A program made the translations under genes and the position numbers. A stretch of DNA of 64,000 nucleotides from a virus. The notes beneath the pieces are model-generated. The model did no database searches and was not told the origin of the DNA. It saw only the letters and a list, made by a program, of their open reading frames with translations. Below, piece after piece: positions 1 to 64,000 of the stretch. Position 1 is the stretch's first letter. Each line of letters starts with the position of its first letter. Location of the stretch: IMG/VR virus record IMGVR_UViG_3300027969_000046. One strand, 5' to 3'.

Positions 1-528
1 CGACATATTGCCGTGTTTAGTGCCTTTACAGAAGGTATGCAGTTGTTCAGCTCATTCATTATGTTACTTAATTTCCCTCGCATGGGTAAAATGAAAGGCA
101 TGGGTCAGATTGTTACATGGTCTATTGTTGATGAAACCATGCACGCTGAATCAATGATGAAGTTGTTTAAGACCTACATCCACGAGAATACAGAAATTTG
201 GAATGATGAATTGAAATCGTCCATCTATGCAATTGCAGAAAAGATGGTTGAACTTGAAGATAAGTTTATTGACCTTGCCTTTGGTGTAACAGAGATGGAA
301 GGCCTGAGTGCTGAAGAAGTTAAAAAGTATATCCGATATATAGCTGACCGCAGACTGATTGGCCTTGGCATGAAAGGCATTTTTAAAGTAAAACGCAACC
401 CTCTGCCATGGGTTGAAGAAATGATTAACGCACCTACTCACACAAACTTCTTTGAGAACCGTGCTACTGATTACGCTAAAGGCGCATTGAGTGGTTCTTG
501 GGACGATGTATGGGGCAGAGCCGCCTAA
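1..528 (+). CDS. nrdB: Ribonucleotide reductase class Ia beta subunit, C-terminal part (5' end outside window)
   Basis: FTEGMQLFSSF, DETMH di-iron ligands, YIADRRL and NFFE motifs. Confidence 0.95.
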   Translation, partial: RHIAVFSAFTEGMQLFSSFIMLLNFPRMGKMKGMGQIVTWSIVDETMHAESMMKLFKTYIHENTEIWNDELKSSIYAIAEKMVELEDKFIDLAFGVTEMEGLSAEEVKKYIRYIADRRLIGLGMKGIFKVKRNPLPWVEEMINAPTHTNFFENRATDYAKGALSGSWDDVWGRAA

Positions 529-1232
529 TGTTAATTCTCTACACATTGGTAATGACACACATTACCATTCTTTGTGTTACAATGTATTTACATCGTAGCC
601 AAGCACACCGAGCAGTAACATTTAATCCTGTAATAGAAAACATCATGCGATTTTGGCTATGGCTTACAACAGGCATGGTCACAAAGCAATGGGTTGCTAT
701 ACACCGCAAGCACCATCAAATGACCGACCAACATGGTGACCCACATTCACCAAAAGTATTTGGTATTTGGCGTGTATTATTTGGTGGTGCAGTTCTATAT
801 CATAAAGCATCAAAAGATAAATTGATGGTTGAAACATATGGCAAAGGAACGCCTGACGATTGGGTTGAGAAGAATATATACAGTAAACATTCTCGTCTAG
901 GTATTACTTTGTTATTACTAATAAATTTACTTTGTTTTTCTTGGTGGGGTTTACTCACATGGGGAATTCAAATGATTTGGATCCCATTGTGGGCCGCAGG
1001 TGTGGTCAATGGTATTGGCCATTATTGGGGTTATCGTAACACAGAAACGAATGATACATCCAAAAACATTGTACCAATAGGTTTGATTATTGGTGGTGAA
1101 GAACTACATAACAACCATCACAATAAACCAGCAAGTGCAAAACTATCTGAAAAATGGTTTGAATTGGACATTGGATGGTTTTGGATTAAAACACTAAGTT
1201 ATTTGAAGTTAGCAAAAATCAACAGAGAATAA
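528..1232 (+). CDS. Membrane acyl-lipid/acyl-CoA delta-9 fatty acid desaturase (DesA-like)
   Basis: Three His boxes (HRSQAH, HRKHH, HNNHH), GDPHSP, NGIGHYWGYRN and TM segments; ATG overlaps the nrdB stop (TAATG). Confidence 0.92.
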   Translation: MLILYTLVMTHITILCVTMYLHRSQAHRAVTFNPVIENIMRFWLWLTTGMVTKQWVAIHRKHHQMTDQHGDPHSPKVFGIWRVLFGGAVLYHKASKDKLMVETYGKGTPDDWVEKNIYSKHSRLGITLLLLINLLCFSWWGLLTWGIQMIWIPLWAAGVVNGIGHYWGYRNTETNDTSKNIVPIGLIIGGEELHNNHHNKPASAKLSEKWFELDIGWFWIKTLSYLKLAKINRE

Positions 1233-1233
1233 A

Positions 1234-2055
1234 ATGAGAAAAATATTATTATCGTTAGTCTTAGCACTAACAACATTAAACTCTTATGCATGGACACAAA
1301 GACCTAACGCAGCTCAGGCTCAATGTATTGTTCATGCACCATATGGTTTCCCTGCAACAAACCCAACACTATATCCTATCTGCCGTGAAGGATATTTTGT
1401 TGGTTATGATTCTGCAGCCAAACTACCAAAGTATGTAACATACACACTTACACCACCAAATGCTTTAGGCTGCTGGCCTAGAACAAATGCTTTTGTGAAA
1501 GATGAAACTACACCTAATGGCCCACGACCTGACGATTATGCAGGCACAGGATTTGATAAAGGCCATATGTCACCAGATGGTGATTTATCATGGTCACAAC
1601 AGGTTGAATATGAATCTTTCTTAATGACAAACATGGCACCTCAAGCAGGTAGTTTAAATCGTGGCATTTGGAAGTTATTAGAAACAAATGTCCGTGGTTG
1701 GGCTGTTCAACTCAATCAAGTATATACAATATATGTTGGTGGTGTGTATAATGATACCAACAAAAAGATTGGTCAAGGTGTTGTAGTACCACATGGTTAC
1801 TACAAGATTGTAATCAATCAAAGTACCAATGAAGTTGCAGGTTGGATGTTCCCACATACCGAACCATACCCTAATCTAGGCAATGACCTCACAAAGTTCC
1901 GTGTAGGCGTTGCTACAATCGAAGGCACAGCGGCAGTCAAGTTTGCATTTCCACCTAACGCAAAAGAAATACCAGTTGGTGCAGAATGGCCTATTGACTA
2001 CGGTGCTTTAACAAAGGCCAAGCGTGCAAAATGTGGCGCTAATGCTCAAGAATGA
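1234..2055 (+). CDS. DNA/RNA non-specific endonuclease (Serratia NucA/Endonuclease_NS family) with N-terminal signal peptide
   Basis: DKGHM active-site motif, NMAPQ..LNRGIW..LE, VPHGYYK; MRKILLSLVLALTTLNSYA signal sequence. Confidence 0.9.
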   Translation: MRKILLSLVLALTTLNSYAWTQRPNAAQAQCIVHAPYGFPATNPTLYPICREGYFVGYDSAAKLPKYVTYTLTPPNALGCWPRTNAFVKDETTPNGPRPDDYAGTGFDKGHMSPDGDLSWSQQVEYESFLMTNMAPQAGSLNRGIWKLLETNVRGWAVQLNQVYTIYVGGVYNDTNKKIGQGVVVPHGYYKIVINQSTNEVAGWMFPHTEPYPNLGNDLTKFRVGVATIEGTAAVKFAFPPNAKEIPVGAEWPIDYGALTKAKRAKCGANAQE

Positions 2056-2201
2056 AAATTATAAAACACCATTGCTCTGATTGTGATTCTAGTTTTAAAA
2101 TCGAATATGATGAGTTAAAATGTGAAGATAATCCTCAATACTGTCCGTTCTGTTCCACATATATAATGGAAGATGAACTGGAACAGGATGATGAGTATTA
2201 A
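2052..2201 (+). CDS. Small zinc-ribbon protein (49 aa, not in ORF track)
   Basis: MKIIKHHCSDCDS...YCPFCSTYIMEDELEQDDEY; CxxC..CxxC; overlaps both neighbours (ATGA, TAATG). Confidence 0.7.
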   Translation: MKIIKHHCSDCDSSFKIEYDELKCEDNPQYCPFCSTYIMEDELEQDDEY

Positions 2202-2695
2202 TGTGGTTTTATTATAATACAGCAGAACAATTCAAAGAAGAAGATATACAAGACCATTTTGGTTTTGTATATCTCATCACACACCTAGGAACAGGCCGTA
2301 AATACATTGGCAAGAAGTTCTTTACCAAATCCAAAACAAGACAAATTAAAGGCAAGAAGAAGAAATCTCGTGTTTCTTCCGATTGGATAACCTATTGGGG
2401 TTCTAACATCGAATTACAAGAAGAAGTTAAGTTAAACGGGGAGGACAAATACACAAGAGAAATCCTACATTTATGTAAGTCTAGGTCAGCGTGTAGTTAT
2501 TGGGAAACATTTGAGATATTCAGTCGCCATGCTTTATTATCGGATGCATACTACAACTCATGGGTGACCTGTAAAATTCACAAAGCTCATGTATTAGGAA
2601 AATTTAATGGCTCGCAACAAAGCACTAGCAAACAACGACACGATTCAAGTTCGGTCAACAGCGAAAACAACCAATCATCTGAAATTACGGATTGA
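2201..2695 (+). CDS. GIY-YIG endonuclease (T4 endonuclease II/DenA-like)
   Basis: GFVYLIT...RKYIGKK, YWGS, REILHLC, YYN motifs. Confidence 0.8.
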   Translation: MWFYYNTAEQFKEEDIQDHFGFVYLITHLGTGRKYIGKKFFTKSKTRQIKGKKKKSRVSSDWITYWGSNIELQEEVKLNGEDKYTREILHLCKSRSACSYWETFEIFSRHALLSDAYYNSWVTCKIHKAHVLGKFNGSQQSTSKQRHDSSSVNSENNQSSEITD

Positions 2696-3359
2696 TGACC
2701 TTAAAACATTTCAACCATTAACAGAAAACCAACGATTATTTTTTGAAGCATACAAACGAGGCGATTACTTTGTAGCACTACACGGTGTTGCAGGCACAGG
2801 TAAAACCTTTTGTGCCTTATACAAAGCACTTGAAGAAGTAATGGATAAATCTAATCCATTCACACAGATTATTATAGTCCGTTCAGCGGTACAAAGCCGT
2901 GAGATTGGTCACCTACCTGGTGATGTAAACGAAAAAATGGAAATCTACCAACAACCATACAGGCAGATATGCGAAACGCTATTTGACCGTAAAGATGCTT
3001 GGGATAGATTAGAAGAACAACACCACATTCAATTTATTAGCACATCATTCATTCGTGGTATGTCTTTTGATAACGCCATCATCATTGTAGATGAAATGCA
3101 GAATCTAACCTATGAAGAAATTGATACTGTTATGACCCGTGTTGGCCATATGTCCAAGATTATTTGGTGTGGTGATTACAGGCAAACCGACCTGAATAAG
3201 AAAAAGAATGATATGTCAGGTATTCTTAAATTCTTTGATATTGCCATGCACATGAAGGCATTTACCAAAATTGAATTCACGGTAGATGATATTGTCCGCT
3301 CATCATTGGTGAAGGACTATATTCTTGCCAAAATTCAATACGAGGATGCAAACGGGTAA
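2607..3359 (+). CDS. phoH: PhoH-like ATPase
   Basis: GVAGTGKT Walker A, IGHLPG, FIRGMSF, IIVDEMQN, GDYRQTD, DIVRS. Confidence 0.95.
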   Translation: MARNKALANNDTIQVRSTAKTTNHLKLRIDDLKTFQPLTENQRLFFEAYKRGDYFVALHGVAGTGKTFCALYKALEEVMDKSNPFTQIIIVRSAVQSREIGHLPGDVNEKMEIYQQPYRQICETLFDRKDAWDRLEEQHHIQFISTSFIRGMSFDNAIIIVDEMQNLTYEEIDTVMTRVGHMSKIIWCGDYRQTDLNKKKNDMSGILKFFDIAMHMKAFTKIEFTVDDIVRSSLVKDYILAKIQYEDANG

Positions 3360-3408
3360 TTTCACCATCCAAAATAGTGTGGGCATACTAGTAGAAACAC
3401 TTAGTTTT

Positions 3409-3432
3409 TATTGCGTTGCAACATATATAATA
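3409..3432 (+). promoter_or_regulatory. PhaR-box-like palindrome (TTGC-GTT-GCAACA) overlapping a TATATAATA promoter element
   Basis: TATTGCGTTGCAACATATATAATA about 55 nt upstream of the phasin-like ORF. Confidence 0.5.
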
Positions 3433-3485
3433 GTAGAGGCGCCGATTAGTAGGTGCCTATACTATTTAATATAAGGAATATTACC

Positions 3486-3689
3486 ATGTTTGCATTAGAT
3501 TCTATGATTGACACAATTCAATCCGCTAAAAAACAATTCGTTACCACTTTTGTTACAGATAAAGAAGTTCAAAAGCCACTCATTGGTTTTGTTGATGCAC
3601 AAACAGATTTTGTTAAGCAAATCGTAAAAACAAACGAAGTATTGGCAACACAAACTAAAGATGCTTTTACAAAGGCATTGAAGGTATAA
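3486..3689 (+). CDS. Small amphipathic helical protein, phasin-like
   Basis: AAGGAA RBS; MFALDSMIDTIQSAKKQFV...FVDAQTDFVKQIV..., predicted all-helical with amphipathic pattern. Confidence 0.5.
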   Translation: MFALDSMIDTIQSAKKQFVTTFVTDKEVQKPLIGFVDAQTDFVKQIVKTNEVLATQTKDAFTKALKV

Positions 3690-3691
3690 TC

Positions 3692-3877
3692 ATGTCAAAA
3701 GAGTTGGATGCGTTAAGCGGAGTAGAAACTCCAAATCTAACGAACTTTTGGAATTGGGTAAAAACCACATTTACCCCATCATACAAAAGCGAAATTGAAG
3801 CCTATCTTGCTGAATCTACCTCTCATGCAGATGTAGAAAGAAGAATCAAAGTGCTTCAAATGCGAGGTATGATATGA
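3692..3877 (+). CDS. DUF3563-like small protein
   Basis: EAYLAESTSHADVERRIKVL matches my recollection of the Burkholderiales DUF3563 core (EAYLAxSxDxxxLERRxRxL). Confidence 0.65.
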   Translation: MSKELDALSGVETPNLTNFWNWVKTTFTPSYKSEIEAYLAESTSHADVERRIKVLQMRGMI

Positions 3878-3966
3878 GAGTAATATCTTCAATTTGGAAT
3901 TTTCTCATAGCTTGTGCAGAAGAATTAGAAAAATACCGTAACGGAAAGTATAGTAAAGTTAAATAA
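3874..3966 (+). CDS. 30-aa amphipathic peptide, coupled to the DUF3563-like ORF
   Basis: ATGA overlap; MRVISSIWNFLIACAEELEKYRNGKYSKVK. Confidence 0.5.
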   Translation: MRVISSIWNFLIACAEELEKYRNGKYSKVK

Positions 3967-3995
3967 GCGAGTTTTGAGGTTTCATACATACCAGT

Positions 3996-4259
3996 ATGGA
4001 AAAGAAAACTTATAAACTCACTTCACCGAAAGGTGCCCTTATGTTGGACATAAGGAATAACTATAAATCGTTTCACTTGATTATCCGCAATGGTTGGGCA
4101 ATTAAGTTCTCAGTTTATGGTGGTGAGAATATTCTATTGATATTTACATCAACCTTTACCGGTCAGACTGTTATTAGGTATTTTGGTAATGAAGATGAGG
4201 CTGTAGATTGTATTAACTTTGTTACCGCACATGACCCACAAGAAGAAATAGAAGCATAA
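3996..4259 (+). CDS. Hypothetical protein
   Basis: ORF with GAGG RBS, followed by a terminator. Confidence 0.6.
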   Translation: MEKKTYKLTSPKGALMLDIRNNYKSFHLIIRNGWAIKFSVYGGENILLIFTSTFTGQTVIRYFGNEDEAVDCINFVTAHDPQEEIEA

Positions 4260-4260
4260 G

Positions 4261-4285
4261 AACCCGCTGAAAGGCGGGTTTTTTA
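4261..4285 (+). terminator. Rho-independent terminator
   Basis: AACCCGC-TGAAAG-GCGGGTT hairpin followed by a T run. Confidence 0.85.
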
Positions 4286-4317
4286 TTGCCTCACAATAGC
4301 TATTATTATGATACAAT
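4286..4317 (+). promoter_or_regulatory. Class-2 promoter TTGCC-N21-TACAAT
   Basis: Same spacing recurs at 12447, 17206 and 33051. Confidence 0.55.
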
Positions 4318-4337
4318 GGTTGTAAAGGAGATATATT

Positions 4338-4939
4338 ATGTTGACAGATGAAAAATTACTTGAGGTTTCGGTTAAAGTGGACAAATTTCTATTAGAGATT
4401 GCCACGGAGAATGATATGCCTGCATTAGCATTATCAGCCGTTATATTGGCAAGGTTAATGCTAATCAATAATGAAATGCAATCAACCGATGACTTTAAAA
4501 AACTAATGGGTGTAGTATCACAGGCACCTATTCTCAAAAATACTACACAGCCATTACATTAATATGCTCGAGTGGTATAAATTCAAAAGATGGTATAATA
4601 ACCTTTACAAAGGCGAACAATACCTCGTTATTCTATTTGTTTGTGTTATAATTATAGCATCGTTGATGTGGGTTACACATGAACCTAAAGAACGCAAACG
4701 AAACTTTCCCATTAAATTAGGAGTGCAATATGACCGCCGATATTAATCAGGTAATGAACCGCCTTAAAAATTTACAAGAGTTTGAAGTGTGTATAGATAT
4801 ACCAGATGAATTTATATTTAATGGCACAATCCCATTTGATATGATTATTGATAGAGACCAATCAGCAAGAGTATTAGTGGTTGCTGAAACACAACATGAG
4901 GCCGAGAAAAAGGTCGAACAATTTTTTAAAGTGATTTAA
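4338..4939 (+). other. Three small hypothetical ORFs (4338-4562, 4564-4746 with one TM segment, 4730-4939)
   Basis: Contiguous plus-strand ORFs with RBSs. Confidence 0.6.
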
Positions 4940-4940
4940 T

Positions 4941-5561
4941 ATGACAGAACCAGTTATTCATGGTATATTTCCAACACCAATTACATTTAGCGAAGTTGGT
5001 CGTGAATTTACACCAGAAGAATTAGCCATATTCGAAGAAGCAGGCAAAACAATGGTCACAAATAGTGGCAACACAACAAGTGCTGATAATTATTTGTTAG
5101 AGAAACCTGGCCTTGAGAATCTTAAAGCAATTGTTCTTGGTACCGTGCAACATTACATGGACAAAGTGATTGTTGCTGACAAAGAAAGAGTTACACCATA
5201 TATCACACAATCATGGTTAAACTATACTGAAGCAGGACAACACCATCACAAACACGCACACCCTAACAGTTTCCTGTCTGGTGTATTGTATATTGATGCT
5301 GATCCAGTTAATGATAAGATTTACTTTTATAATGATGGTTACAAACAGATTAAAATTACACCCAAAGAATGGAATCTATTCAATTCAGAATCTTGGTTCT
5401 TCACAGTTAAAACATACCAGATTGTAGTATTTCCATCACATCTATCACACATGGTCGAAGCGAAAGCGGGTAACAACAGAAGGTGTAGTTTAGCTTTCAA
5501 TACATTTTTGAGAGGTAAAATTGGTCTACAATCAGAGTTGACAGAACTGTTAAACCCATAA
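4941..5561 (+). CDS. Putative 2OG-Fe(II) oxygenase (TIGR02466-like)
   Basis: FPTPI, SWLN, HxHPNSFLSGVLYI, FPSHLSHMV, RxSLAFN. Confidence 0.85.
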   Translation: MTEPVIHGIFPTPITFSEVGREFTPEELAIFEEAGKTMVTNSGNTTSADNYLLEKPGLENLKAIVLGTVQHYMDKVIVADKERVTPYITQSWLNYTEAGQHHHKHAHPNSFLSGVLYIDADPVNDKIYFYNDGYKQIKITPKEWNLFNSESWFFTVKTYQIVVFPSHLSHMVEAKAGNNRRCSLAFNTFLRGKIGLQSELTELLNP

Positions 5562-5576
5562 CAAGAAAGGTGCGGT

Positions 5577-5819
5577 ATGAGCCACGAAGAAGCGAAATTT
5601 AAGCATAGTAAACGGTTATTGAAAGATAACAATGCCATTAAGAAGCAAGTAAAGATTGCTAAATCACATGGCATTCCAGTTGAGAATCCGCATATGTTTG
5701 CAAAGCATCATGCACTAGATTGTGGGCAACCAAATTGTATTATGTGTGCCTCACCCCGTAAGATTTGGAAAGAAGAAACTATCCAAGAACGCAGAGCAAA
5801 ACAGAAGGATGAAGAATGA
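5577..5819 (+). CDS. Small basic Cys/His (zinc-binding) protein
   Basis: KHHALDCGQPNCIMCASPRK. Confidence 0.6.
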   Translation: MSHEEAKFKHSKRLLKDNNAIKKQVKIAKSHGIPVENPHMFAKHHALDCGQPNCIMCASPRKIWKEETIQERRAKQKDEE

Positions 5820-6175
5820 CCACCTTTACAACCGAAGATAGAGAATGGGCTTACTGGCATAATTATAATATGCCCAAATATAATAGGCAAACAGAAATAG
5901 AATTCTTTTGGCCACTTACAGAGCAAGTATCACTTGACTTGGACTATACTGGTTGTGAACGACCTAAACTCACTATGCCTATTGATAACTCCAATAGTAT
6001 ATCAACGAATGGTCCCACATGGACAACAGCAATTAATCCGCAGTTGACAGTAACAGCAATCAATGCAGTTGGTGAGTTGACCATTGGTGGTATTAATGTA
6101 GGCCTTGATAAGAAACCTACATGGTTGCAATCAAAACTATTCAAACTATTGGGGTTCAATTGGAAAGATAGATGA
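5816..6175 (+). CDS. Hypothetical protein
   Basis: Overlapping start/stop codons with both neighbours. Confidence 0.6.
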   Translation: MTTFTTEDREWAYWHNYNMPKYNRQTEIEFFWPLTEQVSLDLDYTGCERPKLTMPIDNSNSISTNGPTWTTAINPQLTVTAINAVGELTIGGINVGLDKKPTWLQSKLFKLLGFNWKDR

Positions 6176-6735
6176 TTGAACTAGTTGAAGTTACTAGGCC
6201 AGACCAAAAAGGCCTAGTAAAATATATCATTGAGAACCACCACTCTTATGTACCGACCAATGCCTCAGTTGGTCGCCGTATTGATTGGCTCATCAATTAC
6301 GATGGGCAAACAGTTGGCATGATAGGCATTGGCTCATCGGTCTACCCACCCCCCAAAGATATACTCAATTACCTTGCTGTCAGTAAAAATGACTACAAGG
6401 CAATCTTCAACACTATTGCCAACAATTGGCGCTTTTGTATGATACAATCCATAAAGAACGGTGGTAGTCAGATATTGAAACAGTTGCGACAGAAGGCGCC
6501 AGATGCATGGAAGGCAAAATATGGTGATGACTTAGGTTACATCATTACTTTTGTTGGTGCAGGTAAGAATGGTGCAGTCTATCTTGCCGATAACTGGTCA
6601 AGAATTGGCGAAACCGCTGGTCTACCCAAGCACAAGAGTTCCTCTATGAAGTGGAATACTGGTGAACAATTGAAAGAACTATTTGTTAAGCCTACAGGTG
6701 AAAACAAGAAGATTATACTGATAAAGAAACTATGA
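6172..6735 (+). CDS. DUF4338/DruA-like (Mom-like GNAT fold) protein
   Basis: HHSY, GRRIDWL, GMIGIGS, ANNWRF, TFV...GAVYLADNWxxIGETAG pattern. Confidence 0.65.
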   Translation: MIELVEVTRPDQKGLVKYIIENHHSYVPTNASVGRRIDWLINYDGQTVGMIGIGSSVYPPPKDILNYLAVSKNDYKAIFNTIANNWRFCMIQSIKNGGSQILKQLRQKAPDAWKAKYGDDLGYIITFVGAGKNGAVYLADNWSRIGETAGLPKHKSSSMKWNTGEQLKELFVKPTGENKKIILIKKL

Positions 6736-9704
6736 ACGCAAATGAACTAGCTGAGTGGCTTATTGCTTTTACACAAGATGATGTGGATTACGAGGAAAAA
6801 TGGATTAAAGCTTCTGCCATCATGCTACGCCAGCAACACGACCGATTATGCTTGTTAGAAAATATTGTGATGGATTTAAAAGCAACAGTAATAAAGGCAC
6901 AAGAATGAAAATGATACCATTTGTTATTCCCATTGAGGCGGCAGACCAAATTACATTGGCCAATCTACAAGAAGCCCGTAGATATATGTTGAATGAATTA
7001 AAACAACATAAGAAAGGTGACTACTGGATTCATCCAGAGGACATTGGACACTATGGGGGTTATCTCAAGGCGTTAGATGTTTTAATTCCTTACTATGGTG
7101 GTTGAGTATGAGTGATTATAATCCTGATAAATGGTTAGTTGTTAAGATTATTGGAAAAGACACACCGCCAATCTATAAAGTCTTTGCTTGTTGGTATGGT
7201 GGTTATCTTGGCTCTGATTCTTGGAAACTTAATTCAGGCATTACCGCTGTGATTGAAAAAGATGATTATTTCTTCTTTTATGGTTCTAGTGGCTCAGTCT
7301 ATTCTTGTCGCAAGGGAAGTTATGGCGCCAATGGATATGGTCATGGCATTCTTCAGAATATGATAGATAGAATTGAAACAGCAGGCGGAACAGTTGAGGT
7401 TCTGCCTGAAGAAACAAATTGGTTGGAGATAGATTATGAGTGATGATACACATTTTTTAGTTGGTAAAACAGATGAAAAGACTATATTGAGGATCGGTGA
7501 TAGTATTGCCACGACCTTAATAATGAATCAAAAATCCACAGTTGATTTGATTAGGCTTTTAGCTTCCACACTTGATGATGATAAGTGGAAATTTAGTATT
7601 AGAATTGATCCAAAAGGTGAATCTAATGAGTGAAGAAAAACTAGACGGCAAGTCAACCATTGAGTTGAACCTTGATAAAGAATTATTGTTTGATTTGATG
7701 CTCATGGCACACGAGCGGGACATTACTTTGAATCAATTAATTGAAGAAGCATTAAGATTGTTTATTGAAGAACACGAGAAAAACAAATGAAATGGTTAAT
7801 ATATCTAATGATATTTTGCGTAGCCTATTCTATTGGCTATAACAAAGGCATCAACCATGCCCATGTAACAATAGAGGCACCGAAGTGATTGAAATACTGA
7901 TTATTATATTTGCCTTTCTTATGGGCTTTATGATTGGTCGTGATAGGGCGCCAATGGTGATAGACGACCAGGTAGATGAAATAGAACGATTAAGCAAGCA
8001 AGTGGAGTATTACAAAGACCTATGCAAGTGGCATATTAAAGATAAGGAGAGGCTGAGTAAGCGATGACTACATTTAATTATAATCCAGATGATGATGAAC
8101 CACCATTCCTGCTGCCTGGTGACATAGATAGGATGCGACAAGAAGCGAAGCAGAAAATGGGAGGTAAACGACCACTCACTATCCAAGAGGAAATTGTTGC
8201 CGCCTTGTCGAAACCTTTTGTACCTAACATAGAGAATGACCGATGAAAACCGATGTATCTGGCAAATGGATTGCCGTGAGTGATTATAAGACCATGCAAC
8301 AACAAGAAACCGAAGCCATCCTGAATATGGGTGAGTGTATCAAGGCACTAGAGCAACAGTTAGCCAATGCTAATGCTCGTATCACCGAATTAGAGCAACA
8401 AATCTACGGGTCAAAATGAATCCATTAAGTTTACTCAATACTGCTATTGATACACTATGGTATTGGACATATGGTATTCTTGTGGGTTGGGGCGCCAGTT
8501 TTACTATACTTGTAGCACTATTCATAGTAGTATTCATAAAGATAATCCGACTTAACCATCGTATCAATTACCTCAACAACCGATTAGTATCACTTGACCG
8601 AGAAGTCAGCCTAACCCTTAATAAGATAAACAAATGAGATTAGTATATTATAGAGGCCCCGAAGAAGTGGCATTCCAATTCTTTTGGGTCGATGAACAGA
8701 ACCAACGCAAGTCACCGACCTTCTATACCGAAGATGAAGCAAAGCAATGGTTAATTAAGTCAGTAACCACTATCGTAGATGAACCGAAACCGACCATCAC
8801 CGAGAGTAAACCAGATATAGTTCCTAACAAGGCATACACCGATGCCTATAATGCAGGTAAACTATATGCCGAGTTAGCGTTTGTAGAGCTAAAACAAGAT
8901 ATACTAGAACTGATAGAAGATGCCAAACCATCCAAACTACCAGATGTCCTAAAGAGAATTAAAGAATTGCTGAAGTGATACTAGAACATTCACAAGATCC
9001 TGTATCCGCCAAGTGGAATCACACCACCAATAGATGGGATGTAGGGAATAAGAAGAAGTTTAGATGGTGCAACAACAAAAACAAACCAGAATCCGACTGG
9101 TTCTATGATATAACCGATGCCCTAACATGGATAATAGACCACGATGAAAGTAAAGAAACTAATCAAAAAACTGTATAAAGCCATAGTATTACATAACCTA
9201 AAGAGAGAACGGAAAATCTATAAGAAGATTACCAAGAAATCTCTTAAGCATAAACATACAGAAGCAATACAATGAAACCAATCGCCTATCTAATGGTTGA
9301 GAGAAATACCCAAGAAAGATATGTCCAGACTAATACTCCTACAAGAGAGGAGAAGATTAGCCATGAACCATATCCATTATATCACCTAGAAGATGGTGTG
9401 AAAGTATATAATAACCGTGAAGAATATCTATCCGAATCCTTTGATAGAACCGCCAGTCATATGGCAGGTGAGTATATTAGCTATGAAGATAGATTATGCA
9501 CCCATGAAGAGCAAGAAGAATGGCTAAGAAATGTAAGAAAGACAGGATATTAACATGAAAGCAACCGAAGTAAAAACCAAAGAAGATTATATATTATACC
9601 TACAATCCGTCATAGATGATAAGGATAAGGTCATAGAGAACCAAATGAACCAGATAAAGAAACTATTAGGACTGTTAGCCAATAACACAAAACCTGCATT
9701 ATAA
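6732..9704 (+). other. Run of about 15 short, coupled hypothetical ORFs (e.g. 7102-7443, 7436-7633, 7885-8067, 8416-8637, 8634-8978, 9272-9553)
   Basis: Dense same-strand ORFs, many with ATGA/TAATG overlaps; several have single TM segments. Confidence 0.6.
7626..7790 (+). CDS. Ribbon-helix-helix DNA-binding protein (HicB C-terminal-like)
   Basis: TIELNLDKELLFDLMLMAHERDITLNQLIEEAL beta-alpha-alpha pattern. Confidence 0.6.
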   Translation: MSEEKLDGKSTIELNLDKELLFDLMLMAHERDITLNQLIEEALRLFIEEHEKNK

Positions 9705-9757
9705 CATAGGTAATGTTAGAGTGCAATTTCACAGTTAAATGCAAAAAGTAGCAAATG

Positions 9758-9912
9758 GTGTGAAAAAGTGGTAGAGAATTGGCATAGATAGGATAGTATT
9801 AGAATATAACATACCCACCACGCCTATCGTAGAAGCGCAACCTTGGTGGGTTTTTTATTGTGTAGAAAAGTGGTAAAAAGTGTGAAAAAGTGGTAGAGAA
9901 GTAGCATAGATA
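9758..9912 (+). repeat. 33-bp direct repeat (9758-9790, 9880-9912; 2 mismatches) built of 10-bp-period AAAAGTGG-type units, flanking a hairpin
   Basis: GTGTGAAAAAGTGGTAGAGAA identical in both copies, followed by TTGGCATAGATA / GTAGCATAGATA. Confidence 0.85.
9813..9856 (+). terminator. Large-loop hairpin with U-tract
   Basis: ACCCACCA...TGGTGGGT followed by TTTTT. Confidence 0.6.
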
Positions 9913-9917
9913 ATTCC

Positions 9918-10232
9918 ATGCCGAATGTATATGCTAAGAAACAATGTCCGAATTGCAAAAAGACTCACAGAGGTCGTGGACAGTATTGCTGTATCTCATG
10001 TGGAATGACTGGCCGCACAGTATCCGCAGAGACCAGACTGAAATTATCTAAGAAGTCCACAGAGTATAGAAACACACCAGAGGGTATCGCAACAACCAAA
10101 ACCATTGCGAGAGTTACTGAGAAGCGCCACGATATCAATCAAAAAATCAAAGATGGTCATTATATACTAGAACCAGAGGACTATTATCTGGACATCTGGT
10201 CTAGTGAAGATGACGATAATATTAAGTTATAA
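9918..10232 (+). CDS. Zinc-finger plus NUMOD3-like DNA-binding protein
   Basis: CPNC...YCCISC, then GRTVSAETRLKLS; no nuclease domain visible. Confidence 0.55.
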   Translation: MPNVYAKKQCPNCKKTHRGRGQYCCISCGMTGRTVSAETRLKLSKKSTEYRNTPEGIATTKTIARVTEKRHDINQKIKDGHYILEPEDYYLDIWSSEDDDNIKL

Positions 10233-10401
10233 TCATAGCACTACGGTCTGGTGCAATTCTATTCAATTCACTCTCATAAGCATCATATAAACTCTTAGCG
10301 GTTTTTGTGAGGCTCCCTTGTTGGTTCTTTCTCTCAATTAATTCTGATTGGGCAAGGTACAGAGCGTTATAGTATTGGTCTGGTGTCAGATTGATATTCA
10401 T
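10222..10401 (-). CDS. 59-aa hypothetical protein from the divergent early promoter (not in ORF track)
   Basis: MNINLTPDQYYNALYLAQSELIERK...; AAGGAAA RBS; upstream TTGACA-17-TAGGAT on the minus strand. Confidence 0.65.
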   Translation of the reverse strand: MNINLTPDQYYNALYLAQSELIERKNQQGSLTKTAKSLYDAYESELNRIAPDRSAMIIT

Positions 10402-10427
10402 ATATTTCCTTTTTTAGTTAACCAGCC

Positions 10428-10549
10428 ATCCTAACATATTGGGCAAAGTTTGTCAAGCCCCCTCGTAAGCCCTTGAAATATAAGGGCTTTTTTACGTGTT
10501 GCGTGGATACAACAGGGGGCCTTGACAATTACCGTGGTTTTGATATAAT
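10428..10549. promoter_or_regulatory. Divergent sigma70 promoter pair with central palindromes and TGTTG-N8-CAACA operator
   Basis: Minus strand TTGACA(10456-10451)-17-TAGGAT; plus strand TTGACA(10522)-16-TATAAT; operator at 10497-10514; AAGCCCTT...AAGGGCTT palindrome. Confidence 0.85.
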
Positions 10550-10662
10550 GGCCACATGATGAAAAATATTGATATAAATGCGCTGGGCAATAAAGTGTTG
10601 GGTTATGTTATTGCGTTTGGTTACGGTTTTCTCGTGGCCATGATGATTTTTGAAAGGGTGCA

Positions 10663-10854
10663 ATGAATCTCTCTAAACTACAAGCTGACATTCAGTTGAA
10701 GCAAGATATACTGTCCTTCATTGAGCAAGGCGGTATGATTAAAGTGGGTAAGACCAAAGCGGTTCGCAAGTGTCAGACCTTCCGTAACAATAAATTTTCA
10801 GTCTATAACATGGGTCATCAAAAAGCCTGTGCTCGTGGCTTCATTAAGGAATAA
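10663..10854 (+). CDS. Early hypothetical protein
   Basis: ORF downstream of a strong promoter. Confidence 0.6.
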   Translation: MNLSKLQADIQLKQDILSFIEQGGMIKVGKTKAVRKCQTFRNNKFSVYNMGHQKACARGFIKE

Positions 10855-10992
10855 TATGATTACTTTAAACCGTGCAGAATTAATTGAGTTGCTATCCTAT
10901 AAGGGTTTTACGACCGATTATCTAATGACCAAGGACGATGAGACCTTGGAGAATCTTTATATTGAATACATTGTTTTAGCAGAGGATTATGT

Positions 10993-11328
10993 ATGAGCAG
11001 AATGAAAGACCTAGCCATTGCGTTGGATGAATACGCTGATTATCTGAAGGCTAACTATAACCAGAGAGGTTATTCAAGGCCTGACCGCCAATTGACCGTT
11101 GAGTTTGATATGGGCTCGAAGTTTATTAAGGTTATCATTGGCCATACTGGTGACACCTCCCGTAGTAGCCATTCATTCATTGTGCTTGGTGAATATAAGA
11201 CCGCAAAGGCTACATTCAAGCATGGCGATATTCTAAAGAGTGCCAGTTGGCGTGCTCCCGCTAAGAATTTTGCAAGGGGCAATATCATGGAAAATGAATA
11301 CGGAAGTATCAGTTGGACGGGCGCCTAA
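10993..11328 (+). CDS. Conserved early phage protein
   Basis: KFIKV...HSFI...GDILKSASWRAPAKNFARGNI, a motif I recall from T4-like early regions. Confidence 0.7.
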   Translation: MSRMKDLAIALDEYADYLKANYNQRGYSRPDRQLTVEFDMGSKFIKVIIGHTGDTSRSSHSFIVLGEYKTAKATFKHGDILKSASWRAPAKNFARGNIMENEYGSISWTGA

Positions 11329-11332
11329 TGGG

Positions 11333-11385
11333 CTGTGCTAAAAAACAACAGCAGGCCTTGACAATTGCCTTGGTTGTGTTATACT
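11333..11385 (+). promoter_or_regulatory. Early promoter with degenerate operator (CTGTG-N8-CAACA)
   Basis: TTGACA(11358)-16-TATACT. Confidence 0.8.
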
Positions 11386-11430
11386 AGCCACATAGATTGA
11401 AAAACAAACGAAATTTTTAAAGGAAACAAA

Positions 11431-11730
11431 ATGTCAAATATTACAGTTGCTATGAAGTCTGAAATCGTTGCTAAGCGTGCTGAGTTGAAAACAATGGTCG
11501 CTCAGTATAAAGAAGCAGTTGCTGCTGAAAAAGAAGTGCGAGCTGCTGCTAAACAAGCTAAAGCGATGGCTAAGTCAGTTAAAGCGTTTGAGAGTGCTAA
11601 GAAAAAAGTGGCTCGTATCGCTAAGTTGGAAGCTAAACTTGCTGCTCTCAAAAACCCACCAGTTGGTACTAAGGCAATTAAGGCAAATAAGAAGCCTTCC
11701 AAAGTTACCGTATTGAAGATGGCTGCCTAA
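11431..11730 (+). CDS. Lys/Ala-rich basic coiled-coil protein (histone H1-like composition)
   Basis: Very K/A rich, strong RBS, codons typical of high expression, C-terminus KMAA. Confidence 0.7.
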   Translation: MSNITVAMKSEIVAKRAELKTMVAQYKEAVAAEKEVRAAAKQAKAMAKSVKAFESAKKKVARIAKLEAKLAALKNPPVGTKAIKANKKPSKVTVLKMAA

Positions 11731-11731
11731 T

Positions 11732-11935
11732 ATGATTGCCGACATGAGCTTCGTGGTCGCTAGTCTAAGGCTGACCGATGATAAAGTAATCGGTCAAGTC
11801 CAAAAAAGCAGAATGTATGGGCGTGACCTGTTATATACTGTCCGCCTCCAGACTCCTGTTAAGTTGAGATGGCGCAGAGAAGCCGTCCGTGAGATGTTAT
11901 TTTCAGAGGATGAATTAAAGGTTATTAATGCGTAA
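11732..11935 (+). CDS. Hypothetical protein
   Basis: Coupled ORF. Confidence 0.55.
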   Translation: MIADMSFVVASLRLTDDKVIGQVQKSRMYGRDLLYTVRLQTPVKLRWRREAVREMLFSEDELKVINA

Positions 11936-12227
11936 AAAGAGGTCAGACCGTAACCATGTGCTGTATCAGCTGACAATAGGTGAGCAGACCTATATTGGCC
12001 TTACAGTTGCAATTGGTCAAGCCTATTTGAGAAGCGTTAAGGTCAGAGTGCAGAAGCACCTGAGCAGAGCCAAAAAAGAGCAGAAGGATTGGGCAATATG
12101 CGAAGCGCTGAGAGGTGATGATAGCATACAGTATGAGGTGCTAGAGGTGGTCAGAGGTCGCAAGGCAGCTCACAGTAGAGAGCGCCAGTTGATAGCAGAG
12201 TATCAGCCTTCACTTAATACATTCTGA
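11928..12227 (+). CDS. Minimal GIY-YIG nuclease-domain protein
   Basis: VLYQL...TYIGLT, RxxxH, LE...RERQLI...PSLN. Confidence 0.75.
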   Translation: MRKKRSDRNHVLYQLTIGEQTYIGLTVAIGQAYLRSVKVRVQKHLSRAKKEQKDWAICEALRGDDSIQYEVLEVVRGRKAAHSRERQLIAEYQPSLNTF

Positions 12228-12269
12228 AGCAGAGGGTGGTGGGGGTCAGCCCGAAACCACAGGAGCCAT

Positions 12270-12430
12270 ATAGTAAGGATCCTTACTTTTTTGATTAGTG
12301 ATAGTAGGATCCTTAGTGTCTGGAACAATGCTTTTTTAGAGAGAGATTTCGTAAAAATCCTGGCCAGCCAGAGAATTCGTGGAAGTCGTTTCTAAAAAAT
12401 CCGCGGCCAGGAAATTTACCGTGGAAGTCG
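12270..12430. repeat. Perfect 16-bp palindrome with a partial second copy, and a tandem pair of 42-bp imperfect repeats
   Basis: AGTAAGGATCCTTACT (12272-12287), ATAGTAGGATCCTTA (12301-12315); units 12347-12388 and 12389-12430 both end CGTGGAAGTCG. Confidence 0.8.
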
Positions 12431-12446
12431 AGTGGCATTCTAATGA

Positions 12447-12478
12447 TTGCCTCTCTATGGTCTACAATGTGTTACAAT
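12447..12478 (+). promoter_or_regulatory. Class-2 promoter TTGCC-N21-TACAAT
   Basis: Upstream of ORF 12539. Confidence 0.55.
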
Positions 12479-12538
12479 GGAATTATCTTTCTTTATCTAA
12501 GAATGGATAATTATTCAATTTAAATAAAAGGAAATAAA

Positions 12539-12754
12539 ATGTTTATACAGTTAACCCGTTTTCAGAATACCTTTGGAGATACAGAGCCAGTCTTTGTGAA
12601 TCCTCGCCAAATTGAGTGTTTCTTTCCCTTTAAAGATGCCTATGGTGGCCGTGAAATTGAGGTCACAAAGGTTCAGTTTAACCAAGGACATCTGATAGTC
12701 CAAGAATCTCTTACTACTATTCAGAGTTATATTATATCGGCTATGAGAGGATAA
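12539..12754 (+). CDS. Small protein, FlbD-like pattern
   Basis: MFIQLTR...PVFVNPRQIE...TKV...IVQESL. Confidence 0.5.
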   Translation: MFIQLTRFQNTFGDTEPVFVNPRQIECFFPFKDAYGGREIEVTKVQFNQGHLIVQESLTTIQSYIISAMRG

Positions 12755-12755
12755 C

Positions 12756-13123
12756 ATGGATGAATTTCTACATGAGATTTATGTGTGGTGGCTAATGTTC
12801 ATTAATATGATTGAAATGTGGTTTAGATAATGGAAGTATTCTCTCAAATTCTTATTAATGCCATTGTGATGTTCTTTATATTTGCATGGACATTTGTAAT
12901 GGTCATTGTGGGTGTTCTATTGTTTTCAGAGGGTAGATGAAATGAGCTACGAAGATAAATTCAGGATTAAACTGATGCTCTTAGCAATGGTCGGTATGGT
13001 TATAGGGTTGATTCTATGAATATTGAGAATATGATAATGGATGAATTTTGGTATGTCCTGATGATACTGTATTTCGGTGTAATGGGATTTGCCTTGGCGT
13101 TTTTTGTTGGATTGGTATTGTGA
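12756..13123 (+). CDS. Four coupled hydrophobic micropeptides (12756-12830, 12830-12940, 12942-13019, 13016-13123)
   Basis: 24, 36, 25 and 35 aa; TAATG/ATGA overlaps; each has one hydrophobic helix. Confidence 0.6.
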
Positions 13124-13183
13124 GGAACCTAGGAGCGCGGAGCGCCTCGGAAACCTTGAAGAAATAAGAGTGGTAATTGTAGT

Positions 13184-14094
13184 ATGAATAGTAGAATTGA
13201 AGAATTAGCCAAAGAGTGTGGTGCATGGAACCAAGTCTATGGTAATAGAAACTTTATGCTTGACGAGCACTTTGATATAGAAAAGTTTGCTAAGTTGATT
13301 GTTAAAGAATGTATGGATGAATGCCTGCGTATGCAATTAGGTAATCAATATACACCAGAAGAAATGTTGTTTCAAACTAAGTATCGTAAGATTATCAAAG
13401 AACATTTCGGAGTTGAAGAATGACACAAGATGAAATTATTGAATTGGCTATCCAAGGTCATGCAAGCACAAGAGATGCTATTCGGTGGGCTATGAACCAA
13501 GAGCGTGAGGCGTGTGCAAAGTTATTAGAAACAACAGACTTAGGTGGACTAAAAGATAACCCAGCAATGCAGAGTTGGGTTGCAGAAATGTTGTTGGCTT
13601 ATGTAAAAGTAATCAGAGCAAGGGGACAAGCATGACCACAGTAATTGCGATGGCTATAATTATAGTAATGGAGTTTTTATGAATGGTAGGACTTGGGCTG
13701 ATGTAATAGTCATTCTATTATTGTTTGTTTTTTTGTATATACATTTGAGGTACTAATGAAGATTGTAATTAATAATTGTCATGGTGGTTTTGGCTTAAGT
13801 GATGAAGCCACGGAGTTATACGCTAAGTATAAAGGTCTTGACCTACGAAAAGAGGAAAAGAATACTAATTCGGTTCTGCCGAGTGATTATTATGTTGGTG
13901 ATGAATGGTTCAATTACCGATATATTGACCGCAACGATGTGGACTTGGTTCGTGTGGTGCAAGAGCTGGGTGAGAAAGCCGATGGGTTTTGTTCTAAACT
14001 AAAACTGGTCGATATTCCTACCGATGTTCAATGGACTATTGAAGAATACGATGGCATGGAATGGGTCGCCGAGAAACATAGGACATGGTCTTAA
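13184..14094 (+). other. Hypothetical ORFs 13184-13423, 13420-13635, micropeptides 13632-13682 and 13679-13756, and conserved ORF 13756-14094
   Basis: Coupled ORFs; KIVINxCHGGFGLS...EYDGMEWVAEKH is a common phage family motif. Confidence 0.65.
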
Positions 14095-14105
14095 AAGTCG
14101 TTTAA

Positions 14106-14174
14106 AATCAAGAGCTTAGCGCTGTTGTTTTTCTGCAACAGGGGGCTTGTGTTTTCCACTGGTTCGTGTATAAT
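14106..14174 (+). promoter_or_regulatory. Early promoter with IHF-like site and operator
   Basis: AATCAAGAGCTTA (WATCAANNNNTTR) 14106-14118; TGTTG-N8-CAACA 14123-14140; TTGTGT-16-TATAAT. Confidence 0.8.
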
Positions 14175-14204
14175 GGTTCCTGTTGAGTTGATAAGGAAAC
14201 AAAA

Positions 14205-15457
14205 ATGATGAAATTTGAAGGTGTTGCAAAAGTTGGTGATGTAATTCGTGCTTATGATTTTAAGCCAATGTTTGGTCGTTCCGATGCTTATGTTGAAGGA
14301 ATTGTTGAAAATGCCAATTGCACAGAGCCTGGCTACAAGTGCTACAAAATCACTTGTGTAGCAGATTTTTGGGACGGTAAATTCCGTAAGGGTGTTCGCT
14401 CTAGTCGGATTGCTAAAATTGTTTTTGTTCCAATGGAAGTGTCGTTCATGGAATATGATGCTCGAATTATTAACTTGTCAAAATAAGGATTATTATGTCA
14501 TACGCTAAATTATCAGTTGAAGAATTACAAGGTTATTTCAGCGATTTCCATAAAGATTATTATGGTTTTCGTCCTCGTGGTTTTGGTACTGTTGAGCAGT
14601 GGAATGACCGTGATTGGCTAATTGCTAATATTGAGCAAATTCATGGCGCTATTGATGCCATGAAAGCAACCTTTTCTGGTCGTGAAGAATTACGCCAACA
14701 AGGTTGGGTTGTTGAAGAAACCGATCCTGAATTAGCTAAAAGAGCCAAGTGGCTCGCTGATGAAAGAAAGCGGGAGCAAGATGATTTTTTGGCTCAAATG
14801 GATGCTGATTGGGCTGAACAAATGGAGAAAGCAGATATTAATGATTGATTTTTTAAAGTGGATTGCCACACTAATCACTTTAGCAGGCGCCCTCGCTACA
14901 ACGCTGGCGCTTGACCCGTTGAATATCTACCTATTGAATTTAGGTGCCGTATTGTTTTTAATATGGGGTATTCTGATTAAAGAAAAAGCAATGGTCGCTG
15001 TTAATGCAGGACTATTGGGAATTTATGTATTTGGTTTAATGTTGAGAGTATAAGTAATGGAACTTTATAAAAGGTTTGTATGGATGATTCAGAAAAGTTC
15101 GATGGGTTCTACATTTTACCAGGCGAAGATGATGGTATAAAATTATCTTATTTTGATTTTAAAGATGATTTTATTAAAGGCGAAAAAGTAGGTGGCACCG
15201 AAGTTGGTGATATGTACCATGTTATCTTTATGAGGACAGGCGATGACAGCTTGCCGATTTTAGATGACCATTTTGAGGCGATATTTTCGCATCCTGAGAC
15301 CTATGTGAGGAATCTATTAGGTGCGGATATCTTTGGTTGCTTTGTAAAGAAAACGGAAAACAGTTGGAAGTGGGTTGATAATTACCTCACAAGAACAATG
15401 GCTCGTGTTACAATGATGAAAATGTCAAGTTATGCGAAGTCTTTATCGGAAGATTAA
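14205..15457 (+). other. Early hypothetical ORFs (14205-14486, 14495-14848, ~14841-15053 membrane protein, 15080-15457)
   Basis: ORFs with RBSs downstream of the promoter. Confidence 0.65.
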
Positions 15458-15473
15458 TTGAAAGGAAAGAAAA

Positions 15474-16361
15474 ATGCCTAATTGGTGTGCTAATAATGTT
15501 GAGTTTCATAATGATGATGTTGCCGAAGTTGCAAAACTAGAAGCACACTTAAAATTTTTAGATGAACGAGAAAAAAATGAAACTGCCGAAGCAGGTTTAT
15601 TTGGTTATTTTGTGCCAAGACCACCAGAATTTGATGAAGGTGAATCTTGGTATGGTTGGAATGTTGCAAATTGGGGAACAAAATGGGAAGCTTCAATTTA
15701 TTCATGGGAAAAAGTGAATGAAAATTGTATTAAAATTAATTTTGATACAGCATGGGCACCGCCAATAGCGTTTTATGATTTTCTAGCAGGAGAAACCGAG
15801 TGGTATGTTACTGCTACCTATTGGGAACCTGGCATGGGATTCGTTGGACGCAATTGTGCAGGTGATGATGAGTGCTATGAGTATTCTAATGCTGAAGATG
15901 TTGAAGATATTCCTGAGGAATTGATTGAGGAATACAATTTGCGTGACCAATTCGAAGATGAAGAAGATTGGGACGAAGAAGAAGATGAGGAAACTGATGA
16001 AGAATCAGAATCCCGTTTAGCTCAAGAGTTGGAAGAATTGAAAACGGAGTTTGATTTGTTAAATGTGAGTGATGAACCTGCAAAAAATGCGTTTGCTGAC
16101 GAAAATGGTCGTGAATGGTTGCGTGAATTGTTGCGTGAACGAGTTGTTGGTGTTGTTTTTACAAAAAAAGACGGCACGGAACGTGTTATGCAAGCTACTT
16201 TGAGTGAAGAATTCATTCCGCAAGCAGACCGAAGCGAAAATTCGACAAATATTCGCAAAAAATCAGATGAAGCGCTTGCAGTTTGGGATATTGAAGCAGA
16301 AGGCTGGCGTAGTTTTCGCTGGGATTCTGTAAAACAAGTGAATTTTACGTTGGGAGAGTAA
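15474..16361 (+). CDS. Fusion of a DUF1281/YubB ferredoxin-like domain, an acidic linker and a WYL_2/SH3-like beta-barrel
   Basis: MPNWCxN, WYGWNVANWGTKWE, FDTAWAPP; D/E run; VFTKKDGTERVMQATL...VWDIEAEGWRSFRWDSV. Confidence 0.7.
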   Translation: MPNWCANNVEFHNDDVAEVAKLEAHLKFLDEREKNETAEAGLFGYFVPRPPEFDEGESWYGWNVANWGTKWEASIYSWEKVNENCIKINFDTAWAPPIAFYDFLAGETEWYVTATYWEPGMGFVGRNCAGDDECYEYSNAEDVEDIPEELIEEYNLRDQFEDEEDWDEEEDEETDEESESRLAQELEELKTEFDLLNVSDEPAKNAFADENGREWLRELLRERVVGVVFTKKDGTERVMQATLSEEFIPQADRSENSTNIRKKSDEALAVWDIEAEGWRSFRWDSVKQVNFTLGE

Positions 16362-16364
16362 AAA

Positions 16365-16631
16365 ATGACAAAATATATTGTTGAATCTATTGGAATGTTC
16401 CGACAAGTTCATATTGTTGAAGCGGAAAATGAAGAAGCAGCGTTTAAAATTGCGGAAACTGCTGATGACAATTGGCAGGAATTTCTCGGTATGACAAAAA
16501 TTGATGTAACAGAATTTACCGAAGAACACGCAGATGTTTTCAGGAAAAAAGAGTATTTTTGGGAAGGACTTTCATTTAAAGATGAAAACGGTGAAATAAA
16601 ATATAAGCATCCTGATGGGTCAGTTGCTTAA
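16365..16631 (+). CDS. Hypothetical protein
   Basis: ORF with RBS. Confidence 0.6.
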   Translation: MTKYIVESIGMFRQVHIVEAENEEAAFKIAETADDNWQEFLGMTKIDVTEFTEEHADVFRKKEYFWEGLSFKDENGEIKYKHPDGSVA

Positions 16632-16639
16632 TATATAAT

Positions 16640-16699
16640 AAAGTGCGTTGGACGATCCGAGTTATCGGAAGCAAACACCATAAGTGGCCAACGCATTTT
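16640..16699 (+). ncRNA. Candidate small three-way-junction RNA ahead of the tRNA pair
   Basis: TGCGTTGG/CCAACGCA closing stem; TCCGA-GTTA-TCGGA and CAC-CATAA-GTG hairpins. Confidence 0.45.
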
Positions 16700-16717
16700 A
16701 CTATTGACAATTATTAT

Positions 16718-16795
16718 CGCAGAGTATGGAAGTGGTCTATCCGTCTGGTCTCATAAGCCATGAAATCGTTGGTTCGAATCCAACCTCTGCAACCA
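16718..16795 (+). tRNA. tRNA-Met(CAT), initiator-like (C1:A72 mismatch)
   Basis: GCAGAG/CTCTGC acceptor, CTCATAA anticodon loop, GGTTCGAATCC T-arm, CCA end. Confidence 0.9.
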
Positions 16796-16797
16796 AT

Positions 16798-16872
16798 GCT
16801 CGGGTCGTCTATCGGTTAGGACATTGCCCTTTCACGGCAAGAAGAGCGGTTCGATTCCGCTTCCGAGTGCCA
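16798..16872 (+). tRNA. tRNA-Glu(TTC)
   Basis: GCTCGG/CCGAGT acceptor, CTTTCAC loop, GGTTCGATTCC, CCA end. Confidence 0.92.
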
Positions 16873-16888
16873 TTTTTGAGAGTTTAAT

Positions 16889-17155
16889 ATGACAATTCAG
16901 CAAGCATGGGATTTTATGGGTTGCTCAATGTTTGTTTCAGTTGGAATAATTTCAATTGTTGCAACCATTCTAGCAGTAAACAATTTATTCAGTAAGTTTT
17001 GGAAACCAATTAATCTATACAGCACAATATATAGATTTGTTGATGTTGAACAGGAGAAAACAAGTGAAGAAAAAGAAGGAAAGAATTCCCAAGGAAAGAA
17101 ACTACCTAGTCAAACTAGCTCTGTTTCGAAAAGCGGGAACGCACAAGAAAAGTAA
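16889..17155 (+). CDS. Membrane protein, hypothetical
   Basis: N-terminal TM helix. Confidence 0.55.
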   Translation: MTIQQAWDFMGCSMFVSVGIISIVATILAVNNLFSKFWKPINLYSTIYRFVDVEQEKTSEEKEGKNSQGKKLPSQTSSVSKSGNAQEK

Positions 17156-17205
17156 TAAAGCTTTAAGAAAGAACGAGAAACAGAAGGGGTATTATAATAA
17201 TACAT

Positions 17206-17237
17206 TTGCCACATTAATCGGTAAATTAGTGTATAAT
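17206..17237 (+). promoter_or_regulatory. Class-2 promoter TTGCC-N21-TATAAT
   Basis: Upstream of rubrerythrin. Confidence 0.55.
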
Positions 17238-17273
17238 GGTTATTATAATGCCTCTTCAAAAATATAGGAAATC

Positions 17274-17723
17274 ATGGATACAACTTTAGAAAATTTACAA
17301 AGCGCCTTGGCTGGCGAATCAATGGCACATATCAAATATCGGTATTTTGCTAAACTTGCTCGTGCGGAAGGTTTTGAAGATATTGCAAAACACTTTGAAC
17401 ACACAGCCGACCAAGAAATTCTCCACGCATGGGGTCATTTAGAATTGCTAGTAGGTAAACCAAGCACTAAGCGTTGCCTTGAATTGGCGATTGAAGGTGA
17501 AACATATGAATTTACCACAATGTATCCTAAGTTTGAATTACAAGCTAGAATGGAAGGTCATCAACAATGGTTAAAAGAAATCAAAGATAACATTGATGAA
17601 TCTAAAGTTCACGCTGAACAATTCCAAGAATTACTTGTTAAAGCTGAAAAGAGATTCTCTGCTTTAAAAAGAGTAGAAGAAAAGCACGCTAACGCTTACA
17701 AGAAACAATTGGAGAAACTATAA
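17274..17723 (+). CDS. Rubrerythrin (di-iron domain)
   Basis: NLQSALAGESMAHIKYRYFA, QEILHA, AIEGETYEFTTMYP, ESKVHA, EEKHA. Confidence 0.92.
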   Translation: MDTTLENLQSALAGESMAHIKYRYFAKLARAEGFEDIAKHFEHTADQEILHAWGHLELLVGKPSTKRCLELAIEGETYEFTTMYPKFELQARMEGHQQWLKEIKDNIDESKVHAEQFQELLVKAEKRFSALKRVEEKHANAYKKQLEKL

Positions 17724-17851
17724 TGGAACATATTTGTATAGTTTGTGGCCATGTCCACGATGAAGTAACTGAAGGTAAATGGGAAACTTTACCAGAGGAT
17801 TTTGAATGTCCAGAATGTGGATGTGGTAAAGAAGATTACACCGAAATGTAA
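17723..17851 (+). CDS. Rubredoxin (42 aa, not in ORF track)
   Basis: MEHICIVCGHVHD...WETLPEDFECPECGCGKEDY. Confidence 0.9.
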   Translation: MEHICIVCGHVHDEVTEGKWETLPEDFECPECGCGKEDYTEM

Positions 17852-17858
17852 TTATTGT

Positions 17859-17935
17859 GTGGGTGTGCTGCTGAATGGTTAGGCGATGGATTGCAAATCC
17901 GTTTTATGCAGGTTCAACTCCTGTCACCCACTCCA
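17859..17935 (+). tRNA. tRNA-Cys(GCA)
   Basis: GTGGGTG/CACCCAC acceptor, TTGCAAA loop, GGTTCAACTCC, TCCA end. Confidence 0.9.
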
Positions 17936-17957
17936 AAATTTAGCTAAATCAATAATA

Positions 17958-18015
17958 GCCCCCTGTTGTTTTTACGCAACAGGGGGCTTTACTTTTACCA
18001 TGGATGTGTTATAAT
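17958..18015 (+). promoter_or_regulatory. Early promoter with extended perfect operator palindrome
   Basis: GCCCCCTGTTG-N8-CAACAGGGGGC; TTTACT-16-TATAAT. Confidence 0.8.
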
Positions 18016-18045
18016 GGTTATTCATTAATAAAGAAAGGCATTATC

Positions 18046-19143
18046 ATGGCATATATGAACCAAGAAAAAAAGGCGATTATCGCTTCTAAGCTAAAACCTA
18101 TTTTGAAAAAATATGGTGTTAAAGGTTCTTTGAAAGTCAATAATCATTCTACCATTGTTTTGAATGTAAAATCTGGTAAAATTGATTTTATCAAAAATTA
18201 TAATTCTACGGTTTCTAATCAGCCTGGTGGTTTTCGCAACGGTTCAGCTGCTGAGAAATATTTAAATATTAATCCCTATTGGTATCACGAGCATTTTTCT
18301 GGTCAACCTAAAGAGTTTTTGACTGAAGCATTGGCCGCTTTAAAAGGTGCGGACTGGTACGATGAATCGGATGCTCAAGTTGATTATTTCAATACAGCTT
18401 ATTATGTTGATATTAATATCGGCAAGTGGAGTAAACCTTACATTGTGGAGTGATTATGCCTAAGAAAATGTCCTCGGTTCAATATAAAAAAATTCGCAGA
18501 GAAGATATAATGGATTTTGTAAATGAATTATATGAATGTCAAAACCATTATATTGAATTAGCTGTTGAAAAATCTGGCTTCAAAGAAGCTAATGAAGTTA
18601 TTAAATATATTATGGAGAAAAAATGATTATTGATAAAGTTGAGCGACCACTTGTTATTGATTTGACTGGCCCCCAAGGTAATGCCTTTTATTTAATGGGC
18701 TTTGCTCAGAAAAATGCGAGAAAATTTGGACTTGATAGTGATGCCATTTTGGCGGAAATGAAATCTGGTAATTATGAAAATCTGGTACAGGTCTTTGATA
18801 ATTATTTTGGTGAATATGTGATATTGGAAAGATAATGTCTGGTGTATATGTGATGGTGACCCAAGACGGTTACCGTGTTACGGCCTCTGAGCGCTTTATT
18901 TACCTCTTTGGTTCTTATAATGATGATAGCATGAACTATAACATTGATTCGCAGGTTTTGAGTGAAATGTTTGGTAATTGTGCTATACTAAATTCGGCAA
19001 AAGAAGCACTTGAAGCAGCAAAGTGTATAAGTAAGACGATTAACGAAACAGAAGATGGAATTATGTTTATTGATTCTTACGGTAAATATACATTTGAGGA
19101 ACTAATGGATGGCAAGGCAAACAAAGAACTCAGCAACAATTGA
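18046..19143 (+). other. Early hypothetical ORFs (18046-18453, 18623-18835, 18835-19143)
   Basis: MAYMNQEKKA...DYFNTAYYVDINIGKW and IDLTGPQGNAFYL are common phage family motifs. Confidence 0.65.
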
Positions 19144-20191
19144 CCGATTACTCGGTAAGACGGCTGAACCAAAATATGAGAATTTAGAATCTCAAAGCGA
19201 CATAGCAGCCGCCTTAAATTGGTACAATACAAATAAAGATGCTAAGACGGCAGCTAAGTATATTGCCGAGTATGCCAAGAAGAATAAGTTAAAAGGCAAA
19301 CTGGCGGCTGGCAAAAGTTTTACGACAACGGCATATATTTGCCGTATGATTACTAATGGAACAATTTTTACCGATGAAGTGAAGCGAGATACTCATAATA
19401 GAGTTTTGGAGTTGCTTGTCGAGGAATCAACGGAAACAGTCGTGGTTGAGAAAACTGTTCCAGTAGTAACTATACAAGACCGTATTGCGGAAAAAGTCTC
19501 CGAGATTGCAGGAGAGTTGGAAGGGTCTATTGATGATTACATACTAAGTGGATTTTCTAAGATACCATCACCTTATGGTCTAATGCACGATAAGGTAAAG
19601 GCTATGCACTCGGTAAAGATTATTGAAATCTTTAAACGCCGTAGGGCAGAGTTTGATAATGTGCTTGTTAGTGATGATGAGCAGATTAAAGAAGGTTATT
19701 CTAATTTTAGCCGACCAGAGATTAAAAAACTGGTTGCATATTGTGATTTGATTATTACCGATGCTTTGAAGCTTGGTGATGAATCAAAATCTAATCGTAA
19801 ACCACGAAAGCGTAAATCAAAGACACCAGAGCAATTGACCGCAAAGGTTCAGTATTGTGCTAAAGATGATACCTACAAATTAGAATCAGAATTACCAAAA
19901 GGAATCATTGGTGCAACCTCATTGTGGATATTTAATGTGAAAACACGGAAGTTAGGTGTTTATCATGCTCTTGATTCTGAAGGATTCGGTGTCAAGGGAA
20001 CAAGTCTTACCAATTTCAGCGAAATGAAATCGGTACAGAAAACGCTACGCAAGCCAGAAGCAATTCTGCCAGATGTGGTGAAAGGTGCAAAAGTATTTTT
20101 GCGTAATGCAATGGAAAATATCAAATCAAAAGATGCTAAGTTAAATGGTCGATTGAATAAAGATACGGTGTTGTTAAAGATTATAAGGTAA
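19109..20191 (+). CDS. Conserved T4-like hypothetical protein (360 aa)
   Basis: IIGA..LWIFNVKTRKL, KTLRKPE, NGRLN motifs recalled from T4-like aquatic phages. Confidence 0.7.
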   Translation: MARQTKNSATIDRLLGKTAEPKYENLESQSDIAAALNWYNTNKDAKTAAKYIAEYAKKNKLKGKLAAGKSFTTTAYICRMITNGTIFTDEVKRDTHNRVLELLVEESTETVVVEKTVPVVTIQDRIAEKVSEIAGELEGSIDDYILSGFSKIPSPYGLMHDKVKAMHSVKIIEIFKRRRAEFDNVLVSDDEQIKEGYSNFSRPEIKKLVAYCDLIITDALKLGDESKSNRKPRKRKSKTPEQLTAKVQYCAKDDTYKLESELPKGIIGATSLWIFNVKTRKLGVYHALDSEGFGVKGTSLTNFSEMKSVQKTLRKPEAILPDVVKGAKVFLRNAMENIKSKDAKLNGRLNKDTVLLKIIR

Positions 20192-20368
20192 TGATATGAC
20201 AAAAGATAGACAAGTGATTGTTCTGGCAGTATTAGAAGGCATTTTGCCTGTTGATGCTATTACCGAAAATGAATTGAATGAATTGCATGAGGCAGTATTT
20301 GATGCTGTTGTGGCAAAACAAATGTCAAGATTGCCTCATCTAAGTGCAGAAATGCATTAGAATGGAAC

Positions 20369-21040
20369 ATGGACAAGATATCTTTCAATGAGTTTACTGA
20401 AGCATCAAAGGTAAACATCAAAGCTGAGCCTAAAGTATATCAATACGAAAAAACTCAGTATGTTGTTGTTGATGATGTTTTGGTAGAACCAGATAAATTG
20501 TTAAAATATTTGGATAAGTTTCCCGCCTTAGATAAGGAAGATTTTCTTAGAAATGGTAAAGTGATTAGTTATGCGCCAGGTTTACAACAATTAATTTCCG
20601 CAAATTATTTACAAGAACTTACTCATTATTTTAATAATCTACTTTACCCAATGATTGGTAAAGAATTTAGAATTGATTGGTATACAAATATATTTTATCC
20701 TGATATGAATGTTACAGAAACCGCTCGTTTACCCCATGTTGATACTTTTGACATGGCTATTAACATTTGGTTAACTGATAATCATAAAGATGATGGAACT
20801 GCCTTTTACAAAAATGGAGATAAGTATTATGGTGATAGCATCAAATACGATTTTGTAGAAGATAAAGAATCTAAATGGCAACCATTTGATGGAAATACCG
20901 ATTATGAAAAGTATTTGGTCGTACCATCAAAATATAACACCGCTGTAATTTATAGTGGAAAGTTTTATCATTCGGCATATTATGTACCACAAACAAACAA
21001 GGAAAGAAAGTCGCTAGTTGGCGCCCTATTCTTATTATGA
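20369..21040 (+). CDS. 2OG-Fe(II) oxygenase-like protein (DUF6445-like)
   Basis: VVDD, PG, PHVD, GTAFY, KYN..VIYSG..YHS. Confidence 0.65.
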   Translation: MDKISFNEFTEASKVNIKAEPKVYQYEKTQYVVVDDVLVEPDKLLKYLDKFPALDKEDFLRNGKVISYAPGLQQLISANYLQELTHYFNNLLYPMIGKEFRIDWYTNIFYPDMNVTETARLPHVDTFDMAINIWLTDNHKDDGTAFYKNGDKYYGDSIKYDFVEDKESKWQPFDGNTDYEKYLVVPSKYNTAVIYSGKFYHSAYYVPQTNKERKSLVGALFLL

Positions 21041-21885
21041 TATTATTTGACTTTAACCAAGTAGCGATTGCTAACTTGATGGAACAAATTGGTTCTTCAA
21101 AGACACCAGTAGATGAATCATTGGTTCGCCATATGATTCTAAACACTATTCGTACCTATGTGAAGAAGTTTAAAGCTTCTCACGGTCCTGAAGTTGTGAT
21201 TGCTTGCGATAATAAGAAATATTGGCGCCGTGATGTGTTTCCGCATTACAAGGCACACCGCAAGAAAGCACGACAATCTTCTGGTCACGATTGGGGTTCT
21301 ATCTTTGAAGTCCTGAATAAAATCCGTGATGAGTTGAAAAACCATTCGCCATACAAAGTGATTGATGTTGATACTGCTGAAGCTGATGATGTGATTGCCG
21401 TATTGGCAACCCGTTACGCTTCTATTGGTAAGGTTATGATTCTCTCCTCAGATAAAGACTTTGCACAATTGCAAAAGTTTTCTAATGTTGAGCAATATTC
21501 GCCTATTTTAAAGAAAGCGATTAAAGAACCTTTACCTTCATTACAGTTGAAACAGTTGATTATTCGTGGTGATAAAGGTGACGGTATTCCTAACATTTTA
21601 AGTAAAGATGAAACCTTTATTGAAGGTGCTAGACAAAAGCCTATTACCGAGGCTAAGATTATAAACTGGTTGAACCAAGACCCTAGTGAATTTTGCACAG
21701 ATGAAATGTTGCGAAACTTTAAGCGTAATGAAATGCTGATTGATTTAACTCAGATTCCAGAAACACTTAAACAAAGCATCATAGATACCTATGAAAGCAC
21801 TAAAGGTCATACTAGACAAGAGTTTATGAATTATATGATTGCTAATCGTTTGAAAAATTTAATTGAGGTAATAGATGAGTTCTGA
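21037..21885 (+). CDS. rnh: T4-like RNase H / 5'-3' exonuclease
   Basis: DFNQ, YWRRDVFPHYKAHRK, EADDVIA, SSDKDFAQL, GDKGDGIPN. Confidence 0.95.
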   Translation: MILFDFNQVAIANLMEQIGSSKTPVDESLVRHMILNTIRTYVKKFKASHGPEVVIACDNKKYWRRDVFPHYKAHRKKARQSSGHDWGSIFEVLNKIRDELKNHSPYKVIDVDTAEADDVIAVLATRYASIGKVMILSSDKDFAQLQKFSNVEQYSPILKKAIKEPLPSLQLKQLIIRGDKGDGIPNILSKDETFIEGARQKPITEAKIINWLNQDPSEFCTDEMLRNFKRNEMLIDLTQIPETLKQSIIDTYESTKGHTRQEFMNYMIANRLKNLIEVIDEF

Positions 21886-22312
21886 AATCCTATATTCGGA
21901 GATATTAAAAAAGTTTGATGATGCACCTAACCGTGCTGGCAAGCTTGCGGTATTACAAAAAGAGGGTGACCCTAGATTCAGAGATTTTCTATTCTATGCT
22001 TTTCATCCTGATATCAAATTTGATATTCAACCACCAGAATATCGTCCTGCGATTGAACCTGCTGGTTTAAATTTTACTTACCTCGATTCTGAGGTCAATA
22101 AACTGTATCGCTTTATTACTGGTCATGCTAAAAAGTCGCCAGACTTGAAACCATATAAACAAACACAATTGTTATTGGTTATTTTAGAATCATTACATAA
22201 AGATGAAGCTGAATTGTTGTGTAAGATGTTTAAAAAAGATTTAGCTGTCAAGTATCTAACTCCACGCCTTATTAAAGAAGCTTATCCAGAAATTAATCTT
22301 CCGTTGGAATAA
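21875..22312 (+). CDS. Conserved T4-like hypothetical protein (DUF6433-like)
   Basis: ILESLHKDEAELL, IKEAYP; usual position after rnh. Confidence 0.6.
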   Translation: MSSEILYSEILKKFDDAPNRAGKLAVLQKEGDPRFRDFLFYAFHPDIKFDIQPPEYRPAIEPAGLNFTYLDSEVNKLYRFITGHAKKSPDLKPYKQTQLLLVILESLHKDEAELLCKMFKKDLAVKYLTPRLIKEAYPEINLPLE

Positions 22313-22315
22313 ATT

Positions 22316-23086
22316 ATGAAAGTAGCGGTAATAACACCCACAATTGGCAATCCTAAACTAAGTGATGCTTTAAAGTCGGTTGATAAACAGACTTATAAAG
22401 ATTTAACCCACTACATCTTCATTGATGGAAAAGAACATAAACAAAATGTTCATAAACAAATTGAAGGTGCTAGTAAGGTTAAGTTAATTGAATTGGAAGA
22501 AAATGTTGGTAAAGGCTGGTACGGACATCGTGTGTTCGCTGCCAGTTCCTTTCTTGTGAACGCTGACATTATTGTGTACCTTGATGAGGATAATTGGTTT
22601 GAACCTTGTCATGTTGAAAAATTGGTGAAAAAAATTGAAGAAGGCAATGATTGGGCTTATTCGCTCAGGAAAATTTATGATAAAGATGGAAACTTTCTTT
22701 GTGATGATAATTGCGAATCGTTGGGTAAATGGCCTGTTTACTTTAATGATGGCGTGTTTCATATTGATACCTCCTCTTTTGCTGTTAGGCGTGATGTCGC
22801 TGTTCGTATCGGTCATGCTTGGTACGGACAATGGGGTGCAGACCGCCAGTTTTTTGGTGCGTTAAAGTCCAATTTTCCAAAGTTTGATTGTACCAATGCA
22901 CACACCTCTTGCTATCGCCTTGATGGCAATCCAAACTCTGTTACTAAAGAATTCTTTGATAAAGGTAACGAAGAAAATAGCAAAAAATACTTTGGTCAAT
23001 TTCCATGGAAGAATGGTAGCAAATTACTTACCATTCCAAAAGAAAAAATCGAAGAAGTGGGGCCTGGTATAAAGATTGTGTTATGA
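22316..23086 (+). CDS. Glycosyltransferase family 2
   Basis: VAVITPT, SV..QTY, IDG, YLDEDNW (DxD), GADR. Confidence 0.88.
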   Translation: MKVAVITPTIGNPKLSDALKSVDKQTYKDLTHYIFIDGKEHKQNVHKQIEGASKVKLIELEENVGKGWYGHRVFAASSFLVNADIIVYLDEDNWFEPCHVEKLVKKIEEGNDWAYSLRKIYDKDGNFLCDDNCESLGKWPVYFNDGVFHIDTSSFAVRRDVAVRIGHAWYGQWGADRQFFGALKSNFPKFDCTNAHTSCYRLDGNPNSVTKEFFDKGNEENSKKYFGQFPWKNGSKLLTIPKEKIEEVGPGIKIVL

Positions 23087-24027
23087 AAACGGCATTAGTT
23101 ACTGGCGCTTCTGGTTATCTTGGAAGTCACCTCTGTAAGTATCTCAGAAAGAATGGTTGGAAAGTAATTGGTCTGGACATAAAACATCCTGAGCACCAAT
23201 ATTGGGACATATTTGAATTCTGTGATGTCCGTGACCGACAAGAGCTTGATGGTGTATTCTTTCACCATAAGATTGATGCGGTGTTTCACTTAGCAGGCAG
23301 AATCGAAGTTGGTGAGTCCATGAAAGACCCAACAGAATTTTGGGAAGTCAATGTCGCAGGCACCTGTATGGTTCTAAACTGTATGAAGCATTATGGTGTG
23401 GAATACATCATATATTCTTCTACCGCAGGAGTGTATTGGCCAAGTAAACGATTGATTAGTGAAACCGAGGCAGTCCTTAATAATCATGTTTATGGCAGTA
23501 GCAAGCACGCTGCCGAAAACGCTATCGAGGACTCTGGTATTAAGCATATCATTTTCCGATACTTTAATTTGGCTGGTGCTGATCCAGATAACGATATTGG
23601 TGAAAACCATTCACCAGAAACCCATCTGATTCCTAGAATCCTTCAAAATCTAAATAGTTTTGAATTATACGGTGATGACTATGATACACCAGATGGCTCG
23701 TGTATCCGTGATTATGTCCATGTTTCCGATGTTGCTGAGGCACACATTTCAGGAGTTGAATACCTGATGAATGGTGGCGAATCTCAGCTATTAAATTTAG
23801 GTACAGGAAAAGGGCATTCCAATTATGAGATTATTAACCTCATTACCGATGAATTAGGATTACCTGTAAAATACAAAGTAAAGGCAAGACGGCAAGGTGA
23901 CCCCGACCAGTTGGTTGCCGATATTACTCTTGCTCAAAAAGTATTGAATTACCGCCCAAAACATGATATACTATCAATATTGAAAACAGCTTATGAGTGG
24001 CATAAAGAGTATGACAAGAAAATTTGA
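23083..24027 (+). CDS. galE: UDP-glucose 4-epimerase
   Basis: LVTGASGYLGSH, VGES, SSTA, YGSSK, RYFNLAGA, GSCIRDYVHV, RRQGDP. Confidence 0.92.
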   Translation: MKTALVTGASGYLGSHLCKYLRKNGWKVIGLDIKHPEHQYWDIFEFCDVRDRQELDGVFFHHKIDAVFHLAGRIEVGESMKDPTEFWEVNVAGTCMVLNCMKHYGVEYIIYSSTAGVYWPSKRLISETEAVLNNHVYGSSKHAAENAIEDSGIKHIIFRYFNLAGADPDNDIGENHSPETHLIPRILQNLNSFELYGDDYDTPDGSCIRDYVHVSDVAEAHISGVEYLMNGGESQLLNLGTGKGHSNYEIINLITDELGLPVKYKVKARRQGDPDQLVADITLAQKVLNYRPKHDILSILKTAYEWHKEYDKKI

Positions 24028-24586
24028 CGAATCGGTAATTGATGCCGAGGATATTATCAATCTCGGATTATTAAAAGAACACACCCATATGATTACGGGT
24101 GATATTAATGATGAAACGGTTGATAAGGCTATTCGTTGGTTGCTCTATGAAAACATGGATACATCCAACGCTGATAAAATGTTAACCCTCTATATCAATT
24201 CAACAGGCGGCAGTCTAACAGATGCCTTTGCCTTGATTGATATTATAAAAAGTTCTAAATTTGTTGTTCGCACTATCGGTATTGGTAATGTGATGAGTTC
24301 GGCTTTTCTGATATTCTCCGCAGGCGATAAAGGTCACAGGTATGTTTCTAAAAATACCAGCGGTATGTGTCACCAATTTACCGATTCTATGGATAGCAAA
24401 TACCATGATATCAAATCTGCCATGAAAGAGAGTGAATCTCTTAATGAAAGAATGATTCGTGTTTTGGTAGAAACCACAGGACTACCACGAGCCAAAGTCA
24501 GAACAAAACTTCTAGGCCCCTCCGATGTTTATCTGTCGGCTGAAGAAATGGTTGAATTTGGTGTGGCAGACCATATTTTAGAATAG
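24011..24586 (+). CDS. clpP: ATP-dependent Clp protease proteolytic subunit
   Basis: LYINSTGG, VMSSA (Ser), MCHQ (His), DVYLSAEE (Asp), FGVADHI. Confidence 0.88.
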   Translation: MTRKFDESVIDAEDIINLGLLKEHTHMITGDINDETVDKAIRWLLYENMDTSNADKMLTLYINSTGGSLTDAFALIDIIKSSKFVVRTIGIGNVMSSAFLIFSAGDKGHRYVSKNTSGMCHQFTDSMDSKYHDIKSAMKESESLNERMIRVLVETTGLPRAKVRTKLLGPSDVYLSAEEMVEFGVADHILE

Positions 24587-24594
24587 GTAACAAA

Positions 24595-24901
24595 ATGATT
24601 GGCGGCGGTCGGAAATTTGAAAAATCTCAAAAATCCAAATTCAAAAAAAACGAAGATAGGGAAACATTCAAACAGTTTCGCAACAAGCACAACGATAAAG
24701 CCCTATATCGTATGCTAAGACGGGAGCAAAAAGATGTCAGTTAAAGATATTGACAAGCGTATTGAGATGCTTGAAAAACAATTAGAACATGGCGCAACAA
24801 TGAATGTTGCTTTGCAGAATGAAATCAACCGATTGAAATTGCAAGCGTTTGAGGAAGATATCCGAGAACAGGATGAAGGGCAACAATTACTAAAAGGGTA
24901 G
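24595..24901 (+). other. Two small ORFs (24595-24744 basic; 24734-24901 coiled-coil)
   Basis: Manual translation. Confidence 0.55.
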
Positions 24902-24954
24902 TGTTGCTTAAAAACAACAGCAGCCCTTGACATCCACTCCAGTTCTGTTATACT
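24902..24954 (+). promoter_or_regulatory. Early promoter with operator
   Basis: TGTTG-CTTAAAAA-CAACA; TTGACA(24927)-16-TATACT. Confidence 0.8.
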
Positions 24955-24961
24955 GGAGGCT

Positions 24962-25345
24962 ATGAGTGAAATTCTACAAGAAACTACAATCTGGAACGCA
25001 GATTTTCCAGTATCAAATCATATCTATTTACTAGATAATAATAGTAATATTATTGCCTACATTAAGCAAGGCGATACTGCTATTAATCAATTAAAATCCC
25101 GTATTAAATTGGATAAACGATATCGCAAGTTTATCAAAATTAATCACGAAGGATTATCTAAGTTAATACCAAAAGATGAAGGACATGATTATAGTCCAAA
25201 ATCTGGTATTCGTATATTTAAAGTAATATCTGGCAATCACGATTATAAAATCGAAGTTAATGGTGCTAAATTATCTTGCACTTGTATCGGTTATGGTTAT
25301 CGTGGTAAATGTAAACATATTGAAGCTGTAAAATCTAAACTATGA
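24962..25345 (+). CDS. SWIM zinc-finger protein
   Basis: SCTCIGYGYRGKCKHI. Confidence 0.8.
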   Translation: MSEILQETTIWNADFPVSNHIYLLDNNSNIIAYIKQGDTAINQLKSRIKLDKRYRKFIKINHEGLSKLIPKDEGHDYSPKSGIRIFKVISGNHDYKIEVNGAKLSCTCIGYGYRGKCKHIEAVKSKL

Positions 25346-25707
25346 TTATCTATGCTAATAATCGCTCTCCTAAAAAATTAAGAGAGCAGAGAAAAAAGAA
25401 ATTGGCTCGAAAAGCTGAAGAATATAATGAATGGCTTAATAGTATTAATAGTATTAAGACCAATTTTAGCCGTGGTAAAAAAGTTAATATTGATAATGGA
25501 TTATCTGTATTATCTCCAAAAGTTTATATTCGGGAAACACCATATTATCCGTCTATGGAAACGCACGGAGGCAGTTGCACAAAACCAGTTCATGGCAAAG
25601 TCTATACAGGCGACAAAATGCTAGGGATAGGTACTCTCCACAAGTCCAATGCAGTTCCGATATTCAATGCGGAAGACGCTCTGGATCAGGCTAAAATGCG
25701 TAGGTAA
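25342..25707 (+). CDS. Conserved T4-like hypothetical protein
   Basis: KVYTG..MLGIGTLHKSNAVPIF...AKMRR. Confidence 0.65.
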   Translation: MIIYANNRSPKKLREQRKKKLARKAEEYNEWLNSINSIKTNFSRGKKVNIDNGLSVLSPKVYIRETPYYPSMETHGGSCTKPVHGKVYTGDKMLGIGTLHKSNAVPIFNAEDALDQAKMRR

Positions 25708-25719
25708 AAAAGTCAATGG

Positions 25720-25809
25720 AATCAAGAGCTTACTGGAGTGTTGCGTGGAAACAACAAAACCAAAAAAAGTCGGTAAAGCCCTTGACAATTGCCTTGGTTC
25801 GTGTATAAT
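25720..25809 (+). promoter_or_regulatory. Early promoter with IHF-like site and operator
   Basis: AATCAAGAGCTTA 25720-25732; TGTTG-N8-CAACA 25739-25756; TTGACA(25782)-16-TATAAT. Confidence 0.8.
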
Positions 25810-25841
25810 GGACTTTGTTGAGTTGATAAAGGAAGTAAATT

Positions 25842-26594
25842 ATGAAGTTGTTAAGCACTGGTAACCCAAAAGTATTAAAAGGCATTAAACAAGGATATAA
25901 CACTTATATTCTACATTTAGCGCCCGCTAATTTATCAGGTTATGAAACCTGTCCAAAGCGGACTACTGGTTGCACAGCTGCTTGTCTTAATACTGCTGGT
26001 CGTGGCGGTATGTTTAAAAAAGGCGAAAATACAAATACAATTCAACAAGCTAGAATTCGCAAAACACAAATGTTTTTTGAAGAACGAGCAGGTTTTATGG
26101 AATGGTTGGTTAAAGATATTGAATTAGCTATCAAGCAATCGCTTCGTTTGCATTTAGTTCCTGTTTTCCGTTTAAACGGCACATCCGACTTATCATGGGA
26201 AAAATATGAAGTCATCCGAAATGGGAAATTATATCGCAATATATTTGACGCTTTTCCTAATGTTGTTTTTTATGATTATACTAAGGTGCTTGGCCGTAAA
26301 GTGGCGGACATTGCTAATTACTCTCTTACCTTTAGTGCTGCTGATGGTAATGATACGGATGTATTTAAAGCAATAGACCAAGGTTATAATATTGCTGTGG
26401 TATTTGGTATTAAAAAGACTTTGCCAATGCCTGATAGTTATCTTGGTTTGCCAGTATTTAATGGTGATGAAAGCGATTTAAGATTTTTGGATCCAAAACA
26501 AGTTATCGTTGGCTTGTATGCTAAAGGCAAAGCAAAAAAAGACGAAACTGGTTTTGTTAAGTATCCTTCTATTATGATGAAAGTGGCAGCTTAA
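25842..26594 (+). CDS. Phage gp88-family protein (radical-SAM-like Cys motif)
   Basis: CPKRTTGCTAACL, RLNGTSD, FYDYTK, GDESDLRFLD, GLYAKG. Confidence 0.75.
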   Translation: MKLLSTGNPKVLKGIKQGYNTYILHLAPANLSGYETCPKRTTGCTAACLNTAGRGGMFKKGENTNTIQQARIRKTQMFFEERAGFMEWLVKDIELAIKQSLRLHLVPVFRLNGTSDLSWEKYEVIRNGKLYRNIFDAFPNVVFYDYTKVLGRKVADIANYSLTFSAADGNDTDVFKAIDQGYNIAVVFGIKKTLPMPDSYLGLPVFNGDESDLRFLDPKQVIVGLYAKGKAKKDETGFVKYPSIMMKVAA

Positions 26595-27928
26595 TGAAAT
26601 TTACTAGTTATAAAGACCGTGAATTATTTGATACAAGGCACGGCGGTTGTTTTGATAGAGGTTCAGCTGATAGTTATTACCATCGTGGTATTGAGCCACA
26701 CTATTATGTTGGTGATACCTTGTCAAGTGAAAAAATTACTGCTTTGACAGAATCCGAAATTGGTGAATATATGGCAGGTTATTTTTGGAATGAACAGTTT
26801 GGTGATAAGAAAGATTGGAATTAAAATGAAAGTTGTTTATATTGTAAAATCATTTGGTCCCGAAAATGGGTATGTTAATCTTAAAGCGTTTGCTGATTTA
26901 GAAGATGCTGAGGCTTATCATGCGGTTGTTGCAAAACAAATTCCTGATGATATTGAAGATGAATTTGTTGAAATCGAAGAATTGATGGTGGATTATGGTT
27001 AAATTTTTAATATGTGTAGCGTTGATAATGTTAATAATTTATCTATTAACACCAGTATTAATAATGGCTATGTTTAGTTTTGTATTTTTAAAGGCAATAA
27101 TTTTATTATGATTAATCTTGAACAGTTTAGAAAATCTGGTGTTTGTGCAATTTACCACCGAGTGCCTATTGAATTTCTTGATGAATTCAGAAGTGAAATG
27201 GCAAAACAAGGTAAGTTTTTCAAAATACGATATCGTGGTCCCCGCTTCAATGTGCCGTCCGCTCGTTATCGTAGCTTTATGAGTAAAGCAAGCACTTGTT
27301 TAAAACAAGATGCAAAAGCATTTTCAGTTTATAATTATTAAGATTTTGGAGTTTTAATGAGCTTTGATTTTGATGTAGAAAATGTTTACATGGTTGAATT
27401 TCAATCTGGTAAAACCATTTATGTAAGTTTTTATGAAGTTGAAGATGTGTTGGAATATTGTGAAGATGAATATCCAAAAGAATTCATCAAAACAATCTAT
27501 AAAGAAGTTTATTCTAATGATGGAGAAAATGAATAATGGGAACTAGAAGTTTAACCTATGTGTATGATGATTTGGAAAAGCCAATCATTTGTATGTATCG
27601 CCAGTTTGACGGCTATCCGTCAGGTCACGGTGTTGAGTTGTCGGAATTCTTAACACAGATGACGGTTGGAAATGGAATCTCTGGTTCGCCAGAGTTGTTT
27701 AGTTTTGCAAATGGTATGGGTTGCTTGGCAGCTCAGATGATTGTGCATTTCAAAAAATCACCTGGTGGTTTTTATATTTACGCAATTGAATCTGATATGG
27801 ATTGCTGGCAAGAGTATGAATACCACATCTATGCAGATAAATTGGTTGTGAAGAATCCTACCGAAGTGATTTTCGAAGGTTCTTATGAAGAATTTATGTC
27901 ATTTTGTTACGATGAGGTGACTGAATGA
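26594..27928 (+). other. Early hypothetical ORFs (26594-26824, ~26826-27002, 27108-27341, 27536-27928)
   Basis: RHGGCFDRGSADSYY and MGTRS...YRQFDGYP are common phage motifs. Confidence 0.65.
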
Positions 27929-27949
27929 GGCAAACATGGGCGATGCCTC

Positions 27950-27978
27950 TTGACAAGTTCGCCTTTTTGTGTTACAAT
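27950..27978 (+). promoter_or_regulatory. Sigma70 promoter without operator
   Basis: TTGACA-17-TACAAT. Confidence 0.75.
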
Positions 27979-28014
27979 GGTTGTTCGTTAAATTGATAAA
28001 TGGAGATTTATATT

Positions 28015-28404
28015 ATGGCAAAAGCTGCTAAAAAAATGAAGTTGAAACCCTTTCAGAAATTATTGACAGTAATGATTTCTGGTAAGCAAGTTAGTAAAGA
28101 ACAGATTGAAACTTTGCTTGGCAAAGAAATTCAAATGTACCGTATTTCCACATATATGTGGCATATCAAAACTAATGCCAATGGCATTATCAAAGTGGTT
28201 AAAGATGGCCGTAAAGTATCAGGCTATCAACTAATCAATGTGGCTGAAGTGAAAGACTACATGAAGCGTGTTGGTGTGTTAGATGCAGGTTTTGTTCCTG
28301 TATCAACATTGGCTGACTTGAAGGCACCAGAAGTTGCAGTTGCCAAGAAAGTTAAAGCTACACCAGTCGCAGAAGAAATGTCTGTAACTGAAATTACCGA
28401 GTAA
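28015..28404 (+). CDS. Putative winged-helix DNA-binding protein
   Basis: Basic N-terminus; helix-turn-helix-like VSKEQIETLLG...ISTYMWHIK followed by a beta-hairpin (VVKDGRKVSGYQL). Confidence 0.5.
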   Translation: MAKAAKKMKLKPFQKLLTVMISGKQVSKEQIETLLGKEIQMYRISTYMWHIKTNANGIIKVVKDGRKVSGYQLINVAEVKDYMKRVGVLDAGFVPVSTLADLKAPEVAVAKKVKATPVAEEMSVTEITE

Positions 28405-28411
28405 TAGTTTT

Positions 28412-28585
28412 TGCTAATGGGAGAATAGCGGGACTTCATGCGAGCTTGTAAGTCGGAGATGCCGAGTATCTATGGTACTGTAAAAATGGATCGTCCGCAT
28501 TTAAAGTGCTCATACAGGAGAAGTCCGCTCATTCTTAAACAACAGCATTATGCTCGCTGTGAAGCGCCAGTTGTGTCCCTTAGCA
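28412..28585 (+). ncRNA. Candidate ~175-nt structured RNA
   Basis: GC-rich intergenic segment with several nested complementary stems (see findings). Confidence 0.6.
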
Positions 28586-28610
28586 TCTTTTTAAATTACA
28601 GAAAGGTTAT

Positions 28611-28835
28611 ATGAGCATATTGGATTTAAAGGCAAGACCTGTAATCGAATTTGATGCTAGTAATCCTCAACACCGTAAATATTTTGCTGCTTTCATAAAG
28701 AGAAAATCTTGGGGTTATATTCCTATCAGATTTGCGGTTCGTGGCTCTCGTACCGATTTGGTTACACAAATTGAAAGAGATTTGGTTGACTATTATGTAT
28801 ATAAAGAATTTAAAGTAAAGAACACATACAGATGA
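28611..28835 (+). CDS. Hypothetical protein
   Basis: ORF with RBS; FDASNPQHRK...SWG.PIRF. Confidence 0.6.
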   Translation: MSILDLKARPVIEFDASNPQHRKYFAAFIKRKSWGYIPIRFAVRGSRTDLVTQIERDLVDYYVYKEFKVKNTYR

Positions 28836-29104
28836 ATAATAAACAAAAAGAAGTTTTATCAATTGCTCAAGAAGAATGTGGTGAAGTCATTGTAGCAATT
28901 AGTAAAATCTTCCGTTTTGGTTTTGATTCTCGTTGGCCTGAAGGTGGTGTCGATAATCGAGCCAGACTTACGGAAGAATTGGGTGATTTGATGGCGATGA
29001 TTAAATTAATGAGTGAACACGGCATTATTGATATTGAAGAAATGTCCAAAGCGGGTGAACGAAAGATAACCAAACTAAAAACTTGGTCGAAATTATATGA
29101 TTAA
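28832..29104 (+). CDS. MazG-like NTP pyrophosphohydrolase
   Basis: QEECGEV...SKIFRFG...LTEELGDL. Confidence 0.8.
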   Translation: MNNKQKEVLSIAQEECGEVIVAISKIFRFGFDSRWPEGGVDNRARLTEELGDLMAMIKLMSEHGIIDIEEMSKAGERKITKLKTWSKLYD

Positions 29105-29179
29105 TACATGGGCATTGGTTTTATGGATTGGTGTTACAAGTAATAATACCATCCATGAGCAATTTACAAGCAAAGAAAA

Positions 29180-29956
29180 ATGTTTAGAATCTCAAAGAAC
29201 AATGGCAAACGCATTAGCTTCGGTAAGTTCAAAAGTAAATGCCGTTTGTCGACCTATACAGCGTTAATGTTGTTGGCATTTAATGCTAACGCTGTAACTG
29301 GTGTCGGTGAGTACCGATTTGGTCCCGATACTGCTGAGAATTTTGCTTGTGAAGTTGCGGAAATTAAAGCAAAAGAAGATGCTTTGATTAAGTCCAATGG
29401 TGAATACTTGGACTCAGCTATAGAAGAAATTTGTTTAAGTGAAGAATGTAGGTTTAACAGACAGACATACAGTAAGATTGAAGGCAACATTAAATCAATT
29501 ACTGATATTAGAAAATCTGTTAAAGTAGAGCAAGGATACAAAACTTGTATTGTTACCATTTCTGCTAATGTAGAAAGATTTAGGAATACAATTGAGTTTG
29601 TAGTTGATGGTAAGTATGATTTGAAACACGGAGAAATTGTTGAATTTGTTGGCAGTTCTAACCAAGAAGGCAATCTATTCGTATTCAATTATTATGATGG
29701 TAAGTATGTGAGAATCATACAACATAGAATTGCCACAAAATGGCAAAAATATATGTTACCATCCAAGCCATCAGTATTAAAAGCACAAGTGCCTGAAGGC
29801 CAAGTGCAGAGTAAAGAGTTGTTGTTGTTTTTATTTGTGACCAACGATGTGTCTATGAAAAGTAGTTATACCGATAACGAATTGAAATCGGTTATTGCTC
29901 AGATACCAGCGAATTCTCGCAAGGTTATCACAAGACATATTAATATTATGAGGTAG
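29180..29956 (+). CDS. Exported protein, C-terminal DUF4384-like Ig domain (true start may be 29267)
   Basis: LLAFNANA signal-like segment, paired Cys, beta-rich C-terminus. Confidence 0.5.
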   Translation: MFRISKNNGKRISFGKFKSKCRLSTYTALMLLAFNANAVTGVGEYRFGPDTAENFACEVAEIKAKEDALIKSNGEYLDSAIEEICLSEECRFNRQTYSKIEGNIKSITDIRKSVKVEQGYKTCIVTISANVERFRNTIEFVVDGKYDLKHGEIVEFVGSSNQEGNLFVFNYYDGKYVRIIQHRIATKWQKYMLPSKPSVLKAQVPEGQVQSKELLLFLFVTNDVSMKSSYTDNELKSVIAQIPANSRKVITRHINIMR

Positions 29957-29959
29957 TTT

Positions 29960-30670
29960 ATGAAAAAGAAGTTATTAGTAGCACTAGTCCCACTAATTCT
30001 ATTGTCGGCTTGCGGTAGCGTACCAAAGCAAGGTGACTCTGCCAGTTTATTTGGCAAAGGCGCTAAGTCTGGTGATACTGTGGCTTTTCCTGAATGGTAT
30101 TATGCAAAGCCAGATGATAGCGCTCTCTACTCGGTATCATCCGAGTATTCCAAAGATTTACAATTTGCAGTTGATAAATCCATGCTATCAGCAAAGCGTG
30201 AATTAGCAGGCAAGTATTCATCATATGTTTCTGCTATGATGAAAGACTTTACCGCAGAAGTTGGTAATTCAGATGACATTAGCCGTGATATCGAAAGAAC
30301 AACCAAACTGTTAATTGCACAAGTGAATTTAATTGGCATTAGGCGTGTCCATTTTGAAGTTCGCCATGAAGGCGCAGGCTATCGCTCATTCGTCCAGTTA
30401 CGATATTCATTAGATGATTCTAACCGATTGTTGGTTGAGAAGATTCGTGCTGATAGAAAACTAGATTTAGCCTTGCGTAAGTCGGCAGCGTTCCGTGAAT
30501 TAGAAGATTCAGTTGATAAAGCTAATGGTGTGCCAAAAGCCGAATCTAAACCAGTTGAACCTGCTACTACTGATTTGACTGCTAAACCAGTTTCGATGAA
30601 AGCAACAATTAGTGATTCCAATTCTGCTATCACTAAAGGTATTGATGAAACACCTGTGAAAGTTAATTAA
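29960..30670 (+). CDS. Lipoprotein (LPP20-like)
   Basis: MKKKLLVALVPLILLSA-C lipobox; PEWY, AKRELA. Confidence 0.75.
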   Translation: MKKKLLVALVPLILLSACGSVPKQGDSASLFGKGAKSGDTVAFPEWYYAKPDDSALYSVSSEYSKDLQFAVDKSMLSAKRELAGKYSSYVSAMMKDFTAEVGNSDDISRDIERTTKLLIAQVNLIGIRRVHFEVRHEGAGYRSFVQLRYSLDDSNRLLVEKIRADRKLDLALRKSAAFRELEDSVDKANGVPKAESKPVEPATTDLTAKPVSMKATISDSNSAITKGIDETPVKVN

Positions 30671-31269
30671 TGAATTTAGACCAGAAGTATCTAGCGCTTG
30701 ACCTAGAGTTAAATAATGCTCAAGATGGTTCAACACCAAACCCAAAGATTATTCAAGTTGGTGTTGCCATCGGTTCTGCTAGAGAAAACCCTAAAGAATG
30801 GATTACTAAGAAGTGGTATGTTAAGATTAACGACCCAATTTACCCATTCATTACGGATTTAACTGGTATCACTACACAAGATATTCAACAATTTGGTATG
30901 ACACACTATGACATTGGCCAAGAGTTGAGTAGATTAATTAAAGAGCATGATGTATTCGTAAATCCTGTAACTTGGGGTGGAGGAGATTCTACCGAGTTGA
31001 AGGATGAATTCGATAAGCATGGTATTGAGTTTAGACATTTTGGTCGCCGATGGATTGATGTAAAGACTTGGTATACACTAAGACTGCTTGCAAATGGCAA
31101 AAGACCAGCGGGTGGTTTATCATCAGCAATGGGTGTTTATAAATTACAGTTTGAAGGCGAAGCACACCGAGCTGATGTTGATGCCTACAATACATTAAGG
31201 TTGTTTTTTGAAATTTTAAAAAGGCAAAAACAGATGCTGGATACAGTATCACTAGCGAAAGGTTTATGA
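30670..31269 (+). CDS. DEDDh 3'-5' exonuclease
   Basis: LDLE, IIQVG, LTGIT, WGGGD, HRADVDA. Confidence 0.88.
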   Translation: MNLDQKYLALDLELNNAQDGSTPNPKIIQVGVAIGSARENPKEWITKKWYVKINDPIYPFITDLTGITTQDIQQFGMTHYDIGQELSRLIKEHDVFVNPVTWGGGDSTELKDEFDKHGIEFRHFGRRWIDVKTWYTLRLLANGKRPAGGLSSAMGVYKLQFEGEAHRADVDAYNTLRLFFEILKRQKQMLDTVSLAKGL

Positions 31270-31542
31270 TGAAAAAGTTTTTGAATTACCTCAAATATAG
31301 TGGATTAAATGTTACAATTAAGTTTAATCCCTATCACTGGCGATTAGCTGCAAATTATTTTGTAACTAATGAAGCATGGGAACAAGACGCTCTGGTAATA
31401 GAGATTCTCCCAATAACTGTAAGACTTTGGATTGATGACGGAGAATGGTAATGATAATGAATTTATTTAATAAGATTTTTGGTAAAAAGAAACAATATGA
31501 CTTTGCACCTTTAGAACAGGTGATGAGAGAATGGGCTAAAAA

Positions 31543-32085
31543 GTGAACATATTTTATCTTGACCATGATGCTGTTAAATGTGCGGAATATCACAATGACA
31601 AACACGTGGTTAAGATGATTTTAGAATATGCTCAGCTTCTTTCTACTGCTCATCGTGTGCTTGACGGCACTATCTCTGTTCGGCTCTCTAAAACTGGTCG
31701 AAAGCAAAATTGGTATCATCTTGGTGATTCTCGTGATAATGTTCTTTATAGTGCTACTCACATTAATCATCCTTCCGCTAAGTGGTGTAGAGATTCTAAT
31801 GATAATTACCAATGGCTCTACGAATTGTTCTGTGCCACCTGTAATGAATACACCTTCCGCTATGGGAAAACTCATCTAACAGACAAGAAGCTTCGTCATG
31901 TATTGGCACAATCACCAAAAAATATTTCACACGACCCATTTGAAGCACCTTGGCGTGCTATGCCAGACGAAGTGAAAATCGGTGATGATTCTCTCGCTTC
32001 CTATCGGAACTACTATATAAAGAACAAGTCGCATTTAGCGAATTGGAAAAAACGAAAGGTTCCTGATTGGTATGCCAACATATAA
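31543..32085 (+). CDS. Pyrimidine-dimer DNA glycosylase (DenV-like family)
   Basis: NIFYLD...HNDKHVVKMILEYAQLLSTAH, THINHPS, EYTFRYGK.H, YRNYY. Confidence 0.8.
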   Translation: MNIFYLDHDAVKCAEYHNDKHVVKMILEYAQLLSTAHRVLDGTISVRLSKTGRKQNWYHLGDSRDNVLYSATHINHPSAKWCRDSNDNYQWLYELFCATCNEYTFRYGKTHLTDKKLRHVLAQSPKNISHDPFEAPWRAMPDEVKIGDDSLASYRNYYIKNKSHLANWKKRKVPDWYANI

Positions 32086-32398
32086 TTTTATTGATACCGA
32101 AACTGGTGAAGAAATTGAAAAGTTCATGTCATGGTCACAGCGTGAAGAATTCTTAAAAGAAAATCCTAATATCGAAGTGATTATTACCGCACCTGCAATT
32201 GTATCATCAAGAGGTGGTACAAATGACCAAAAGGCTGGCGATGGATGGAGAGAAGTGTTATCTAAGGTAGCAGAGAAACATCCTGGCTCGGTTGTTGGTG
32301 AACGATATGGTAAAAAATCTATCAAAGAAGCAAGAAGTTCTCAGGTGGTTAAAAAACACGTTGACAGGATTACAAAAAGATTGCAGAACAAACGATGA
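32072..32398 (+). CDS. FmdB-like small protein lacking the Cys ligands
   Basis: MPTYNF..TETGE, GWREVLSKV...HPGS. Confidence 0.6.
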   Translation: MPTYNFIDTETGEEIEKFMSWSQREEFLKENPNIEVIITAPAIVSSRGGTNDQKAGDGWREVLSKVAEKHPGSVVGERYGKKSIKEARSSQVVKKHVDRITKRLQNKR

Positions 32399-33081
32399 TT
32401 TTTAACCATGTCAAACTACCAGAATTAGATTTTGAATTAGAAGCAAAGACTACTGAAAAAGGTAGAGTATATTACACACCTTCAGGTAAAGCTTATCCAT
32501 CGGTAACAACCGTATTAGGTTCTTTATCTAAAGCAGGTATTGATGCATGGCGAAAAAAGATTGGTGAAGAAGAAGCCAATAAAATCTCTGGTCGTGCTAG
32601 TCGTAGAGGTGAGGCATTACATTTAGCTTGTGAAAAATACTTGTTGAACGAAATGGACTTTAAGATGAAACGAAAATTGATGCCAAACATCAAGGAGTTA
32701 TTCTTACAGTTACAACCATACCTTGATACTAATATCGGCAACATCTATTCTATTGAGCAACCACTTTATTCAGATAATTTAAAGATTGCTGGTCGAGTTG
32801 ACTGTATTGCTGAATGGGATAATGAAATTGCGGTGATTGACTTTAAAACTTCCACTAAAGAGAAGCTAGAAGGTTACATTCAAAACTATTTTCAACAATG
32901 TACCTGTTATGCAGAAATGTTTGAAGAAATTACAGGCAAACCAATTGACAGAATCGTTGTGGTAATTGCCGTTGAAGATGGGCAATCACAGGTCTTTGTT
33001 CGTAGCAAGAAGGCATACTTGCCTCCATTGAAACAAACCATCAGCGATTATTACCTCAAAAATAAGATGGTTGTAGTATAA
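32395..33081 (+). CDS. PD-(D/E)XK exonuclease
   Basis: R.YYTP.G..YPSVTTVL, RG...H, AGRVDCI, IDFKTS, Q...YA. Confidence 0.88.
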   Translation: MIFNHVKLPELDFELEAKTTEKGRVYYTPSGKAYPSVTTVLGSLSKAGIDAWRKKIGEEEANKISGRASRRGEALHLACEKYLLNEMDFKMKRKLMPNIKELFLQLQPYLDTNIGNIYSIEQPLYSDNLKIAGRVDCIAEWDNEIAVIDFKTSTKEKLEGYIQNYFQQCTCYAEMFEEITGKPIDRIVVVIAVEDGQSQVFVRSKKAYLPPLKQTISDYYLKNKMVVV

Positions 33082-33082
33082 T
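33051..33082 (+). promoter_or_regulatory. Class-2 promoter TTACC-N21-TATAAT
   Basis: Same spacing as at 4286, 12447 and 17206. Confidence 0.45.
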
Positions 33083-33306
33083 AGCTTCACTATGCCACTT
33101 ATTACTGAAACAATCCACGAAGTTATTGATAATCCGCCAACGATTCATAAGTATGATGAGTTTGTGGATGCCAATATGTTTTATGTTGTCTTATTTGCAA
33201 CATTGGTAATCTATATTCTTAGAAAACCTATGTTGTTTATATTTGGCCTTATTTTCAAGTTATCTCTAGCGAGTGCATTTGTTTATTATTGTTATACACT
33301 TACAAA

Positions 33307-33924
33307 ATGAAAATCTATATCTCAAAATACCGTAGTCATTGGGTTTCTCCATATAAAATCTTGGAGAAAATATATTTTTGGCGTGAAATTGATTATGATG
33401 AACCTATCATTAAGAAATGGTCTGACCGATTACAGCCTTTTTGTGAAGCGTGGCAAAAGTTTTTAGATACGGTTCATCCTAGAATTCAATATGTTAAGAT
33501 TGACCAATGGGACACTTGGTCGATGGATCATACCTTAGCATATGTTGTTTTACCAATGTTGAAACAATTAAAAGAAACAAAACACGGTGCACCAATGACC
33601 GATGATGAAGATGTTCCTGATAACCTTAAAAGCACAAGTGCAAAACCAAAAGAAGATGAATGGGATACAGATGAGTTCCATTTCCAAAGATGGGATTGGA
33701 TCCTTGATGAGATGATTTGGGCTTTTGAAAGAAAAACGATTGATGATGATGAATCTGAATTCTTTGACCATTCAGAAAATGAACCTGGTGGTTTTCCTTG
33801 GGATAAAGATGGTGCATATGTAAGTAAAACCAAAGTTGATTGGGAAGGTTTGAAAGCACACCAAGCAAGAAAGACAAATGGCTATCGCCTGTTTGGTAAA
33901 TATTACGAAGCACTTTGGGATTAA
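33307..33924 (+). CDS. Conserved phage hypothetical protein
   Basis: DTWSMDHTLA..LPMLKQL...HGAP, LDEMIWAF, LFGKYY..LWD. Confidence 0.7.
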   Translation: MKIYISKYRSHWVSPYKILEKIYFWREIDYDEPIIKKWSDRLQPFCEAWQKFLDTVHPRIQYVKIDQWDTWSMDHTLAYVVLPMLKQLKETKHGAPMTDDEDVPDNLKSTSAKPKEDEWDTDEFHFQRWDWILDEMIWAFERKTIDDDESEFFDHSENEPGGFPWDKDGAYVSKTKVDWEGLKAHQARKTNGYRLFGKYYEALWD

Positions 33925-33926
33925 TT

Positions 33927-34493
33927 ATGGATAAAGATTTAAGGTCATATGTAAAAGTTTATGACAATTGGCTTGATGCTGATAAGTGTAAACAAACCAT
34001 TGTTGAAATGGAAAATGCTAATTGGCAACAACACACATTTTATAATGCTTCTACTGGAGAATATTCCAGTCGAAGTGGTAATCGTGAGCTAGATATTGCT
34101 TATGGGAATATTTCCACTAAACCATATATCATGCAAAGAATTTGGGACTCATATCAAAAATATATTAATGAATTAAATTTTCCTTGGTTCTCAGGATGGC
34201 AAGGATTTAGCGAAGTGAGATTCAATAAGTATAGTGAAGATAGATTAATGGCATTACATTGTGACCATATTCATTCATTATTTGAAGGTGAAAAGAAAGG
34301 CATTCCTACAATGACCTTTCTAGCTATCCTCAATGATGATTATGAAGGTGGAGAATTTATTATGTGGGGTGATGAAGAAATTAAATTTAAAACTGGTTCA
34401 GCAGTAGTTTTTCCATCAGTATTTTTATTTCCACACGGAGTGCAACCAGTAACTAAAGGAACAAGGTATAGTTGCGTATCTTGGGCTTGGTAA
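33927..34493 (+). CDS. 2OG-Fe(II) oxygenase (prolyl-4-hydroxylase-like)
   Basis: HCD, LNDDYEGGEF, FPSVFLFPHGV.PVTKGTRYS. Confidence 0.88.
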   Translation: MDKDLRSYVKVYDNWLDADKCKQTIVEMENANWQQHTFYNASTGEYSSRSGNRELDIAYGNISTKPYIMQRIWDSYQKYINELNFPWFSGWQGFSEVRFNKYSEDRLMALHCDHIHSLFEGEKKGIPTMTFLAILNDDYEGGEFIMWGDEEIKFKTGSAVVFPSVFLFPHGVQPVTKGTRYSCVSWAW

Positions 34494-34496
34494 GCT

Positions 34497-34504
34497 TATA
34501 AATA
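34497..34504 (+). promoter_or_regulatory. T4-type late promoter
   Basis: TATAAATA. Confidence 0.8.
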
Positions 34505-34556
34505 GATTATCAGCACAACACACAATCGCTGATACTACACACACAGGAGTATTACA

Positions 34557-34829
34557 ATGTCAATGACACCTTATGAGATACGGCTAGAACTCTTAAAAAT
34601 GGCCAAAGATATGCTCACCGATGACTACTATGGTCAGCGTGAGATTATATCAAACAGTTGGCAAACCCAAATCGAGAGTGCTCGATTAAAAGGCGAAACA
34701 CCGCCTACACATCCGGGTTTTCCATTATTCCCAAACGAAAACGAAATTATAAAGAAAGCAGAAGCTCTCAATGGTTTCGTATCTCAAACTCCAGCAGCCG
34801 CTGAAGTAAAAACCAAGAAATCATCTTGA
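34557..34829 (+). CDS. Conserved T4-like hypothetical protein
   Basis: TPYEIRLELLKMAKDML...EIIKKAEALNGFVS. Confidence 0.7.
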   Translation: MSMTPYEIRLELLKMAKDMLTDDYYGQREIISNSWQTQIESARLKGETPPTHPGFPLFPNENEIIKKAEALNGFVSQTPAAAEVKTKKSS

Positions 34830-34878
34830 TTGGGACGGGGAGCCTGCGGCTCTCCGGCAAAAAACACAGGAGAAAACA

Positions 34879-35445
34879 TTGCGAAGTAAAACGATACTAA
34901 CAAGTATAATATTATCAGCATCAATATTACTGTTTGCAGTTACAGCAACAGAAAATATTAACACTTATCATTTGCCGTTCAACATCAGCTATAATTCGTT
35001 ATCGAAACCTATTCAAAAACAGGTAGATTGTCTTGCTGAAAATATTTACTATGAAGCTAAAAGTGAACCAAGAGAAGGCCAAGTTGCCGTTGCTCTTGTA
35101 ACACTAAACAGATTAGCGTCAGGTAATTATGGTGAAGATGTATGTGGTGTAGTTAACCAAAAAACAAATGGCATTTGCCAGTTCAGTTGGGTATGTCAAC
35201 CATTCTTTGCCACGAAAAGCTTGACAGCGACCAACAATTCGATGTATAATGATATTCGTAATCTAGCAGTATATGTGCTTATGAATTATGACAATATAGG
35301 TGATGTAACAAAAGGTGCAACCTACTATCATGCAGACTATGTTAATCCTCAATGGGGATTGCCAAAGACTACACAGATAGGCAGACATATATTCTATAAG
35401 AGAAATACAGACATACAAACGATGAAAAAGGAGATAAAACTATGA
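34879..35445 (+). CDS. Cell-wall hydrolase, SleB/Hydrolase_2 family (TTG start)
   Basis: CLAENIYYEAKSE, AVALVTLNR, CQFSW, GATYYHADYVNP.W, IGRHIFY. Confidence 0.9.
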   Translation: MRSKTILTSIILSASILLFAVTATENINTYHLPFNISYNSLSKPIQKQVDCLAENIYYEAKSEPREGQVAVALVTLNRLASGNYGEDVCGVVNQKTNGICQFSWVCQPFFATKSLTATNNSMYNDIRNLAVYVLMNYDNIGDVTKGATYYHADYVNPQWGLPKTTQIGRHIFYKRNTDIQTMKKEIKL

Positions 35446-35669
35446 GTGAATTGCTCAAAGATATTAAGACAATAGTTATTGGTGTATCAACCGTGATTTT
35501 ATCGGTTATTATTGGTGCCACCTATTATAATGTCAACGACCGAATTCTAATGTCAAAGAACATTGATTCGGCTATCGCAAAAGGATTGGATCCAATTTCG
35601 GTTCGTTGTTCATTTGTAACCAATACAGATACAGTATGTGTAGCATACGCAGCTTCAAGTAAAAAATAA
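35442..35669 (+). CDS. Small membrane protein
   Basis: One TM segment, GLDPISVRC. Confidence 0.6.
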   Translation: MSELLKDIKTIVIGVSTVILSVIIGATYYNVNDRILMSKNIDSAIAKGLDPISVRCSFVTNTDTVCVAYAASSKK

Positions 35670-35684
35670 ACAGAAAGGTATATT

Positions 35685-35957
35685 ATGGCAGTAGTTCAAT
35701 TGAGTATTAATCAGATTTCGAATCCAGCAGACCAGAAGAAACTTTTGGATTGCTTGCGTGAGTGTTCCGCTTCGATGACTAGGATGGAAGGTGAAAAAGA
35801 TTACATTAAAGAATCCAGCACCGCCATTGCTAAAGATTTGCAGTTGCCTAAAAAATTGGTTGCAAAACTAATTAAGGTTTACCACAAACAAAACTATGAT
35901 GAGGAAGTTGCAACACATGAACAATTTGAAGCCCTCTACGAAACAATCGTTAAGTGA
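35685..35957 (+). CDS. dsbA: T4 DsbA-like dsDNA-binding protein
   Basis: KDYIKE...KKLVAKLIKVYHKQNYDEE...EALYE; synteny with gp33/59/32. Confidence 0.75.
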   Translation: MAVVQLSINQISNPADQKKLLDCLRECSASMTRMEGEKDYIKESSTAIAKDLQLPKKLVAKLIKVYHKQNYDEEVATHEQFEALYETIVK

Positions 35958-36306
35958 TGTTTTAAGTTTAGTTGCTTTAACAATATGCACCATCATATTA
36001 GTGGCATATATTGTGTATAATTATGGCCATAAAAGTCATGGCATAATGTATGATTGTAGGTTGGCGGAGATATCACCTGATTTTCCGCCTGAAGTTAGAA
36101 ATGAATGTCGTAAATTGAGGAGTATTAGACAATGAGTAAGTTTACATTTATTTGCCAAGAAGATGCCATGCCATGGGCAGCAGGTATCGAATCTAAAAAG
36201 ACAGTTGAATTCAACGGTGAAACTCTAAGTGATATCGTTGGAGAATTTGAAATGTTTTTAAAAGGTTGTGGTTTCCATTTCGAAGGACATTTGGAATTGG
36301 TAGACG

Positions 36307-36534
36307 ATGATGCCGACTAAAGACGAAATGATGAAGTTCGCTAAAGAGATTGATAAGTTAGTTGCTGAAACTAGCTACAACTATATTGAAGCCATTGTGG
36401 AACATTGCAAACGCACAGGACTGGAAATTGAAGTAGCCTCGACCTTGGTCAATGCTAATTTAAAAGCTAGAATTGAAAACGATGCAATGGAACACAATAT
36501 GTTAAAGAATAAGAGTCCTAGATTGCCTATATGA
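36307..36534 (+). CDS. gp33: Late-transcription co-activator gp33
   Basis: F.KEID.LV..SYNYIEAIVEHC...EIE...LKARIENDA; synteny. Confidence 0.85.
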   Translation: MMPTKDEMMKFAKEIDKLVAETSYNYIEAIVEHCKRTGLEIEVASTLVNANLKARIENDAMEHNMLKNKSPRLPI

Positions 36535-37118
36535 CAGGCTACGAAGCCTTTTCCATTTATCACACACTAAAATTACACTTTACCAGCGACTATGATTATT
36601 TCAAGTATAATGGTAAGTGTAATATTAGTCCCAGCACATTTGAGAATCGTAGGGACAAATACCATTTCTACAAGCTCTCACGCAAGTATCCAAACAAAGA
36701 CGAATATACTCAATTTGTAATTGCCAATTTATTTGCTAATAATAAATGTTGGGCAGGTGATTTGTTACAGGAAGAAGCTGATATTGCCTTCAAAGAAAGG
36801 CAGAAAGTTGTCCAATCCATGGCATACATTTTTGAGAATGATTGTAAAGTTATTTTCGAAGATTGTAAAGATCCGAATGATGTATTGTCAAGTAATGGAG
36901 AACATCCTAGACTGTTAACGATGGCTCTGCGTAAGGAGATAGCACCAGAATCTCTAATCGTCCTAAACTCGATCCTACAATTCTTGCCAATGTGGGACAG
37001 GAAGATTACCGATACTATACGATGGCCTGATTACAGGCAGAGTTTGGTAAAGTATGCCTCTTTTCTTACCTTAGATGTAGTAAAATATAAGTTATTGTTG
37101 AGAAAGATTATATTATGA
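36531..37118 (+). CDS. gp59: Helicase loader gp59
   Basis: Y..LKLHFTS.YDYFKYNGK, F.NRRDKYHFYKLSRK. Confidence 0.88.
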   Translation: MTGYEAFSIYHTLKLHFTSDYDYFKYNGKCNISPSTFENRRDKYHFYKLSRKYPNKDEYTQFVIANLFANNKCWAGDLLQEEADIAFKERQKVVQSMAYIFENDCKVIFEDCKDPNDVLSSNGEHPRLLTMALRKEIAPESLIVLNSILQFLPMWDRKITDTIRWPDYRQSLVKYASFLTLDVVKYKLLLRKIIL

Positions 37119-37615
37119 AATTATACTTAGATATGGATGGCGTAATTGCCAACTTTGAAAAGCGATACATTGAATTATTCGGTGAATCGCCAGGTTCATC
37201 ACGGGATAGAAAACAATTTAGTAATAACTGGACTGTTTTTGTTGAAGGTAAAAACTTTGAAACTCTTAATTGGTGGCCAGGTGGTCCCGAATTAATCACA
37301 TATGTTCAGAAAAACTTTTCGCATGAAAATGTGGAAATTCTTACATCATCTGGTGGTAACAAATACCATAGTGAAGTAGAAGTTCAAAAGAATGTTTGGA
37401 TTAAAAAAATGAATCTTTCCGAAAAATGGAAAGTCAATGTAGTAGCAGGTAGGAAATTAAAGGCGGAGTTTGCAACTCCAGATAGTATCTTAATTGATGA
37501 TACCTTAGATGTTATCGAAGCCTTTAACAAAGCAGGAGGCATAGGTATTCATCACAAGGATGTTGGCAATACTATCATGTTGCTAGATATTCTTTTGGAC
37601 AAAGCACATAAATAA
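37115..37615 (+). CDS. HAD-family 5'(3')-deoxyribonucleotidase
   Basis: LYLDMDGVIANF, ILTS, ILIDD, AGGIGIHH. Confidence 0.85.
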   Translation: MKLYLDMDGVIANFEKRYIELFGESPGSSRDRKQFSNNWTVFVEGKNFETLNWWPGGPELITYVQKNFSHENVEILTSSGGNKYHSEVEVQKNVWIKKMNLSEKWKVNVVAGRKLKAEFATPDSILIDDTLDVIEAFNKAGGIGIHHKDVGNTIMLLDILLDKAHK

Positions 37616-37645
37616 AGTTATATTATGATACTGTGGACAAGAAGT

Positions 37646-37689
37646 TATACATTTAATACAAATACATTTTTATACGAGGTAATACAATG
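37646..37689 (+). promoter_or_regulatory. Unstructured ATAC-repeat leader, candidate gp32 autogenous translational operator
   Basis: TTATAC ATTTAATAC AAATAC ATTTTTATAC GAGGT AATAC AATG. Confidence 0.5.
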
Positions 37690-38583
37690 AGTTCATTTGC
37701 AAATCTAAAGCGCAATCGTAGTTCCATGGACAAACTAACCAAGGCGATTGAAGCTACCCAATCCGGTTCATCAGAATCCGGTTCAAAAGACGATACTCGC
37801 TTTTGGCAACCATCAGTAGATAAATCTGGCAACGGCATGGCTGTTGTTCGTTTTCTCCCAGCACCAGCAGTTGATGGTGATGATGCCTTACCGTGGGTTC
37901 GCACATTCAGTCACGGATTTCAGGGACCTGGCGGTTGGTTCATTGATAACTGTTTGACTACTTTGAATGATAAGTGTCCAGTCTGCGAACATAACAATGT
38001 TCTGTGGAATTCTGGCATCGAAGCAAACAAAGAAATTGCTCGCAAGCAAAAGCGTAAGTTGACATATATTGCCAACATTTTGGTTATTTCAGACCCAAGC
38101 AATCCTGAAAACGAAGGTCAAATCAAACTGTATAAGTTTGGTAAAAAGATTTTCGACAAGATTTCTGAAGCGATGAATCCAGAATTCGCTGATGAAACAC
38201 CAGTTAATCCATTTGATTTGTGGGATGGTGCAAACTTTAAGTTGAAGATTCGTAATGTTGAAGGCTATCGTAACTATGACAAGAGTGAATTTGCCGATGC
38301 AAGTCCTCTCTTTGAAGGTGATGATGCCAAATTGGAAGAATTGTGGAAGAAAGAGTTTTCTCTTAAAGAGTTTACTGCCTCATCACAGTTCAAACCATAC
38401 GAGCAGTTGAAAGGTCGTTTGGACAAAGTTCTAGGTGCACCAGTTGCAGCTAGTAAGGCAGAAACTGCTGATATTAGTCCATTCAAGTCGGAAGAAGCTA
38501 AAAGCATTCCTTCTGCAAAGGCGCCTTCATTAGTTGAAGATGATGATTTGGATTACTTCAAGTCATTAGCAGACGCTGAATAA
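37687..38583 (+). CDS. gp32: Single-stranded DNA-binding protein gp32
   Basis: DTRFWQP..DKSGNG.AVVRFLP, HGFQGPGGW, NC.TT...CPVC, FGKKIFDKI, acidic tail. Confidence 0.96.
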   Translation: MSSFANLKRNRSSMDKLTKAIEATQSGSSESGSKDDTRFWQPSVDKSGNGMAVVRFLPAPAVDGDDALPWVRTFSHGFQGPGGWFIDNCLTTLNDKCPVCEHNNVLWNSGIEANKEIARKQKRKLTYIANILVISDPSNPENEGQIKLYKFGKKIFDKISEAMNPEFADETPVNPFDLWDGANFKLKIRNVEGYRNYDKSEFADASPLFEGDDAKLEELWKKEFSLKEFTASSQFKPYEQLKGRLDKVLGAPVAASKAETADISPFKSEEAKSIPSAKAPSLVEDDDLDYFKSLADAE

Positions 38584-38603
38584 AAGTCCCATGCAAGTGC
38601 GCT

Positions 38604-38629
38604 AGACCCCTGCTTCGGCAGGGGTTTTT
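38604..38629. terminator. Terminator between convergent blocks
   Basis: ACCCCTGC-TTCG-GCAGGGGT-TTTT. Confidence 0.85.
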
Positions 38630-40304
38630 ACGTGGCTCTTGCCAACAAAGCACCGTTTGTGGAAGTATTATCCTTTGGTGCACCAGCAAGTTGAGTGTTT
38701 GTTGAATTATTATTATTGATTGTGGTATTCTTAACAATTATTGGTGCTGAAGGTTTGCTTTGCTGCCTTTGACCAACAGCAACATCATTAGACGCTTGAG
38801 AAACGGCTGATCCTGAAGTTGGTGCAGAAGCTTCGGCAGTTAATTTGGTGTCTTTAGTTCCCTTACTAGCATCAACGGCTTCTCCAGTTTTATTGGCAAC
38901 AATTGGAGCATCTCCTGTGCCAACAAGACCGGTAGGTTGAATATGCCAATCTTCATTTGGTACAGGTCTAGTTAAACCAAATTTCTCTAACCATCCTGTT
39001 GAAGCAGTTCTTGTTCCTGCTAATTCATTTAAGAAACCCATTGGACTGCCTGTGCCTTTTGGCCCAGCAGTCGGTGCAATATCAATTGCTAATTCTTTTT
39101 CGTGGAAACTTCTGCCAGGTTTAGCAGCTCGAGGCGAACCATACTTAGCGTATAGTTTAGCTTGTTCTTCCGTGCTTCTATAACCAGATGTAACAATTAA
39201 TTTTTTACCTGTTTTCTCTTTGAAGTCCGCAGCCATAGCGGCTAAGCGTTTTTCAAATTCAGAATTAAATTTCATATCTACACCAGAAGAAACACTAACC
39301 ACGGAACTCAAAGATGATGGCGCAGCTGCTTGAGCGCTTGGTCCCGAAGGTTTTGGTGTAGGTGCAGTCATTGGCGCTGGCGCTGTTGGTGCAGCTGCAG
39401 GCGCTTCAGTTACCATATTTGTCTTTGCACCACTTTCAGTTGTTACTGGTGTTTGTGTTGGTGCAGAACTTGGTGCAGGTTTTGGTTGTTCTTGTTTTTG
39501 AACTGGCGCTTGTGGTGCTGGTTCTGGTTGCTTAGGAGCTTCTTTAGTTTCAGTTTCAACCGATACTGCTTTTGGTTGAATACCAACACCTAAGAATTTT
39601 TTTACCTTATCAAACTTCTCTACAAATAAATCTCCAAATCCAAAAAACTCAGCAACAGATTTTAGAATTTTTTCAATTGCCCCTAATCCCCAATCATAAA
39701 AATCAGAAACCATTTTTTTATCAATTAAACCAAAAGTAAAGAATTCAACTATACCTCCAACTCCTGCCTTAAATGCTTCCCATATGGAACCAGTTTCTTT
39801 CCATGTATCAAAAGCGGATGTAAATCCTTCAAATAATGCGGAGAATATAATTAATGGTAATGCAAGGCGCCCAAGAATCTTCATAAAATTCTTAGGGTTA
39901 AAAATTGCTTTGAAACCTTTCAAAAGTTTTTCACCAATGGATACAACTTTACCGCCAACTTTTGTTGATTTGAATTTGTCAAACATCTTCTTGCCAACTT
40001 TGCCAAATAAACCAGTACCTTCTTCTTTCTTAATTGGTGTTACTTTTTTAGCAGTTCCTTTTTCTTGCTCAACAGATAATTTTCTTTCAGCTTCACCTTC
40101 TTTTAAGAAATGAGTATCTGCACCTTTTGCAGCTTTACCACCTCGCATCTTAACCATCTTTTGAAGATTCTGCCTAGCAACATTTAAATCTCTAGCAATA
40201 AATGGTAAACTAAGAAAACTTTTAGCAATTATTTTAGCTAAAATAACGGATTCGGATGGAGAAGAACTGACTGTTCTATCTATTGTTGGAGATTTATTTG
40301 CCAT
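38628..40304 (-). CDS. Tape-measure/baseplate-hub-like protein with M15 (D-Ala-D-Ala) peptidase domain
   Basis: Helical hydrophobic N-terminal part, P/A/T linker, TSGYRS...PGRSFH...AIDI...EDWH zinc-peptidase motif. Confidence 0.7.
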   Translation of the reverse strand: MANKSPTIDRTVSSSPSESVILAKIIAKSFLSLPFIARDLNVARQNLQKMVKMRGGKAAKGADTHFLKEGEAERKLSVEQEKGTAKKVTPIKKEEGTGLFGKVGKKMFDKFKSTKVGGKVVSIGEKLLKGFKAIFNPKNFMKILGRLALPLIIFSALFEGFTSAFDTWKETGSIWEAFKAGVGGIVEFFTFGLIDKKMVSDFYDWGLGAIEKILKSVAEFFGFGDLFVEKFDKVKKFLGVGIQPKAVSVETETKEAPKQPEPAPQAPVQKQEQPKPAPSSAPTQTPVTTESGAKTNMVTEAPAAAPTAPAPMTAPTPKPSGPSAQAAAPSSLSSVVSVSSGVDMKFNSEFEKRLAAMAADFKEKTGKKLIVTSGYRSTEEQAKLYAKYGSPRAAKPGRSFHEKELAIDIAPTAGPKGTGSPMGFLNELAGTRTASTGWLEKFGLTRPVPNEDWHIQPTGLVGTGDAPIVANKTGEAVDASKGTKDTKLTAEASAPTSGSAVSQASNDVAVGQRQQSKPSAPIIVKNTTINNNNSTNTQLAGAPKDNTSTNGALLARAT

Positions 40305-40305
40305 A

Positions 40306-42099
40306 TTACGCAGCTAAAAGTTTTGCAAATTCGGTATCGTAAACATCAACAATTTGTGGAGTTGGTTCTTTACCGGCTGAACTACTATTGTTTGTAACTG
40401 AAGAATTTGTGGTTTGATTACCTGTATCAGCGGCAGATTCCATTCGTTGCTGTTCTGCAATATCAGCCGAGGCTTTATCCAATTCGGAACCACTTGTTGT
40501 TGGTTCAGCATTCATTGGAGATGGAGTTGCATTAGCAGCTGAAGCAGATTTTTCATCAGATTCTACTGAACCACCAGAAGAACCACCACCAACGGCCGGT
40601 GCAGATGATTGTGGTTCTATTTTCTTTTCTTTTATTACATTTTCAATTTGTTCTTTAATTGTCTTATCTAATTCAGGACTTCCTGTTGTTCCTTCTTTTG
40701 CCATTTTTTGTGGATCAGGCAATGGCATATTAAGAAGTTTAGATGCTTGTTCAACAATTAATTTTTCAGCTTCTTTAGCATCTTTAGGTAATTCAAAAGA
40801 TGGTGAATTATCATTAGCTGATTCATTACCATACTTTTCTTGCAAAGCTTTAGCGTCAGCGGAATATCCACTCATACTGCCAGTTTTTGTATCTCCAGAT
40901 GGAGTTGGTGATGCAACTGGTGTTGATGAACCAGACTTAACATCAGCTACAGCTGGTGTTGTTGTCTTTTGGGGTTCTTCACTCTTTGGATCATTTTTAA
41001 ATGGATAGAATGGGCCAAGTGCAATCTCTTTTGGTGCACCAAGTTTTTGTAAAACGTTAGGAATAGGAATAGAGATTTTAGGAATACCAATATTATTGGC
41101 AACCCAATCTTTAATTGCTGTAAATGTTTCAGAAATTGATTGTATGATTGGGTTAATAAAACCCTCAACAGCATCAAACATTTTCTTAACACTATCCTCA
41201 CCAAATAAGCCAAATGTTAAGAAATCTACGATGCCGCCTAGACCTGCAATAATGGCATCTTTAATAGAACCAGTTTCTTTCCACTTATCAAATGCAGCTG
41301 TAATGCCTTGAAATAAAGCAGCAAATATCGTTGCAATTACAAATACTCTACCTAAAACTTTTAATAGATTAGCCGGACTAAAAATAGACATAATTCCTGC
41401 AAGTAATCCATTTTTAAAGAATCCAAGAATTGTATCTAATATGCCACTTTCTTTTTCTGGTTCTTTCTTTTCACCTTCTTTAGCTACTGGTTTAGGCGCA
41501 TATTTTTGCCTATCAACCTCTAATTTGGTTTCAGCCTCATCAGCTTTAAGAAAATAACTATCTGCACCAGTTCTTGCTTCAATTTGGTCTTTTTTACTTT
41601 TATTTTTATTGTATTCTTTTGCTTCCATCTTAACAAGTTTAACTATGTTTTGACGAAGCACATTCATATCTCTTGCCATCAAATGTAATGACAAGGCATT
41701 TTTAGCAATAATTTTTAGGAAAGAATTTAATTCGGAAAAACTACCAGATTCAACTGAACCTGCTGATGAAGGAGAGTTTTCATCTCCTTCTTTATTATCT
41801 TTAGACTTATCTCTAAACTTACCACGCATATAGGCAGAGAGTATATCATCTCCACCAAATGCACCCTTAATAAATTGTTTCTTAATATTTTTTGGGTCTA
41901 ATTTCTTTTCAAGTCCTTTTTTAGCATCAGAGAACCCACCCGTAATTGCTTCACCAAAACCGGCACCTTCCTCAAGACGACTTTTAACACTACCCGAAAA
42001 GTCATCACCATGCCCTTCGGACATTTTCTTTTTTAAGGCTTTAGCATCCTTGTAACCAAGTTCTTGTGCTAAAGCTTCGAGGATAGGTTTTTTTGCCAT
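40306..42099 (-). CDS. Tape-measure/baseplate-hub-like protein, paralogue of the downstream gene
   Basis: Shares ARDxNVxRQN, GADxxFLK and WKETGSI...GGIVxFxTFGL blocks. Confidence 0.65.
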   Translation of the reverse strand: MAKKPILEALAQELGYKDAKALKKKMSEGHGDDFSGSVKSRLEEGAGFGEAITGGFSDAKKGLEKKLDPKNIKKQFIKGAFGGDDILSAYMRGKFRDKSKDNKEGDENSPSSAGSVESGSFSELNSFLKIIAKNALSLHLMARDMNVLRQNIVKLVKMEAKEYNKNKSKKDQIEARTGADSYFLKADEAETKLEVDRQKYAPKPVAKEGEKKEPEKESGILDTILGFFKNGLLAGIMSIFSPANLLKVLGRVFVIATIFAALFQGITAAFDKWKETGSIKDAIIAGLGGIVDFLTFGLFGEDSVKKMFDAVEGFINPIIQSISETFTAIKDWVANNIGIPKISIPIPNVLQKLGAPKEIALGPFYPFKNDPKSEEPQKTTTPAVADVKSGSSTPVASPTPSGDTKTGSMSGYSADAKALQEKYGNESANDNSPSFELPKDAKEAEKLIVEQASKLLNMPLPDPQKMAKEGTTGSPELDKTIKEQIENVIKEKKIEPQSSAPAVGGGSSGGSVESDEKSASAANATPSPMNAEPTTSGSELDKASADIAEQQRMESAADTGNQTTNSSVTNNSSSAGKEPTPQIVDVYDTEFAKLLAA

Positions 42100-42290
42100 T
42101 ATCGTTTCGCTTGTTTTTGCAATTTAATTCGTTCTCTTTCTTCTTCAAGGTACTTCATCAATAAACTCAGGTAAATATTTCTTTCCCAAGGTAACATATT
42201 CTCAAGCTCAGTCAAACTATACTTGTGGTGTTGCATCAAAGCAAAGTTTGTCTGATAGTAGTTACCTAATGTATCATAACGAAAAATTAG
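42099..42290 (-). CDS. gp51: gp51-like baseplate hub assembly protein (first in-frame ATG at 42236; may be reached by -1 frameshift from gp26)
   Basis: LGNYYQTNFALMQHHKYSLTELENMLPWERNIYLSLL motif; not in ORF track. Confidence 0.8.
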   Translation of the reverse strand, partial: LIFRYDTLGNYYQTNFALMQHHKYSLTELENMLPWERNIYLSLLMKYLEEERERIKLQKQAKR

Positions 42291-43018
42291 ACGAAAAAAC
42301 TTTGGAGACCCTTAATCGTAATATCTTCTTCATATGCACATTTTGGACATTTGAAGTGGACATCTTTTTTGATTTCAGGCATTGTATCAAAGAATTTTTT
42401 AATCTTTTCTAAATCTTTTTGTTGTAGGTTATCTACAAATTCTTCCAATTCTTCTTTGGTAGAATCTTTGGCATAGTAGATTTGGTCTTTATCATAAATG
42501 TAATCAATACAATCAACCAAAATTTTAGTCATAACTTCTTCTTCGCTAATCGTATCATATCTTTGAATCATCTCAAAAGTAGGATATTTTAGGCAAATAC
42601 CAAGATTTTCAGTTAGCTGAACCTTGTTAGTGTGTTCTGGATTGATTGTTGGTTCTACTTCAAGGATATTCAATTTGAAAGAAACTGAGCCATTACATTT
42701 AACCTTAACACCTTCTTCGTTATCAACCTCATTGTTACATTTGTATTTTAAATCTACAACTTCTTCTACTGACCTAGCACGCAGGTGCATGAACAAGTAT
42801 TCCAAATCAAATGTTGGAAGATTGTCAACATCAATCTCATCCAAAATACAATTCTTCAATACCTGACGGATAGTATTAATGGTTTCTTTAGCATCATCTG
42901 CCTCAGAAGCCATTAAAAATAATTTTTGTTCCTTCACAAGAAACGGACGATATCTGATAGTTTTACCAGATGATATCAGTTTTACCGTATATGTTGGAAT
43001 GTCTAACTTTGGTAGCAT
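42287..43018 (-). CDS. gp26: Baseplate hub assembly chaperone gp26
   Basis: LPKL..PTY, YRPFLVKEQK, FDLEYLF..LRARSV.E, FFDTMP, CPKC, GLQSFF. Confidence 0.9.
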   Translation of the reverse strand: MLPKLDIPTYTVKLISSGKTIRYRPFLVKEQKLFLMASEADDAKETINTIRQVLKNCILDEIDVDNLPTFDLEYLFMHLRARSVEEVVDLKYKCNNEVDNEEGVKVKCNGSVSFKLNILEVEPTINPEHTNKVQLTENLGICLKYPTFEMIQRYDTISEEEVMTKILVDCIDYIYDKDQIYYAKDSTKEELEEFVDNLQQKDLEKIKKFFDTMPEIKKDVHFKCPKCAYEEDITIKGLQSFFV

Positions 43019-43037
43019 AATAACCTCGCTTTAATAA

Positions 43038-43802
43038 TTAAAAAATTCTACTAGTAATCGCCCTACCTAATGGCAATGCTGACACAGCAGCACTACCAAA
43101 TAACGCAGTTGCAGCCGCAGCCAGGTCATAAGACCCCTCGTAAATGGTGCGGTATTTTTGATAAGCAAATTGGACTGATAGACGATGAAACCCATCTTCT
43201 GACCAACTTAACTGTTGTGGTGCAATTCCAATTGGAAAAGCATCTATCAATTCGACAGCATGAATCTGTTTAATAAACTCATCATACTGTATAATTTTAA
43301 TGTTTGTCATGTACCGTGATTGAGCACCTTTTGGAAATCTCATGTTATTTGTATCGCCTGGATGAATTGATTCCATCCAACGGTCAAATAACTTTCTTTC
43401 ATAGAACTCATTGGTACATAAAAATGTAAGTGCTGTATCAGCGTATTGTGTTTGATATGGTACCTTAAATATGGGACCGTAAATCTTAACATCAGCTGTC
43501 TGTAATGTTTTACCAGGCAATTCAGCGTTTTCACATTGTAATGCTAAATATCTGGACAAAGAAGAATTGGATGTCTTTGAATATTCGTCTTGTGTTCCTT
43601 GACGACCAAACGCCGAACCAATGGCATCACTCACATCGGTGAATACAGAGTTAGGGAAATTCAAAATCTTATTAATGATTGAATTGCCAACAAAACTATT
43701 GATGTATGGTGGAATAGGAAGAATAACCTCAAAGCGAGAAGGCTTTGCAAGTCCGTCCTTTGCTCTTATATTCGATAAAAATAAATTTGGTGAAAATGAC
43801 AT
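43038..43802 (-). CDS. gp54: Baseplate tail-tube initiator (gp54/gp19 family)
   Basis: GLAKPSRFEV, CENAELPGK, FDRW, IIQYD, AFPI, VQFAY. Confidence 0.7.
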   Translation of the reverse strand: MSFSPNLFLSNIRAKDGLAKPSRFEVILPIPPYINSFVGNSIINKILNFPNSVFTDVSDAIGSAFGRQGTQDEYSKTSNSSLSRYLALQCENAELPGKTLQTADVKIYGPIFKVPYQTQYADTALTFLCTNEFYERKLFDRWMESIHPGDTNNMRFPKGAQSRYMTNIKIIQYDEFIKQIHAVELIDAFPIGIAPQQLSWSEDGFHRLSVQFAYQKYRTIYEGSYDLAAAATALFGSAAVSALPLGRAITSRIF

Positions 43803-44381
43803 TTAGAATTTTTTCCTAGAATCTGTCCATACTTTGTTTTTCGTTGCGCCGTCAAAATACTCATATGGGATTAAGGCGGCAATATCCCACTCATCGGCAG
43901 TAATCTCTAAGAATCTGCTTTTGACTTGTTTGTAAAGGTACTTCTTAATACAAGGAAGACCTTCGTAAATTGTGCTGGCATTTTTAAGAACATTATAAGT
44001 TAATCGAAGCTTTGTCGTTTCGTCATACTTATGGTTATTCAAAAAATGACTCAGTTTGTCTAAAAGAATGACACGTTGCTTTGGACTGATATAATGTAAA
44101 TTCAGTCCTAAAAAACCGTCTTGGTATCGTTCAATTGGTATAACCAATGGGAACCTGTCGTAATATGGCAACATATCTTTCGTTTTTGCGTCATAGAAGT
44201 AAAAATACATCCGACCCAATATGGACTTATCTTTTAATTTCTCACGGTCTTTCATCAATGCCGTGCGGTTAGGACTCAAGTCTTTAACCTTTGCTTTTAG
44301 CCAATCTCTTGCTTCACTAGTTCTGGATTCATGGCCAGATTTCTCTAGTTCTTCCTTGATTCGCTGGATTAAGTAAGCCAT
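43803..44381 (-). CDS. gp2: DNA end protector gp2
   Basis: GRMYFYFYDAKTK..LPYYDRFPL, GLNLHY, CIKKYL, VW.DS. Confidence 0.92.
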   Translation of the reverse strand: MAYLIQRIKEELEKSGHESRTSEARDWLKAKVKDLSPNRTALMKDREKLKDKSILGRMYFYFYDAKTKDMLPYYDRFPLVIPIERYQDGFLGLNLHYISPKQRVILLDKLSHFLNNHKYDETTKLRLTYNVLKNASTIYEGLPCIKKYLYKQVKSRFLEITADEWDIAALIPYEYFDGATKNKVWTDSRKKF

Positions 44382-44387
44382 ATCGTC

Positions 44388-44395
44388 TATTTATA
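44388..44395 (-). promoter_or_regulatory. T4-type late promoter
   Basis: TATAAATA on the minus strand just upstream of gp2. Confidence 0.8.
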
Positions 44396-44468
44396 CTAAA
44401 AAAATAAGGCTTAAGATTACCTTGATTTTGATGGCGGAACCTTATAAGTATCGGTGTCCGGTTTTAAG

Positions 44469-44900
44469 TTAGATACCTAATTCCTTCTCTGTTACCAATA
44501 GGAACTTCCAACCATGTTCCTGACAGAAGATATCAGCAGCTCTCCACTTTTCTTGATTGACCGCAAAGGTTGCCATTTCTTGAATCATCCGTCTAGTCTT
44601 TTTCTTTTGCGTGGGCATCTTGGTTTGAGCTAATGGTTTGACTTCAATAATGTAGGTCATCACTTTTCCATCCTTCAATTTCATCTTTGCAATAAAGTCT
44701 GGAAAGTATTTGTGTTTCTTATTATCTACTGGAGATATGTAAGGGATAGGTAATTCTTCAGACCCCCACCATATTACACTTGGATGTTCATCCAACCATT
44801 TCATTACACGCACTTCCCACGTTGACCGATAGACGATATTTGTAGCATCGCCTTTATATTTTTGTGGGTTTTTTGGTTTAAACCATCCTCGATATGACAT
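44469..44900 (-). CDS. gp4: Head completion nuclease gp4
   Basis: PKNPQKYKGD...YRSTWE, WGSEE..IPY.SP, YFPDF, IEVKP, NQEKW. Confidence 0.93.
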   Translation of the reverse strand: MSYRGWFKPKNPQKYKGDATNIVYRSTWEVRVMKWLDEHPSVIWWGSEELPIPYISPVDNKKHKYFPDFIAKMKLKDGKVMTYIIEVKPLAQTKMPTQKKKTRRMIQEMATFAVNQEKWRAADIFCQEHGWKFLLVTEKELGI

Positions 44901-44905
44901 AAATA
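44898..44905 (+). promoter_or_regulatory. Late promoter variant
   Basis: CATAAATA upstream of gp48; similar nATAAATA at 37607, 49249, 54227, 62721 and 62729. Confidence 0.65.
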
Positions 44906-44936
44906 GTATCTAGTTAACCCTTTCCGTGGAAAATAT

Positions 44937-46202
44937 ATGTCACTTTTCGGTTTCTCCGATATTTCTTTTGATAAAAATGTGGTATCAAAAGTTGGCCCTC
45001 TTGGCAAGCTTGTTGGTAGTGAGTTTGAAAAAAACACATATCGCTATCCTTTAGATATTGGTAATGCAGATAAAGGCCATTACCTAATGATTTATATTCG
45101 CCAACAGGATAGAAGTTCATTTAAAACTACTCCTTTTGCTGCCGGTAATGCTGGTTTTGCAGCAGCTGCTAACAATTTGCAGAACAAAGCAAAAGCAGAA
45201 ATTCAAAGTGGTTTGCAAGCTGCACAAAATAAATTAAACACTGCCATTGGCGGTGACCTTCTTAGTAAAGTAAATACTAGCAATCTTGGTGGTACAATTT
45301 CAGGATTTCTTGGTGATGCATACAATGGTGTTGTTGGTGGTATAAACAATCTTTTTGGTCAAACAGGTGTTACATTTGGTGGAAGTTCTGCTCTAACAAA
45401 ATCAGTTATTGATACCTCAATCAAAAACATTACAAATCAAAGCTTTTTAAAAATTACAAGTTTGACAACAGACGCTATTGCTCTGTATATGCCAGACTCT
45501 TTATCCTATACTTATTCACAATCCTATGACCAAATGGAATTAGGTAATGAATTAGGTGGTAAAGTATTAGCGGCTGGTAGTTCCGCAAAAGAAGCTTTTC
45601 AATCTGGCAAAGGTGCATTACAATCTTTAGGAAAAGCAGGTGCAAGCGCTGGTAAAAGTGCGTATTATGAGGGTGCAGATGTGGTGCGAGCTGGTGTTGG
45701 TGGTTTAGTTGGAGAAAATACTGCAAGATTAGGATTTACCGCTGTTACTGGTGCAGTTAGAAATCCAATGCTTGAAATGATTTATAAGTCACCAAATTTT
45801 AGAACATTTACATTTGATTTTGTATTTTATCCAAGAGATGAAAAAGAAGCTCTTGAAGTTCAGCGAATAGTAGAGCGTTTGCGTTTTCACCAAGCGCCAG
45901 AATTAGTAAAAGGTGCTTCTGGATTTTTAATTCCTCCATCTGAATTTGATATTAAGTTCTACTATGGTGGCACACAAAACCCCAACATTCCTCCAATTTC
46001 AACTTGTGTTTTGGAAACAATTAATGTTGACTATGCACCAAACGGATTCTCGGCATATGAAGTGCCTAATGAGTCGCAGCCGTCTTTAGGTCGCACAGGT
46101 ATGCCAGTAGCCATGAAAGTTAGTTTGTCATTTAAAGAAACCACTTACCTTACAAAATCTGATTTTAGATGGAAAGAAGGCAACTCACAGGCTAAGAATT
46201 AA
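44937..46202 (+). CDS. gp48: Baseplate tail-tube cap gp48
   Basis: YPLD, IALYMP, NP.LEMIYKSPNFRTFTFDF.FYPR..KEA, CVL..INVDYAPNG, LSFKE. Confidence 0.85.
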   Translation: MSLFGFSDISFDKNVVSKVGPLGKLVGSEFEKNTYRYPLDIGNADKGHYLMIYIRQQDRSSFKTTPFAAGNAGFAAAANNLQNKAKAEIQSGLQAAQNKLNTAIGGDLLSKVNTSNLGGTISGFLGDAYNGVVGGINNLFGQTGVTFGGSSALTKSVIDTSIKNITNQSFLKITSLTTDAIALYMPDSLSYTYSQSYDQMELGNELGGKVLAAGSSAKEAFQSGKGALQSLGKAGASAGKSAYYEGADVVRAGVGGLVGENTARLGFTAVTGAVRNPMLEMIYKSPNFRTFTFDFVFYPRDEKEALEVQRIVERLRFHQAPELVKGASGFLIPPSEFDIKFYYGGTQNPNIPPISTCVLETINVDYAPNGFSAYEVPNESQPSLGRTGMPVAMKVSLSFKETTYLTKSDFRWKEGNSQAKN

Positions 46203-46203
46203 T

Positions 46204-46851
46204 ATGGCAAAATACTTTAATTATTTTCCTAAAACATTTTATAGTGCCAACAATAACAATACTGGTTTAGATAGTGTTACCAATATTACTGCTCGGTTTG
46301 GTTTTGAAAACTCGTTAAAACAGAATTCATCGGCATTTTACAAATATAACATTCAAGAATCTGATACTCCAGAAATTATTGCTCGTAAATTTTACGATAA
46401 TTCTGAAAGACATTGGATTGTGTTACTGTTCAATGATATTCTTGATGCACAATATGATTGGCCATTAAATGAAAAAACATTGGTAAATTATGTTGACGCC
46501 AAATACACGGCAAATGGTTCAGCAAATACTAAAGTTCAAACTGGATTAGCTTGGGCAATGGATACAAATAATGTTCATGCCTACTATAAAATTGTTACAA
46601 GAACATCTTTTGATGGTACACAAACTATTGAAAAATTAAAAGTTGATTCCAACACATATGCTAATGTAACTCAAAGCACAAACACATTTAACTTAAATGA
46701 TGGCACAACTATTACACAAGTTGTTACAAAAGAAAAAGAATCATATTACCAATATGAAGTTGATTTAAATGATACTAAGCGAGAAATTAAATTGCTTAAA
46801 CCTGAATTTGTTTCTTCAGTAGAAAAAGAATTTAAAAAAGTGATTAAATAA
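46204..46851 (+). CDS. gp53: Baseplate wedge gp53
   Basis: YFNYFP, DTPEIIA..FYD...HWIVLLFN, WPL, KREIKLLKP. Confidence 0.88.
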   Translation: MAKYFNYFPKTFYSANNNNTGLDSVTNITARFGFENSLKQNSSAFYKYNIQESDTPEIIARKFYDNSERHWIVLLFNDILDAQYDWPLNEKTLVNYVDAKYTANGSANTKVQTGLAWAMDTNNVHAYYKIVTRTSFDGTQTIEKLKVDSNTYANVTQSTNTFNLNDGTTITQVVTKEKESYYQYEVDLNDTKREIKLLKPEFVSSVEKEFKKVIK

Positions 46852-48182
46852 TGGAATTTTCTTTACAGAAATCAACACAGTTTACGATAAATGAACTGGT
46901 TATTGTAACTAAATCTGGTGGTATTGATATCACATCAATTTTTGATGAATTGAATATCCATGATTCAATCCTTATGCCAGTTATGAGTGGTAGTGTTTTA
47001 GTTACTGATGCCGTTGGTTTGTCAAGTAAATTATCTTTTGATGGTTCTGAAGCCTTACTAATTGACATATCAAAGGATGAAAATTCTGATATTGGTAAAT
47101 TTAAGAAGGCTTTTAGAATTTATAAGCAATCCAACAGAAAAGAAAATGGTGGTTCTGAAACTTACATTCTTCATTTTGTTGCCGATGAGTTTATGTATTC
47201 TGACCAACAAAAAATTAATCAATCTTTTACTGGCACCTATTCCGATATTGTTAAAAAGATTTTAGAAAATTATTTAAAAGTACCACAAAATAATGCTGGT
47301 GGTGTTTACGAATTAACTTCAGGTATCCGTAATATCACTATACCAAATTTAAGACCACTTGAAGCAATTGAATGGTGTGCAAAAAGAGCTGTTGATAGTA
47401 AACAATCTCCTAATTTTATGTTCTTTCAAAATATGATTGGATATAATTTTGCTTCACTATCTACTTTATTGACACAAGATGAAGTGCTTGATATTAAATA
47501 TCAAATTAAAAATTTAAGTGATTCTGGTGCAATAAATGAAATTAGTAGTGCTCGTGGTTATGAAGTTATAACTCAGTCTGACAATATTAAAAAAACAAGA
47601 GAAGGTGTTAATGCTGGTCAATTTGTTGGTTTTGATCCAATGACCAGAACAGTTGCCAAAAAGAACATTAAATTTAGTGACCACTATAACAGTATGGATC
47701 ACGGTAATGAAACACCAAATATAACTAACATTAAAAACCGTGATGGTTTAAGTAATCAAGAAGCTTTTGATTCTAAGAAAACGGTTAGTATTTTTAGTGC
47801 AGCTAAACAGTTAAGTTCATACATCAAACAAAACGACCCATATTCATTACAGAAACAAGAGAATTATGAAAATTATTTGTTTCAAAGAAAAGCTATTCTT
47901 GCTAATTTAATGGAAAAAAGAATTAAGTTTGCAATGCCTGGTAACTTTCAATTGACGTCTGGTTTAAATGTTAATGTTATGTTACCTAATATGGCACAAA
48001 AAGAAATGGGTGATGATAATACCGATGATAGTTTAAGTGGTAAATATATTATTATTGCTTCTCGACAAATTATTGGTTTAGAAAAACATGAAACAATTAT
48101 TGAAGTTGCTACTACATCAACAGAAAAAGAATTTGTTGAAACGAGTGATTCTGCTCAAAACGCTGACATTTTAGATTATTGA
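46851..48182 (+). CDS. Baseplate hub (gp27-like)
   Basis: Position between gp53 and gp5; ELNIHDSI...SGS....D, IPNLRP, FFQN, PGN, SGKYII. Confidence 0.65.
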   Translation: MEFSLQKSTQFTINELVIVTKSGGIDITSIFDELNIHDSILMPVMSGSVLVTDAVGLSSKLSFDGSEALLIDISKDENSDIGKFKKAFRIYKQSNRKENGGSETYILHFVADEFMYSDQQKINQSFTGTYSDIVKKILENYLKVPQNNAGGVYELTSGIRNITIPNLRPLEAIEWCAKRAVDSKQSPNFMFFQNMIGYNFASLSTLLTQDEVLDIKYQIKNLSDSGAINEISSARGYEVITQSDNIKKTREGVNAGQFVGFDPMTRTVAKKNIKFSDHYNSMDHGNETPNITNIKNRDGLSNQEAFDSKKTVSIFSAAKQLSSYIKQNDPYSLQKQENYENYLFQRKAILANLMEKRIKFAMPGNFQLTSGLNVNVMLPNMAQKEMGDDNTDDSLSGKYIIIASRQIIGLEKHETIIEVATTSTEKEFVETSDSAQNADILDY

Positions 48183-48183
48183 T

Positions 48184-49245
48184 ATGGCCGAAAACGATAA
48201 AGATTTTGCTGGTAAAAACGGATTCACATGGTGGGTCGGTGTTGTAGAAGATAGACAAGACCCACTAAAGATGGGTCGTGTGCGTGTGCGAGCTGTTGGT
48301 TGGAATGCTGATAACAAAATGCAATTACCAACAGACCAGTTGCCATGGGCTATGCCTATGTTACCTGTAAATAATACAAACCCGTATGCACCAAAAGAAG
48401 GTGATATGGTTATTGGATTCTTTACAGACGGAGAAGCGGCACAAGAGCCAGTTATTATGGGTGTATTTCCTGGTATTGCATTGAAGGCTGCAAACGCACA
48501 AGAAGCATTTGCAGACCCAAGAACAGGTGACCAATTAACCTCTGCGCCAGTTAAACCAAATGAAAGTGCAACAGGTTATCCAAGAAGAATAGATGAACCA
48601 AGCACATCACGCTTGGCAAGAAATGAAAAGATAGATGATTCAATTGTTTCCTTAAAGAAGGCAAAGAAGGCAGACAAGGTAGAACCAGACCCCTATTATG
48701 CGGCAAAATACCCATATAATAATGTCCATGAATCAGAAAGTGGGCACGCTTTGGAGTTCGATGACACGAAGGATGCAGAGAGAGTTCATCTGTATCATCG
48801 CTCGGGCTCTTACATCGAATGGGGACCTGCTGGAGACAGAGCGGAACGCATTGAAAAAGATAAGTTCACAGTAGTAATCGGAAACGATTCAATATATGTG
48901 AAGGGTGATGTTGCCATCTATGTTAATGGTAATGTTACCGCAGATATTAAAGGTGATGTTAAGGCAATTATTGGTGGTGGCGTGAATATGAATGTTACTG
49001 GTGATGTAAATGCTACAACACCAAACTTAAATTTAACTGGTGATTTGAATGTTACGGGTCAAACCACAGTAAGTAAAAATATTTTAGTTGGCCAAGGAAT
49101 CACAACAGGAACTGGTGGCGGCGGTGGTAATATGACAGTCAACGGTTCCGCTTCGTTTACAGGTGATGTAGTTGCTCAAGGCACAAGTTTACATACACAT
49201 ACTCATTCGGATCCACAAGGTGGAAACACCGGCCCTCCAGTTTAG
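48184..49245 (+). CDS. gp5: Baseplate spike gp5 (OB-fold and beta-helix, no lysozyme domain)
   Basis: WWVGVVEDRQDPLKMGRVRVR, LPWA, YPYNNVHESESGH, VxG repeats, terminal HTHTH. Confidence 0.9.
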   Translation: MAENDKDFAGKNGFTWWVGVVEDRQDPLKMGRVRVRAVGWNADNKMQLPTDQLPWAMPMLPVNNTNPYAPKEGDMVIGFFTDGEAAQEPVIMGVFPGIALKAANAQEAFADPRTGDQLTSAPVKPNESATGYPRRIDEPSTSRLARNEKIDDSIVSLKKAKKADKVEPDPYYAAKYPYNNVHESESGHALEFDDTKDAERVHLYHRSGSYIEWGPAGDRAERIEKDKFTVVIGNDSIYVKGDVAIYVNGNVTADIKGDVKAIIGGGVNMNVTGDVNATTPNLNLTGDLNVTGQTTVSKNILVGQGITTGTGGGGGNMTVNGSASFTGDVVAQGTSLHTHTHSDPQGGNTGPPV

Positions 49246-49260
49246 GCGAATAAATAAGAT

Positions 49261-49665
49261 ATGGCAACAATAGACATAGAAAGTGCAAGGTCGTTTAAAG
49301 ATTTGGATTTAGCGTTTACGATTCATCCAATTCGTAAAGACATTAACACTCACAAAAACGAATACGCAGTAATTAATTCAGTTAAGAATTTAATTCTAAC
49401 TAATCATTATGAGCGTCCATTTCAACCAGAAATTGGTAGTAATATTCGCCGTCTTTTGTTTGAACAAGTAGATTCTGTTACAGCTGCACAGATTGAGAGA
49501 GATATAGTTGAAACTATTAGCAATTTTGAACCACGAGTTAAAGTGTCAAAAGTAATAGCCTCAGCAGCACCAGACGATAATGGATATAAAATACTATTGG
49601 AGTTTTTTATCATTAATAACCCAAATCCAATTTCAATCAATTTCTTTTTAGAGCGGATTAGATAA
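49261..49665 (+). CDS. gp25: Baseplate wedge gp25
   Basis: KDLDL, SVKNLILT..ERPFQPEIGS, FEPRV. Confidence 0.92.
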   Translation: MATIDIESARSFKDLDLAFTIHPIRKDINTHKNEYAVINSVKNLILTNHYERPFQPEIGSNIRRLLFEQVDSVTAAQIERDIVETISNFEPRVKVSKVIASAAPDDNGYKILLEFFIINNPNPISINFFLERIR

Positions 49666-49669
49666 TAAA

Positions 49670-51733
49670 ATGGCAGACCGTTTAAGAGTTACCGAACTTG
49701 ATTTTGATACAATCAAGTCGAATTTAAAGACCTTTTTAAATCAACAAACAGAGTTTACAGACTATGACTTTGAAGGGTCTGGCCTTTCTGTTTTGTTGGA
49801 TATCTTGGCATACAACACCCACTATAATGCTTATTACCTTAACATGGTTGCAAATGAGTCATTTTTAGATACCGCTTTGTTGCGTGATTCTGCCGTTTCA
49901 CACGCAAAGACTTTGGGTTACACACCATATTCAACTACTGCACCAACTGCAACTATTGATTTTCAAGTTGCATCTGGTTCAACAACACCAGCAACATTAA
50001 CTATTCCATCAGGATTTGCTTTCTTATCAAATCAAATTGATAATAAGTCCTACAATTTTGTTGTTTTGGATGACACAACAGTTACCAAATCAAATACAAG
50101 TTATTATTTCGATAACCTTGAAATTCGTGAAGGTCAATTAATTACTTATAGCTTTGGATATAATGCAGCTTCAAATCCAAAACAAATTTTTACATTACCT
50201 GATGAAGGTATTGATACTAACACAATTAAAGTTGTAGTAACACCACAATCTGCCAATACTGCAACTTCCACTTATAGCAAAGTTACTGATGTTTTGGATG
50301 TTTCTAATACATCTGAAGTTTATTTCTTACAAGAAAGTCGCAACGGAAAATATGAAATTTATTTTGGTAACGATGATGTAGGTAAATCTTTGCCTGATGG
50401 TGCAACCGTATCTGTAAGATATTTGGTTACCAATGGTACTGCGGCCAATAAAGCAAATAATTTTATTGCAACTGCTACACTAACAGATTCTTTAAGTGTT
50501 TCTCAAACAAATTTTACAATTACTCCAATCATTTCTGCTTCTGGTGGTTCAGACCGTGAATCTGTTGATAATATTAAATTCTCAGCACAAGCACAATATG
50601 CCACACAGAATCGTTTGGTTACAGTAAAAGATTATGAATCATATATTAAAAATCATTACCCAAGTGTCGATTCAATTTCTGTTTGGGGTGGAGAAGATGA
50701 GATTCCTAAAGTTTATGGTAAAGTATATGTAGCTTTAAAACCAAAAGCAAATTATTATATTTCTGAAACAGAGAAAGCTAGAATTGTATCGGAAATTATT
50801 AATCCAAAATCTATTATTTCGGTACAAACTGAAATTCGTGATGCCGAATATTTGTATTTGTTGTTGGAAAATGATGTCCAATATGACCCAAGAAAAACAA
50901 CATCTACTGAAACTGCATTAAAACAATCTATTAAACAAGCAATATTAAATTATAATACCACTTATTTAAATAAATTTGGAACAATATATGTTGCTTCTGA
51001 TGTTGAGGCTGACATTAATCAAGTAAATCCTAATGCTGTTGTTGGTGTAAGAACAACAACAAGAGTTCAAAAAAGATTTCAACCACAATTAGATAAATCA
51101 GTAAGTTATGAAATTAAATTTAATGTTCCTTTGCATCGTGGTACAATTACCAATAAATTAACATCAACACAATTTGCAGTATATGATTTAACAGGAACAT
51201 TAAGAACGGCGTTGTTTGAAGAAACACCACAATCTTATACAGGCGTTTCGGAAATTCAAATTACAAATCCTGGTTCAAGCTACACAACAACTCCAACAGT
51301 AACAATTAATGGTGATGGAACTGGTGCAACTGCTGAAGCTGTAATTGTTAATGGAAGAATTCAAACAATTAATATCACAAATCGTGGTACAGATTATACT
51401 CGTGCTACTGTTTCAATTACAGGCGGTAGTGGTTACGGCGCAGAAGCTGTAGCTGTTATTGATGGTAGAACAGGCACACTTAGAACAATTTACTACGATA
51501 CATTAGCACAAAGACAGATTATTAATTCAAATGCTGGAACAATTGACTACAATAATGGTATTGTTACTATTAATAATATTCGTTTTATAAGAATTGATTC
51601 GAATGATGAATTAATTCGCCTATCAATTGAGATTGAAAAAGGTTATCTTCAATCGACAAGAGATACAATTCTTACTATTGATGTGGATGATCCAACTGCC
51701 ATATCAACAACATTAGAAAAAATTAGCAAATAA
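49670..51733 (+). CDS. gp6: Baseplate wedge gp6
   Basis: LDFDTIKSNL, DYDFEGSGLS.LLD.LAYNTHY, QNRLVT..DY, VWGGE, GTIDY. Confidence 0.93.
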   Translation: MADRLRVTELDFDTIKSNLKTFLNQQTEFTDYDFEGSGLSVLLDILAYNTHYNAYYLNMVANESFLDTALLRDSAVSHAKTLGYTPYSTTAPTATIDFQVASGSTTPATLTIPSGFAFLSNQIDNKSYNFVVLDDTTVTKSNTSYYFDNLEIREGQLITYSFGYNAASNPKQIFTLPDEGIDTNTIKVVVTPQSANTATSTYSKVTDVLDVSNTSEVYFLQESRNGKYEIYFGNDDVGKSLPDGATVSVRYLVTNGTAANKANNFIATATLTDSLSVSQTNFTITPIISASGGSDRESVDNIKFSAQAQYATQNRLVTVKDYESYIKNHYPSVDSISVWGGEDEIPKVYGKVYVALKPKANYYISETEKARIVSEIINPKSIISVQTEIRDAEYLYLLLENDVQYDPRKTTSTETALKQSIKQAILNYNTTYLNKFGTIYVASDVEADINQVNPNAVVGVRTTTRVQKRFQPQLDKSVSYEIKFNVPLHRGTITNKLTSTQFAVYDLTGTLRTALFEETPQSYTGVSEIQITNPGSSYTTTPTVTINGDGTGATAEAVIVNGRIQTINITNRGTDYTRATVSITGGSGYGAEAVAVIDGRTGTLRTIYYDTLAQRQIINSNAGTIDYNNGIVTINNIRFIRIDSNDELIRLSIEIEKGYLQSTRDTILTIDVDDPTAISTTLEKISK

Positions 51734-54231
51734 TGTCCAATCAAAAGACCTCCTTACTGATTAATCGTCAGGTACCGGAGTTTGTTCGGGAAGAATATCC
51801 TAATTTTATTGCTTTTTTGGAAGCATATTATGAATTTTTGGAAACAAAACAAACCGGCAAAAATAATGATTTAACATCGCAAGCTAAAGATTTGCGGTAT
51901 GTTTCTGATGTTGATTCATCTATTGTTCAATTTGAAGATAACTTTTTTAATACTTACGCTTCTTTAGTTCCAAAAACAGTTGCTGTTGATAAAGCTTTAT
52001 TAATTAAAAATTTATTGCCTTTGTATCTTGCTAAAGGTAATGAAAAATCATTTAAACTTCTATTCAGACTTCTTTTCAATGAAGATGTGGAAGTTATTCA
52101 ACCCAAATCAAGTGTTCTTAAAGCTTCAGATGGTAAGTGGTTAATTGAAAAAGCCTTTCGTATTTCACAAGATGTTTACAGCACCTATACAGGCAACGGT
52201 ACAACAACTATATTCAAACTAGCACAAGTTGTTGATTCTACTGAAATTGTTGTTTATGTGGATGATGTTATTCAGACAACTAATTTTAGAATTCGTAAAG
52301 AAAGCCGCAAACTTGTATTCAATACTGCACCAAGTAGTAATGCTAAAATAAGAATTCTTTATAATAATTTTAATTATGAACTATTAAACAATAGAAAAGT
52401 TGTTGGTACAACATCTAATGCATATGCTATTGTTGAAAGAACTGGCCAAAAAACGGTTAATGGTGTTGGTTCATTTGAATTATATGTAAATACAAAAACT
52501 TTGGTTGGTCAATTTGCCGATGGTGAAGTTGGAACATTAACTATTATTGATCCTGATGATTCCACATTAATTTATATTGAAGTTTTAGGATTATCAATTT
52601 TAAGAACTATTAATGTTATTGATGGTGGCGCAAGTTATAATGTTGGTGACCCCGTAGTTATTACTGGTGGTAATGCTGTTAAACAAGCTGAAGCATTGGT
52701 TTCAGAAGTATTCTCTGGTTACATTAATCAAATTCGTGTTCTTGCTGGTGGTTCAGGTTTTAAAATTGGTTCAAATGTAAACTTGGTTGGTACAACTGCA
52801 AATGCTTCATTAGTTTTGGCAATTGACGGAGTTGATACTTCAGGTGCCAATGCAGCTAATAGTTTTATTGTTAATACAGACAAAATTGGTGACTATACCA
52901 CAAAAACAATTAGTGATGCAAACTATGGATTTCCAAGTGCTGTTACGGAAAATGTTGCAACAAGATTAATTGACGCTTTTACATTTGCACCATTAACTGG
53001 TATTGGTCCAATTACCAATGTGGCAATTCTTTTTGCTAACGCAATTTTCTCTACTGTTCCAACTTTAGATGCTGATTCAGCACCTTACACGGCAAGTGGA
53101 GAAGTTGAGCACGTTTATTCAACAGGCTCTTTAGGTAGATTAACAATCAATAGTGGCGGAACAAACTATGCCATTGGTGACGAACTTGTATTTACATTAA
53201 CTCAACCAATGTCGTTTGGTTTTGGTGCAGCTGCTGCTGTAACTAATGTATCTACAAGTGGTGCAATTACTAAAGTTCAATTACAACCACCAAGACTTAC
53301 TGGCACAGTTAATGTTACTTCAACATTAAACACTCTTACTGGAACAGGCACATTATTTCAAAGAGAATTGGAGATTGGTGACCAGATTATGGTTAACAAC
53401 CAAATCAGTTGGGTTAATGCTATTAGTTCTAATACTTCATTGACAACCAATGTAAATTTTGGTTATACTGAAACAAATAGAAAACTTGGTAAATTTGAAT
53501 TGTTGCCAATTGGTGGTATCAATTATGCTTTTGATAAACTTCCTTCTGTAACAGTATCTTCTACATCTGGTGCAAATGCTAATATTGCAGTCCAAGGAAT
53601 ACTTGGTGATGGTGAAAATCTATTTGCAACGGCAGACAAAAATCCTGGTGAAATTTTAAAGATTCGTATTGTTGATGCTGGTCAAGGATATGAATATCCA
53701 CCAGAAATTGATTTGACTGGAAGTGGTAATAGAGCTGCAAGAGCCAATGCTTCAGTTGAACCTAGTTATGTTGAATTTCCTGGTCGTTGGACAACATCCG
53801 ATTCTATTCTTTCTGCTTCAGAAAGGGTTATTCAAGGTCGTAATTTCTATATTGATTATGCCTATGTTCTTTCTTCTAAAGTTGAATTTGGTAAATTTAA
53901 AGATGTCTTTAAAAACCTTATTCATCCAGCAGGTTTTGTGGAATATGCGGAGTTTAAAATTGATGAGGTTGTGGCCGCAAACAATCTTTCCAGAAGTAGC
54001 ATAACTATAAGCAATAGTGTTGCTGGTACTGTAAACACAAACGGCAGTATGTATGTGATGGGAACAGGCACATTGTTTAATGTGGTTACTGGAATCATTA
54101 CTGTTGGTTCACAGATTGCGGTTAACTCTGAAATTAGAACGGTTAATGCCATTTACAGTAATACCCTATTGACAGTTTCCACACCATTTACATATACATC
54201 AAATGTTCAAGATTTAATAATAGTGGCATAA
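51733..54231 (+). CDS. gp7: Baseplate wedge initiator (gp7-like)
   Basis: QVPEFVREEYP.F..FLEAYYEF, KG.EKSF.LLFR.LF, HPAG; position between gp6 and gp8. Confidence 0.75.
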   Translation: MSNQKTSLLINRQVPEFVREEYPNFIAFLEAYYEFLETKQTGKNNDLTSQAKDLRYVSDVDSSIVQFEDNFFNTYASLVPKTVAVDKALLIKNLLPLYLAKGNEKSFKLLFRLLFNEDVEVIQPKSSVLKASDGKWLIEKAFRISQDVYSTYTGNGTTTIFKLAQVVDSTEIVVYVDDVIQTTNFRIRKESRKLVFNTAPSSNAKIRILYNNFNYELLNNRKVVGTTSNAYAIVERTGQKTVNGVGSFELYVNTKTLVGQFADGEVGTLTIIDPDDSTLIYIEVLGLSILRTINVIDGGASYNVGDPVVITGGNAVKQAEALVSEVFSGYINQIRVLAGGSGFKIGSNVNLVGTTANASLVLAIDGVDTSGANAANSFIVNTDKIGDYTTKTISDANYGFPSAVTENVATRLIDAFTFAPLTGIGPITNVAILFANAIFSTVPTLDADSAPYTASGEVEHVYSTGSLGRLTINSGGTNYAIGDELVFTLTQPMSFGFGAAAAVTNVSTSGAITKVQLQPPRLTGTVNVTSTLNTLTGTGTLFQRELEIGDQIMVNNQISWVNAISSNTSLTTNVNFGYTETNRKLGKFELLPIGGINYAFDKLPSVTVSSTSGANANIAVQGILGDGENLFATADKNPGEILKIRIVDAGQGYEYPPEIDLTGSGNRAARANASVEPSYVEFPGRWTTSDSILSASERVIQGRNFYIDYAYVLSSKVEFGKFKDVFKNLIHPAGFVEYAEFKIDEVVAANNLSRSSITISNSVAGTVNTNGSMYVMGTGTLFNVVTGIITVGSQIAVNSEIRTVNAIYSNTLLTVSTPFTYTSNVQDLIIVA

Positions 54232-54244
54232 ATAAAGAATTAAT

Positions 54245-55795
54245 ATGGCAACTTTTTATACCTCAAAGAAACTCTCGTTCAATAACGCAGAACAATTCAA
54301 AGAATCGTTCTCAGAACCAGCTGCAACAGTTGGTTATGTTTTTATTGGAAACCATGTTCCTTATGCAAACGAATCGTCACCAAACTCCATCGTTGATTCT
54401 ACATCCGATGAAAAGACAGTTTGGGACAATATGTTTGCAGCCAAAAAAGTTACTGGTAACGATGTGGAATTGGTTGTTCCTAGGGTCAATTGGACAGGAT
54501 CCACAAAATACAAACAATATGATGATTTAATTACAATAGATGATTTGACAACCGGCAATACAACATTGAATGTTAAACCAATGTATGTTATTACCACAGA
54601 CCGAAATGTCTATAAGTGTTTGTCAAACAACGCTTCCGCTAATTCTACTGTTATGCCAACTGGTGATTACACCACCGCAAACGGTACAATTAAAACTGCT
54701 GACGGTTACATTTGGAAGTATATGTATAATGTCAAACCTTCTAATAAGTTTTTGACAACCGATTGGATGCCAGCACCAATTTCCACATCAAAATTAGATT
54801 ACAATGTGAGTTCTGCTGATGTTGTAAATGGTGAATTAACCACTATTATTGTTACAAATGGTGGAACTGGATATGCGGAACCTTCTATTTTATCTACTGC
54901 ATTTGGTCCAGGCGTAACATCAATTAATTTGGCCAACACAACAAATGTGGCTGCAAATATGTATGTTAGTGGAACAGGTATTGCAACATCCACTTTAGTT
55001 ACCGCAGTTAATGCTATTAGCTCTACAATTACAATTTCTACTGCCACAACCGCAAACGGTGGCGGAACAGTAGCAAACAATTTAACATTTACAACAAGAG
55101 TTTATGTTAGTGGTGATGGTTCTGGTACAGAAGCTTCTGCAACAATTGCCAGTCGTGCCATTTCAAAGATTACAGTAGATGTGACAGGATCAGGATATAC
55201 ATATGCAAATGCTATTGTATATGGTTCTGGAACGGGAGCAAATGTTCGTGTTGCTTTACCTCCACAATACGGCCATGCATACAATCCCGCTAAAGAATTG
55301 AATGGCGGAAATGTAATGGTTGCTGATAAGATTGGATTGGTAGATTCAACAGAAGGTGGACTTATTTCCACTAGCACAGCATTTAGACAATATGGCCTTC
55401 TACGGGACCCATATAAATATGGTGAAACATCACCAGTAACAAGTTCTAATGCAAATACTGTTATCTCACAAACAACCAATTTGACATTGGTCGCAGGTAC
55501 TGATTTTACATTGAACGAATTTGTCTACCAAGGTAGTTCTGCAAACAATGCCTATTTTTATGGTTTTGTTAATGCACAATCTTCAAACCAAGTTAGATTG
55601 ACTAAAGTTAGAGGTCAAGCTGCGGTTGGTGGTATTTTGATTGGTGCCAGTTCTGGTGTAAACAGAACAATTGTTAAACAAAATTTACCAGAGTTCCAAC
55701 CATATAGTGGCGATATCATGTATGCTGAAAATATACAAAAAGTTGAAAGAGCAGAAGGACAAGCTGAAAATGTTAAGTTTGTTATTAGATTCTAA
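54245..55795 (+). CDS. gp8: Baseplate wedge gp8
   Basis: YVFIG, VPRVNW, VYKCLSN, DGYIWKYMY, FRQYGL..DP, SGDIMY.EN. Confidence 0.88.
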   Translation: MATFYTSKKLSFNNAEQFKESFSEPAATVGYVFIGNHVPYANESSPNSIVDSTSDEKTVWDNMFAAKKVTGNDVELVVPRVNWTGSTKYKQYDDLITIDDLTTGNTTLNVKPMYVITTDRNVYKCLSNNASANSTVMPTGDYTTANGTIKTADGYIWKYMYNVKPSNKFLTTDWMPAPISTSKLDYNVSSADVVNGELTTIIVTNGGTGYAEPSILSTAFGPGVTSINLANTTNVAANMYVSGTGIATSTLVTAVNAISSTITISTATTANGGGTVANNLTFTTRVYVSGDGSGTEASATIASRAISKITVDVTGSGYTYANAIVYGSGTGANVRVALPPQYGHAYNPAKELNGGNVMVADKIGLVDSTEGGLISTSTAFRQYGLLRDPYKYGETSPVTSSNANTVISQTTNLTLVAGTDFTLNEFVYQGSSANNAYFYGFVNAQSSNQVRLTKVRGQAAVGGILIGASSGVNRTIVKQNLPEFQPYSGDIMYAENIQKVERAEGQAENVKFVIRF

Positions 55796-55807
55796 GGAAA
55801 ATATTTA

Positions 55808-58800
55808 ATGTCGTTAAATACTAATTTTAATGTCAACCCATACTATGACGACTTCGATGAAGCTAAAAAGTTTCTTCGTCTATTGTTTAAGCCAGGTTAT
55901 GCTGTTCAAGCTCGTGAGTTAACACAATTACAAACTCTTTTACAGAGCCAAATTAGTCGTTTTGGTAATAATGTTTTCAAAAATGGTTCTCTTGTAACTG
56001 GTGGTCAAACTTTTCTTCAAAATGCTACATACTTAAAATTAGATACCGATTATTCTGGTTTAGCTGTTTCTGTAACAAATTTTAATGGTAAAACAATTAC
56101 TGATTCCACAGGAACAAAGCGTGGTGAAGTTGTTGTTGTTTATGATGCTGATTCTGGTACAGGTGATCCAAAAACACTATTAGTCAAACAGATTTATGGT
56201 ACTGCTTTTGCTTCTGGAGATAAAATTTCCACAGTTGAAACTGCGCCTGCATATGCTAATGTTTCAACATCTGGTGTTGGAACAGGCCAAACATTTTCTG
56301 TAAATGATGGTGTATTCTATTACGATGGTTTCTTCATTAAGAACGATGCACAAACTATTGCCACATCAAAATATAATAACGCAACAGCTAATGCAAGAAT
56401 TGGTTTTGAAGTTACTGAAGCTGTTGTAGAATATACACAAGACACTTCGTTGTTGGATCCTGCTCAAGATGCTTCAAACTTTCAAGCACCTGGTTCCGAC
56501 CGCTACAAAATTTCATTAGTATTATCAACTCGTGCTTTAGATTCTACCGATGATACACAATTTATTGAACTTGCTCGTGTTGAACAAGGCGCATTAACCT
56601 ATTCTGTAAAATACCCATTGTATGCGGTATTAGAAGATACTCTTGCTCGTAGAACTTACGATGAATCTGGTAACTACACAGTAAGACCATTTAAACTTTC
56701 ATTAGACACAAGTGCTGCTAATACCGCAAAAGCCAATGTTGTATTGTCGCCAGGTAAAGCATATGTCTATGGTTACGAACACGAAACAATTGGACCAACA
56801 ACAATTACATTTAATAAACCAAGAACAACAGATAATGTTTCTAATAAACGCATTTCTTCTGACTATGGTTATTATGTTTATTCAAATACACACTTTGGTA
56901 CATTTCCAATTAATAGTTTAGCTACTATTGATTTGCATTGTGTATCAAATGGTTCAATTAATGTTTCATCTACAAACACAATTACTAATACAAAGATTGG
57001 TACTGCTCGTGTAAAAAGTATTGAATTTGAAGCAGCTTCAAACACATCAAACTCTGCTACATATGAATATCGCACTTATTTGTTTGATGTTAATGTTTCT
57101 TCATTAACAGGTAATGTATTAACATCTAATACCACAACAATTACAATTGGCAATACTGGTGCTGGACAATATTATTCTACACAGAACAATGCATATACTG
57201 GTGCTAAACTTCGTATCATTGCTGGTCCTGGTGCTGGTGAAACTCCAAAATATATTACAAATTATAATGGCGCTACTGGTGTTATCACATTATCTCAACA
57301 ATTTATTGCTACAACAAATACAACATCAACTTGGTCTATTGACTTTGAAGTTAATGATATTAAATCATTAGCTGTTACAAGCGGAACAACTCGTGTTGCA
57401 GCTGCTGATATTGATGGTGCTTCTAAAGACCCAGCAACAACTTACGATGACACATTTATTTCAGATACTAAGTTAGAGCCACTATTATTGCCACTTGGTC
57501 AAAATTATGTTGCTAGTGGAACTATTGGTAATTTGTCTTTCTCATATAAGAGAATGTATGAAGCACAAGCTTTTTCATCTTCAATATCACCTACACTTTC
57601 AGTAGGTACTGGTGAAGCCATTTCTGCTGCTGTAAGCACTTCAAGTAAAAACGAAAAATATACAGTTGTTGTAACAGCTTCTGGTACTTCGCCATATACT
57701 GTTGGTCAAATTATTCCTTCTAATCTATTTACAGTAGATACAGGCACTCGTAAAATTACTGTTACTTCTGGTAACAATATGACTGCTAATATTGTTGCAA
57801 CGATTGATTCTTCAAATCCATCAGCAAAAACAAAAACTTTTGCAACTGCAAATGCAACCGTTCAAACAAGTGGCGGCACAGCGTTGTTTGCTAATAACGG
57901 CGTAATTCTTTATGCTTCACAAGGCCAAACTCACATTATGGCCAATACTGTTGTTAAAACACCTGCAACTGCACAATCATTATTTGTGTCTGATGTTGTA
58001 GCCGTTTCTTCAGTATTAGATTTTAATGGCAATCAAATTACAGTTGCTAATGCTGCTATTGCAACAGATATTACTTCACGCTATACATTAGATAATGGTC
58101 AAAGAGATTCTTATTATGACCATGCTTCTATTAGTTTGAAAGCTGGTGTAGCAACTCCTGTTGGACCCCTAGTCGTTAAATATAACCGATTCAGTTCGTC
58201 TGGTGCTGGTTTCTTTGATGTTGATTCTTATAGTGGGTATGATTATGGTTCTATTCCTACATATTCATCTGTTGGTGCAGGCAACAATTACCAACTTTCG
58301 GATTGCCTTGATTTTAGGCCTGTCCGAGCAACGCCAACAAGCACAACAACAGCAAACACCGTCACATTCGATGTTGATTCAACCACGACTGGTCCTAAGA
58401 TTCCTGAGAATGGTTCCGACATCATTCTAAACTATCAATACTACTTACCAAGAATTGACAAGGTAGTATTAAACAAAGACAGAACATTTGAGGTAGTTCA
58501 AGGCATTCCTTCCCTAACTCCTGTTGAACCAAAAGACAAAGATGGGGCAATGACTTTGTATACCTTGCGTGAACCTGCGTATGTTGCCAATACATCTTTA
58601 ATTAGAGTTGAATACAAAGACAATCGCCGTTATACAATGCGTGATATTGGTGCAATCGACAAGCGTGTTGAAAACTTAGAATATTATACATCATTGTCAT
58701 TGCTAGAACAATCTGCTGTTAACAAACAAGATTTAACAATACTTGATAGCACAAATTTACCACGATTTAAGAATGGTATTTTGGTTGATGCATTTGATGG

Positions 58801-61750
58801 CCACTCTGTAGCTGATGTGGCAAAAAATGATTACTTATCGTCTATTGACCCTAAGAACAAAGAACTGCGTCCATCATTTAACATATCTTCACATTTATTA
58901 ACATTTGATTCCGCCACTTCAAGCAACTTTATGAAGAACGGTCCTTTGGTTACTGCTAATGCTGCACACTCAGCATTTATTGACCAAAACAAAGCTTCCA
59001 AATCAATCAATGTTAATCCATTCAATGTGATTAACTTCTTAGGTAAAATTCAATTAGACCCAGCGTCTGATATTTGGATTGACACTAATAAACAACCAGA
59101 TGTTCTTGTTAATCTGCAAGGTGACAAAGATGCTTGGAATATAATTACTGCCAACGCTTACTCATATGAGTGGGGTGATTGGTCAACATATTGGACTGGA
59201 ACAACAACTGACAGTCCTGCATATCGTGGTTGGTTAGGTGCAACAGGCCGATATGAAGTGGTTTACGGTACAGAAACAACAACAACATCATCATCACAAA
59301 CAAGAACTGGTGTTAAAACAACTGTTGTTCCAACCACAATTACTCAATCTTTGGGTGACCGTGTTGTTGATGTGTCTATTATTCCTTACATGAGAAATCG
59401 TAATGTGTTATTTACTGGTTCTGATTTTAAACCAGATACCACATTATATTCTTTCTTTGATAATGTTAATATTGACAAGTATGTTGCTCGTGCTAACAAA
59501 TTTAAAATTGCCACAAATAATCTTGGTTTCAGAACTGAGATTGGCAATCCAGAAACAGTTTCAGTAGTTAATACTGCAACTAGCACAACTAATGCTACTG
59601 CATATGTTGTTCGCACATCTAATACTGAAGCATTTATTATTAGTGTTAACCCATCTTCTGCACTTAACGGTTCTACAATGAACTTGGTTGGTTCTTCAAC
59701 AGGAACAACTGTTCGTGTTGTTGGCTATGACCACTACTCTGGTAATGCAGCCTCTGCTACTGGAAATACTATTGTATTGAATGTTGATGCGTTTGGTGCT
59801 AATAATACTACTGATTATGTTGGTTCACCAATCTATATTGTTAGTGGAACTGGTGCTGGCCAACAAGGCACAATTACTACTTACACAGCTGCTACACGAA
59901 ATGTAGCAATCTCTGGTGCATGGACAACTATACCATCTACTGATTCTATCTACTCAATTGGTAATCTAAAAACTACCATGGCAGGCGATGTTGCTGGTGT
60001 GTTTAATATTCCTTCTGCAACATTCCGTGTTGGTGAAAAGAACTTTAGAATGGTTGACAATTCAACCGGCGATTTAGGTTCTTCATCTACAAACGGTGAC
60101 GCTACATTCTTTGCACAAGGCATTTTACAGTCAACAGAGAATACTATTATCTCTACAACTGTACCAACAATTCAAAGAGCTTCTGTAACCGACAATCGTG
60201 TTGTTTCTTCTACAACAAGTCGCCAAGTTGTGATTGGTTATTGGGATCCACTTGCACAAACATTCTTAATATCACCAGTAAATTACCCACAAGGTATTTT
60301 CCTGTCTAAGGCTCGTTTTGCATTTAAATCGAAAGATACAACAGTACCAGTTACATTACAGGTTCGTCCTGCAACAAATGGTTACCCATCATCTTCTATA
60401 ATCTATCCTTACTCAACAGTTACTTTGACACCAGATAAAGTTAATACAACTACATCTCCAAACTTAGATACTGCTAGTAAATATACAGAGTTTGAGTTTG
60501 ATGCACCAATCTACTTGCAGCCAGGTGAACATTCATTTGTATTGTTGGCTAACTCTAACAAGTATGAGGTGTATGTTGCTGAAATTGGTAAACTTGACAC
60601 AGTAAGTGGTCGTCAAATTTCTGAACAACCATATGGCGGTTCATTGTTCTTATCACAAAACGGTTCTACATGGACTGCTGACCAAAATTCAGACCTCATG
60701 TTTAGATTGTTCCGTTATGTGTTTAGTACCGATCCTGTTCAAGCAACATTTAAGATTAATTATCCAAGTTCAAATACAGTCTATGACTTAACACACTTGA
60801 TTACCTCAGATGTTACTGTTGCTAATACTTCTTTATCTTACCAGTTTAATTCTGAAAAATCAACTGGTGGTATGACTGGATATAAAAACATTACTCCATT
60901 AACCGACTTCCAAATGAATGATGGTTTTGGCCGCCGTGTATTAAACCCAGCAACAGGTAATACAACATTAATTGTTAAGGCTACATTACAAACATCCAAT
61001 CCTGATATTTCTCCATTTTTAGACACATCACGATATGGTGTAATTGCCGTTGAAAACATTATCAATGATTTGCCATTGAGTAATTCTGGTATTACATTAA
61101 CAAGTGGTGGAACAGGTTACTCAACTAACGCCAACGCCGTTGTAACTATTACAGGTGGCGGAGGTTCAGGTGCAACTGCGGCTGCCGTTGTTACTGCTAA
61201 TGTGGTAACATCTATTTACTTGACAAATCCTGGTTCTGGTTATGAAACATCTCCAACATTTACATTGGTTGATGCTAACACAACTCCGGGTACTGGTGCA
61301 ACAATTACCTATAACGGTGAAGATAAGAAATCTGGTGGTAACTCTTATGTTCGTTACCTAACTCGTAAAGTGGTTCTTGCTGACGGATTTGATTCTGGTG
61401 ACTTGCGTGTTTATTTGACCGCATACAAACCTGCAGCTGCAAACATTCGTGTATATTACAAGTTACTGTCTGCTGCTGATACTGCAACATTTGATGATAA
61501 AACTTGGCAATTGATGACTCAGTTAAGTAATGCAAACTTTGCTTCTGCTGGTCCTGATGATTACAGAGAAATTGCATATGCGCCAGGTGTTGGTGGTTCT
61601 GCCAATAATTCTGTAAACTATACGACTAGTTCAACTGCATATAATTCATTTAGAACATTTGCTATTAAGATTGTATTGACTGGAACTGATACTACTGATG
61701 TTCCTAAGGTTCGTGATTTCCGTGCAATTGCTTTACCAGCCGGTGCATAA
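55808..61750 (+). CDS. Large virion structural protein (VrlC/DUF4815 family)
   Basis: NVNPYYDDF, LFKPG.AVQARELTQLQ, APGSDR, LARRTYDESG.Y, RYTMRDIG, DPLAQTF. Confidence 0.85.
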   Translation: MSLNTNFNVNPYYDDFDEAKKFLRLLFKPGYAVQARELTQLQTLLQSQISRFGNNVFKNGSLVTGGQTFLQNATYLKLDTDYSGLAVSVTNFNGKTITDSTGTKRGEVVVVYDADSGTGDPKTLLVKQIYGTAFASGDKISTVETAPAYANVSTSGVGTGQTFSVNDGVFYYDGFFIKNDAQTIATSKYNNATANARIGFEVTEAVVEYTQDTSLLDPAQDASNFQAPGSDRYKISLVLSTRALDSTDDTQFIELARVEQGALTYSVKYPLYAVLEDTLARRTYDESGNYTVRPFKLSLDTSAANTAKANVVLSPGKAYVYGYEHETIGPTTITFNKPRTTDNVSNKRISSDYGYYVYSNTHFGTFPINSLATIDLHCVSNGSINVSSTNTITNTKIGTARVKSIEFEAASNTSNSATYEYRTYLFDVNVSSLTGNVLTSNTTTITIGNTGAGQYYSTQNNAYTGAKLRIIAGPGAGETPKYITNYNGATGVITLSQQFIATTNTTSTWSIDFEVNDIKSLAVTSGTTRVAAADIDGASKDPATTYDDTFISDTKLEPLLLPLGQNYVASGTIGNLSFSYKRMYEAQAFSSSISPTLSVGTGEAISAAVSTSSKNEKYTVVVTASGTSPYTVGQIIPSNLFTVDTGTRKITVTSGNNMTANIVATIDSSNPSAKTKTFATANATVQTSGGTALFANNGVILYASQGQTHIMANTVVKTPATAQSLFVSDVVAVSSVLDFNGNQITVANAAIATDITSRYTLDNGQRDSYYDHASISLKAGVATPVGPLVVKYNRFSSSGAGFFDVDSYSGYDYGSIPTYSSVGAGNNYQLSDCLDFRPVRATPTSTTTANTVTFDVDSTTTGPKIPENGSDIILNYQYYLPRIDKVVLNKDRTFEVVQGIPSLTPVEPKDKDGAMTLYTLREPAYVANTSLIRVEYKDNRRYTMRDIGAIDKRVENLEYYTSLSLLEQSAVNKQDLTILDSTNLPRFKNGILVDAFDGHSVADVAKNDYLSSIDPKNKELRPSFNISSHLLTFDSATSSNFMKNGPLVTANAAHSAFIDQNKASKSINVNPFNVINFLGKIQLDPASDIWIDTNKQPDVLVNLQGDKDAWNIITANAYSYEWGDWSTYWTGTTTDSPAYRGWLGATGRYEVVYGTETTTTSSSQTRTGVKTTVVPTTITQSLGDRVVDVSIIPYMRNRNVLFTGSDFKPDTTLYSFFDNVNIDKYVARANKFKIATNNLGFRTEIGNPETVSVVNTATSTTNATAYVVRTSNTEAFIISVNPSSALNGSTMNLVGSSTGTTVRVVGYDHYSGNAASATGNTIVLNVDAFGANNTTDYVGSPIYIVSGTGAGQQGTITTYTAATRNVAISGAWTTIPSTDSIYSIGNLKTTMAGDVAGVFNIPSATFRVGEKNFRMVDNSTGDLGSSSTNGDATFFAQGILQSTENTIISTTVPTIQRASVTDNRVVSSTTSRQVVIGYWDPLAQTFLISPVNYPQGIFLSKARFAFKSKDTTVPVTLQVRPATNGYPSSSIIYPYSTVTLTPDKVNTTTSPNLDTASKYTEFEFDAPIYLQPGEHSFVLLANSNKYEVYVAEIGKLDTVSGRQISEQPYGGSLFLSQNGSTWTADQNSDLMFRLFRYVFSTDPVQATFKINYPSSNTVYDLTHLITSDVTVANTSLSYQFNSEKSTGGMTGYKNITPLTDFQMNDGFGRRVLNPATGNTTLIVKATLQTSNPDISPFLDTSRYGVIAVENIINDLPLSNSGITLTSGGTGYSTNANAVVTITGGGGSGATAAAVVTANVVTSIYLTNPGSGYETSPTFTLVDANTTPGTGATITYNGEDKKSGGNSYVRYLTRKVVLADGFDSGDLRVYLTAYKPAAANIRVYYKLLSAADTATFDDKTWQLMTQLSNANFASAGPDDYREIAYAPGVGGSANNSVNYTTSSTAYNSFRTFAIKIVLTGTDTTDVPKVRDFRAIALPAGA

Positions 61751-61751
61751 T

Positions 61752-61982
61752 ATGTTTGCTAAAGTAAAAGACCACGACAATCTAGTAAGAGATATGCACT
61801 CCAAAGCTGTTCTAAATACAGATAGAGCTGGTTTGCAAGACTATATGCAAAAGAGAGAGATGGCAAAAAAAGAAATCTCTGAAAAACTTGAAACAAAACA
61901 ACGCTTAGCCAAAATAGAAGAAGAAATGTCTGAAATCAAAGCACTATTGCAAGATATAGCTAACATTAGGAAATACGGATAA
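61752..61982 (+). CDS. Small conserved coiled-coil virion-associated protein
   Basis: KVKDH.NLVRD..SKAVLNTD; usual position after the VrlC-like gene. Confidence 0.7.
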   Translation: MFAKVKDHDNLVRDMHSKAVLNTDRAGLQDYMQKREMAKKEISEKLETKQRLAKIEEEMSEIKALLQDIANIRKYG

Positions 61983-62725
61983 TGGCGATTAATCAATTAA
62001 CAACCGCCAATACCTTTCAACATTGGTTAGCGGCAACTCAAAATTTAATTGCAACCGCCAATACCCTTACTGATGGTAATGGCGCTTCGTTTGTTGCTAA
62101 CACAAAACTAGACATTTCTGGTTCACAGGCTCAATTAAATGTTCGCACATCAGCCAGTATCAATACTCTGTATGCAAACAATACAATCCTTGGTGGTTTT
62201 ACTAATGTAACCACTCTGAATGTTTCAACTACTGGTTATATTGGTGGTGACTTAACTGTTGCTGGTAATGTAACAGTATCAGGAAACATTATTTTAGATT
62301 CAATTGGTTTTGATGATATCATCGCCAACGGTTCTATAACGGCTGCAAACAATCTTTCGATTGGTGGTTTCACAATCATTACTGGTAATACAACCCTCAG
62401 TAATGTAACTGCAACATATGGTAATTTCTCAACCGCCAATATCACAATTTTAACAGGCTCTGCCAATACTGCACTATATAGCAATATTACAACGGCACAG
62501 GCCTTTGCAACTTCTGCTGGTTCATACGCTAACTCAGCATTTGTTCATGCTAATGCGGCCTTCTTACAGGCCAACACTCCAAGTTATACTGCTAACTCCG
62601 CAGCCTCGTATGGTAATAGTGCGTTTGCGGTGGCAAATAGTTCTTCAAGTTATGCGAATAGCGCATTTTCCACAGCTAATACAGCCATTGATAACGCTGT
62701 TGCTTTGTCAATTGCACTTGGATAA
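61982..62725 (+). CDS. Tail fibre-like protein
   Basis: TF..W..TN N-terminus, beta-helix LTVxG repeats, ANSAF heptads, ALSIALG end. Confidence 0.7.
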   Translation: MAINQLTTANTFQHWLAATQNLIATANTLTDGNGASFVANTKLDISGSQAQLNVRTSASINTLYANNTILGGFTNVTTLNVSTTGYIGGDLTVAGNVTVSGNIILDSIGFDDIIANGSITAANNLSIGGFTIITGNTTLSNVTATYGNFSTANITILTGSANTALYSNITTAQAFATSAGSYANSAFVHANAAFLQANTPSYTANSAASYGNSAFAVANSSSSYANSAFSTANTAIDNAVALSIALG

Positions 62726-62759
62726 ATAGATAAATAGAATATCAAGGATATAACACAAC

Positions 62760-63086
62760 ATGGCAAATACCTTTAAATCAACGGCTAATGTGAACATTGA
62801 AGTTACTTCAAATACTGTTTACACTTGTCCGTCTGCTACACAAACAACTCTGATTGGAATGACTTTATCTAATAAGTCCAACGGCACGGTAACCGCAAAT
62901 GTGTTCTTGCGCCGTTCGTCTGTTGACTATTCAATCATTTCTAATGCACCAATTCTGACTGGTTCTTCTTTAGTTCCAATTGGTGGCGACCAAAAAGTTG
63001 TGTTGCAGGCAGCTGATTCAATTAAAATCACAACTAGTGCAAACAACGCAGTTGACACCATCGTTTCATTACTAGAGATTGCATAA
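62760..63086 (+). CDS. Small fibre-associated beta-sandwich protein
   Basis: MANTFK...TVYTCPSAT...KVVL..D...SLLEI. Confidence 0.65.
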   Translation: MANTFKSTANVNIEVTSNTVYTCPSATQTTLIGMTLSNKSNGTVTANVFLRRSSVDYSIISNAPILTGSSLVPIGGDQKVVLQAADSIKITTSANNAVDTIVSLLEIA

Positions 63087-63089
63087 TAA

Positions 63090-63761
63090 ATGGGATACTT
63101 AGGAAACTCATCGTTACCTTTTGACCCAACACGGTCATCTGGCAAACCACTAGATGCTGAGCGCTTTAGTGGTAATGGAAGCACAACTGCTTTCACACTA
63201 TCAAGACCTGTTAATGATGTAACAGATATTGATTTATTTGTAGAGAATGTTCGTCAAGAACCAACAGTCGCATATACTGTTGTTGGTACGGCACTCACAT
63301 TTACTGAAGCTCCTCCTTCAGGTACAAATAATGTCTATTTGGTATATCGTAACTATGGCACAGCACAAGTTCAGTTACCTGATGGTTCTGTTTCTTACGC
63401 TAAGTTATCTACAAACATTAAGCAATTCACACAAGATACTTTTACCGCAAACGGTACAGGTCAAACATTTACATTACAAGAAACACCTGCATCAGCAAAC
63501 TCCATTATGGTAACAGTTGACGGTGTTTATCAAATTTCACCAGCGCATTATAGTGTTACTGGTACAACAATTACATTTACTTCTGCACCTCCTGCATCTT
63601 CTAATGTTTCAGTTAGACATTTAGGCTTCAGAACATCAACGACAGTTACGGCATTGGCCGCAGGTTCAGTAGGAACAGTTGAATTGGCAGACGGCGGTGT
63701 AACAGATAATAAATTGGCAGTTTCACCCCTAACAAATATTTTAATGTTATCAGGAATTTAA
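63090..63761 (+). CDS. Tail fibre/baseplate-associated protein with two GNG..TFTL repeats
   Basis: MGYLGN, FSGNGSTTAFTL / FTANGTGQTFTL, V.VDGV.Q.P, LTFT.APP. Confidence 0.7.
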   Translation: MGYLGNSSLPFDPTRSSGKPLDAERFSGNGSTTAFTLSRPVNDVTDIDLFVENVRQEPTVAYTVVGTALTFTEAPPSGTNNVYLVYRNYGTAQVQLPDGSVSYAKLSTNIKQFTQDTFTANGTGQTFTLQETPASANSIMVTVDGVYQISPAHYSVTGTTITFTSAPPASSNVSVRHLGFRTSTTVTALAAGSVGTVELADGGVTDNKLAVSPLTNILMLSGI

Positions 63762-63764
63762 TCA

Positions 63765-64000
63765 ATGGCACAATCATTTAAACGACTTGGCGCAATTAAC
63801 CCATCTGCAAATACGCAGACTAATGTGTATGTTGTGCCTGCAGCAACTTCAGCAGTAATCTCAACAATTACTATTTGTAATCAAACAGCTTCTAATGCCT
63901 CTTATAGTTTGGCATTAATGAATTCTTCGGAATTTAATGCAGCAGCTCCAACTGCAACATACATCATTCGTGGTGGTGTTGTTCCTGCAGCTGATACAAT
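63765..64000 (+). CDS. Paralogue of 62760-63086 (runs off the window)
   Basis: MAQSFKRLGAINPSANTQTNVYVVPAATSAVISTITICN. Confidence 0.6.
   Translation, partial: MAQSFKRLGAINPSANTQTNVYVVPAATSAVISTITICNQTASNASYSLALMNSSEFNAAAPTATYIIRGGVVPAADT

What the first reader, a model, noticed from the sequence alone, without database searches (positions are those of the whole stretch)
3409..3966. Candidate phage PHA-granule module: PhaR-box-like operator, phasin-like ORF, DUF3563-like ORF and amphipathic peptide
Seen: the palindrome TTGC-GTT-GCAA(CA) overlaps a TATATAATA promoter element directly upstream of three tiny amphipathic-helix ORFs (67, 61 and 30 aa). Known: the polyhydroxyalkanoate regulator PhaR binds TGC-N3-GCA-type sites upstream of phasin genes and is titrated off DNA by PHA granules; DUF3563 is a Burkholderiales family (my recollection). 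Inference: the phage uses host PhaR as a sensor of stored carbon and expresses granule-coating proteins only when PHA is present, possibly to mobilise it for virion production. I know of no characterised phage system like this. The phasin call rests on helical and amphipathic character, not on a database hit.
Basis: partly seen in the sequence, partly recalled or inferred. Interest (0 to 1): 0.85.

Follow-up and report, generated by a model that had tools for sequence, protein, structure and literature searches.

The report
Phage micro-protein operon behind PhaR operator
An uncultured T4-like lake phage puts the DNA site that the bacterial carbon-storage (PHB) sensor PhaR binds on the promoter of a four-gene operon of tiny proteins, so the phage probably switches these genes according to its host's carbon reserve; the supposed "phasin" is not a demonstrable phasin relative.

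Summary
The sequence features are real. The palindrome TATTGC-GTT-GCAACA (3409-3423) abuts a TATATAAT -10 element. Downstream lie a conserved leader hairpin, four coupled small genes (67, 61, 30 and 87 aa) and a terminator near 4288.

The palindrome fits published PhaR/PhbF operators. The same extended palindrome, in the same -35/-10 layout, lies upstream of Polynucleobacter phasin genes and phaR. It also precedes 26 of 32 bacterial DUF3563 genes in Burkholderiales. It is 26-fold enriched in front of ORF1 homologues in 63 non-redundant phage loci. It is the only such box in the 64-kb window.

ORF2 is a DUF3563 homologue. ORF1 is a confidently modelled helical hairpin from a large family found almost only in phages. 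Its weak phasin hits reflect helix periodicity, not homology, because reversed sequences score the same. ORF3 belongs to a micropeptide family that travels with ORF1.

Best reading: host PhaR represses this operon until PHB granules titrate it. What the products do is unknown. Nothing was tested at the bench.

The scan has reported the same theme before on related phage DNA. Verdict: first reading partly supported; a new variant of host-regulator co-option by phages.

The parts
3382..3404 (+). Conserved upstream element GGCATACTAGTAGAAACACTTAG between the phoH stop and the operator; function unknown
   Evidence: Nearly identical in L003-L008 and L028 upstream of the ORF1 homologue; sequence
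3408..3424 (.). PhaR/PhbF-type operator TTATTGCGTTGCAACAT; core TGC-GTT-GCA at 3412-3420
   Evidence: It is the only TGC-RNY-GCA box in the 64-kb window. It fits published PhaR motifs. The same palindrome lies upstream of Polynucleobacter phasin and phaR genes, of bacterial DUF3563 genes and of ORF1 homologues in 25 of 63 phage loci.
3424..3431 (+). -10 promoter element TATATAAT (TATAAT at 3426-3431); no good -35 at 16-18 nt
   Evidence: Sequence. TATATAAT is conserved at this position in nearly all related loci. The transcription start is not mapped.
3430..3465 (+). 5' leader stem-loop, probably an mRNA-stabilising hairpin
   Evidence: Folding energy -19.2 kcal/mol, z -3.05. A hairpin is present at the same place in divergent loci, with compensatory changes in 3 of 4 consensus pairs. 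No Rfam family matches.
3473..3478 (+). Shine-Dalgarno AAGGAA, 7 nt before the ORF1 ATG
   Evidence: Sequence; AGGAG-type sites in homologous loci
3486..3689 (+). ORF1, 67 aa: helical hairpin of a large, almost phage-only family; not a demonstrable phasin
   Evidence: Family size. AlphaFold2 pLDDT 94.8 with helices 2-22 and 26-66. Only 2 hits in 185,579 species genomes, both on MAG contigs. Phasin tests negative.
3692..3877 (+). ORF2, 61 aa: DUF3563 (PF12086) homologue, translationally coupled to ORF1
   Evidence: Pfam E 3.2e-5, 24.2 bits against a 26.9 cut-off. Orthologues pass the cut-off at 27.7-29.8 bits. BLASTP to a bacterial DUF3563 gives E 5e-6.
3874..3966 (+). ORF3, 30 aa micropeptide (W-N-F-L...E..E-Y family); its ATG overlaps the ORF2 stop
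   Evidence: Relatives lie next to or near ORF1 homologues in 27 loci, including distant phage groups
3996..4259 (+). ORF4, 87 aa small alpha+beta protein of unknown function; last gene of the unit
   Evidence: Conserved after the ORF1-3 genes in L001-L038. Model pLDDT 77.7. Best structural match is only Z 6.0. It has phage-only look-alikes.
4261..4288 (+). Intrinsic-terminator-like hairpin AACCCGC-TGAAAG-GCGGGTT followed by TTTTTATT
   Evidence: Sequence; the hairpin is listed

Best explanation
Positions 3408-4288 form one transcription unit of an uncultured T4-like freshwater phage, and its promoter carries an operator of the host PHB-sensing repressor PhaR (PhbF/AniA).

Inferred mechanism: in a host without PHB, free PhaR binds the palindrome, which fills the spacer directly upstream of the -10 element and blocks RNA polymerase. 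In a host loaded with PHB granules, PhaR is titrated onto the granules and the unit is transcribed. A 5' hairpin then stabilises the mRNA, and four small proteins are made by coupled translation.

The products are ORF1 (a phage-specific helical hairpin), ORF2 (a DUF3563 homologue whose bacterial relatives mostly sit behind the same operator type), ORF3 (a 30-aa micropeptide that co-travels with ORF1) and ORF4 (a small alpha+beta protein).

Shown here: the sequence match to published operators; the identical palindrome and layout at host phasin and phaR genes; enrichment at phage and DUF3563 promoters; and the gene families. Inferred: PhaR binding, the direction of regulation, and any link of the products to PHB. 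The biochemical role of the products is not known. The conserved polar residues of ORF1 suggest a specific partner rather than a generic granule coat.
For: (1) Published operators. H. seropedicae PhbF: TG[N]TGC[N]3GCAA, confirmed by footprint (PMC3206438). R. eutropha PhaR: YTKNTGCRNYGCANMAR (PMC12849132). S. meliloti: YGCRNYGCR (PMC12542648). The window site TTATTGCGTTGCAACAT has 1, 2 and 0 core mismatches to these.

(2) Host side. 22 of 30 Polynucleobacter Phasin_2 loci carry TGC-N3-GCA within 250 nt upstream. Many are ATGTTGCAxxGCAACAT, overlapping a -35 that lies 15-17 nt before TATAAT. In five genomes the 15-mer with at most 1 mismatch occurs 8-20 times, against 3-6 for the control pattern. 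These sites lie upstream of phasin genes; in G005, 3 of the 4 exact sites do. They also lie upstream of phaR itself, at -31 and at -116/-128.

(3) Phage side. Site density is 2.72 per kb in the -160..-15 region of ORF1 homologues against 0.104 per kb elsewhere. 25 of 63 non-redundant loci carry a site, in at least four promoter and leader architectures whose ORF1 proteins are 40-55% identical.

(4) The window's 8-bp-shorter spacing means the box cannot act as a -35 here (9-nt spacer). Even so, the palindrome is intact or perfect in the window, L006, L008 and L028. This argues for selection on the operator itself.

(5) It is the only TGC-RNY-GCA box in 64 kb.

(6) 26 of 32 bacterial DUF3563 loci have a box within 300 nt upstream: 3.44 per kb against 0.28 per kb elsewhere.

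(7) ORF2 is DUF3563.
Against: There is no binding or expression evidence, and the transcription start is not mapped.

The host is unknown. The only hints are an ORF1-bearing contig binned in a Polynucleobacter MAG and the fact that DUF3563 was found in Burkholderiales. No DUF3563 was found in 26 Polynucleobacter genomes.

38 of 63 related phage loci lack the box, including close relatives L002-L005, L007 and L012, so the operator is dispensable.

Within the window alone, a single such palindrome is what chance gives.

In R. eutropha, PhaR can also activate, so the sign of regulation is not certain.

None of the products has a demonstrated link to PHB.
Confidence: 0.58

Rival explanations
1. 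One reading: ORF1 is a phage phasin that coats PHA granules, with ORF2 and ORF3 as helpers, to mobilise stored carbon for virion production, under PhaR control.
For: The PhaR-type operator is shown as above. 16 of 150 ORF1-family members give sub-threshold Pfam Phasin_2 hits, best E 1.2e-4, and no other family recurs as often. Automatic Atlas names for two viral clusters read 'Phasin family protein'. ORF1 is all-helical.
Against: The window protein has no Phasin_2 hit. hhalign against 21 genuine Polynucleobacter phasins gives a probability of 0.6-1.9%. Against a phasin HMM, real sequences score like reversed ones (3.65 vs 3.41 bits, p 0.35), and both score well above shuffled ones (0.4 bits). 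The signal is therefore helix periodicity and composition, not ordered homology. The Pfam hits map to inconsistent profile regions. The hydrophobic moment is unremarkable. There are nearly invariant polar residues (D9, Q12, K15, K16, Q39, T40, K44). The family is absent from cellular genomes.
Confidence: 0.15
2. The palindrome is a relic or passenger. It would have been copied with a strong host-type promoter or with the DUF3563 gene and would have no regulatory role in the phage, so the unit is expressed constitutively from TATATAAT.
For: Many close relatives lack the box or carry decayed versions, for example a 4-nt spacing in L001 and degenerate forms in L012 and L016. The first half of the palindrome doubles as the -35 hexamer TTGCNN in most distant loci. 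Box presence does not correlate with DUF3563 presence.
Against: The second half-site and the RNY centre are kept across promoter types whose ORF1 proteins are only 40-55% identical. In the window subgroup the box no longer sits at -35, yet it is an intact or perfect palindrome. Enrichment over the rest of the phage DNA is 26-fold.
Confidence: 0.2
3. The palindrome is bound by another regulator, either phage-encoded or a different host factor that shares the TGC-N3-GCA preference, and its match to PhaR sites is coincidental.
For: Binding was not tested. A different palindrome (CTTTT-N-AAAAG) occupies the same spacer position in another group of ORF1 promoters, so the position may host varied operators.
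Against: The same extended palindrome lies upstream of phaR, of several phasin paralogues per Polynucleobacter genome, and of DUF3563 genes in many Burkholderiales. This is the signature of the PhaR regulon described. No PhaR-like gene is present in the window.
Confidence: 0.07

Closest known systems
PhaR/PhbF/AniA-phaP repression circuit of PHB-storing proteobacteria (H. seropedicae PhbF, PMC3206438; R. eutropha PhaR, PMC12849132; S. meliloti AniA, PMC12542648)
   Same: The operator sequence class is the same: TGC-RNY-GCA with TGTTGC/GCAACA arms. Its position overlaps the core promoter, and the downstream genes encode small proteins. The same operator lies upstream of host phasin and phaR genes.
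   Different: The operator is on a lytic T4-like phage genome, and the regulator is not encoded nearby. The first gene is not a recognisable phasin. Binding is untested.
Host nutrient-regulator boxes on cyanophage genes (PhoB pho-boxes before pstS/phoA, NtcA sites); from my own knowledge, not checked here
   Same: A lytic T4-like phage ties auxiliary genes to a host nutrient-status transcription factor.
   Different: The signal here would be stored carbon (PHB granules titrating a repressor). The products are micro-proteins of unknown function, not recognisable metabolic enzymes or transporters.
Pfam PF12086 DUF3563 (about 60-aa proteins, found here in 37 of 401 Burkholderiales genomes)
   Same: ORF2 shares the length and the conserved block NF-x-N-x-L ... 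EAYLA-x-S-x-D-x-x-D(L/V)E-x-R-(M/I)-(R/K). Its orthologues pass the Pfam cut-off.
   Different: ORF2 is phage-encoded and embedded in a coupled four-gene unit. The window copy scores 24.2 bits, just under the 26.9 cut-off. The function of the family is unknown, and no paper in the library mentions it.
Phasin_2 (PF09361) granule-associated proteins
   Same: Small, helical, expressed from a PhaR-type promoter; similar helix periodicity and composition.
   Different: About a third of the length. No significant sequence or profile similarity, and similarity does not depend on residue order. The family is found almost only in phages.

Membership tests
PhaR/PhbF operator | TGC-N3-GCA core with purine-N-pyrimidine centre | tested here: met
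   TGC-GTT-GCA at 3412-3420
PhaR/PhbF operator | Extended consensus TG[N]TGC[N]3GCAA / YTKNTGCRNYGCANMAR | tested here: met
   One and two mismatches respectively; the R. eutropha authors accept up to 3 mismatches
PhaR/PhbF operator | Occurs at phasin and phaR promoters of the candidate host clade | tested here: met
   Polynucleobacter: 22 of 30 phasin loci, and phaR in 4 of 5 genomes at the regex used
PhaR/PhbF operator | Overlaps the core promoter or transcription start | tested here: inconclusive
   The box ends 2 nt before TATAAT by sequence reading.
PhaR/PhbF operator | Bound by PhaR and released by PHB | not testable with these tools
   Needs EMSA or footprinting and reporter assays
Phasin_2 (PF09361), for ORF1 | Pfam score over the gathering cut-off | tested here: not met
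   No hit at E up to 1 for the window protein. 16 of 150 relatives hit only below the cut-off.
Phasin_2 (PF09361), for ORF1 | Profile-profile similarity to genuine phasins | tested here: not met
   hhalign probability 0.6-1.9% against 21 Polynucleobacter phasins
Phasin_2 (PF09361), for ORF1 | Similarity depends on residue order (homology rather than composition) | tested here: not met
   Real and reversed sequences score alike (p 0.35); both far exceed shuffled ones
Phasin_2 (PF09361), for ORF1 | Binds PHA granules | not testable with these tools
   Needs localisation or in vitro binding experiments
DUF3563 (PF12086), for ORF2 | Pfam score over the gathering cut-off (26.9 bits) | tested here: inconclusive
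   The window copy scores 24.2 bits, E 3.2e-5. Orthologues at 70-77% identity score 27.7-29.8 bits.
DUF3563 (PF12086), for ORF2 | About 60 aa with the conserved AYLA...D-x-x-D(L/V)E-x-R block | tested here: met
   Alignment to a bacterial member: 34% identity over 44 residues, E 5e-6; sequences

The most novel reading that the evidence does not exclude
Lytic lake phages read the host's PHB store through the host repressor PhaR and then deploy a conserved set of micro-proteins (the ORF1 hairpin, DUF3563 and the ORF3 peptide). These would act on the PHB granule surface, on PhaR, or on the PhaR regulon. Correspondingly, bacterial DUF3563 would be a previously unrecognised member of the PhaR regulon in Burkholderiales.
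Probability: 0.45. Interest if true: 0.75.

Novelty: new variant of a known kind. Interest (0 to 1): 0.62.

Why it matters
If PhaR really controls this unit, it would be a case of a lytic phage sensing its host's stored-carbon state through a host repressor that is titrated by a physical granule. This would extend the cyanophage PhoB/NtcA paradigm to carbon storage in abundant freshwater bacteria.

It would also give the first functional handle on two orphan families. One is DUF3563, which sits behind PhaR-type boxes in 26 of 32 bacterial loci. The other is a phage micro-protein family with hundreds of clusters.

All of this is directly testable with EMSA and reporter assays in Cupriavidus or Herbaspirillum.

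Tried and rejected
- Cultured phages: tblastn of ORF1 and ORF2 against 50,697 records found no match. DNA search hit only phoH.
- ORF1 fold searches (PDB Foldseek and ESM Atlas) returned only generic helical hairpins and unnamed viral clusters. The profile against PDB sequences matched only designed helical bundles.
- hhalign of the ORF1 family against Polynucleobacter phasins and against PhaR found nothing.
- The 'longer' homologue search was uninformative because it covered only proteins of 283-2000 aa.
- A2 was too diverse for a genome-contig scan, so A1 was used instead.
- Complex prediction for ORF1 plus ORF3 gave no verdict (score 0.01). This is evidence neither for nor against binding.
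- ORF4 fold searches gave a best Z of 6.0 to unrelated small alpha+beta proteins, plus uncharacterised phage proteins.
- Rfam: no family matches the leader.
- Hydrophobic-moment test: not above shuffles.
- DUF3563 was not found in 26 Polynucleobacter genomes.
- Neighbours of bacterial DUF3563 genes are unrelated to PHA: LysR, GGDEF/EAL, GNAT and hydrolases.
- The L117 50-aa second gene (P0291) looked DUF3563-like by eye but gives no Pfam hit, so it is left unassigned.
- A T4 late promoter (TATAAATA) and a sigma-54 promoter were considered for the promoter and rejected on sequence.
- A terminator role for the palindrome was rejected: the stem is only 4-6 bp and AT-rich, with no T-run.

Full report
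**Anatomy.** The window is part of an uncultured T4-like freshwater phage with 36.6% G+C. The region holds an nrdB fragment, a fatty-acid desaturase, a secreted non-specific endonuclease, a GIY-YIG gene and phoH at 2607-3359. Related contigs carry gp32, gp59, ribonucleotide reductase, MazG and Tad3.

Downstream of phoH, the sequence reads in this order:
- a conserved 23-nt element (3382-3404);
- the palindrome TATTGC-GTT-GCAACA (3409-3423);
- TATATAAT (3424-3431);
- a leader hairpin at 3430-3465 (-19.2 kcal/mol, z -3.05);
- AAGGAA (3473-3478);
- ORF1 (3486-3689, 67 aa);
- ORF2 (3692-3877, 61 aa), starting 2 nt after the ORF1 stop;
- ORF3 (3874-3966, 30 aa), whose ATG overlaps the ORF2 stop;
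- ORF4 (3996-4259, 87 aa);
- a G+C-rich hairpin followed by a T-run (4261-4288).

**The genes are real.**
- ORF1 has 69 close relatives, 243 hits in viral contigs and 467 clusters at 50% identity.
- Only two of 185,579 species genomes hold an ORF1 relative. Both are MAG contigs, labelled Haliscomenobacter and Polynucleobacter, and are probably mis-binned phage DNA.
- The gene order phoH-ORF1-(ORF2)-(ORF3)-ORF4 is kept in L001-L028 and L036.
- An ORF3-like micropeptide family (W-N-F-L...E..E-Y, often ending G-W-Y-Y) lies beside or near ORF1 homologues in 27 loci, including distant phage groups.

**ORF2 is DUF3563.**
- The window copy scores 24.2 bits (E 3.2e-5), against a cut-off of 26.9.
- Its orthologues score 27.7-29.8 bits.
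- It aligns with a bacterial member at 34% identity over 44 residues, through the block EAYLA-x-S-x-x-x-D(L/V)E-x-R.
- DUF3563 was found in 37 of 401 Burkholderiales genomes, in 0 of 26 Polynucleobacter genomes and in 0 of 14 control genomes.

**ORF1 is not a demonstrable phasin.**
- AlphaFold2 gives a confident helical hairpin, pLDDT 94.8. Fold searches on it are uninformative.
- The window protein has no Phasin_2 hit. 16 of 150 relatives have sub-threshold hits, best E 1.2e-4, but these map to inconsistent profile regions.
- hhalign against 21 genuine Polynucleobacter phasins gives a probability below 2%, and against PhaR 0.6%.
- The decisive control: against a phasin HMM, real sequences score like their reversed copies (3.65 vs 3.41 bits, p 0.35). 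Both score far above shuffled copies, at 0.4 bits. The resemblance is therefore helix periodicity and composition, not ordered homology.
- The hydrophobic moment is ordinary.
- Nearly invariant polar residues point to a specific partner rather than a generic granule coat.

**The operator.**
- Published PhaR-type motifs are TG[N]TGC[N]3GCAA (footprinted), YTKNTGCRNYGCANMAR and YGCRNYGCR. The window site fits them with 1, 2 and 0 core mismatches.
- A Polynucleobacter genome handle was reached through L082, and phasin genes were fetched from 26 genomes of that genus.
- 22 of 30 phasin loci carry TGC-N3-GCA within 250 nt upstream. Many are ATGTTGCAxxGCAACAT, in which TTGCAx serves as the -35, 15-17 nt before TATAAT. 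This is the very layout seen upstream of phage ORF1 homologues in L017, L020, L042, L075, L076 and L080.
- In five Polynucleobacter genomes the 15-mer with at most 1 mismatch occurs 8-20 times, against 3-6 for a control pattern. The sites lie before phasin genes and before phaR itself, which follows phaB.
- In the phage loci the site density is 2.72 per kb just upstream of ORF1 homologues against 0.104 per kb elsewhere, and 25 of 63 non-redundant loci carry one.
- In the window it is the only TGC-RNY-GCA box in 64 kb.
- Compared with L017 and L020, the window subgroup has 8 bp fewer between the box and the -10. TTGCGT therefore cannot be the -35 here. Yet the palindrome is intact or perfect in the window, L006, L008 and L028, which argues for selection on the operator itself.

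**Bacterial DUF3563 genes sit behind the same box.**
- In a first set, 13 of 16 loci had a box. One of the three without a box, L129, comes from the unpublished genome G054.
- In the enlarged set, restricted to published genomes (L129/G054 and L159/G321 left out), 26 of 32 loci have a TGC-RNY-GCA box within 300 nt upstream. The density is 3.44 per kb against 0.28 per kb elsewhere.
- No claim in this report rests on the unpublished genomes.
- The neighbouring genes are unrelated to PHA metabolism, so the box is the only link to PhaR.

**Weaknesses.**
- There are no binding, transcription-start or expression data.
- The host is unknown. LD12 and other PHB-storing bacteria are also possible.
- 38 of 63 related loci lack the box.
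- PhaR can also act as an activator.
- None of the four products has a shown function (ORF4).

**Literature and earlier scan notes.**
- No paper in the library mentions DUF3563, and none found describes phage phasins or PhaR boxes on phages.
- The scan itself has reported the same theme on related phage DNA. Those AI notes agree with this report but are not independent evidence.
- I reached the host-promoter and DUF3563 results before reading them. The PhbF paper came from one of them.

**Verdict.** This is a well-supported, bench-untested case of a host PhaR-type operator on a phage micro-protein operon that includes a DUF3563 homologue. The phasin label for ORF1 should be dropped.

Noticed in passing
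L045-L049, L054, L059, L066-L074 (about 30-50 nt upstream of the ORF1 homologue): In another group of ORF1 promoters, a different palindrome of the type CTTTT-N(2-7)-AAAAG takes the place of the PhaR-type box in the spacer between TTGC and TATATAAT. An example is CTTTTCTAAGAAAAG in L071. It may be an operator for another regulator, or just an AT-rich spacer.
   Followed up: no
window 24902-24950; also L009 +549, L051 +276 and L058 +254 relative to ORF1: A recurring element TGTTGC-N-TAAAAACA lies just upstream of a near-consensus sigma-70 promoter (TTGACA, 17 nt, TATACT in the window). It shares the TGTTGC arm but lacks the GCA half-site.
   Followed up: no
window 3382-3404: A 23-nt element GGCATACTAGTAGAAACACTTAG, containing ACTAGT, is conserved after the phoH stop in several related phages, whether or not the PhaR-type box is present.
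   Followed up: no
window 3430-3465 and the same position in L002-L080: The leader stem-loop between the -10 and the ribosome-binding site is kept in very divergent loci, with compensatory stem changes. Many loops have the form GCYG...CGG. No Rfam family matches.
   Followed up: partly
L013, L014 and L015, about +369 and +462 from ORF1: The ORF3-like micropeptide gene is duplicated in tandem in some phages. In other groups it lies upstream of ORF1 rather than downstream.
   Followed up: partly
L118, L154, L155: The three highest-scoring, most canonical bacterial DUF3563 genes (79-94 bits) lack the PhaR-type box, while most of the more divergent members have it. This suggests that only part of the family is under PhaR control.
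   Followed up: no
L081, L082: ORF1-bearing contigs of 45-46% G+C are binned in Haliscomenobacter and Polynucleobacter MAGs from one study. They are nearly identical to each other around ORF1, so at least one is probably mis-binned phage DNA. L082 carries the ATGCTGC-CCT-GCAGCAT variant of the box.
   Followed up: partly
window 498-1232: A fatty-acid desaturase gene overlaps the end of nrdB. Earlier scan notes on related phages report PhaR-like boxes before desaturase operons, but none is present here.
   Followed up: partly

Follow-up and report, generated by a model that had tools for sequence, protein, structure and literature searches.

The stretch at positions 28412-28585 of the window (the whole 64,000-nucleotide stretch of viral DNA that was analysed, IMG/VR record IMGVR_UViG_3300027969_000046) was confirmed to be a genuine member of a conserved structured RNA family. 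Approximately 52 distinct members were collected, all of them from predicted viral (phage) contigs of IMG/VR, and the family is restricted to such contigs, which are uncultured. The members have in common a three-way junction of about 55 nt, maintained by covarying base pairs and found in several different genomic contexts. The family is new as judged against Rfam 15; the 10,006 candidate structured RNAs that have been catalogued from IMG/VR (PMC10690425) lie outside this comparison.

Family collection and conserved structure

Loci were gathered through the protein encoded upstream of the RNA and by means of two DNA patterns placed on the conserved core, CGCTNATTCTTAAACNAC and GGAG-gap-AYTCTTAAACRAC. 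The covariance model R1, whose E-values are rough owing to a shortened calibration, was used to part true members from chance pattern matches. As a negative control, 85 of 89 loci of the GGAG-gap pattern that lay outside the motif filter gave no R1 match at E < 0.05. The pattern scans predefine part of the core, whereas the loci anchored on the protein are free of selection on RNA sequence. The element was present in 28 of the 80 loci fetched through the protein, with the same core and with informative variants. Since these loci were unselected for RNA sequence and nearly all of those with the element keep the UUAAA strand, conservation of the core is not a product of pattern bias. Members range in size from 50 to 180 nt, with minimal forms of 50-60 nt. 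Approximately 20 large forms, the window copy among them, carry a bulged rod with a covarying base, a shared A-rich bulge, and a covarying apical hairpin; minimal members have a 4-9-nt loop in its place.

The core is composed of helices A, B, C, and D and a UUAAA strand. Helix A (GGGR/YCCC plus two to six more pairs; 7-10 bp) closes the molecule and joins both ends. Helix B (GARU/AYUC) follows helix A directly on the 5' strand with no linker, and past it lie one variable pair (U.U, A-U, G-U, G-C, or C-G) and a bulged nucleotide on the 3' strand. Helix C (GCG/CGC) bears the variable arm, which extends from the short loop of minimal forms up to a rod of about 100 nt, as in the window. Helix D (C-G, R-Y, a bulged A, C-G) abuts helix A without a linker and can contain a hairpin with a GNRA loop (GGGA, GUGA, GAGA, or GCGA). 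The junction strand UUAAA is identical in 47 of 48 members and is UCAAA in the remaining one. The parts of the window copy are as follows.

28412-28422 (+): 5' strand of helix A, with the extension UGCUAA, bulged U28418, and core GGGA (28419-28422); partner 28576-28585
28423-28431 (+): 5' strands of helices B and C, with GAAU (28423-28426), the pair A28427-U28529, and GCGG (28428-28431); partner 28525-28534
28432-28524 (+): optional rod on helix C, with ACUUC/GAAGU, GAGC/GCUC, CGGA/UCCG, the A-rich bulge UAAAAAU, and an apical hairpin at 28465-28479
28525-28534 (+): 3' strands of helices C and B, CCGC-U-C-AUUC, with C28530 bulged
28535-28539 (+): junction strand UUAAA, unpaired
28540-28575 (+): third arm, helix D, with C28540-G28575, A28541-U28574, bulged A28542, and C28543-G28573
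28555-28566 (+): hairpin in helix D, CGCU-GUGA-AGCG, with a GNRA loop
28576-28585 (+): 3' strand of helix A, UCCC-UUAGCA; outer pairs 28412-28417/28580-28585 and GGGA/UCCC 28419-28422/28576-28579

In the set of 41 distinct sequences, 92.8% of cells were paired, compared with 41-56% when the partners were slid. The value for core pairing was likewise 92.8% in 48 sequences that included distant members, with 41-55% in the slid controls. Two-sided changes were found in 17 of 26 pairs, and the observed covariation score was reached by 0 of 500 shuffles (both for the 41-sequence set). Within helix A, columns 9/251 (GC 38, AU 7) and 12/248 (GC 31, AU 17) covary in the 48 sequences, and the subgroup from tRNA arrays has the closing helix AGGA/UCCU. 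Compensatory variants of helix B are GAGC/GCUC (L261), AAGU/ACUU (L265), and GAGU/ACUC. The pair 18/150 occurs as GC (9), AU (6), CG (5), and GU (3), and the pair 162/246 as A-U (29), G-C (14), and G-U (5), with no unpaired case in 48 sequences; the hairpin in helix D also covaries (UA/CG, AU/GC). The junction core contains approximately 20 invariant nucleotides and seven invariant base pairs, and it remains near-invariant while the flanking proteins drop to about 50% identity. A mutual-information scan for tertiary pairs gave nothing beyond an extended helix D.

Unconstrained folding of the window copy gave a minimum free energy of -59.3 kcal/mol, with interior pairing at odds with the comparative structure. 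When the fold was constrained to the family core, the value was -53.9 kcal/mol and nearly all of the helices listed in the earlier note, which had been made from the letters of the window, were regained. Folding z-scores were -2.95 for the plus strand and -2.35 for the minus strand, a signal that is modest to weak taken alone; the decisive evidence for the fold is comparative covariation and not thermodynamics. The outer stem TGCTAA-GGGA/TCCC-TTAGCA described in that note is present both in the sequence and in the core-constrained fold, which also contains the base of the rod (28423-28437 with 28520-28534), GAGC/GCUC, CGGA/UCCG, the apical AGUAUC/GGUACU hairpin, and the CGCU/AGCG hairpin, the last of which covaries in the family. 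The branch drawn there as ACAAC/GTTGT exists as an arm, and covariation places its pairs one position away from that register, at C28540-G28575 and A28541-U28574; the AGCA/UGCU hairpin placed within it is confined to a subfamily and has little support. The reported enrichment in GC was borne out (46.6% G+C in the RNA stretch versus 36.6% in the whole window, within the top 1.6% of 174-nt windows), as was the preference of G-U pairs for the plus strand: columns 15/153 pair as G-U in 27 of 48 sequences, which fixes the strand as plus.

A small protein-coding gene would be the alternative to a structured RNA. The 58-codon frame recorded earlier at 28438-28614 exists and is open in the window, as it is in several large-form relatives. 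However, the family as a whole keeps no reading frame: which of the three frames stays open through the invariant core varies from member to member (24, 4, and 13 of them), the 5' ATG is absent in many, differences in length are not divisible by three, and the minimal forms are too short for the peptide. The comparison of frame with pairing that had been suggested for this stretch thus came out with the pairing kept and no frame kept, which favours a non-coding RNA and leaves the coding alternative with a negligible probability.

Genomic contexts and distribution

The window belongs to an uncultured T4-like myophage, as indicated by gp32, T4-type RNase H, DenV-like, and DexA-like domains. A VrlC-like protein of 1980 aa points to Pelagibacter phage Mosig and Methylophilales phage Melnitz as its closest cultured kin. 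The RNA sits between ORFs of 134 and 74 aa, and a MazG gene comes next.

27950-27978 (+): sigma70 promoter, near-consensus TTGACA-17-TGnTACAAT (11/12, extended -10), about 440 nt 5' of the RNA
28000-28404 (+): wHTH gene, 134 aa, phage-specific; its linker is disordered and rich in Lys, Ala, and Pro, and its tail, ..VTEITE, is acidic
28611-28835 (+): downstream gene, 74 aa, not a constant partner of the RNA

The promoter at 27950 most likely drives both the wHTH gene and the RNA, and no intrinsic terminator was found 3' of the window RNA. The 134-aa protein had no match among Pfam or PHROG families and has 590 relatives. Its AF2 model has an H-H-H-E-E-H topology (pLDDT 70), for which the Foldseek matches were generic ArsR/PadR-type wHTH proteins, and by this predicted fold it is a generic phage wHTH protein. 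It is not an obligatory partner of the RNA. The L065 and L067 contigs, both incomplete, contain the RNA and no detectable wHTH gene, and the RNA is missing from about two thirds of wHTH-locus relatives and is therefore dispensable.

Several further observations were made at these loci. At the same site after the wHTH gene, RNA-less relatives have a plain GC-rich hairpin (L018 3405-3450, L025 3348-3385); among these and L015 (679-800), the site is occupied either by such a hairpin or by a hairpin together with a new consensus promoter. A deletion or chimera was seen at L042 1267-1360, where the RNA has lost its 5' half and the wHTH frame continues straight into what remains, the 3' half. The wHTH domain and the 'MRGNFIMSDSFFTVAGVS...' domain are unrelated N-terminal domains that are both joined to the same type of Lys/Ala/Pro-rich linker and acidic C-terminal motif (..EEMxVTEVTE / ..EDLEIEELKQIAA; window 28340-28404 and the upstream ORFs of L065, L069, L039, L297, and L307). 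Both types of protein are encoded just 5' of the RNA, behind a consensus promoter.

Four contexts were distinguished. In the first, which comprises 29 members, the RNA follows the wHTH early gene and begins 10-21 nt past the stop codon. In the second (five members), it follows an unrelated early gene with a similar acidic tail, and a tRNA array comes next in two of these. The third consists of 10 loci within tRNA arrays of the same strand. The fourth places the RNA after the major tail protein gene (phrog_158; four members) or after a phrog_1250 gene (two members). Within the arrays, the order in L343 is tRNA-Glu, 6 nt, the RNA of 55 nt, 10 nt, and tRNA-Tyr; the spacers to the flanking tRNAs are 8 and 13 nt in L348 and 7 and 13 nt in L324, and L336, L344, L330, L287, and L396 have a tRNA on one side within 6-13 nt. 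The L067 RNA is part of an array of 25 tRNAs; a TTGACA-17-TATAAT promoter of its own precedes it by 67 nt, and a sequence that reads by eye as tRNA-like comes 11 nt 3' of it. The array members were not called as tRNAs by ARAGORN or Rfam. The RNA was present as one copy per genome in five of five IMG/VR records, including a complete genome of 214 kb, and two diverged copies were found in the L348 array. Because the same core occurs in at least four contexts with a variable downstream gene, the element is an autonomous, portable module and the regulator of no particular gene.

The genes 3' of the RNA include members of the 74-aa family, MazG, RpoZ, DenV-like genes, tail chaperone candidates, tRNAs, and others. 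In mRNA contexts the next start codon is 10-39 nt away, and this distance, along with a closed P1-like helix and a conserved junction, would suit a riboswitch aptamer acting on the downstream gene. A riboswitch would be expected before one downstream class and with an expression platform; the downstream genes are instead unrelated, tRNAs included, and no expression platform, conserved terminator, or SD-sequestering strand was found, so that this explanation is very improbable. The RpoZ case is an RNA polymerase omega homologue at L039 2208-2444 (-), directly 3' of the RNA (PF01192, E = 4.6e-11), and the same arrangement is present in its copies L044, L058, and L070.

A promoter comparable to that of the window, near the sigma70 consensus, is located 350-725 nt 5' of the RNA in 38 of 41 related loci, statistics that mostly reflect one syntenic arrangement, and 52-67 nt upstream in L344 and L067. 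Such a position would be in keeping with a cis-acting processive antiterminator that modifies RNA polymerase, comparable to HK022 put, lambda nut, or EAR, and that would shield long early operons and untranslated tRNA arrays from Rho; the L067 RNA does head an untranslated tRNA array. The sequence CUUAAACAA agrees at 8 of 9 positions with CUUUAACAA, which we take to be the boxA consensus, and is followed by a GNRA-type hairpin, as in boxB. The lambda nut arrangement of a single-stranded GCUCUUUAACAA-like boxA, a boxB hairpin, and an N-like protein was, however, not found: only CUUAAACAA resembles boxA under the presumed consensus, the GCUC part of the would-be boxA is base-paired with covariation, the upstream CGC and AYUC are likewise paired with covariation, and no N-like protein or gene was detected. 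Pairing of the 5' half of the would-be boxA accounts in part for the resemblance and weakens it. For the members behind the tail and phrog_1250 genes, such a promoter is missing within 1 kb, and some array members follow 10 tRNAs.

The put element of HK022 is an RNA of about 70 nt with two stem-loops arranged in a V with a triplex, is present twice per genome (putL and putR), and has its putR copy some 270 nt from the start of transcription (PMC9378689). In the present family, a promoter, a small HTH gene, and the RNA succeed one another in a series that mirrors lambdoid pR-cro-nutR/putR (PMC9378689). Like put and nut, the family is a structured RNA placed soon after a strong early promoter and a small HTH gene, and it needs no fixed downstream gene. 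Unlike put, it has a different fold, is present as one copy per genome rather than two, and also occurs in the middle of arrays and in late tail operons. On balance, antitermination is regarded as quite improbable.

For the window, Rfam 15 (4227 families) at the gathering score returned only three tRNAs, at 16.7-17.9 kb, and Rfam and ARAGORN together found nothing else. The description of the stretch in the earlier note as an unassigned, multi-stem, plus-strand RNA that is not a tRNA, tmRNA, SRP RNA, or RNase P RNA therefore agrees with these searches and with the covariation. The RNA of L067 had no match in Rfam 15 at the gathering score, and nothing credible was obtained at E up to 10 with the window copy and two mini forms. 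BLAST searches of 50,697 phage records with the region as 1 kb of sequence and with a mid-size member produced no genuine match. The family model detected no element in five cultured relatives (Mosig, Melnitz, vB_OspM_OC, OLIVR5, and phiM9); the same search found it in five of five IMG/VR records. A scan for the exact core in the genomes of 185,579 prokaryote species gave 114 matches, all of them lacking the 5' flanking motif, and these were accordingly taken as chance.

Other elements were noted in the tRNA arrays. A second conserved element of about 200 nt, with no Rfam match, is present at L067 ~9200-9430 (-) and in L283 (G007, ~59.5 kb); its sequence is GGGGGYGGTCAACCGT...GTGCCCA...GTGACAGRGTGTGCAA, and it is possibly a further orphan RNA. 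Two arrays share a conserved, unassigned spacer between the RNA and the next tRNA, about 100 nt long, GAGGTGACGCTAC.GTCGTAACTGCCCGGGCAGGAG...GCATGGCCTCAGATC, at L287 3180-3350 (-) and L348 ~690-800 (-). Two tRNA-like sequences around the L067 RNA, at 9795-9700 and 9500-9425 (-), were missed by ARAGORN and Rfam; one is Tyr-like, with a long variable arm and an encoded CCA, and the other is Gly(UCC)-like, with an oversized D region. A 13-mer that is shared with a tRNA-cluster spacer recurs in G007 and G008, where the second site is without the family core. Many related contigs encode their own tmRNA on the same strand, 1.5-4.5 kb 3' of the RNA (L021 6094-6467, L033 8845-9232, L026 4073-4459, L045, L049, L053, L054, L056, L066, L068, L072, L075, and L314); the window has none. 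The tag peptides are ANDESYALAA, ANDERFALAA, ANDSQFALAA, and similar sequences, which would point to betaproteobacterial lake hosts for these related phages.

Proposed role and competing explanations

The reading that we tentatively prefer, with a probability of about 0.4, is that of a discrete stable RNA that is excised from polycistronic transcripts and acts via its junction on a conserved partner. In the window, the RNA would be co-transcribed with the wHTH gene from the strong early promoter at 27950 and then set free, as a separate stable molecule with paired ends, by the nucleases responsible for maturing neighbouring tRNAs or mRNAs; in the array forms, the nucleases maturing the flanking tRNAs would have to cut it out. 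We infer a stable excised species solely from the 6-13-nt spacers to flanking tRNAs, and the 7-10 bp closing helix that joins the ends, as in other stable RNAs, is consistent with it. The released RNA would act in trans, presenting a docking site formed by coaxial helices A and B, the UUAAA strand, the bulged nucleotides, and the seven invariant pairs. Its partner would be conserved across hosts and is most plausibly a gene-expression or RNA-processing protein. The rod and the GNRA hairpin may be optional stabilising ornaments. Release and docking are suggested by the combination of the closing helix, tRNA-like spacers, near-invariant junction, optional domains, and restriction to phages.

The main weakness of this proposal concerns timing. 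The RNA is placed in an early operon in T4-like phages and in a late tail operon in siphovirus-like contigs, which is at odds with a stage-specific RNA acting in trans and fits a cis processing module better. Because of this inconsistency, a self-cleaving ribozyme and an RNase punctuation element are the two strongest rivals.

The first would be a new class of small self-cleaving ribozyme, serving phages as a transcript-cutting module at gene boundaries and at tRNA trailers or leaders. The 50-60-nt minimum, the approximately 20 invariant junction nucleotides with optional peripheral domains, the independence of context, and the confinement to phages all agree with such an activity, as does a position that is always at a boundary, 10-21 nt past a stop codon or 6-11 nt past a tRNA. 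A precedent by analogy is offered by the theta ribozymes, minimal HDV-like ribozymes that lie within 5 nt of phage tRNAs, are found to about 99% in Caudoviricetes, and have been proposed to process tRNA 3' trailers (PMC10879173). The present family and the theta ribozymes beside tRNAs of gut Caudoviricetes resemble each other in a size of about 50-60 nt, near-exclusive occurrence in phages, a distance of a few nucleotides from tRNAs, and freedom from neighbouring protein genes. Theta ribozymes form a nested double pseudoknot, whereas the present family is a plain nested three-way junction with five junction nucleotides only and has no HDV-type Rfam match. Hammerhead, twister, pistol, hatchet, and HDV-like models gave no match at E up to 10 in the window copy and two mini forms, and in our own reading of the aligned sequences a continuous 7-bp P1, as in HDV-like ribozymes, is impossible. 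The invariant positions are mostly Watson-Crick pairs in helices and in this respect look more like a recognition surface. Self-cleavage is therefore considered possible though unlikely. The more specific form of the idea, in which a putative ribozyme built on the UUAAA three-way junction would free mRNAs after the stop codon and trim tRNA trailers and leaders as a counterpart of the theta ribozymes, is a shade more doubtful.

According to the second rival, the element would be a cis-acting punctuation or stability signal for a host RNase (RNase P, E, or III) that separates a highly expressed upstream mRNA from the downstream genes and guards the new ends, the excised RNA itself being functionless. 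The RNA does lie directly 3' of highly expressed genes (either the early gene that comes first after a consensus promoter or the gene for the major tail protein), it occupies tRNA-like slots with tRNA-like spacers in arrays, and the plain hairpins of the RNA-less relatives L018 and L025 are at the same site. A mere stabiliser or cleavage site, however, needs no junction that is invariant across unrelated phage groups, tRNA arrays need no extra punctuation, and no conserved terminator-like U tract is present 3' of the RNA. This explanation is judged rather improbable.

The excised, junction-docking RNA that we prefer also has to be set against the likenesses suggested in the earlier note, namely a 6S-like decoy of RNA polymerase, a retron msr-msd-like RNA, and an antitoxin RNA. 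The size of the window copy, about 175 nt, and its long bulged rod do recall 6S RNA. The rod, however, is an optional insertion that is missing in the 50-60-nt members, which leaves the 6S analogy unsupported, and the conserved core is without the central-bubble architecture of 6S RNA. Among 6S-type rows of Rfam at E up to 10, only Bacteroidales-1 appeared, with 12.5 bits against a gathering score of 60 (E = 9). In line with the note, no RT domain was found in the scanned ORFs 27536-30670, 20369-24027, 30670-33924, and 37687-38583. The retron likeness is unsupported, given this result, the lack of repeats and of an RT gene among the neighbours, and the occurrence of the element in tRNA arrays and late operons. 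No toxin gene among the neighbours and no tandem repeats were found that would go with an antitoxin. Taken together, these three likenesses are most unlikely to hold.

Relation to other phage RNAs and significance

As a kind of molecule, the family is closest to T4 rnaC and rnaD (species 1 and 2), to which it is not homologous. These are likewise stable phage RNAs other than tRNAs that lie in a tRNA array; they are cut from the tRNA precursor, and their roles have been unsolved for decades. When the family model was applied to the T4 tRNA region with filters off, no match was obtained at rnaC or rnaD. T4 rnaC ends, as read by eye, in a tRNA-like T-arm sequence, whereas the present family is a three-way junction with UUAAA.

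The C4 RNAs of P1 and P7 and the CI RNA of P4 are phage regulatory RNAs that are matured by RNase P from longer transcripts. By analogy, the present family may resemble them as small phage RNAs cut from polycistronic transcripts by the tRNA-processing machinery. They differ in that C4 and CI RNAs act as antisense RNAs via their loops, whereas the loops of the family are variable and complementary targets are not in excess in the window. There, the reverse complement of the core had 10 matches, itself included, versus 5.3 +/- 2.2 expected; this is no enrichment and does not support an antisense seed. The Rfam C4 model had no match in the window.

T4 rnaC and rnaD are among the few orphan stable RNAs of phage tRNA arrays and early operons, to which the family contributes a clearly delimited example. 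Its core, about 55 nt long, is kept almost invariant across at least three to four unrelated phage groups while its surroundings change, and such conservation in a portable, phage-only module implies a specific activity, either the binding of a conserved host factor or catalysis. The size of the minimal forms makes them accessible to cleavage assays, pull-downs, and crystallography. If the RNA is a ribozyme, or a decoy for a host factor of gene expression or defence, it would provide a new tool and a new chapter in the RNA biology of phage and host; if it is only a processing signal, it would still explain how transcripts are punctuated in these phages.

Follow-up and report, generated by a model that had tools for sequence, protein, structure and literature searches.

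The 64-kb stretch of DNA analysed here (the window), from an uncultured T4-like phage, very probably contains a programmed -1 ribosomal frameshift in a tail/baseplate-hub assembly chaperone gene, with predicted products of 243 and 306 residues. One gene would give two products because some ribosomes slip back by one base on TTTTTTC near the end of its gp26-like reading frame. Most ribosomes would reach the gp26 stop codon and release the 243-aa short form, and a minority would slip back one base with their Phe tRNAs on T TTT TTC, read on as CGT CTA ATT..., and thereby add a 64-residue gp51 domain. The predicted long form consists of gp26 residues 1-242 plus these 64 residues, and reads ...GLQSFF-RLIFRYDTL... 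across the junction. As comparison with relatives showed, the frame, the heptamer, its phase and the coding signature of the predicted extension are conserved, and the conceptual product is collinear with T4 gp51. In T4, gp26 and gp51 are chaperones of hub assembly, and gp51 is required, yet absent from the particle (Leiman et al. 2010, PMC3004832). A search of the literature found no report of a gp26/gp51 frameshift.

The features of the locus are collected in Table 1. The original prediction had placed the heptamer T-TTT-TTC at 42299-42293 within the gp26 end AGT TTT TTC GTC TAA, and these coordinates are correct: the 3' end of the ORF reads AGT (42301-42299), TTT, TTC (42295-42293), GTC and TAA (42289-42287). 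Read in the -1 frame, the sequence from the heptamer onward gives FF-RLIFRYDTLGNYYQTNFALMQHHKYSL... and meets its first stop at the TAA of 42101-42099; upstream of the heptamer, a stop lies only 4 codons away in this frame. The first TTG and ATG of the -1 frame sit 20-21 codons past the heptamer, and a peptide starting at 42239 or 42236 would be only 46 aa long and would miss 20 conserved upstream residues. The window has one copy of the PF12322 domain and one gp51 domain, in contrast to T4, which has two separate full-length genes, 26 and 51.

Table 1. Positions of the genes and sequence elements at the gp26/gp51 locus of the window.
Feature	Position	Strand	Remarks
gp26-like gene, 0 frame	42287..43018	minus	243 aa short product; ORF list
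Slippery heptamer T TTT TTC, proposed -1 slip site	42293..42299	minus	X XXY YYZ in gp26 frame
0-frame stop TAA	42287..42289	minus	one codon past heptamer
-1 frame extension, 64 codons, gp51 C-terminal domain	42102..42293	minus	RLIFRYDTLGNYY...QAKR
-1 frame stop TAA	42099..42101	minus	TAATG overlap with the next gene's ATG (42099-42097)
First canonical -1 frame starts	42234..42239	minus	TTG 42239-42237, ATG 42236-42234
Purine-rich AAGGGT (Lys-Gly codons)	42308..42313	minus	GGG ends 9 nt 5' of heptamer
Upstream neighbour, tail-tube-family protein (gp19/gp54-like)	43038..43802	minus	phrog_45 'tail tube' E 5e-34; weak PF06841
Downstream neighbour, 597-aa tape-measure-like protein	40306..42099	minus	weak: phrog_15478 'tape measure' E 0.11
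Second tape-measure-like paralog, 558 aa, VanY/M15 peptidase domain	38628..40304	minus	PF02557 E 3.8e-8

The 0-frame product matched PF12322 (T4_baseplate) over residues 8-242 with an E value of 2.8e-62, and phrog_150 with an E value of 3e-70. For the -1 extension, matches were found to phrog_634 ('baseplate hub assembly catalyst'; E 2.1e-26) and, within phrog_150, to positions 234-280; a Pfam search with it returned only a spurious sub-threshold match. The 243-aa short form is composed of an N-terminal domain with a predicted tail-assembly-chaperone (TAC) fold (about residues 1-90), a four-Cys beta-rich domain and the C-terminal GLQSFF-V-stop. The locus is ordered as a tube-family gene, gp26, gp51 and the 597-aa and 558-aa tape-measure-like genes, and this order is the same in relatives. 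The pair does lie directly before tape-measure-like genes, as the original prediction had it, in the order found in HK97 and lambda, with a weak identification of the tape measure itself. The two tape-measure-like genes are paralogs of each other; the 558-aa gene matched phrog_16823 'tail length tape measure' with an E value of 1.2e-7, and the positional equivalent of the 597-aa gene in HTVC008M is annotated as 'putative tail tape measure'.

The junction was surveyed in 195 loci from cyanophages, a pelagiphage, Vibrio, Pseudomonas and Sinorhizobium phages and IMG/VR contigs, which comprise 137 unique junctions and 20 clusters below 50% gp26 identity. The gp51 domain was in the -1 frame relative to gp26 in 195/195 loci and never in the 0 or +1 frame, and thus the varying frame that the original prediction had named as contrary evidence was not seen. 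An in-phase T TTT TTN was found within the overlap in every one of the 195 loci, as against 36 heptamer-compatible sites among the 433 other Phe-Phe pairs of the same loci (8.3%). The last base of the heptamer was C in 180 loci, T in 14 and G in 1, and the 0-frame stop was located 0 or 3 nt past the heptamer in 186 of the 195. Both the -1 frame and the heptamer hold in the 20 clusters, which include P-SSM2, Sf-CH11, S-CAM7, HTVC008M, Vibrio K575, phiM9, pf16 and Moby. The codon before the run is of six kinds (AGT, AAT, GAT, TCT, GCT and GGT), which encode Ser, Asn, Asp, Ala or Gly and all end in T. Among the 27 Phe-Phe pairs in the long ORFs of the window, the gp26 site is the sole T TTT TTY (0/26 elsewhere), and TTC TTT is preferred at the others. 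This conservation is far more than expected by chance, and suggests that the heptamer has been kept by selection at synonymous positions across lineages with less than 50% protein identity. It is conceivable that the overlap, heptamer and frame were inherited without any recoding function, since a common ancestral module stands behind all the loci. Such a neutral relic is very unlikely, because synonymous sites are saturated at 25-45% protein identity, yet the heptamer survives replacements of the preceding residue, and T4-type genes 26 and 51, which do not need the heptamer, have lost it.

Rare ORFs in which the two parts are fused in frame exist (P0123-P0125, P0134, P0135, P0139 and P0143). 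Their nearest IMG/VR relatives, L090 (80% identity) and L125 (95%), have the ordinary -1 arrangement, and the best 150 cluster representatives from a search of 1.84 billion proteins all stop at the junction. The fused ORFs were therefore treated as rare indel variants or sequencing errors and were set aside as evidence.

In the window's clade, the -1 frame has no ATG, GTG or TTG over 20 conserved codons. The variation at the three codon positions of these 20 codons, which precede the first ATG, was 8/5/15 among 76 clade members, and one invariant Leu in this stretch is encoded by 5 different Leu codons. The stretch between the heptamer and the first ATG thus appears to be translated and under purifying selection. 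Together with the phrog_634 match, this pattern bears out the claim that a -1 frame free of stops past the heptamer encodes gp51-like residues before the ATG at 42236. ATG, GTG and TTG were absent before residue +12 of the extension in 58 of the 137 unique junctions, the remainder having a nearby ATG. The 58 include the whole clade of the window and the cultured cyanophages S-CAM1 and ACG-2014e, in whose GenBank records the gp51 region is unannotated. At some loci, a stop of the -1 frame is located immediately 5' of the heptamer.

Instead of a fusion, the gp51 domain might be translated by itself, from an independent or coupled start, into a small free protein, with the T-run conserved for some other reason. 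In the window, such a protein would have to start at the near-cognate ATT (42287-42285), which overlaps the gp26 stop as TAATT and would imply termination-reinitiation, or at the TTG/ATG described above. In the window's clade, ATG, GTG or TTG occupies codon 20 of the extension without exception, which favors a start there, and about half of the lineages, to which that of the window does not belong, have an ATG 2-5 codons past the heptamer, sometimes overlapping the stop. The forms observed were TAA-GT-ATG in cyanophages, TAATG in Vibrio K575 and TGATG in phiM9 and Moby, and gp51 is annotated as a separate gene at loci of these types. An ATG so placed makes it plausible that translational coupling yields a small free gp51 in those lineages. 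As a general account, free gp51 in place of the fusion is unlikely. It is opposed by the 58 junctions with no canonical start before the conserved residues and by the purifying selection on the stretch of 20 codons that precedes the first ATG in the window. At the position of the window's ATT, the aligned codon varies (GTA, GTT, ATA, ATT, CTA or ATG, and in a single clade member ACA), which leaves no conserved start there. Free gp51 would also leave unexplained why the six preceding codons all end in T, why TTT TTC is used against the genome's preference for TTC TTT, and why the product is collinear without gaps with the in-frame gp51 of T4.

The same fusion protein could be produced by transcriptional slippage, if RNA polymerase added one U in the U6-U8 run so that some of the mRNAs were fused. 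The site is indeed a homopolymer, with T6 in 92% of the loci and T7-T8 in the remainder, and the avoidance of T-runs at the other Phe-Phe pairs of the window fits either kind of slippage. A run of six residues is short for efficient slippage by bacterial RNA polymerase. In addition, selection on run length would favor TTT TTT T, yet the last base is C in 180 of the 195 loci, and the run always lies in the X XXY YYZ phase. In several lineages other than the window's clade, a hairpin is predicted 4-8 nt past the heptamer (z -2.5 to -5.6), which is the spacing expected of a ribosomal stimulator. From these properties, slippage of the polymerase is quite improbable as the source of the long form. 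Both ribosomal and transcriptional slippage are covered in a review (PMC5009743).

Candidate stimulators of ribosomal slippage were found on both sides of the heptamer. The upstream AAGGGT is a possible, tentatively assigned Shine-Dalgarno-like element. GAG and AAG were enriched over GAA and AAA at the upstream codon among the 137 unique junctions (Fisher p 2e-12 and 6e-7, values which are only upper bounds on significance because the loci are not phylogenetically independent), and this enrichment was not evident among the 20 cluster representatives. Downstream RNA structure was not significant in the window's clade (z -0.6 to -0.9), and the downstream hairpins had no common register across lineages. 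A specific efficiency for U_UUU_UUC was not found in Sharma et al. 2014 (PMC4066793). The arrangement resembles that of E. coli dnaX (tau/gamma), in which the heptamer is likewise near the end of the 0-frame ORF and is flanked by a Shine-Dalgarno-like element on its 5' side and a hairpin on its 3' side. The counterparts here, a purine-rich GAGG/AAGG about 9-10 nt upstream and, in some lineages, the downstream hairpin, are candidates, neither of them significant for the window itself. The two systems differ also in outcome: the dnaX frameshift shortens the protein, whereas the gp26 frameshift would lengthen it.

The comparison with T4 genes 26 and 51 supports the predicted -1 fusion from another side. 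The conceptual -1 product aligned with T4-type gp51 without a gap across the junction. T4-type gp51 (249 aa) consists of PF12322 (E 2e-45) and the same C-terminal domain, and T4-type gp26 consists of PF12322 only. The window's 0-frame product resembles T4 gp26 (208 aa) as a PF12322 protein ending in GL-x-x-FF plus 1-3 residues, and the predicted long form resembles T4-type gp51 as a collinear protein with PF12322 and the phrog_634-matched C-terminal domain. T4-type gp26 ends 3-4 residues past the junction, and its gene, like gene 51, has no heptamer, the Phe-Phe pair of gp26 being encoded by TTC TTT. In T4, Aeromonas phage 25, Shewanella Thanatos-2 and Klebsiella KLB8, the two are separate, divergently transcribed paralogs. 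T4 encodes the short form (26) and the long in-frame form (51) separately and therefore needs no slippery site, whereas one gene with a frameshift would supply both forms here. In a tree of the PF12322 domain, T4-type gp26, T4-type gp51 and the single-gene lineages formed three clans (support 96/86); this tree, which is unrooted and for which long-branch attraction was flagged, is consistent with a duplication in the T4 lineage.

To compare the fold of gp26 with known structures, two independent models, those of the window's gp26 (AF2, pLDDT 93.6) and of the fused P0125, were searched against 48,161 PDB chains by VIA-align. With the gp26 model, ranks 1-4 were 3fgx (7.5), 3klu (YqbN; 7.3), 2ob9 (HK97 TAC; 7.2) and 5ir0 (PLE TAC; 5.7), the last of which is named a TAC in PMC12987554. 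With the fused model, TAC structures were at ranks 1, 2, 3 and 5. The TAC matches of both models had Z scores of 5.7-7.7 over 82-85 aligned residues, with 2ob9 at 7.2-7.7, and unrelated structures followed at no more than 4.6 (gp26 model) and 5.0 (fused model). A Foldseek search of the PDB returned no significant match and ranked 2ob9 only 27th, and hhalign of the gp26 profile with HK97 gp13 gave no match (probability 0.1%). No Phage_TAC family was matched in a Pfam search of gp26, and phmmer found no match among PDB sequences. Since neither Foldseek nor hhalign detected the relationship, the homology is argued from the fold, whose middling Z scores support a TAC fold for the N-terminal 90 residues of the modelled gp26.

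The -1 frameshift is conserved in the TAC genes of long-tailed phages (Xu, Hendrix and Duda 2004, as cited in PMC5009743). As in lambda gpG/gpGT and HK97 gp13/gp13-14, an overlapping ORF pair lies here between tube-family and tape-measure-like genes, in which the first ORF carries an in-phase X XXY YYZ heptamer a few codons ahead of its stop, and the second, in the -1 frame, has no start of its own. The products would share their N-terminal part, in which the TAC fold is predicted. In the HK97 record, the joined CDS of gp13/gp13-14 is annotated between the tube and TMP genes. The differences are also clear. No sequence similarity to HK97 is detectable, and gp26 is twice as long and has the additional four-Cys beta-rich domain. 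The lambda heptamer is G GGA AAG, in contrast to T TTT TTC here. The T4 homologs act in central-hub assembly and are not described as tube or tape-measure chaperones, a role that is predicted here. The heptamer and frame conservation, the collinearity with T4-type gp51 and the TAC-fold matches support a lambda G/GT reading of the predicted gp26/gp51 frameshift. The broader proposal that gp26/gp51 are the T4-like equivalent of G/GT is supported by collinearity and fold and needs one refinement, in that frameshifting in T4 itself is precluded by the divergent transcription of the two paralogs. By analogy with lambda G and GT, the TAC-fold part of both forms would associate with the tape-measure-like proteins of the genes that follow directly, and the helical C-terminal domain of the rare long form may link the chaperone complex to the hub or to a tube-initiating protein. 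Neither form would become part of the virion.

The long-tailed phages hitherto credited with producing TACs by a -1 frameshift do not include the T4-like group. We consider it likely that such a frameshift operates across most of the T4 superfamily (Kyanoviridae, pelagiphages, KVP40-like phages, rhizobiophages, pf16-like and Moby-like phages, and perhaps Ackermannviridae via a U_UUC tetramer), and that T4 genes 26 and 51, which have long been puzzling, are a G/GT pair 'resolved' by gene duplication. In this proposal, gp26 would be the abundant tape-measure/hub chaperone and gp51 the 'catalytic' long form, which is rare and whose amount depends, in the other lineages, on the efficiency of the frameshift. 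If true, hundreds of genomes of cyanophages, pelagiphages and vibriophages would need a corrected annotation, since the small 'gp51' ORF in those records has an arbitrary start or is unannotated. The finding would also offer a direct, testable model for both proteins, in which a chaperone of two lengths acts on tape measure and hub, would explain why gp51 is needed yet absent from particles, and would provide an example of a frameshift-encoded pair replaced by two duplicated genes.

The -1 frame extension of the gp26-like ORF was analyzed together with the 0-frame product. The 0-frame protein is a clear member of PF12322 T4_baseplate (E 2.8e-62) and phrog_150 (E 3e-70), and the 64-kb window contains a single PF12322 gene. 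For the extension, matches were found to phrog_634 'baseplate hub assembly catalyst' (gp51; E 2.1e-26) and to the final 47 positions of phrog_150. A stop is located in the -1 frame four codons upstream of the heptamer. A -1 ribosomal frameshift probably yields a 306-aa gp26-gp51 long form in addition to a short form of 243 aa, and these two products probably act as the tail chaperones G/GT of lambda do.

Features of the gp26-gp51 junction and the adjacent genes in the window
Feature	Position	Strand	Description
gp26-like ORF	42287-43018	minus	243 codons; 3' end AGT TTT TTC GTC TAA
Heptamer T TTT TTC	42299-42293	minus	X XXY YYZ phase in the gp26 frame
-1 frame extension (gp51 domain)	heptamer to TAA 42101-42099	minus	FF-RLIFRYDTLGNYYQTNFALMQHH..., 66 open codons
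Earliest ATG/GTG/TTG in the -1 frame	TTG 42239, ATG 42236		codons 20-21 past the heptamer
Near-cognate ATT	42287-42285		overlaps the gp26 stop
TAATG	42097-42101	minus	-1 frame stop overlapping the ATG of the 597-aa tape-measure-like gene
Tape-measure-like paralogs	38628-42099	minus	597 and 558 aa, adjacent

A T4-like baseplate module surrounds the junction, with gp4, gp2, a tube-family gene, gp26, gp51 and two paralogous tape-measure-like genes on the minus strand, and gp48, gp53, a hub protein, gp5, gp25 and gp6 on the plus strand. The tape-measure-like paralogs have several sequence blocks in common, and a VanY/M15 peptidase domain (PF02557, E 3.8e-8) was found only in the second one (558 aa). 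The 0-frame stop of gp26 lies 188 nt upstream of the TAATG overlap, and the 597-aa gene may be translated by coupling to the few ribosomes that frameshift, or it may be initiated independently, no obvious Shine-Dalgarno sequence being present. The beta-rich second domain of gp26 contains four Cys, including a CPKC motif (residues about 94-107, 225-228); in this region T4-type gp51 retains just a CC pair. Some gp26 homologs are labelled 'RNA polymerase subunit M/TFIIS' by JGI, which suggests a zinc-ribbon-like element in this domain.

The junction was compared among annotated phages (P-SSM2, Sf-CH11, S-CAM7, HTVC008M, Vibrio K575, phiM9, pf16, Moby, S-CAM1 and ACG-2014e) and further junctions from three IMG/VR scans, to a total of 195 loci holding both the gp26 and gp51 parts. 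The heptamer and the -1 phase, whose conservation the original prediction proposed as a check, were both found in 195 of 195 loci: the gp51 domain was never in frame or in +1 relative to gp26, and an in-phase T TTT TTN was present within the short overlap (N was C in 180, T in 14 and G in one). The 0-frame stop was 0 or 3 nt past the heptamer in 186 loci and 24 nt in nine. The 137 unique junction contexts formed 91, 34, 20 and 13 clusters at 90, 70, 50 and 40% gp26 identity, respectively. In these junctions, the residue before Phe-Phe was variable (Ser, Asn, Asp, Ala or Gly), and its codon ended in T without exception (AGT, AAT, GAT, TCT, GCT or GGT). As the null, 433 unique Phe-Phe pairs elsewhere in the loci's open frames were examined, of which 36 (8.3%) were heptamer-compatible and 10 were exactly T TTT TTC; exact p-values are not meaningful because the loci are related. 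Among the window's ORFs of at least 120 aa, none of the 26 other Phe-Phe pairs was compatible, and the gp26 site was the only TTT TTC. Phe-Phe was written TTC TTT in 15 of 27 window pairs, despite a threefold excess of TTT over TTC overall. These counts suggest that slippery T-runs are avoided elsewhere in this genome. Because synonymous sites are saturated at 25-45% protein identity, the retention of the heptamer in every lineage appears not to be neutral, and a neutral relic is scarcely credible. Transcriptional slippage would yield the same protein, and we consider it very unlikely as compared with ribosomal frameshifting.

One rare ORF, P0125, in which gp26 and the gp51 domain are fused in frame, reads GSTGFF-RIALSH where its IMG/VR relatives (L090/L091) have GAQDFF in the 0 frame. 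This sequence can be explained by insertion of one nucleotide about 10 nt before the T-run, not inside it, from either natural variation or a sequencing error.

No ATG, GTG or TTG was found from the upstream -1 stop to residue +12 past the heptamer in 58 of the 137 unique junctions, including the window's whole clade, HTVC008M, pf16 and the cultured cyanophages S-CAM1 and ACG-2014e. Some lineages carry a stop in the -1 frame immediately ahead of TTT TTT. The gp51 region, about 180 nt, is left unannotated by GenBank in the Synechococcus phages ACG-2014e (L211:913-1095) and S-CAM1 (L212:913-1098); both carry a full gp51 domain in the -1 frame past T TTT TTC, without an ATG before the conserved residues. 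In the window's clade (76 loci, 36 unique downstream sequences), the 20 codons from the heptamer to the first ATG had 8, 5 and 15 variable sites at codon positions 1, 2 and 3, respectively. Because the residues are nearly invariant and the many changes are synonymous, with one invariant Leu written in five different codons, this stretch is, by its substitution pattern, evidently translated in the -1 frame. A free small gp51 made by coupled or non-AUG initiation is unlikely, and we favor the frameshifted product. The near-cognate ATT was considered as a start and is not conserved, the aligned codons elsewhere being ATA, ATC, ACA, GTA, GTT and CTA.

Segments 3-48 nt downstream of the heptamer were, on average, more structured than gp26-internal controls (mean z -1.5 vs -0.35; Mann-Whitney p 0.005). 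Cyanophage-like lineages showed strong hairpins from 4-8 nt past the heptamer (z to -5.6), enclosing the ATG, and no such hairpin was found in the window's clade (z -0.6 to -0.9). At the P-SSM2 junction (L001:2665-2695) and in cyanophage loci related to it, the annotated gp51 ATG lies within a stable hairpin (about 10 bp, z about -4 to -5.6) that starts 5 nt past the heptamer; this hairpin may serve as a frameshift stimulator, as a mask of independent initiation, or as both. For the Glu/Lys codon before an invariant Gly, about 9-10 nt upstream of the heptamer, GAG/AAG was preferred, generating a GAGG/AAGG element that is a possible upstream stimulator, with a bias that was not robust at the cluster level.

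AlphaFold2 gave confident models for P0125 (pLDDT 89.9) and the window's gp26 (pLDDT 93.6). Foldseek detected no significant match in the PDB, and an exhaustive VIA-align comparison was performed against 48,161 PDB chains. The window's gp26 model matched, in order, 3fgx, an uncharacterised Geobacillus protein (Z 7.5), 3klu, YqbN (Z 7.3), and 2ob9, the HK97 tail assembly chaperone (TAC; Z 7.2). YqbN is a member of the XkdN-type TAC family. The fourth, 5ir0 (Z 5.7), has been named as the PLE tail assembly chaperone (PMC12987554). In all four, the aligned region took in gp26 residues 1-90 and the greater part of the target chain, and the next match had a Z of 4.6. The P0125 model gave 2ob9 (Z 7.7), 3fgx (7.4), 3klu (6.7) and 5ir0 (4.8). 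Profile comparison of gp26 with HK97 gp13 showed no sequence homology. Because of this and the middling Z values, the models support a fold in common between gp26 and TACs, with no claim of homology. The HK97 record, as the reference arrangement, has the major tail subunit, then gp13 and its -1 frameshift product, and then the tape measure. The -1 frame, the heptamer, the TAC fold and the HK97-like gene order make it likely that gp26/gp51 are the T4-like equivalent of G/GT, as originally proposed. In this reading, the chaperone part would engage the tape-measure-like proteins and the helical domain at the C-terminus would recruit a hub or tube protein. We infer these functions from synteny, fold, the lambda model (review, PMC5009743) and T4 genetics.

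Genes 26 and 51 are divergently transcribed in T4, Klebsiella KLB8, Aeromonas phage 25 and Shewanella Thanatos-2. T4-type gp51 (249 aa) consists of PF12322 (E 2e-45) and a C-terminal segment of about 50 residues matching the window's extension, and spans the full length of phrog_150; gp26 consists of PF12322 alone. In a MAFFT alignment of 19 conceptual -1 products with T4-type gp26 and gp51, no gap occurred at the junction with gp51, and T4-type gp26 stops 3-4 residues past the aligned Phe-Phe, as does the window's 0-frame product. The heptamer was not found in the T4-type genes, in which Phe-Phe of gp26 is TTC TTT and gp51 has GTG TTT AAG and similar sequences. The two genes of T4 thus give exactly the short and long forms predicted from the window's frameshift. 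The PF12322 tree is weakly in keeping with gene duplication in the T4 lineage, its branches being long and its topology unrooted. T4 gp26 and gp51 have been called 'hub assembly chaperones', gp51 being required yet outside the particle (PMC3004832).

In Escherichia phage CBA120 of the Ackermannviridae (L208:2200-2770), gp26 ends GAG ATT TTC ATT TAA and is followed by about 520 nt unannotated, where the -1 frame holds a gp51-like domain (F-HLIFEIDLL...MPWHLDL) that lacks a start codon close by. With only a U_UUC tetramer and no full heptamer at the CBA120 junction, a variant form of the recoding may reach into the Ackermannviridae. A full-text literature search found no report of a gp26/gp51 frameshift, and the accessible part of the 2016 recoding review (PMC5009743) does not mention gp26, gp51 or T4-like phages. 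The frameshift would offer an interpretation of what genes 26 and 51 of T4 do and add to the class of tail chaperones made by -1 frameshifting.
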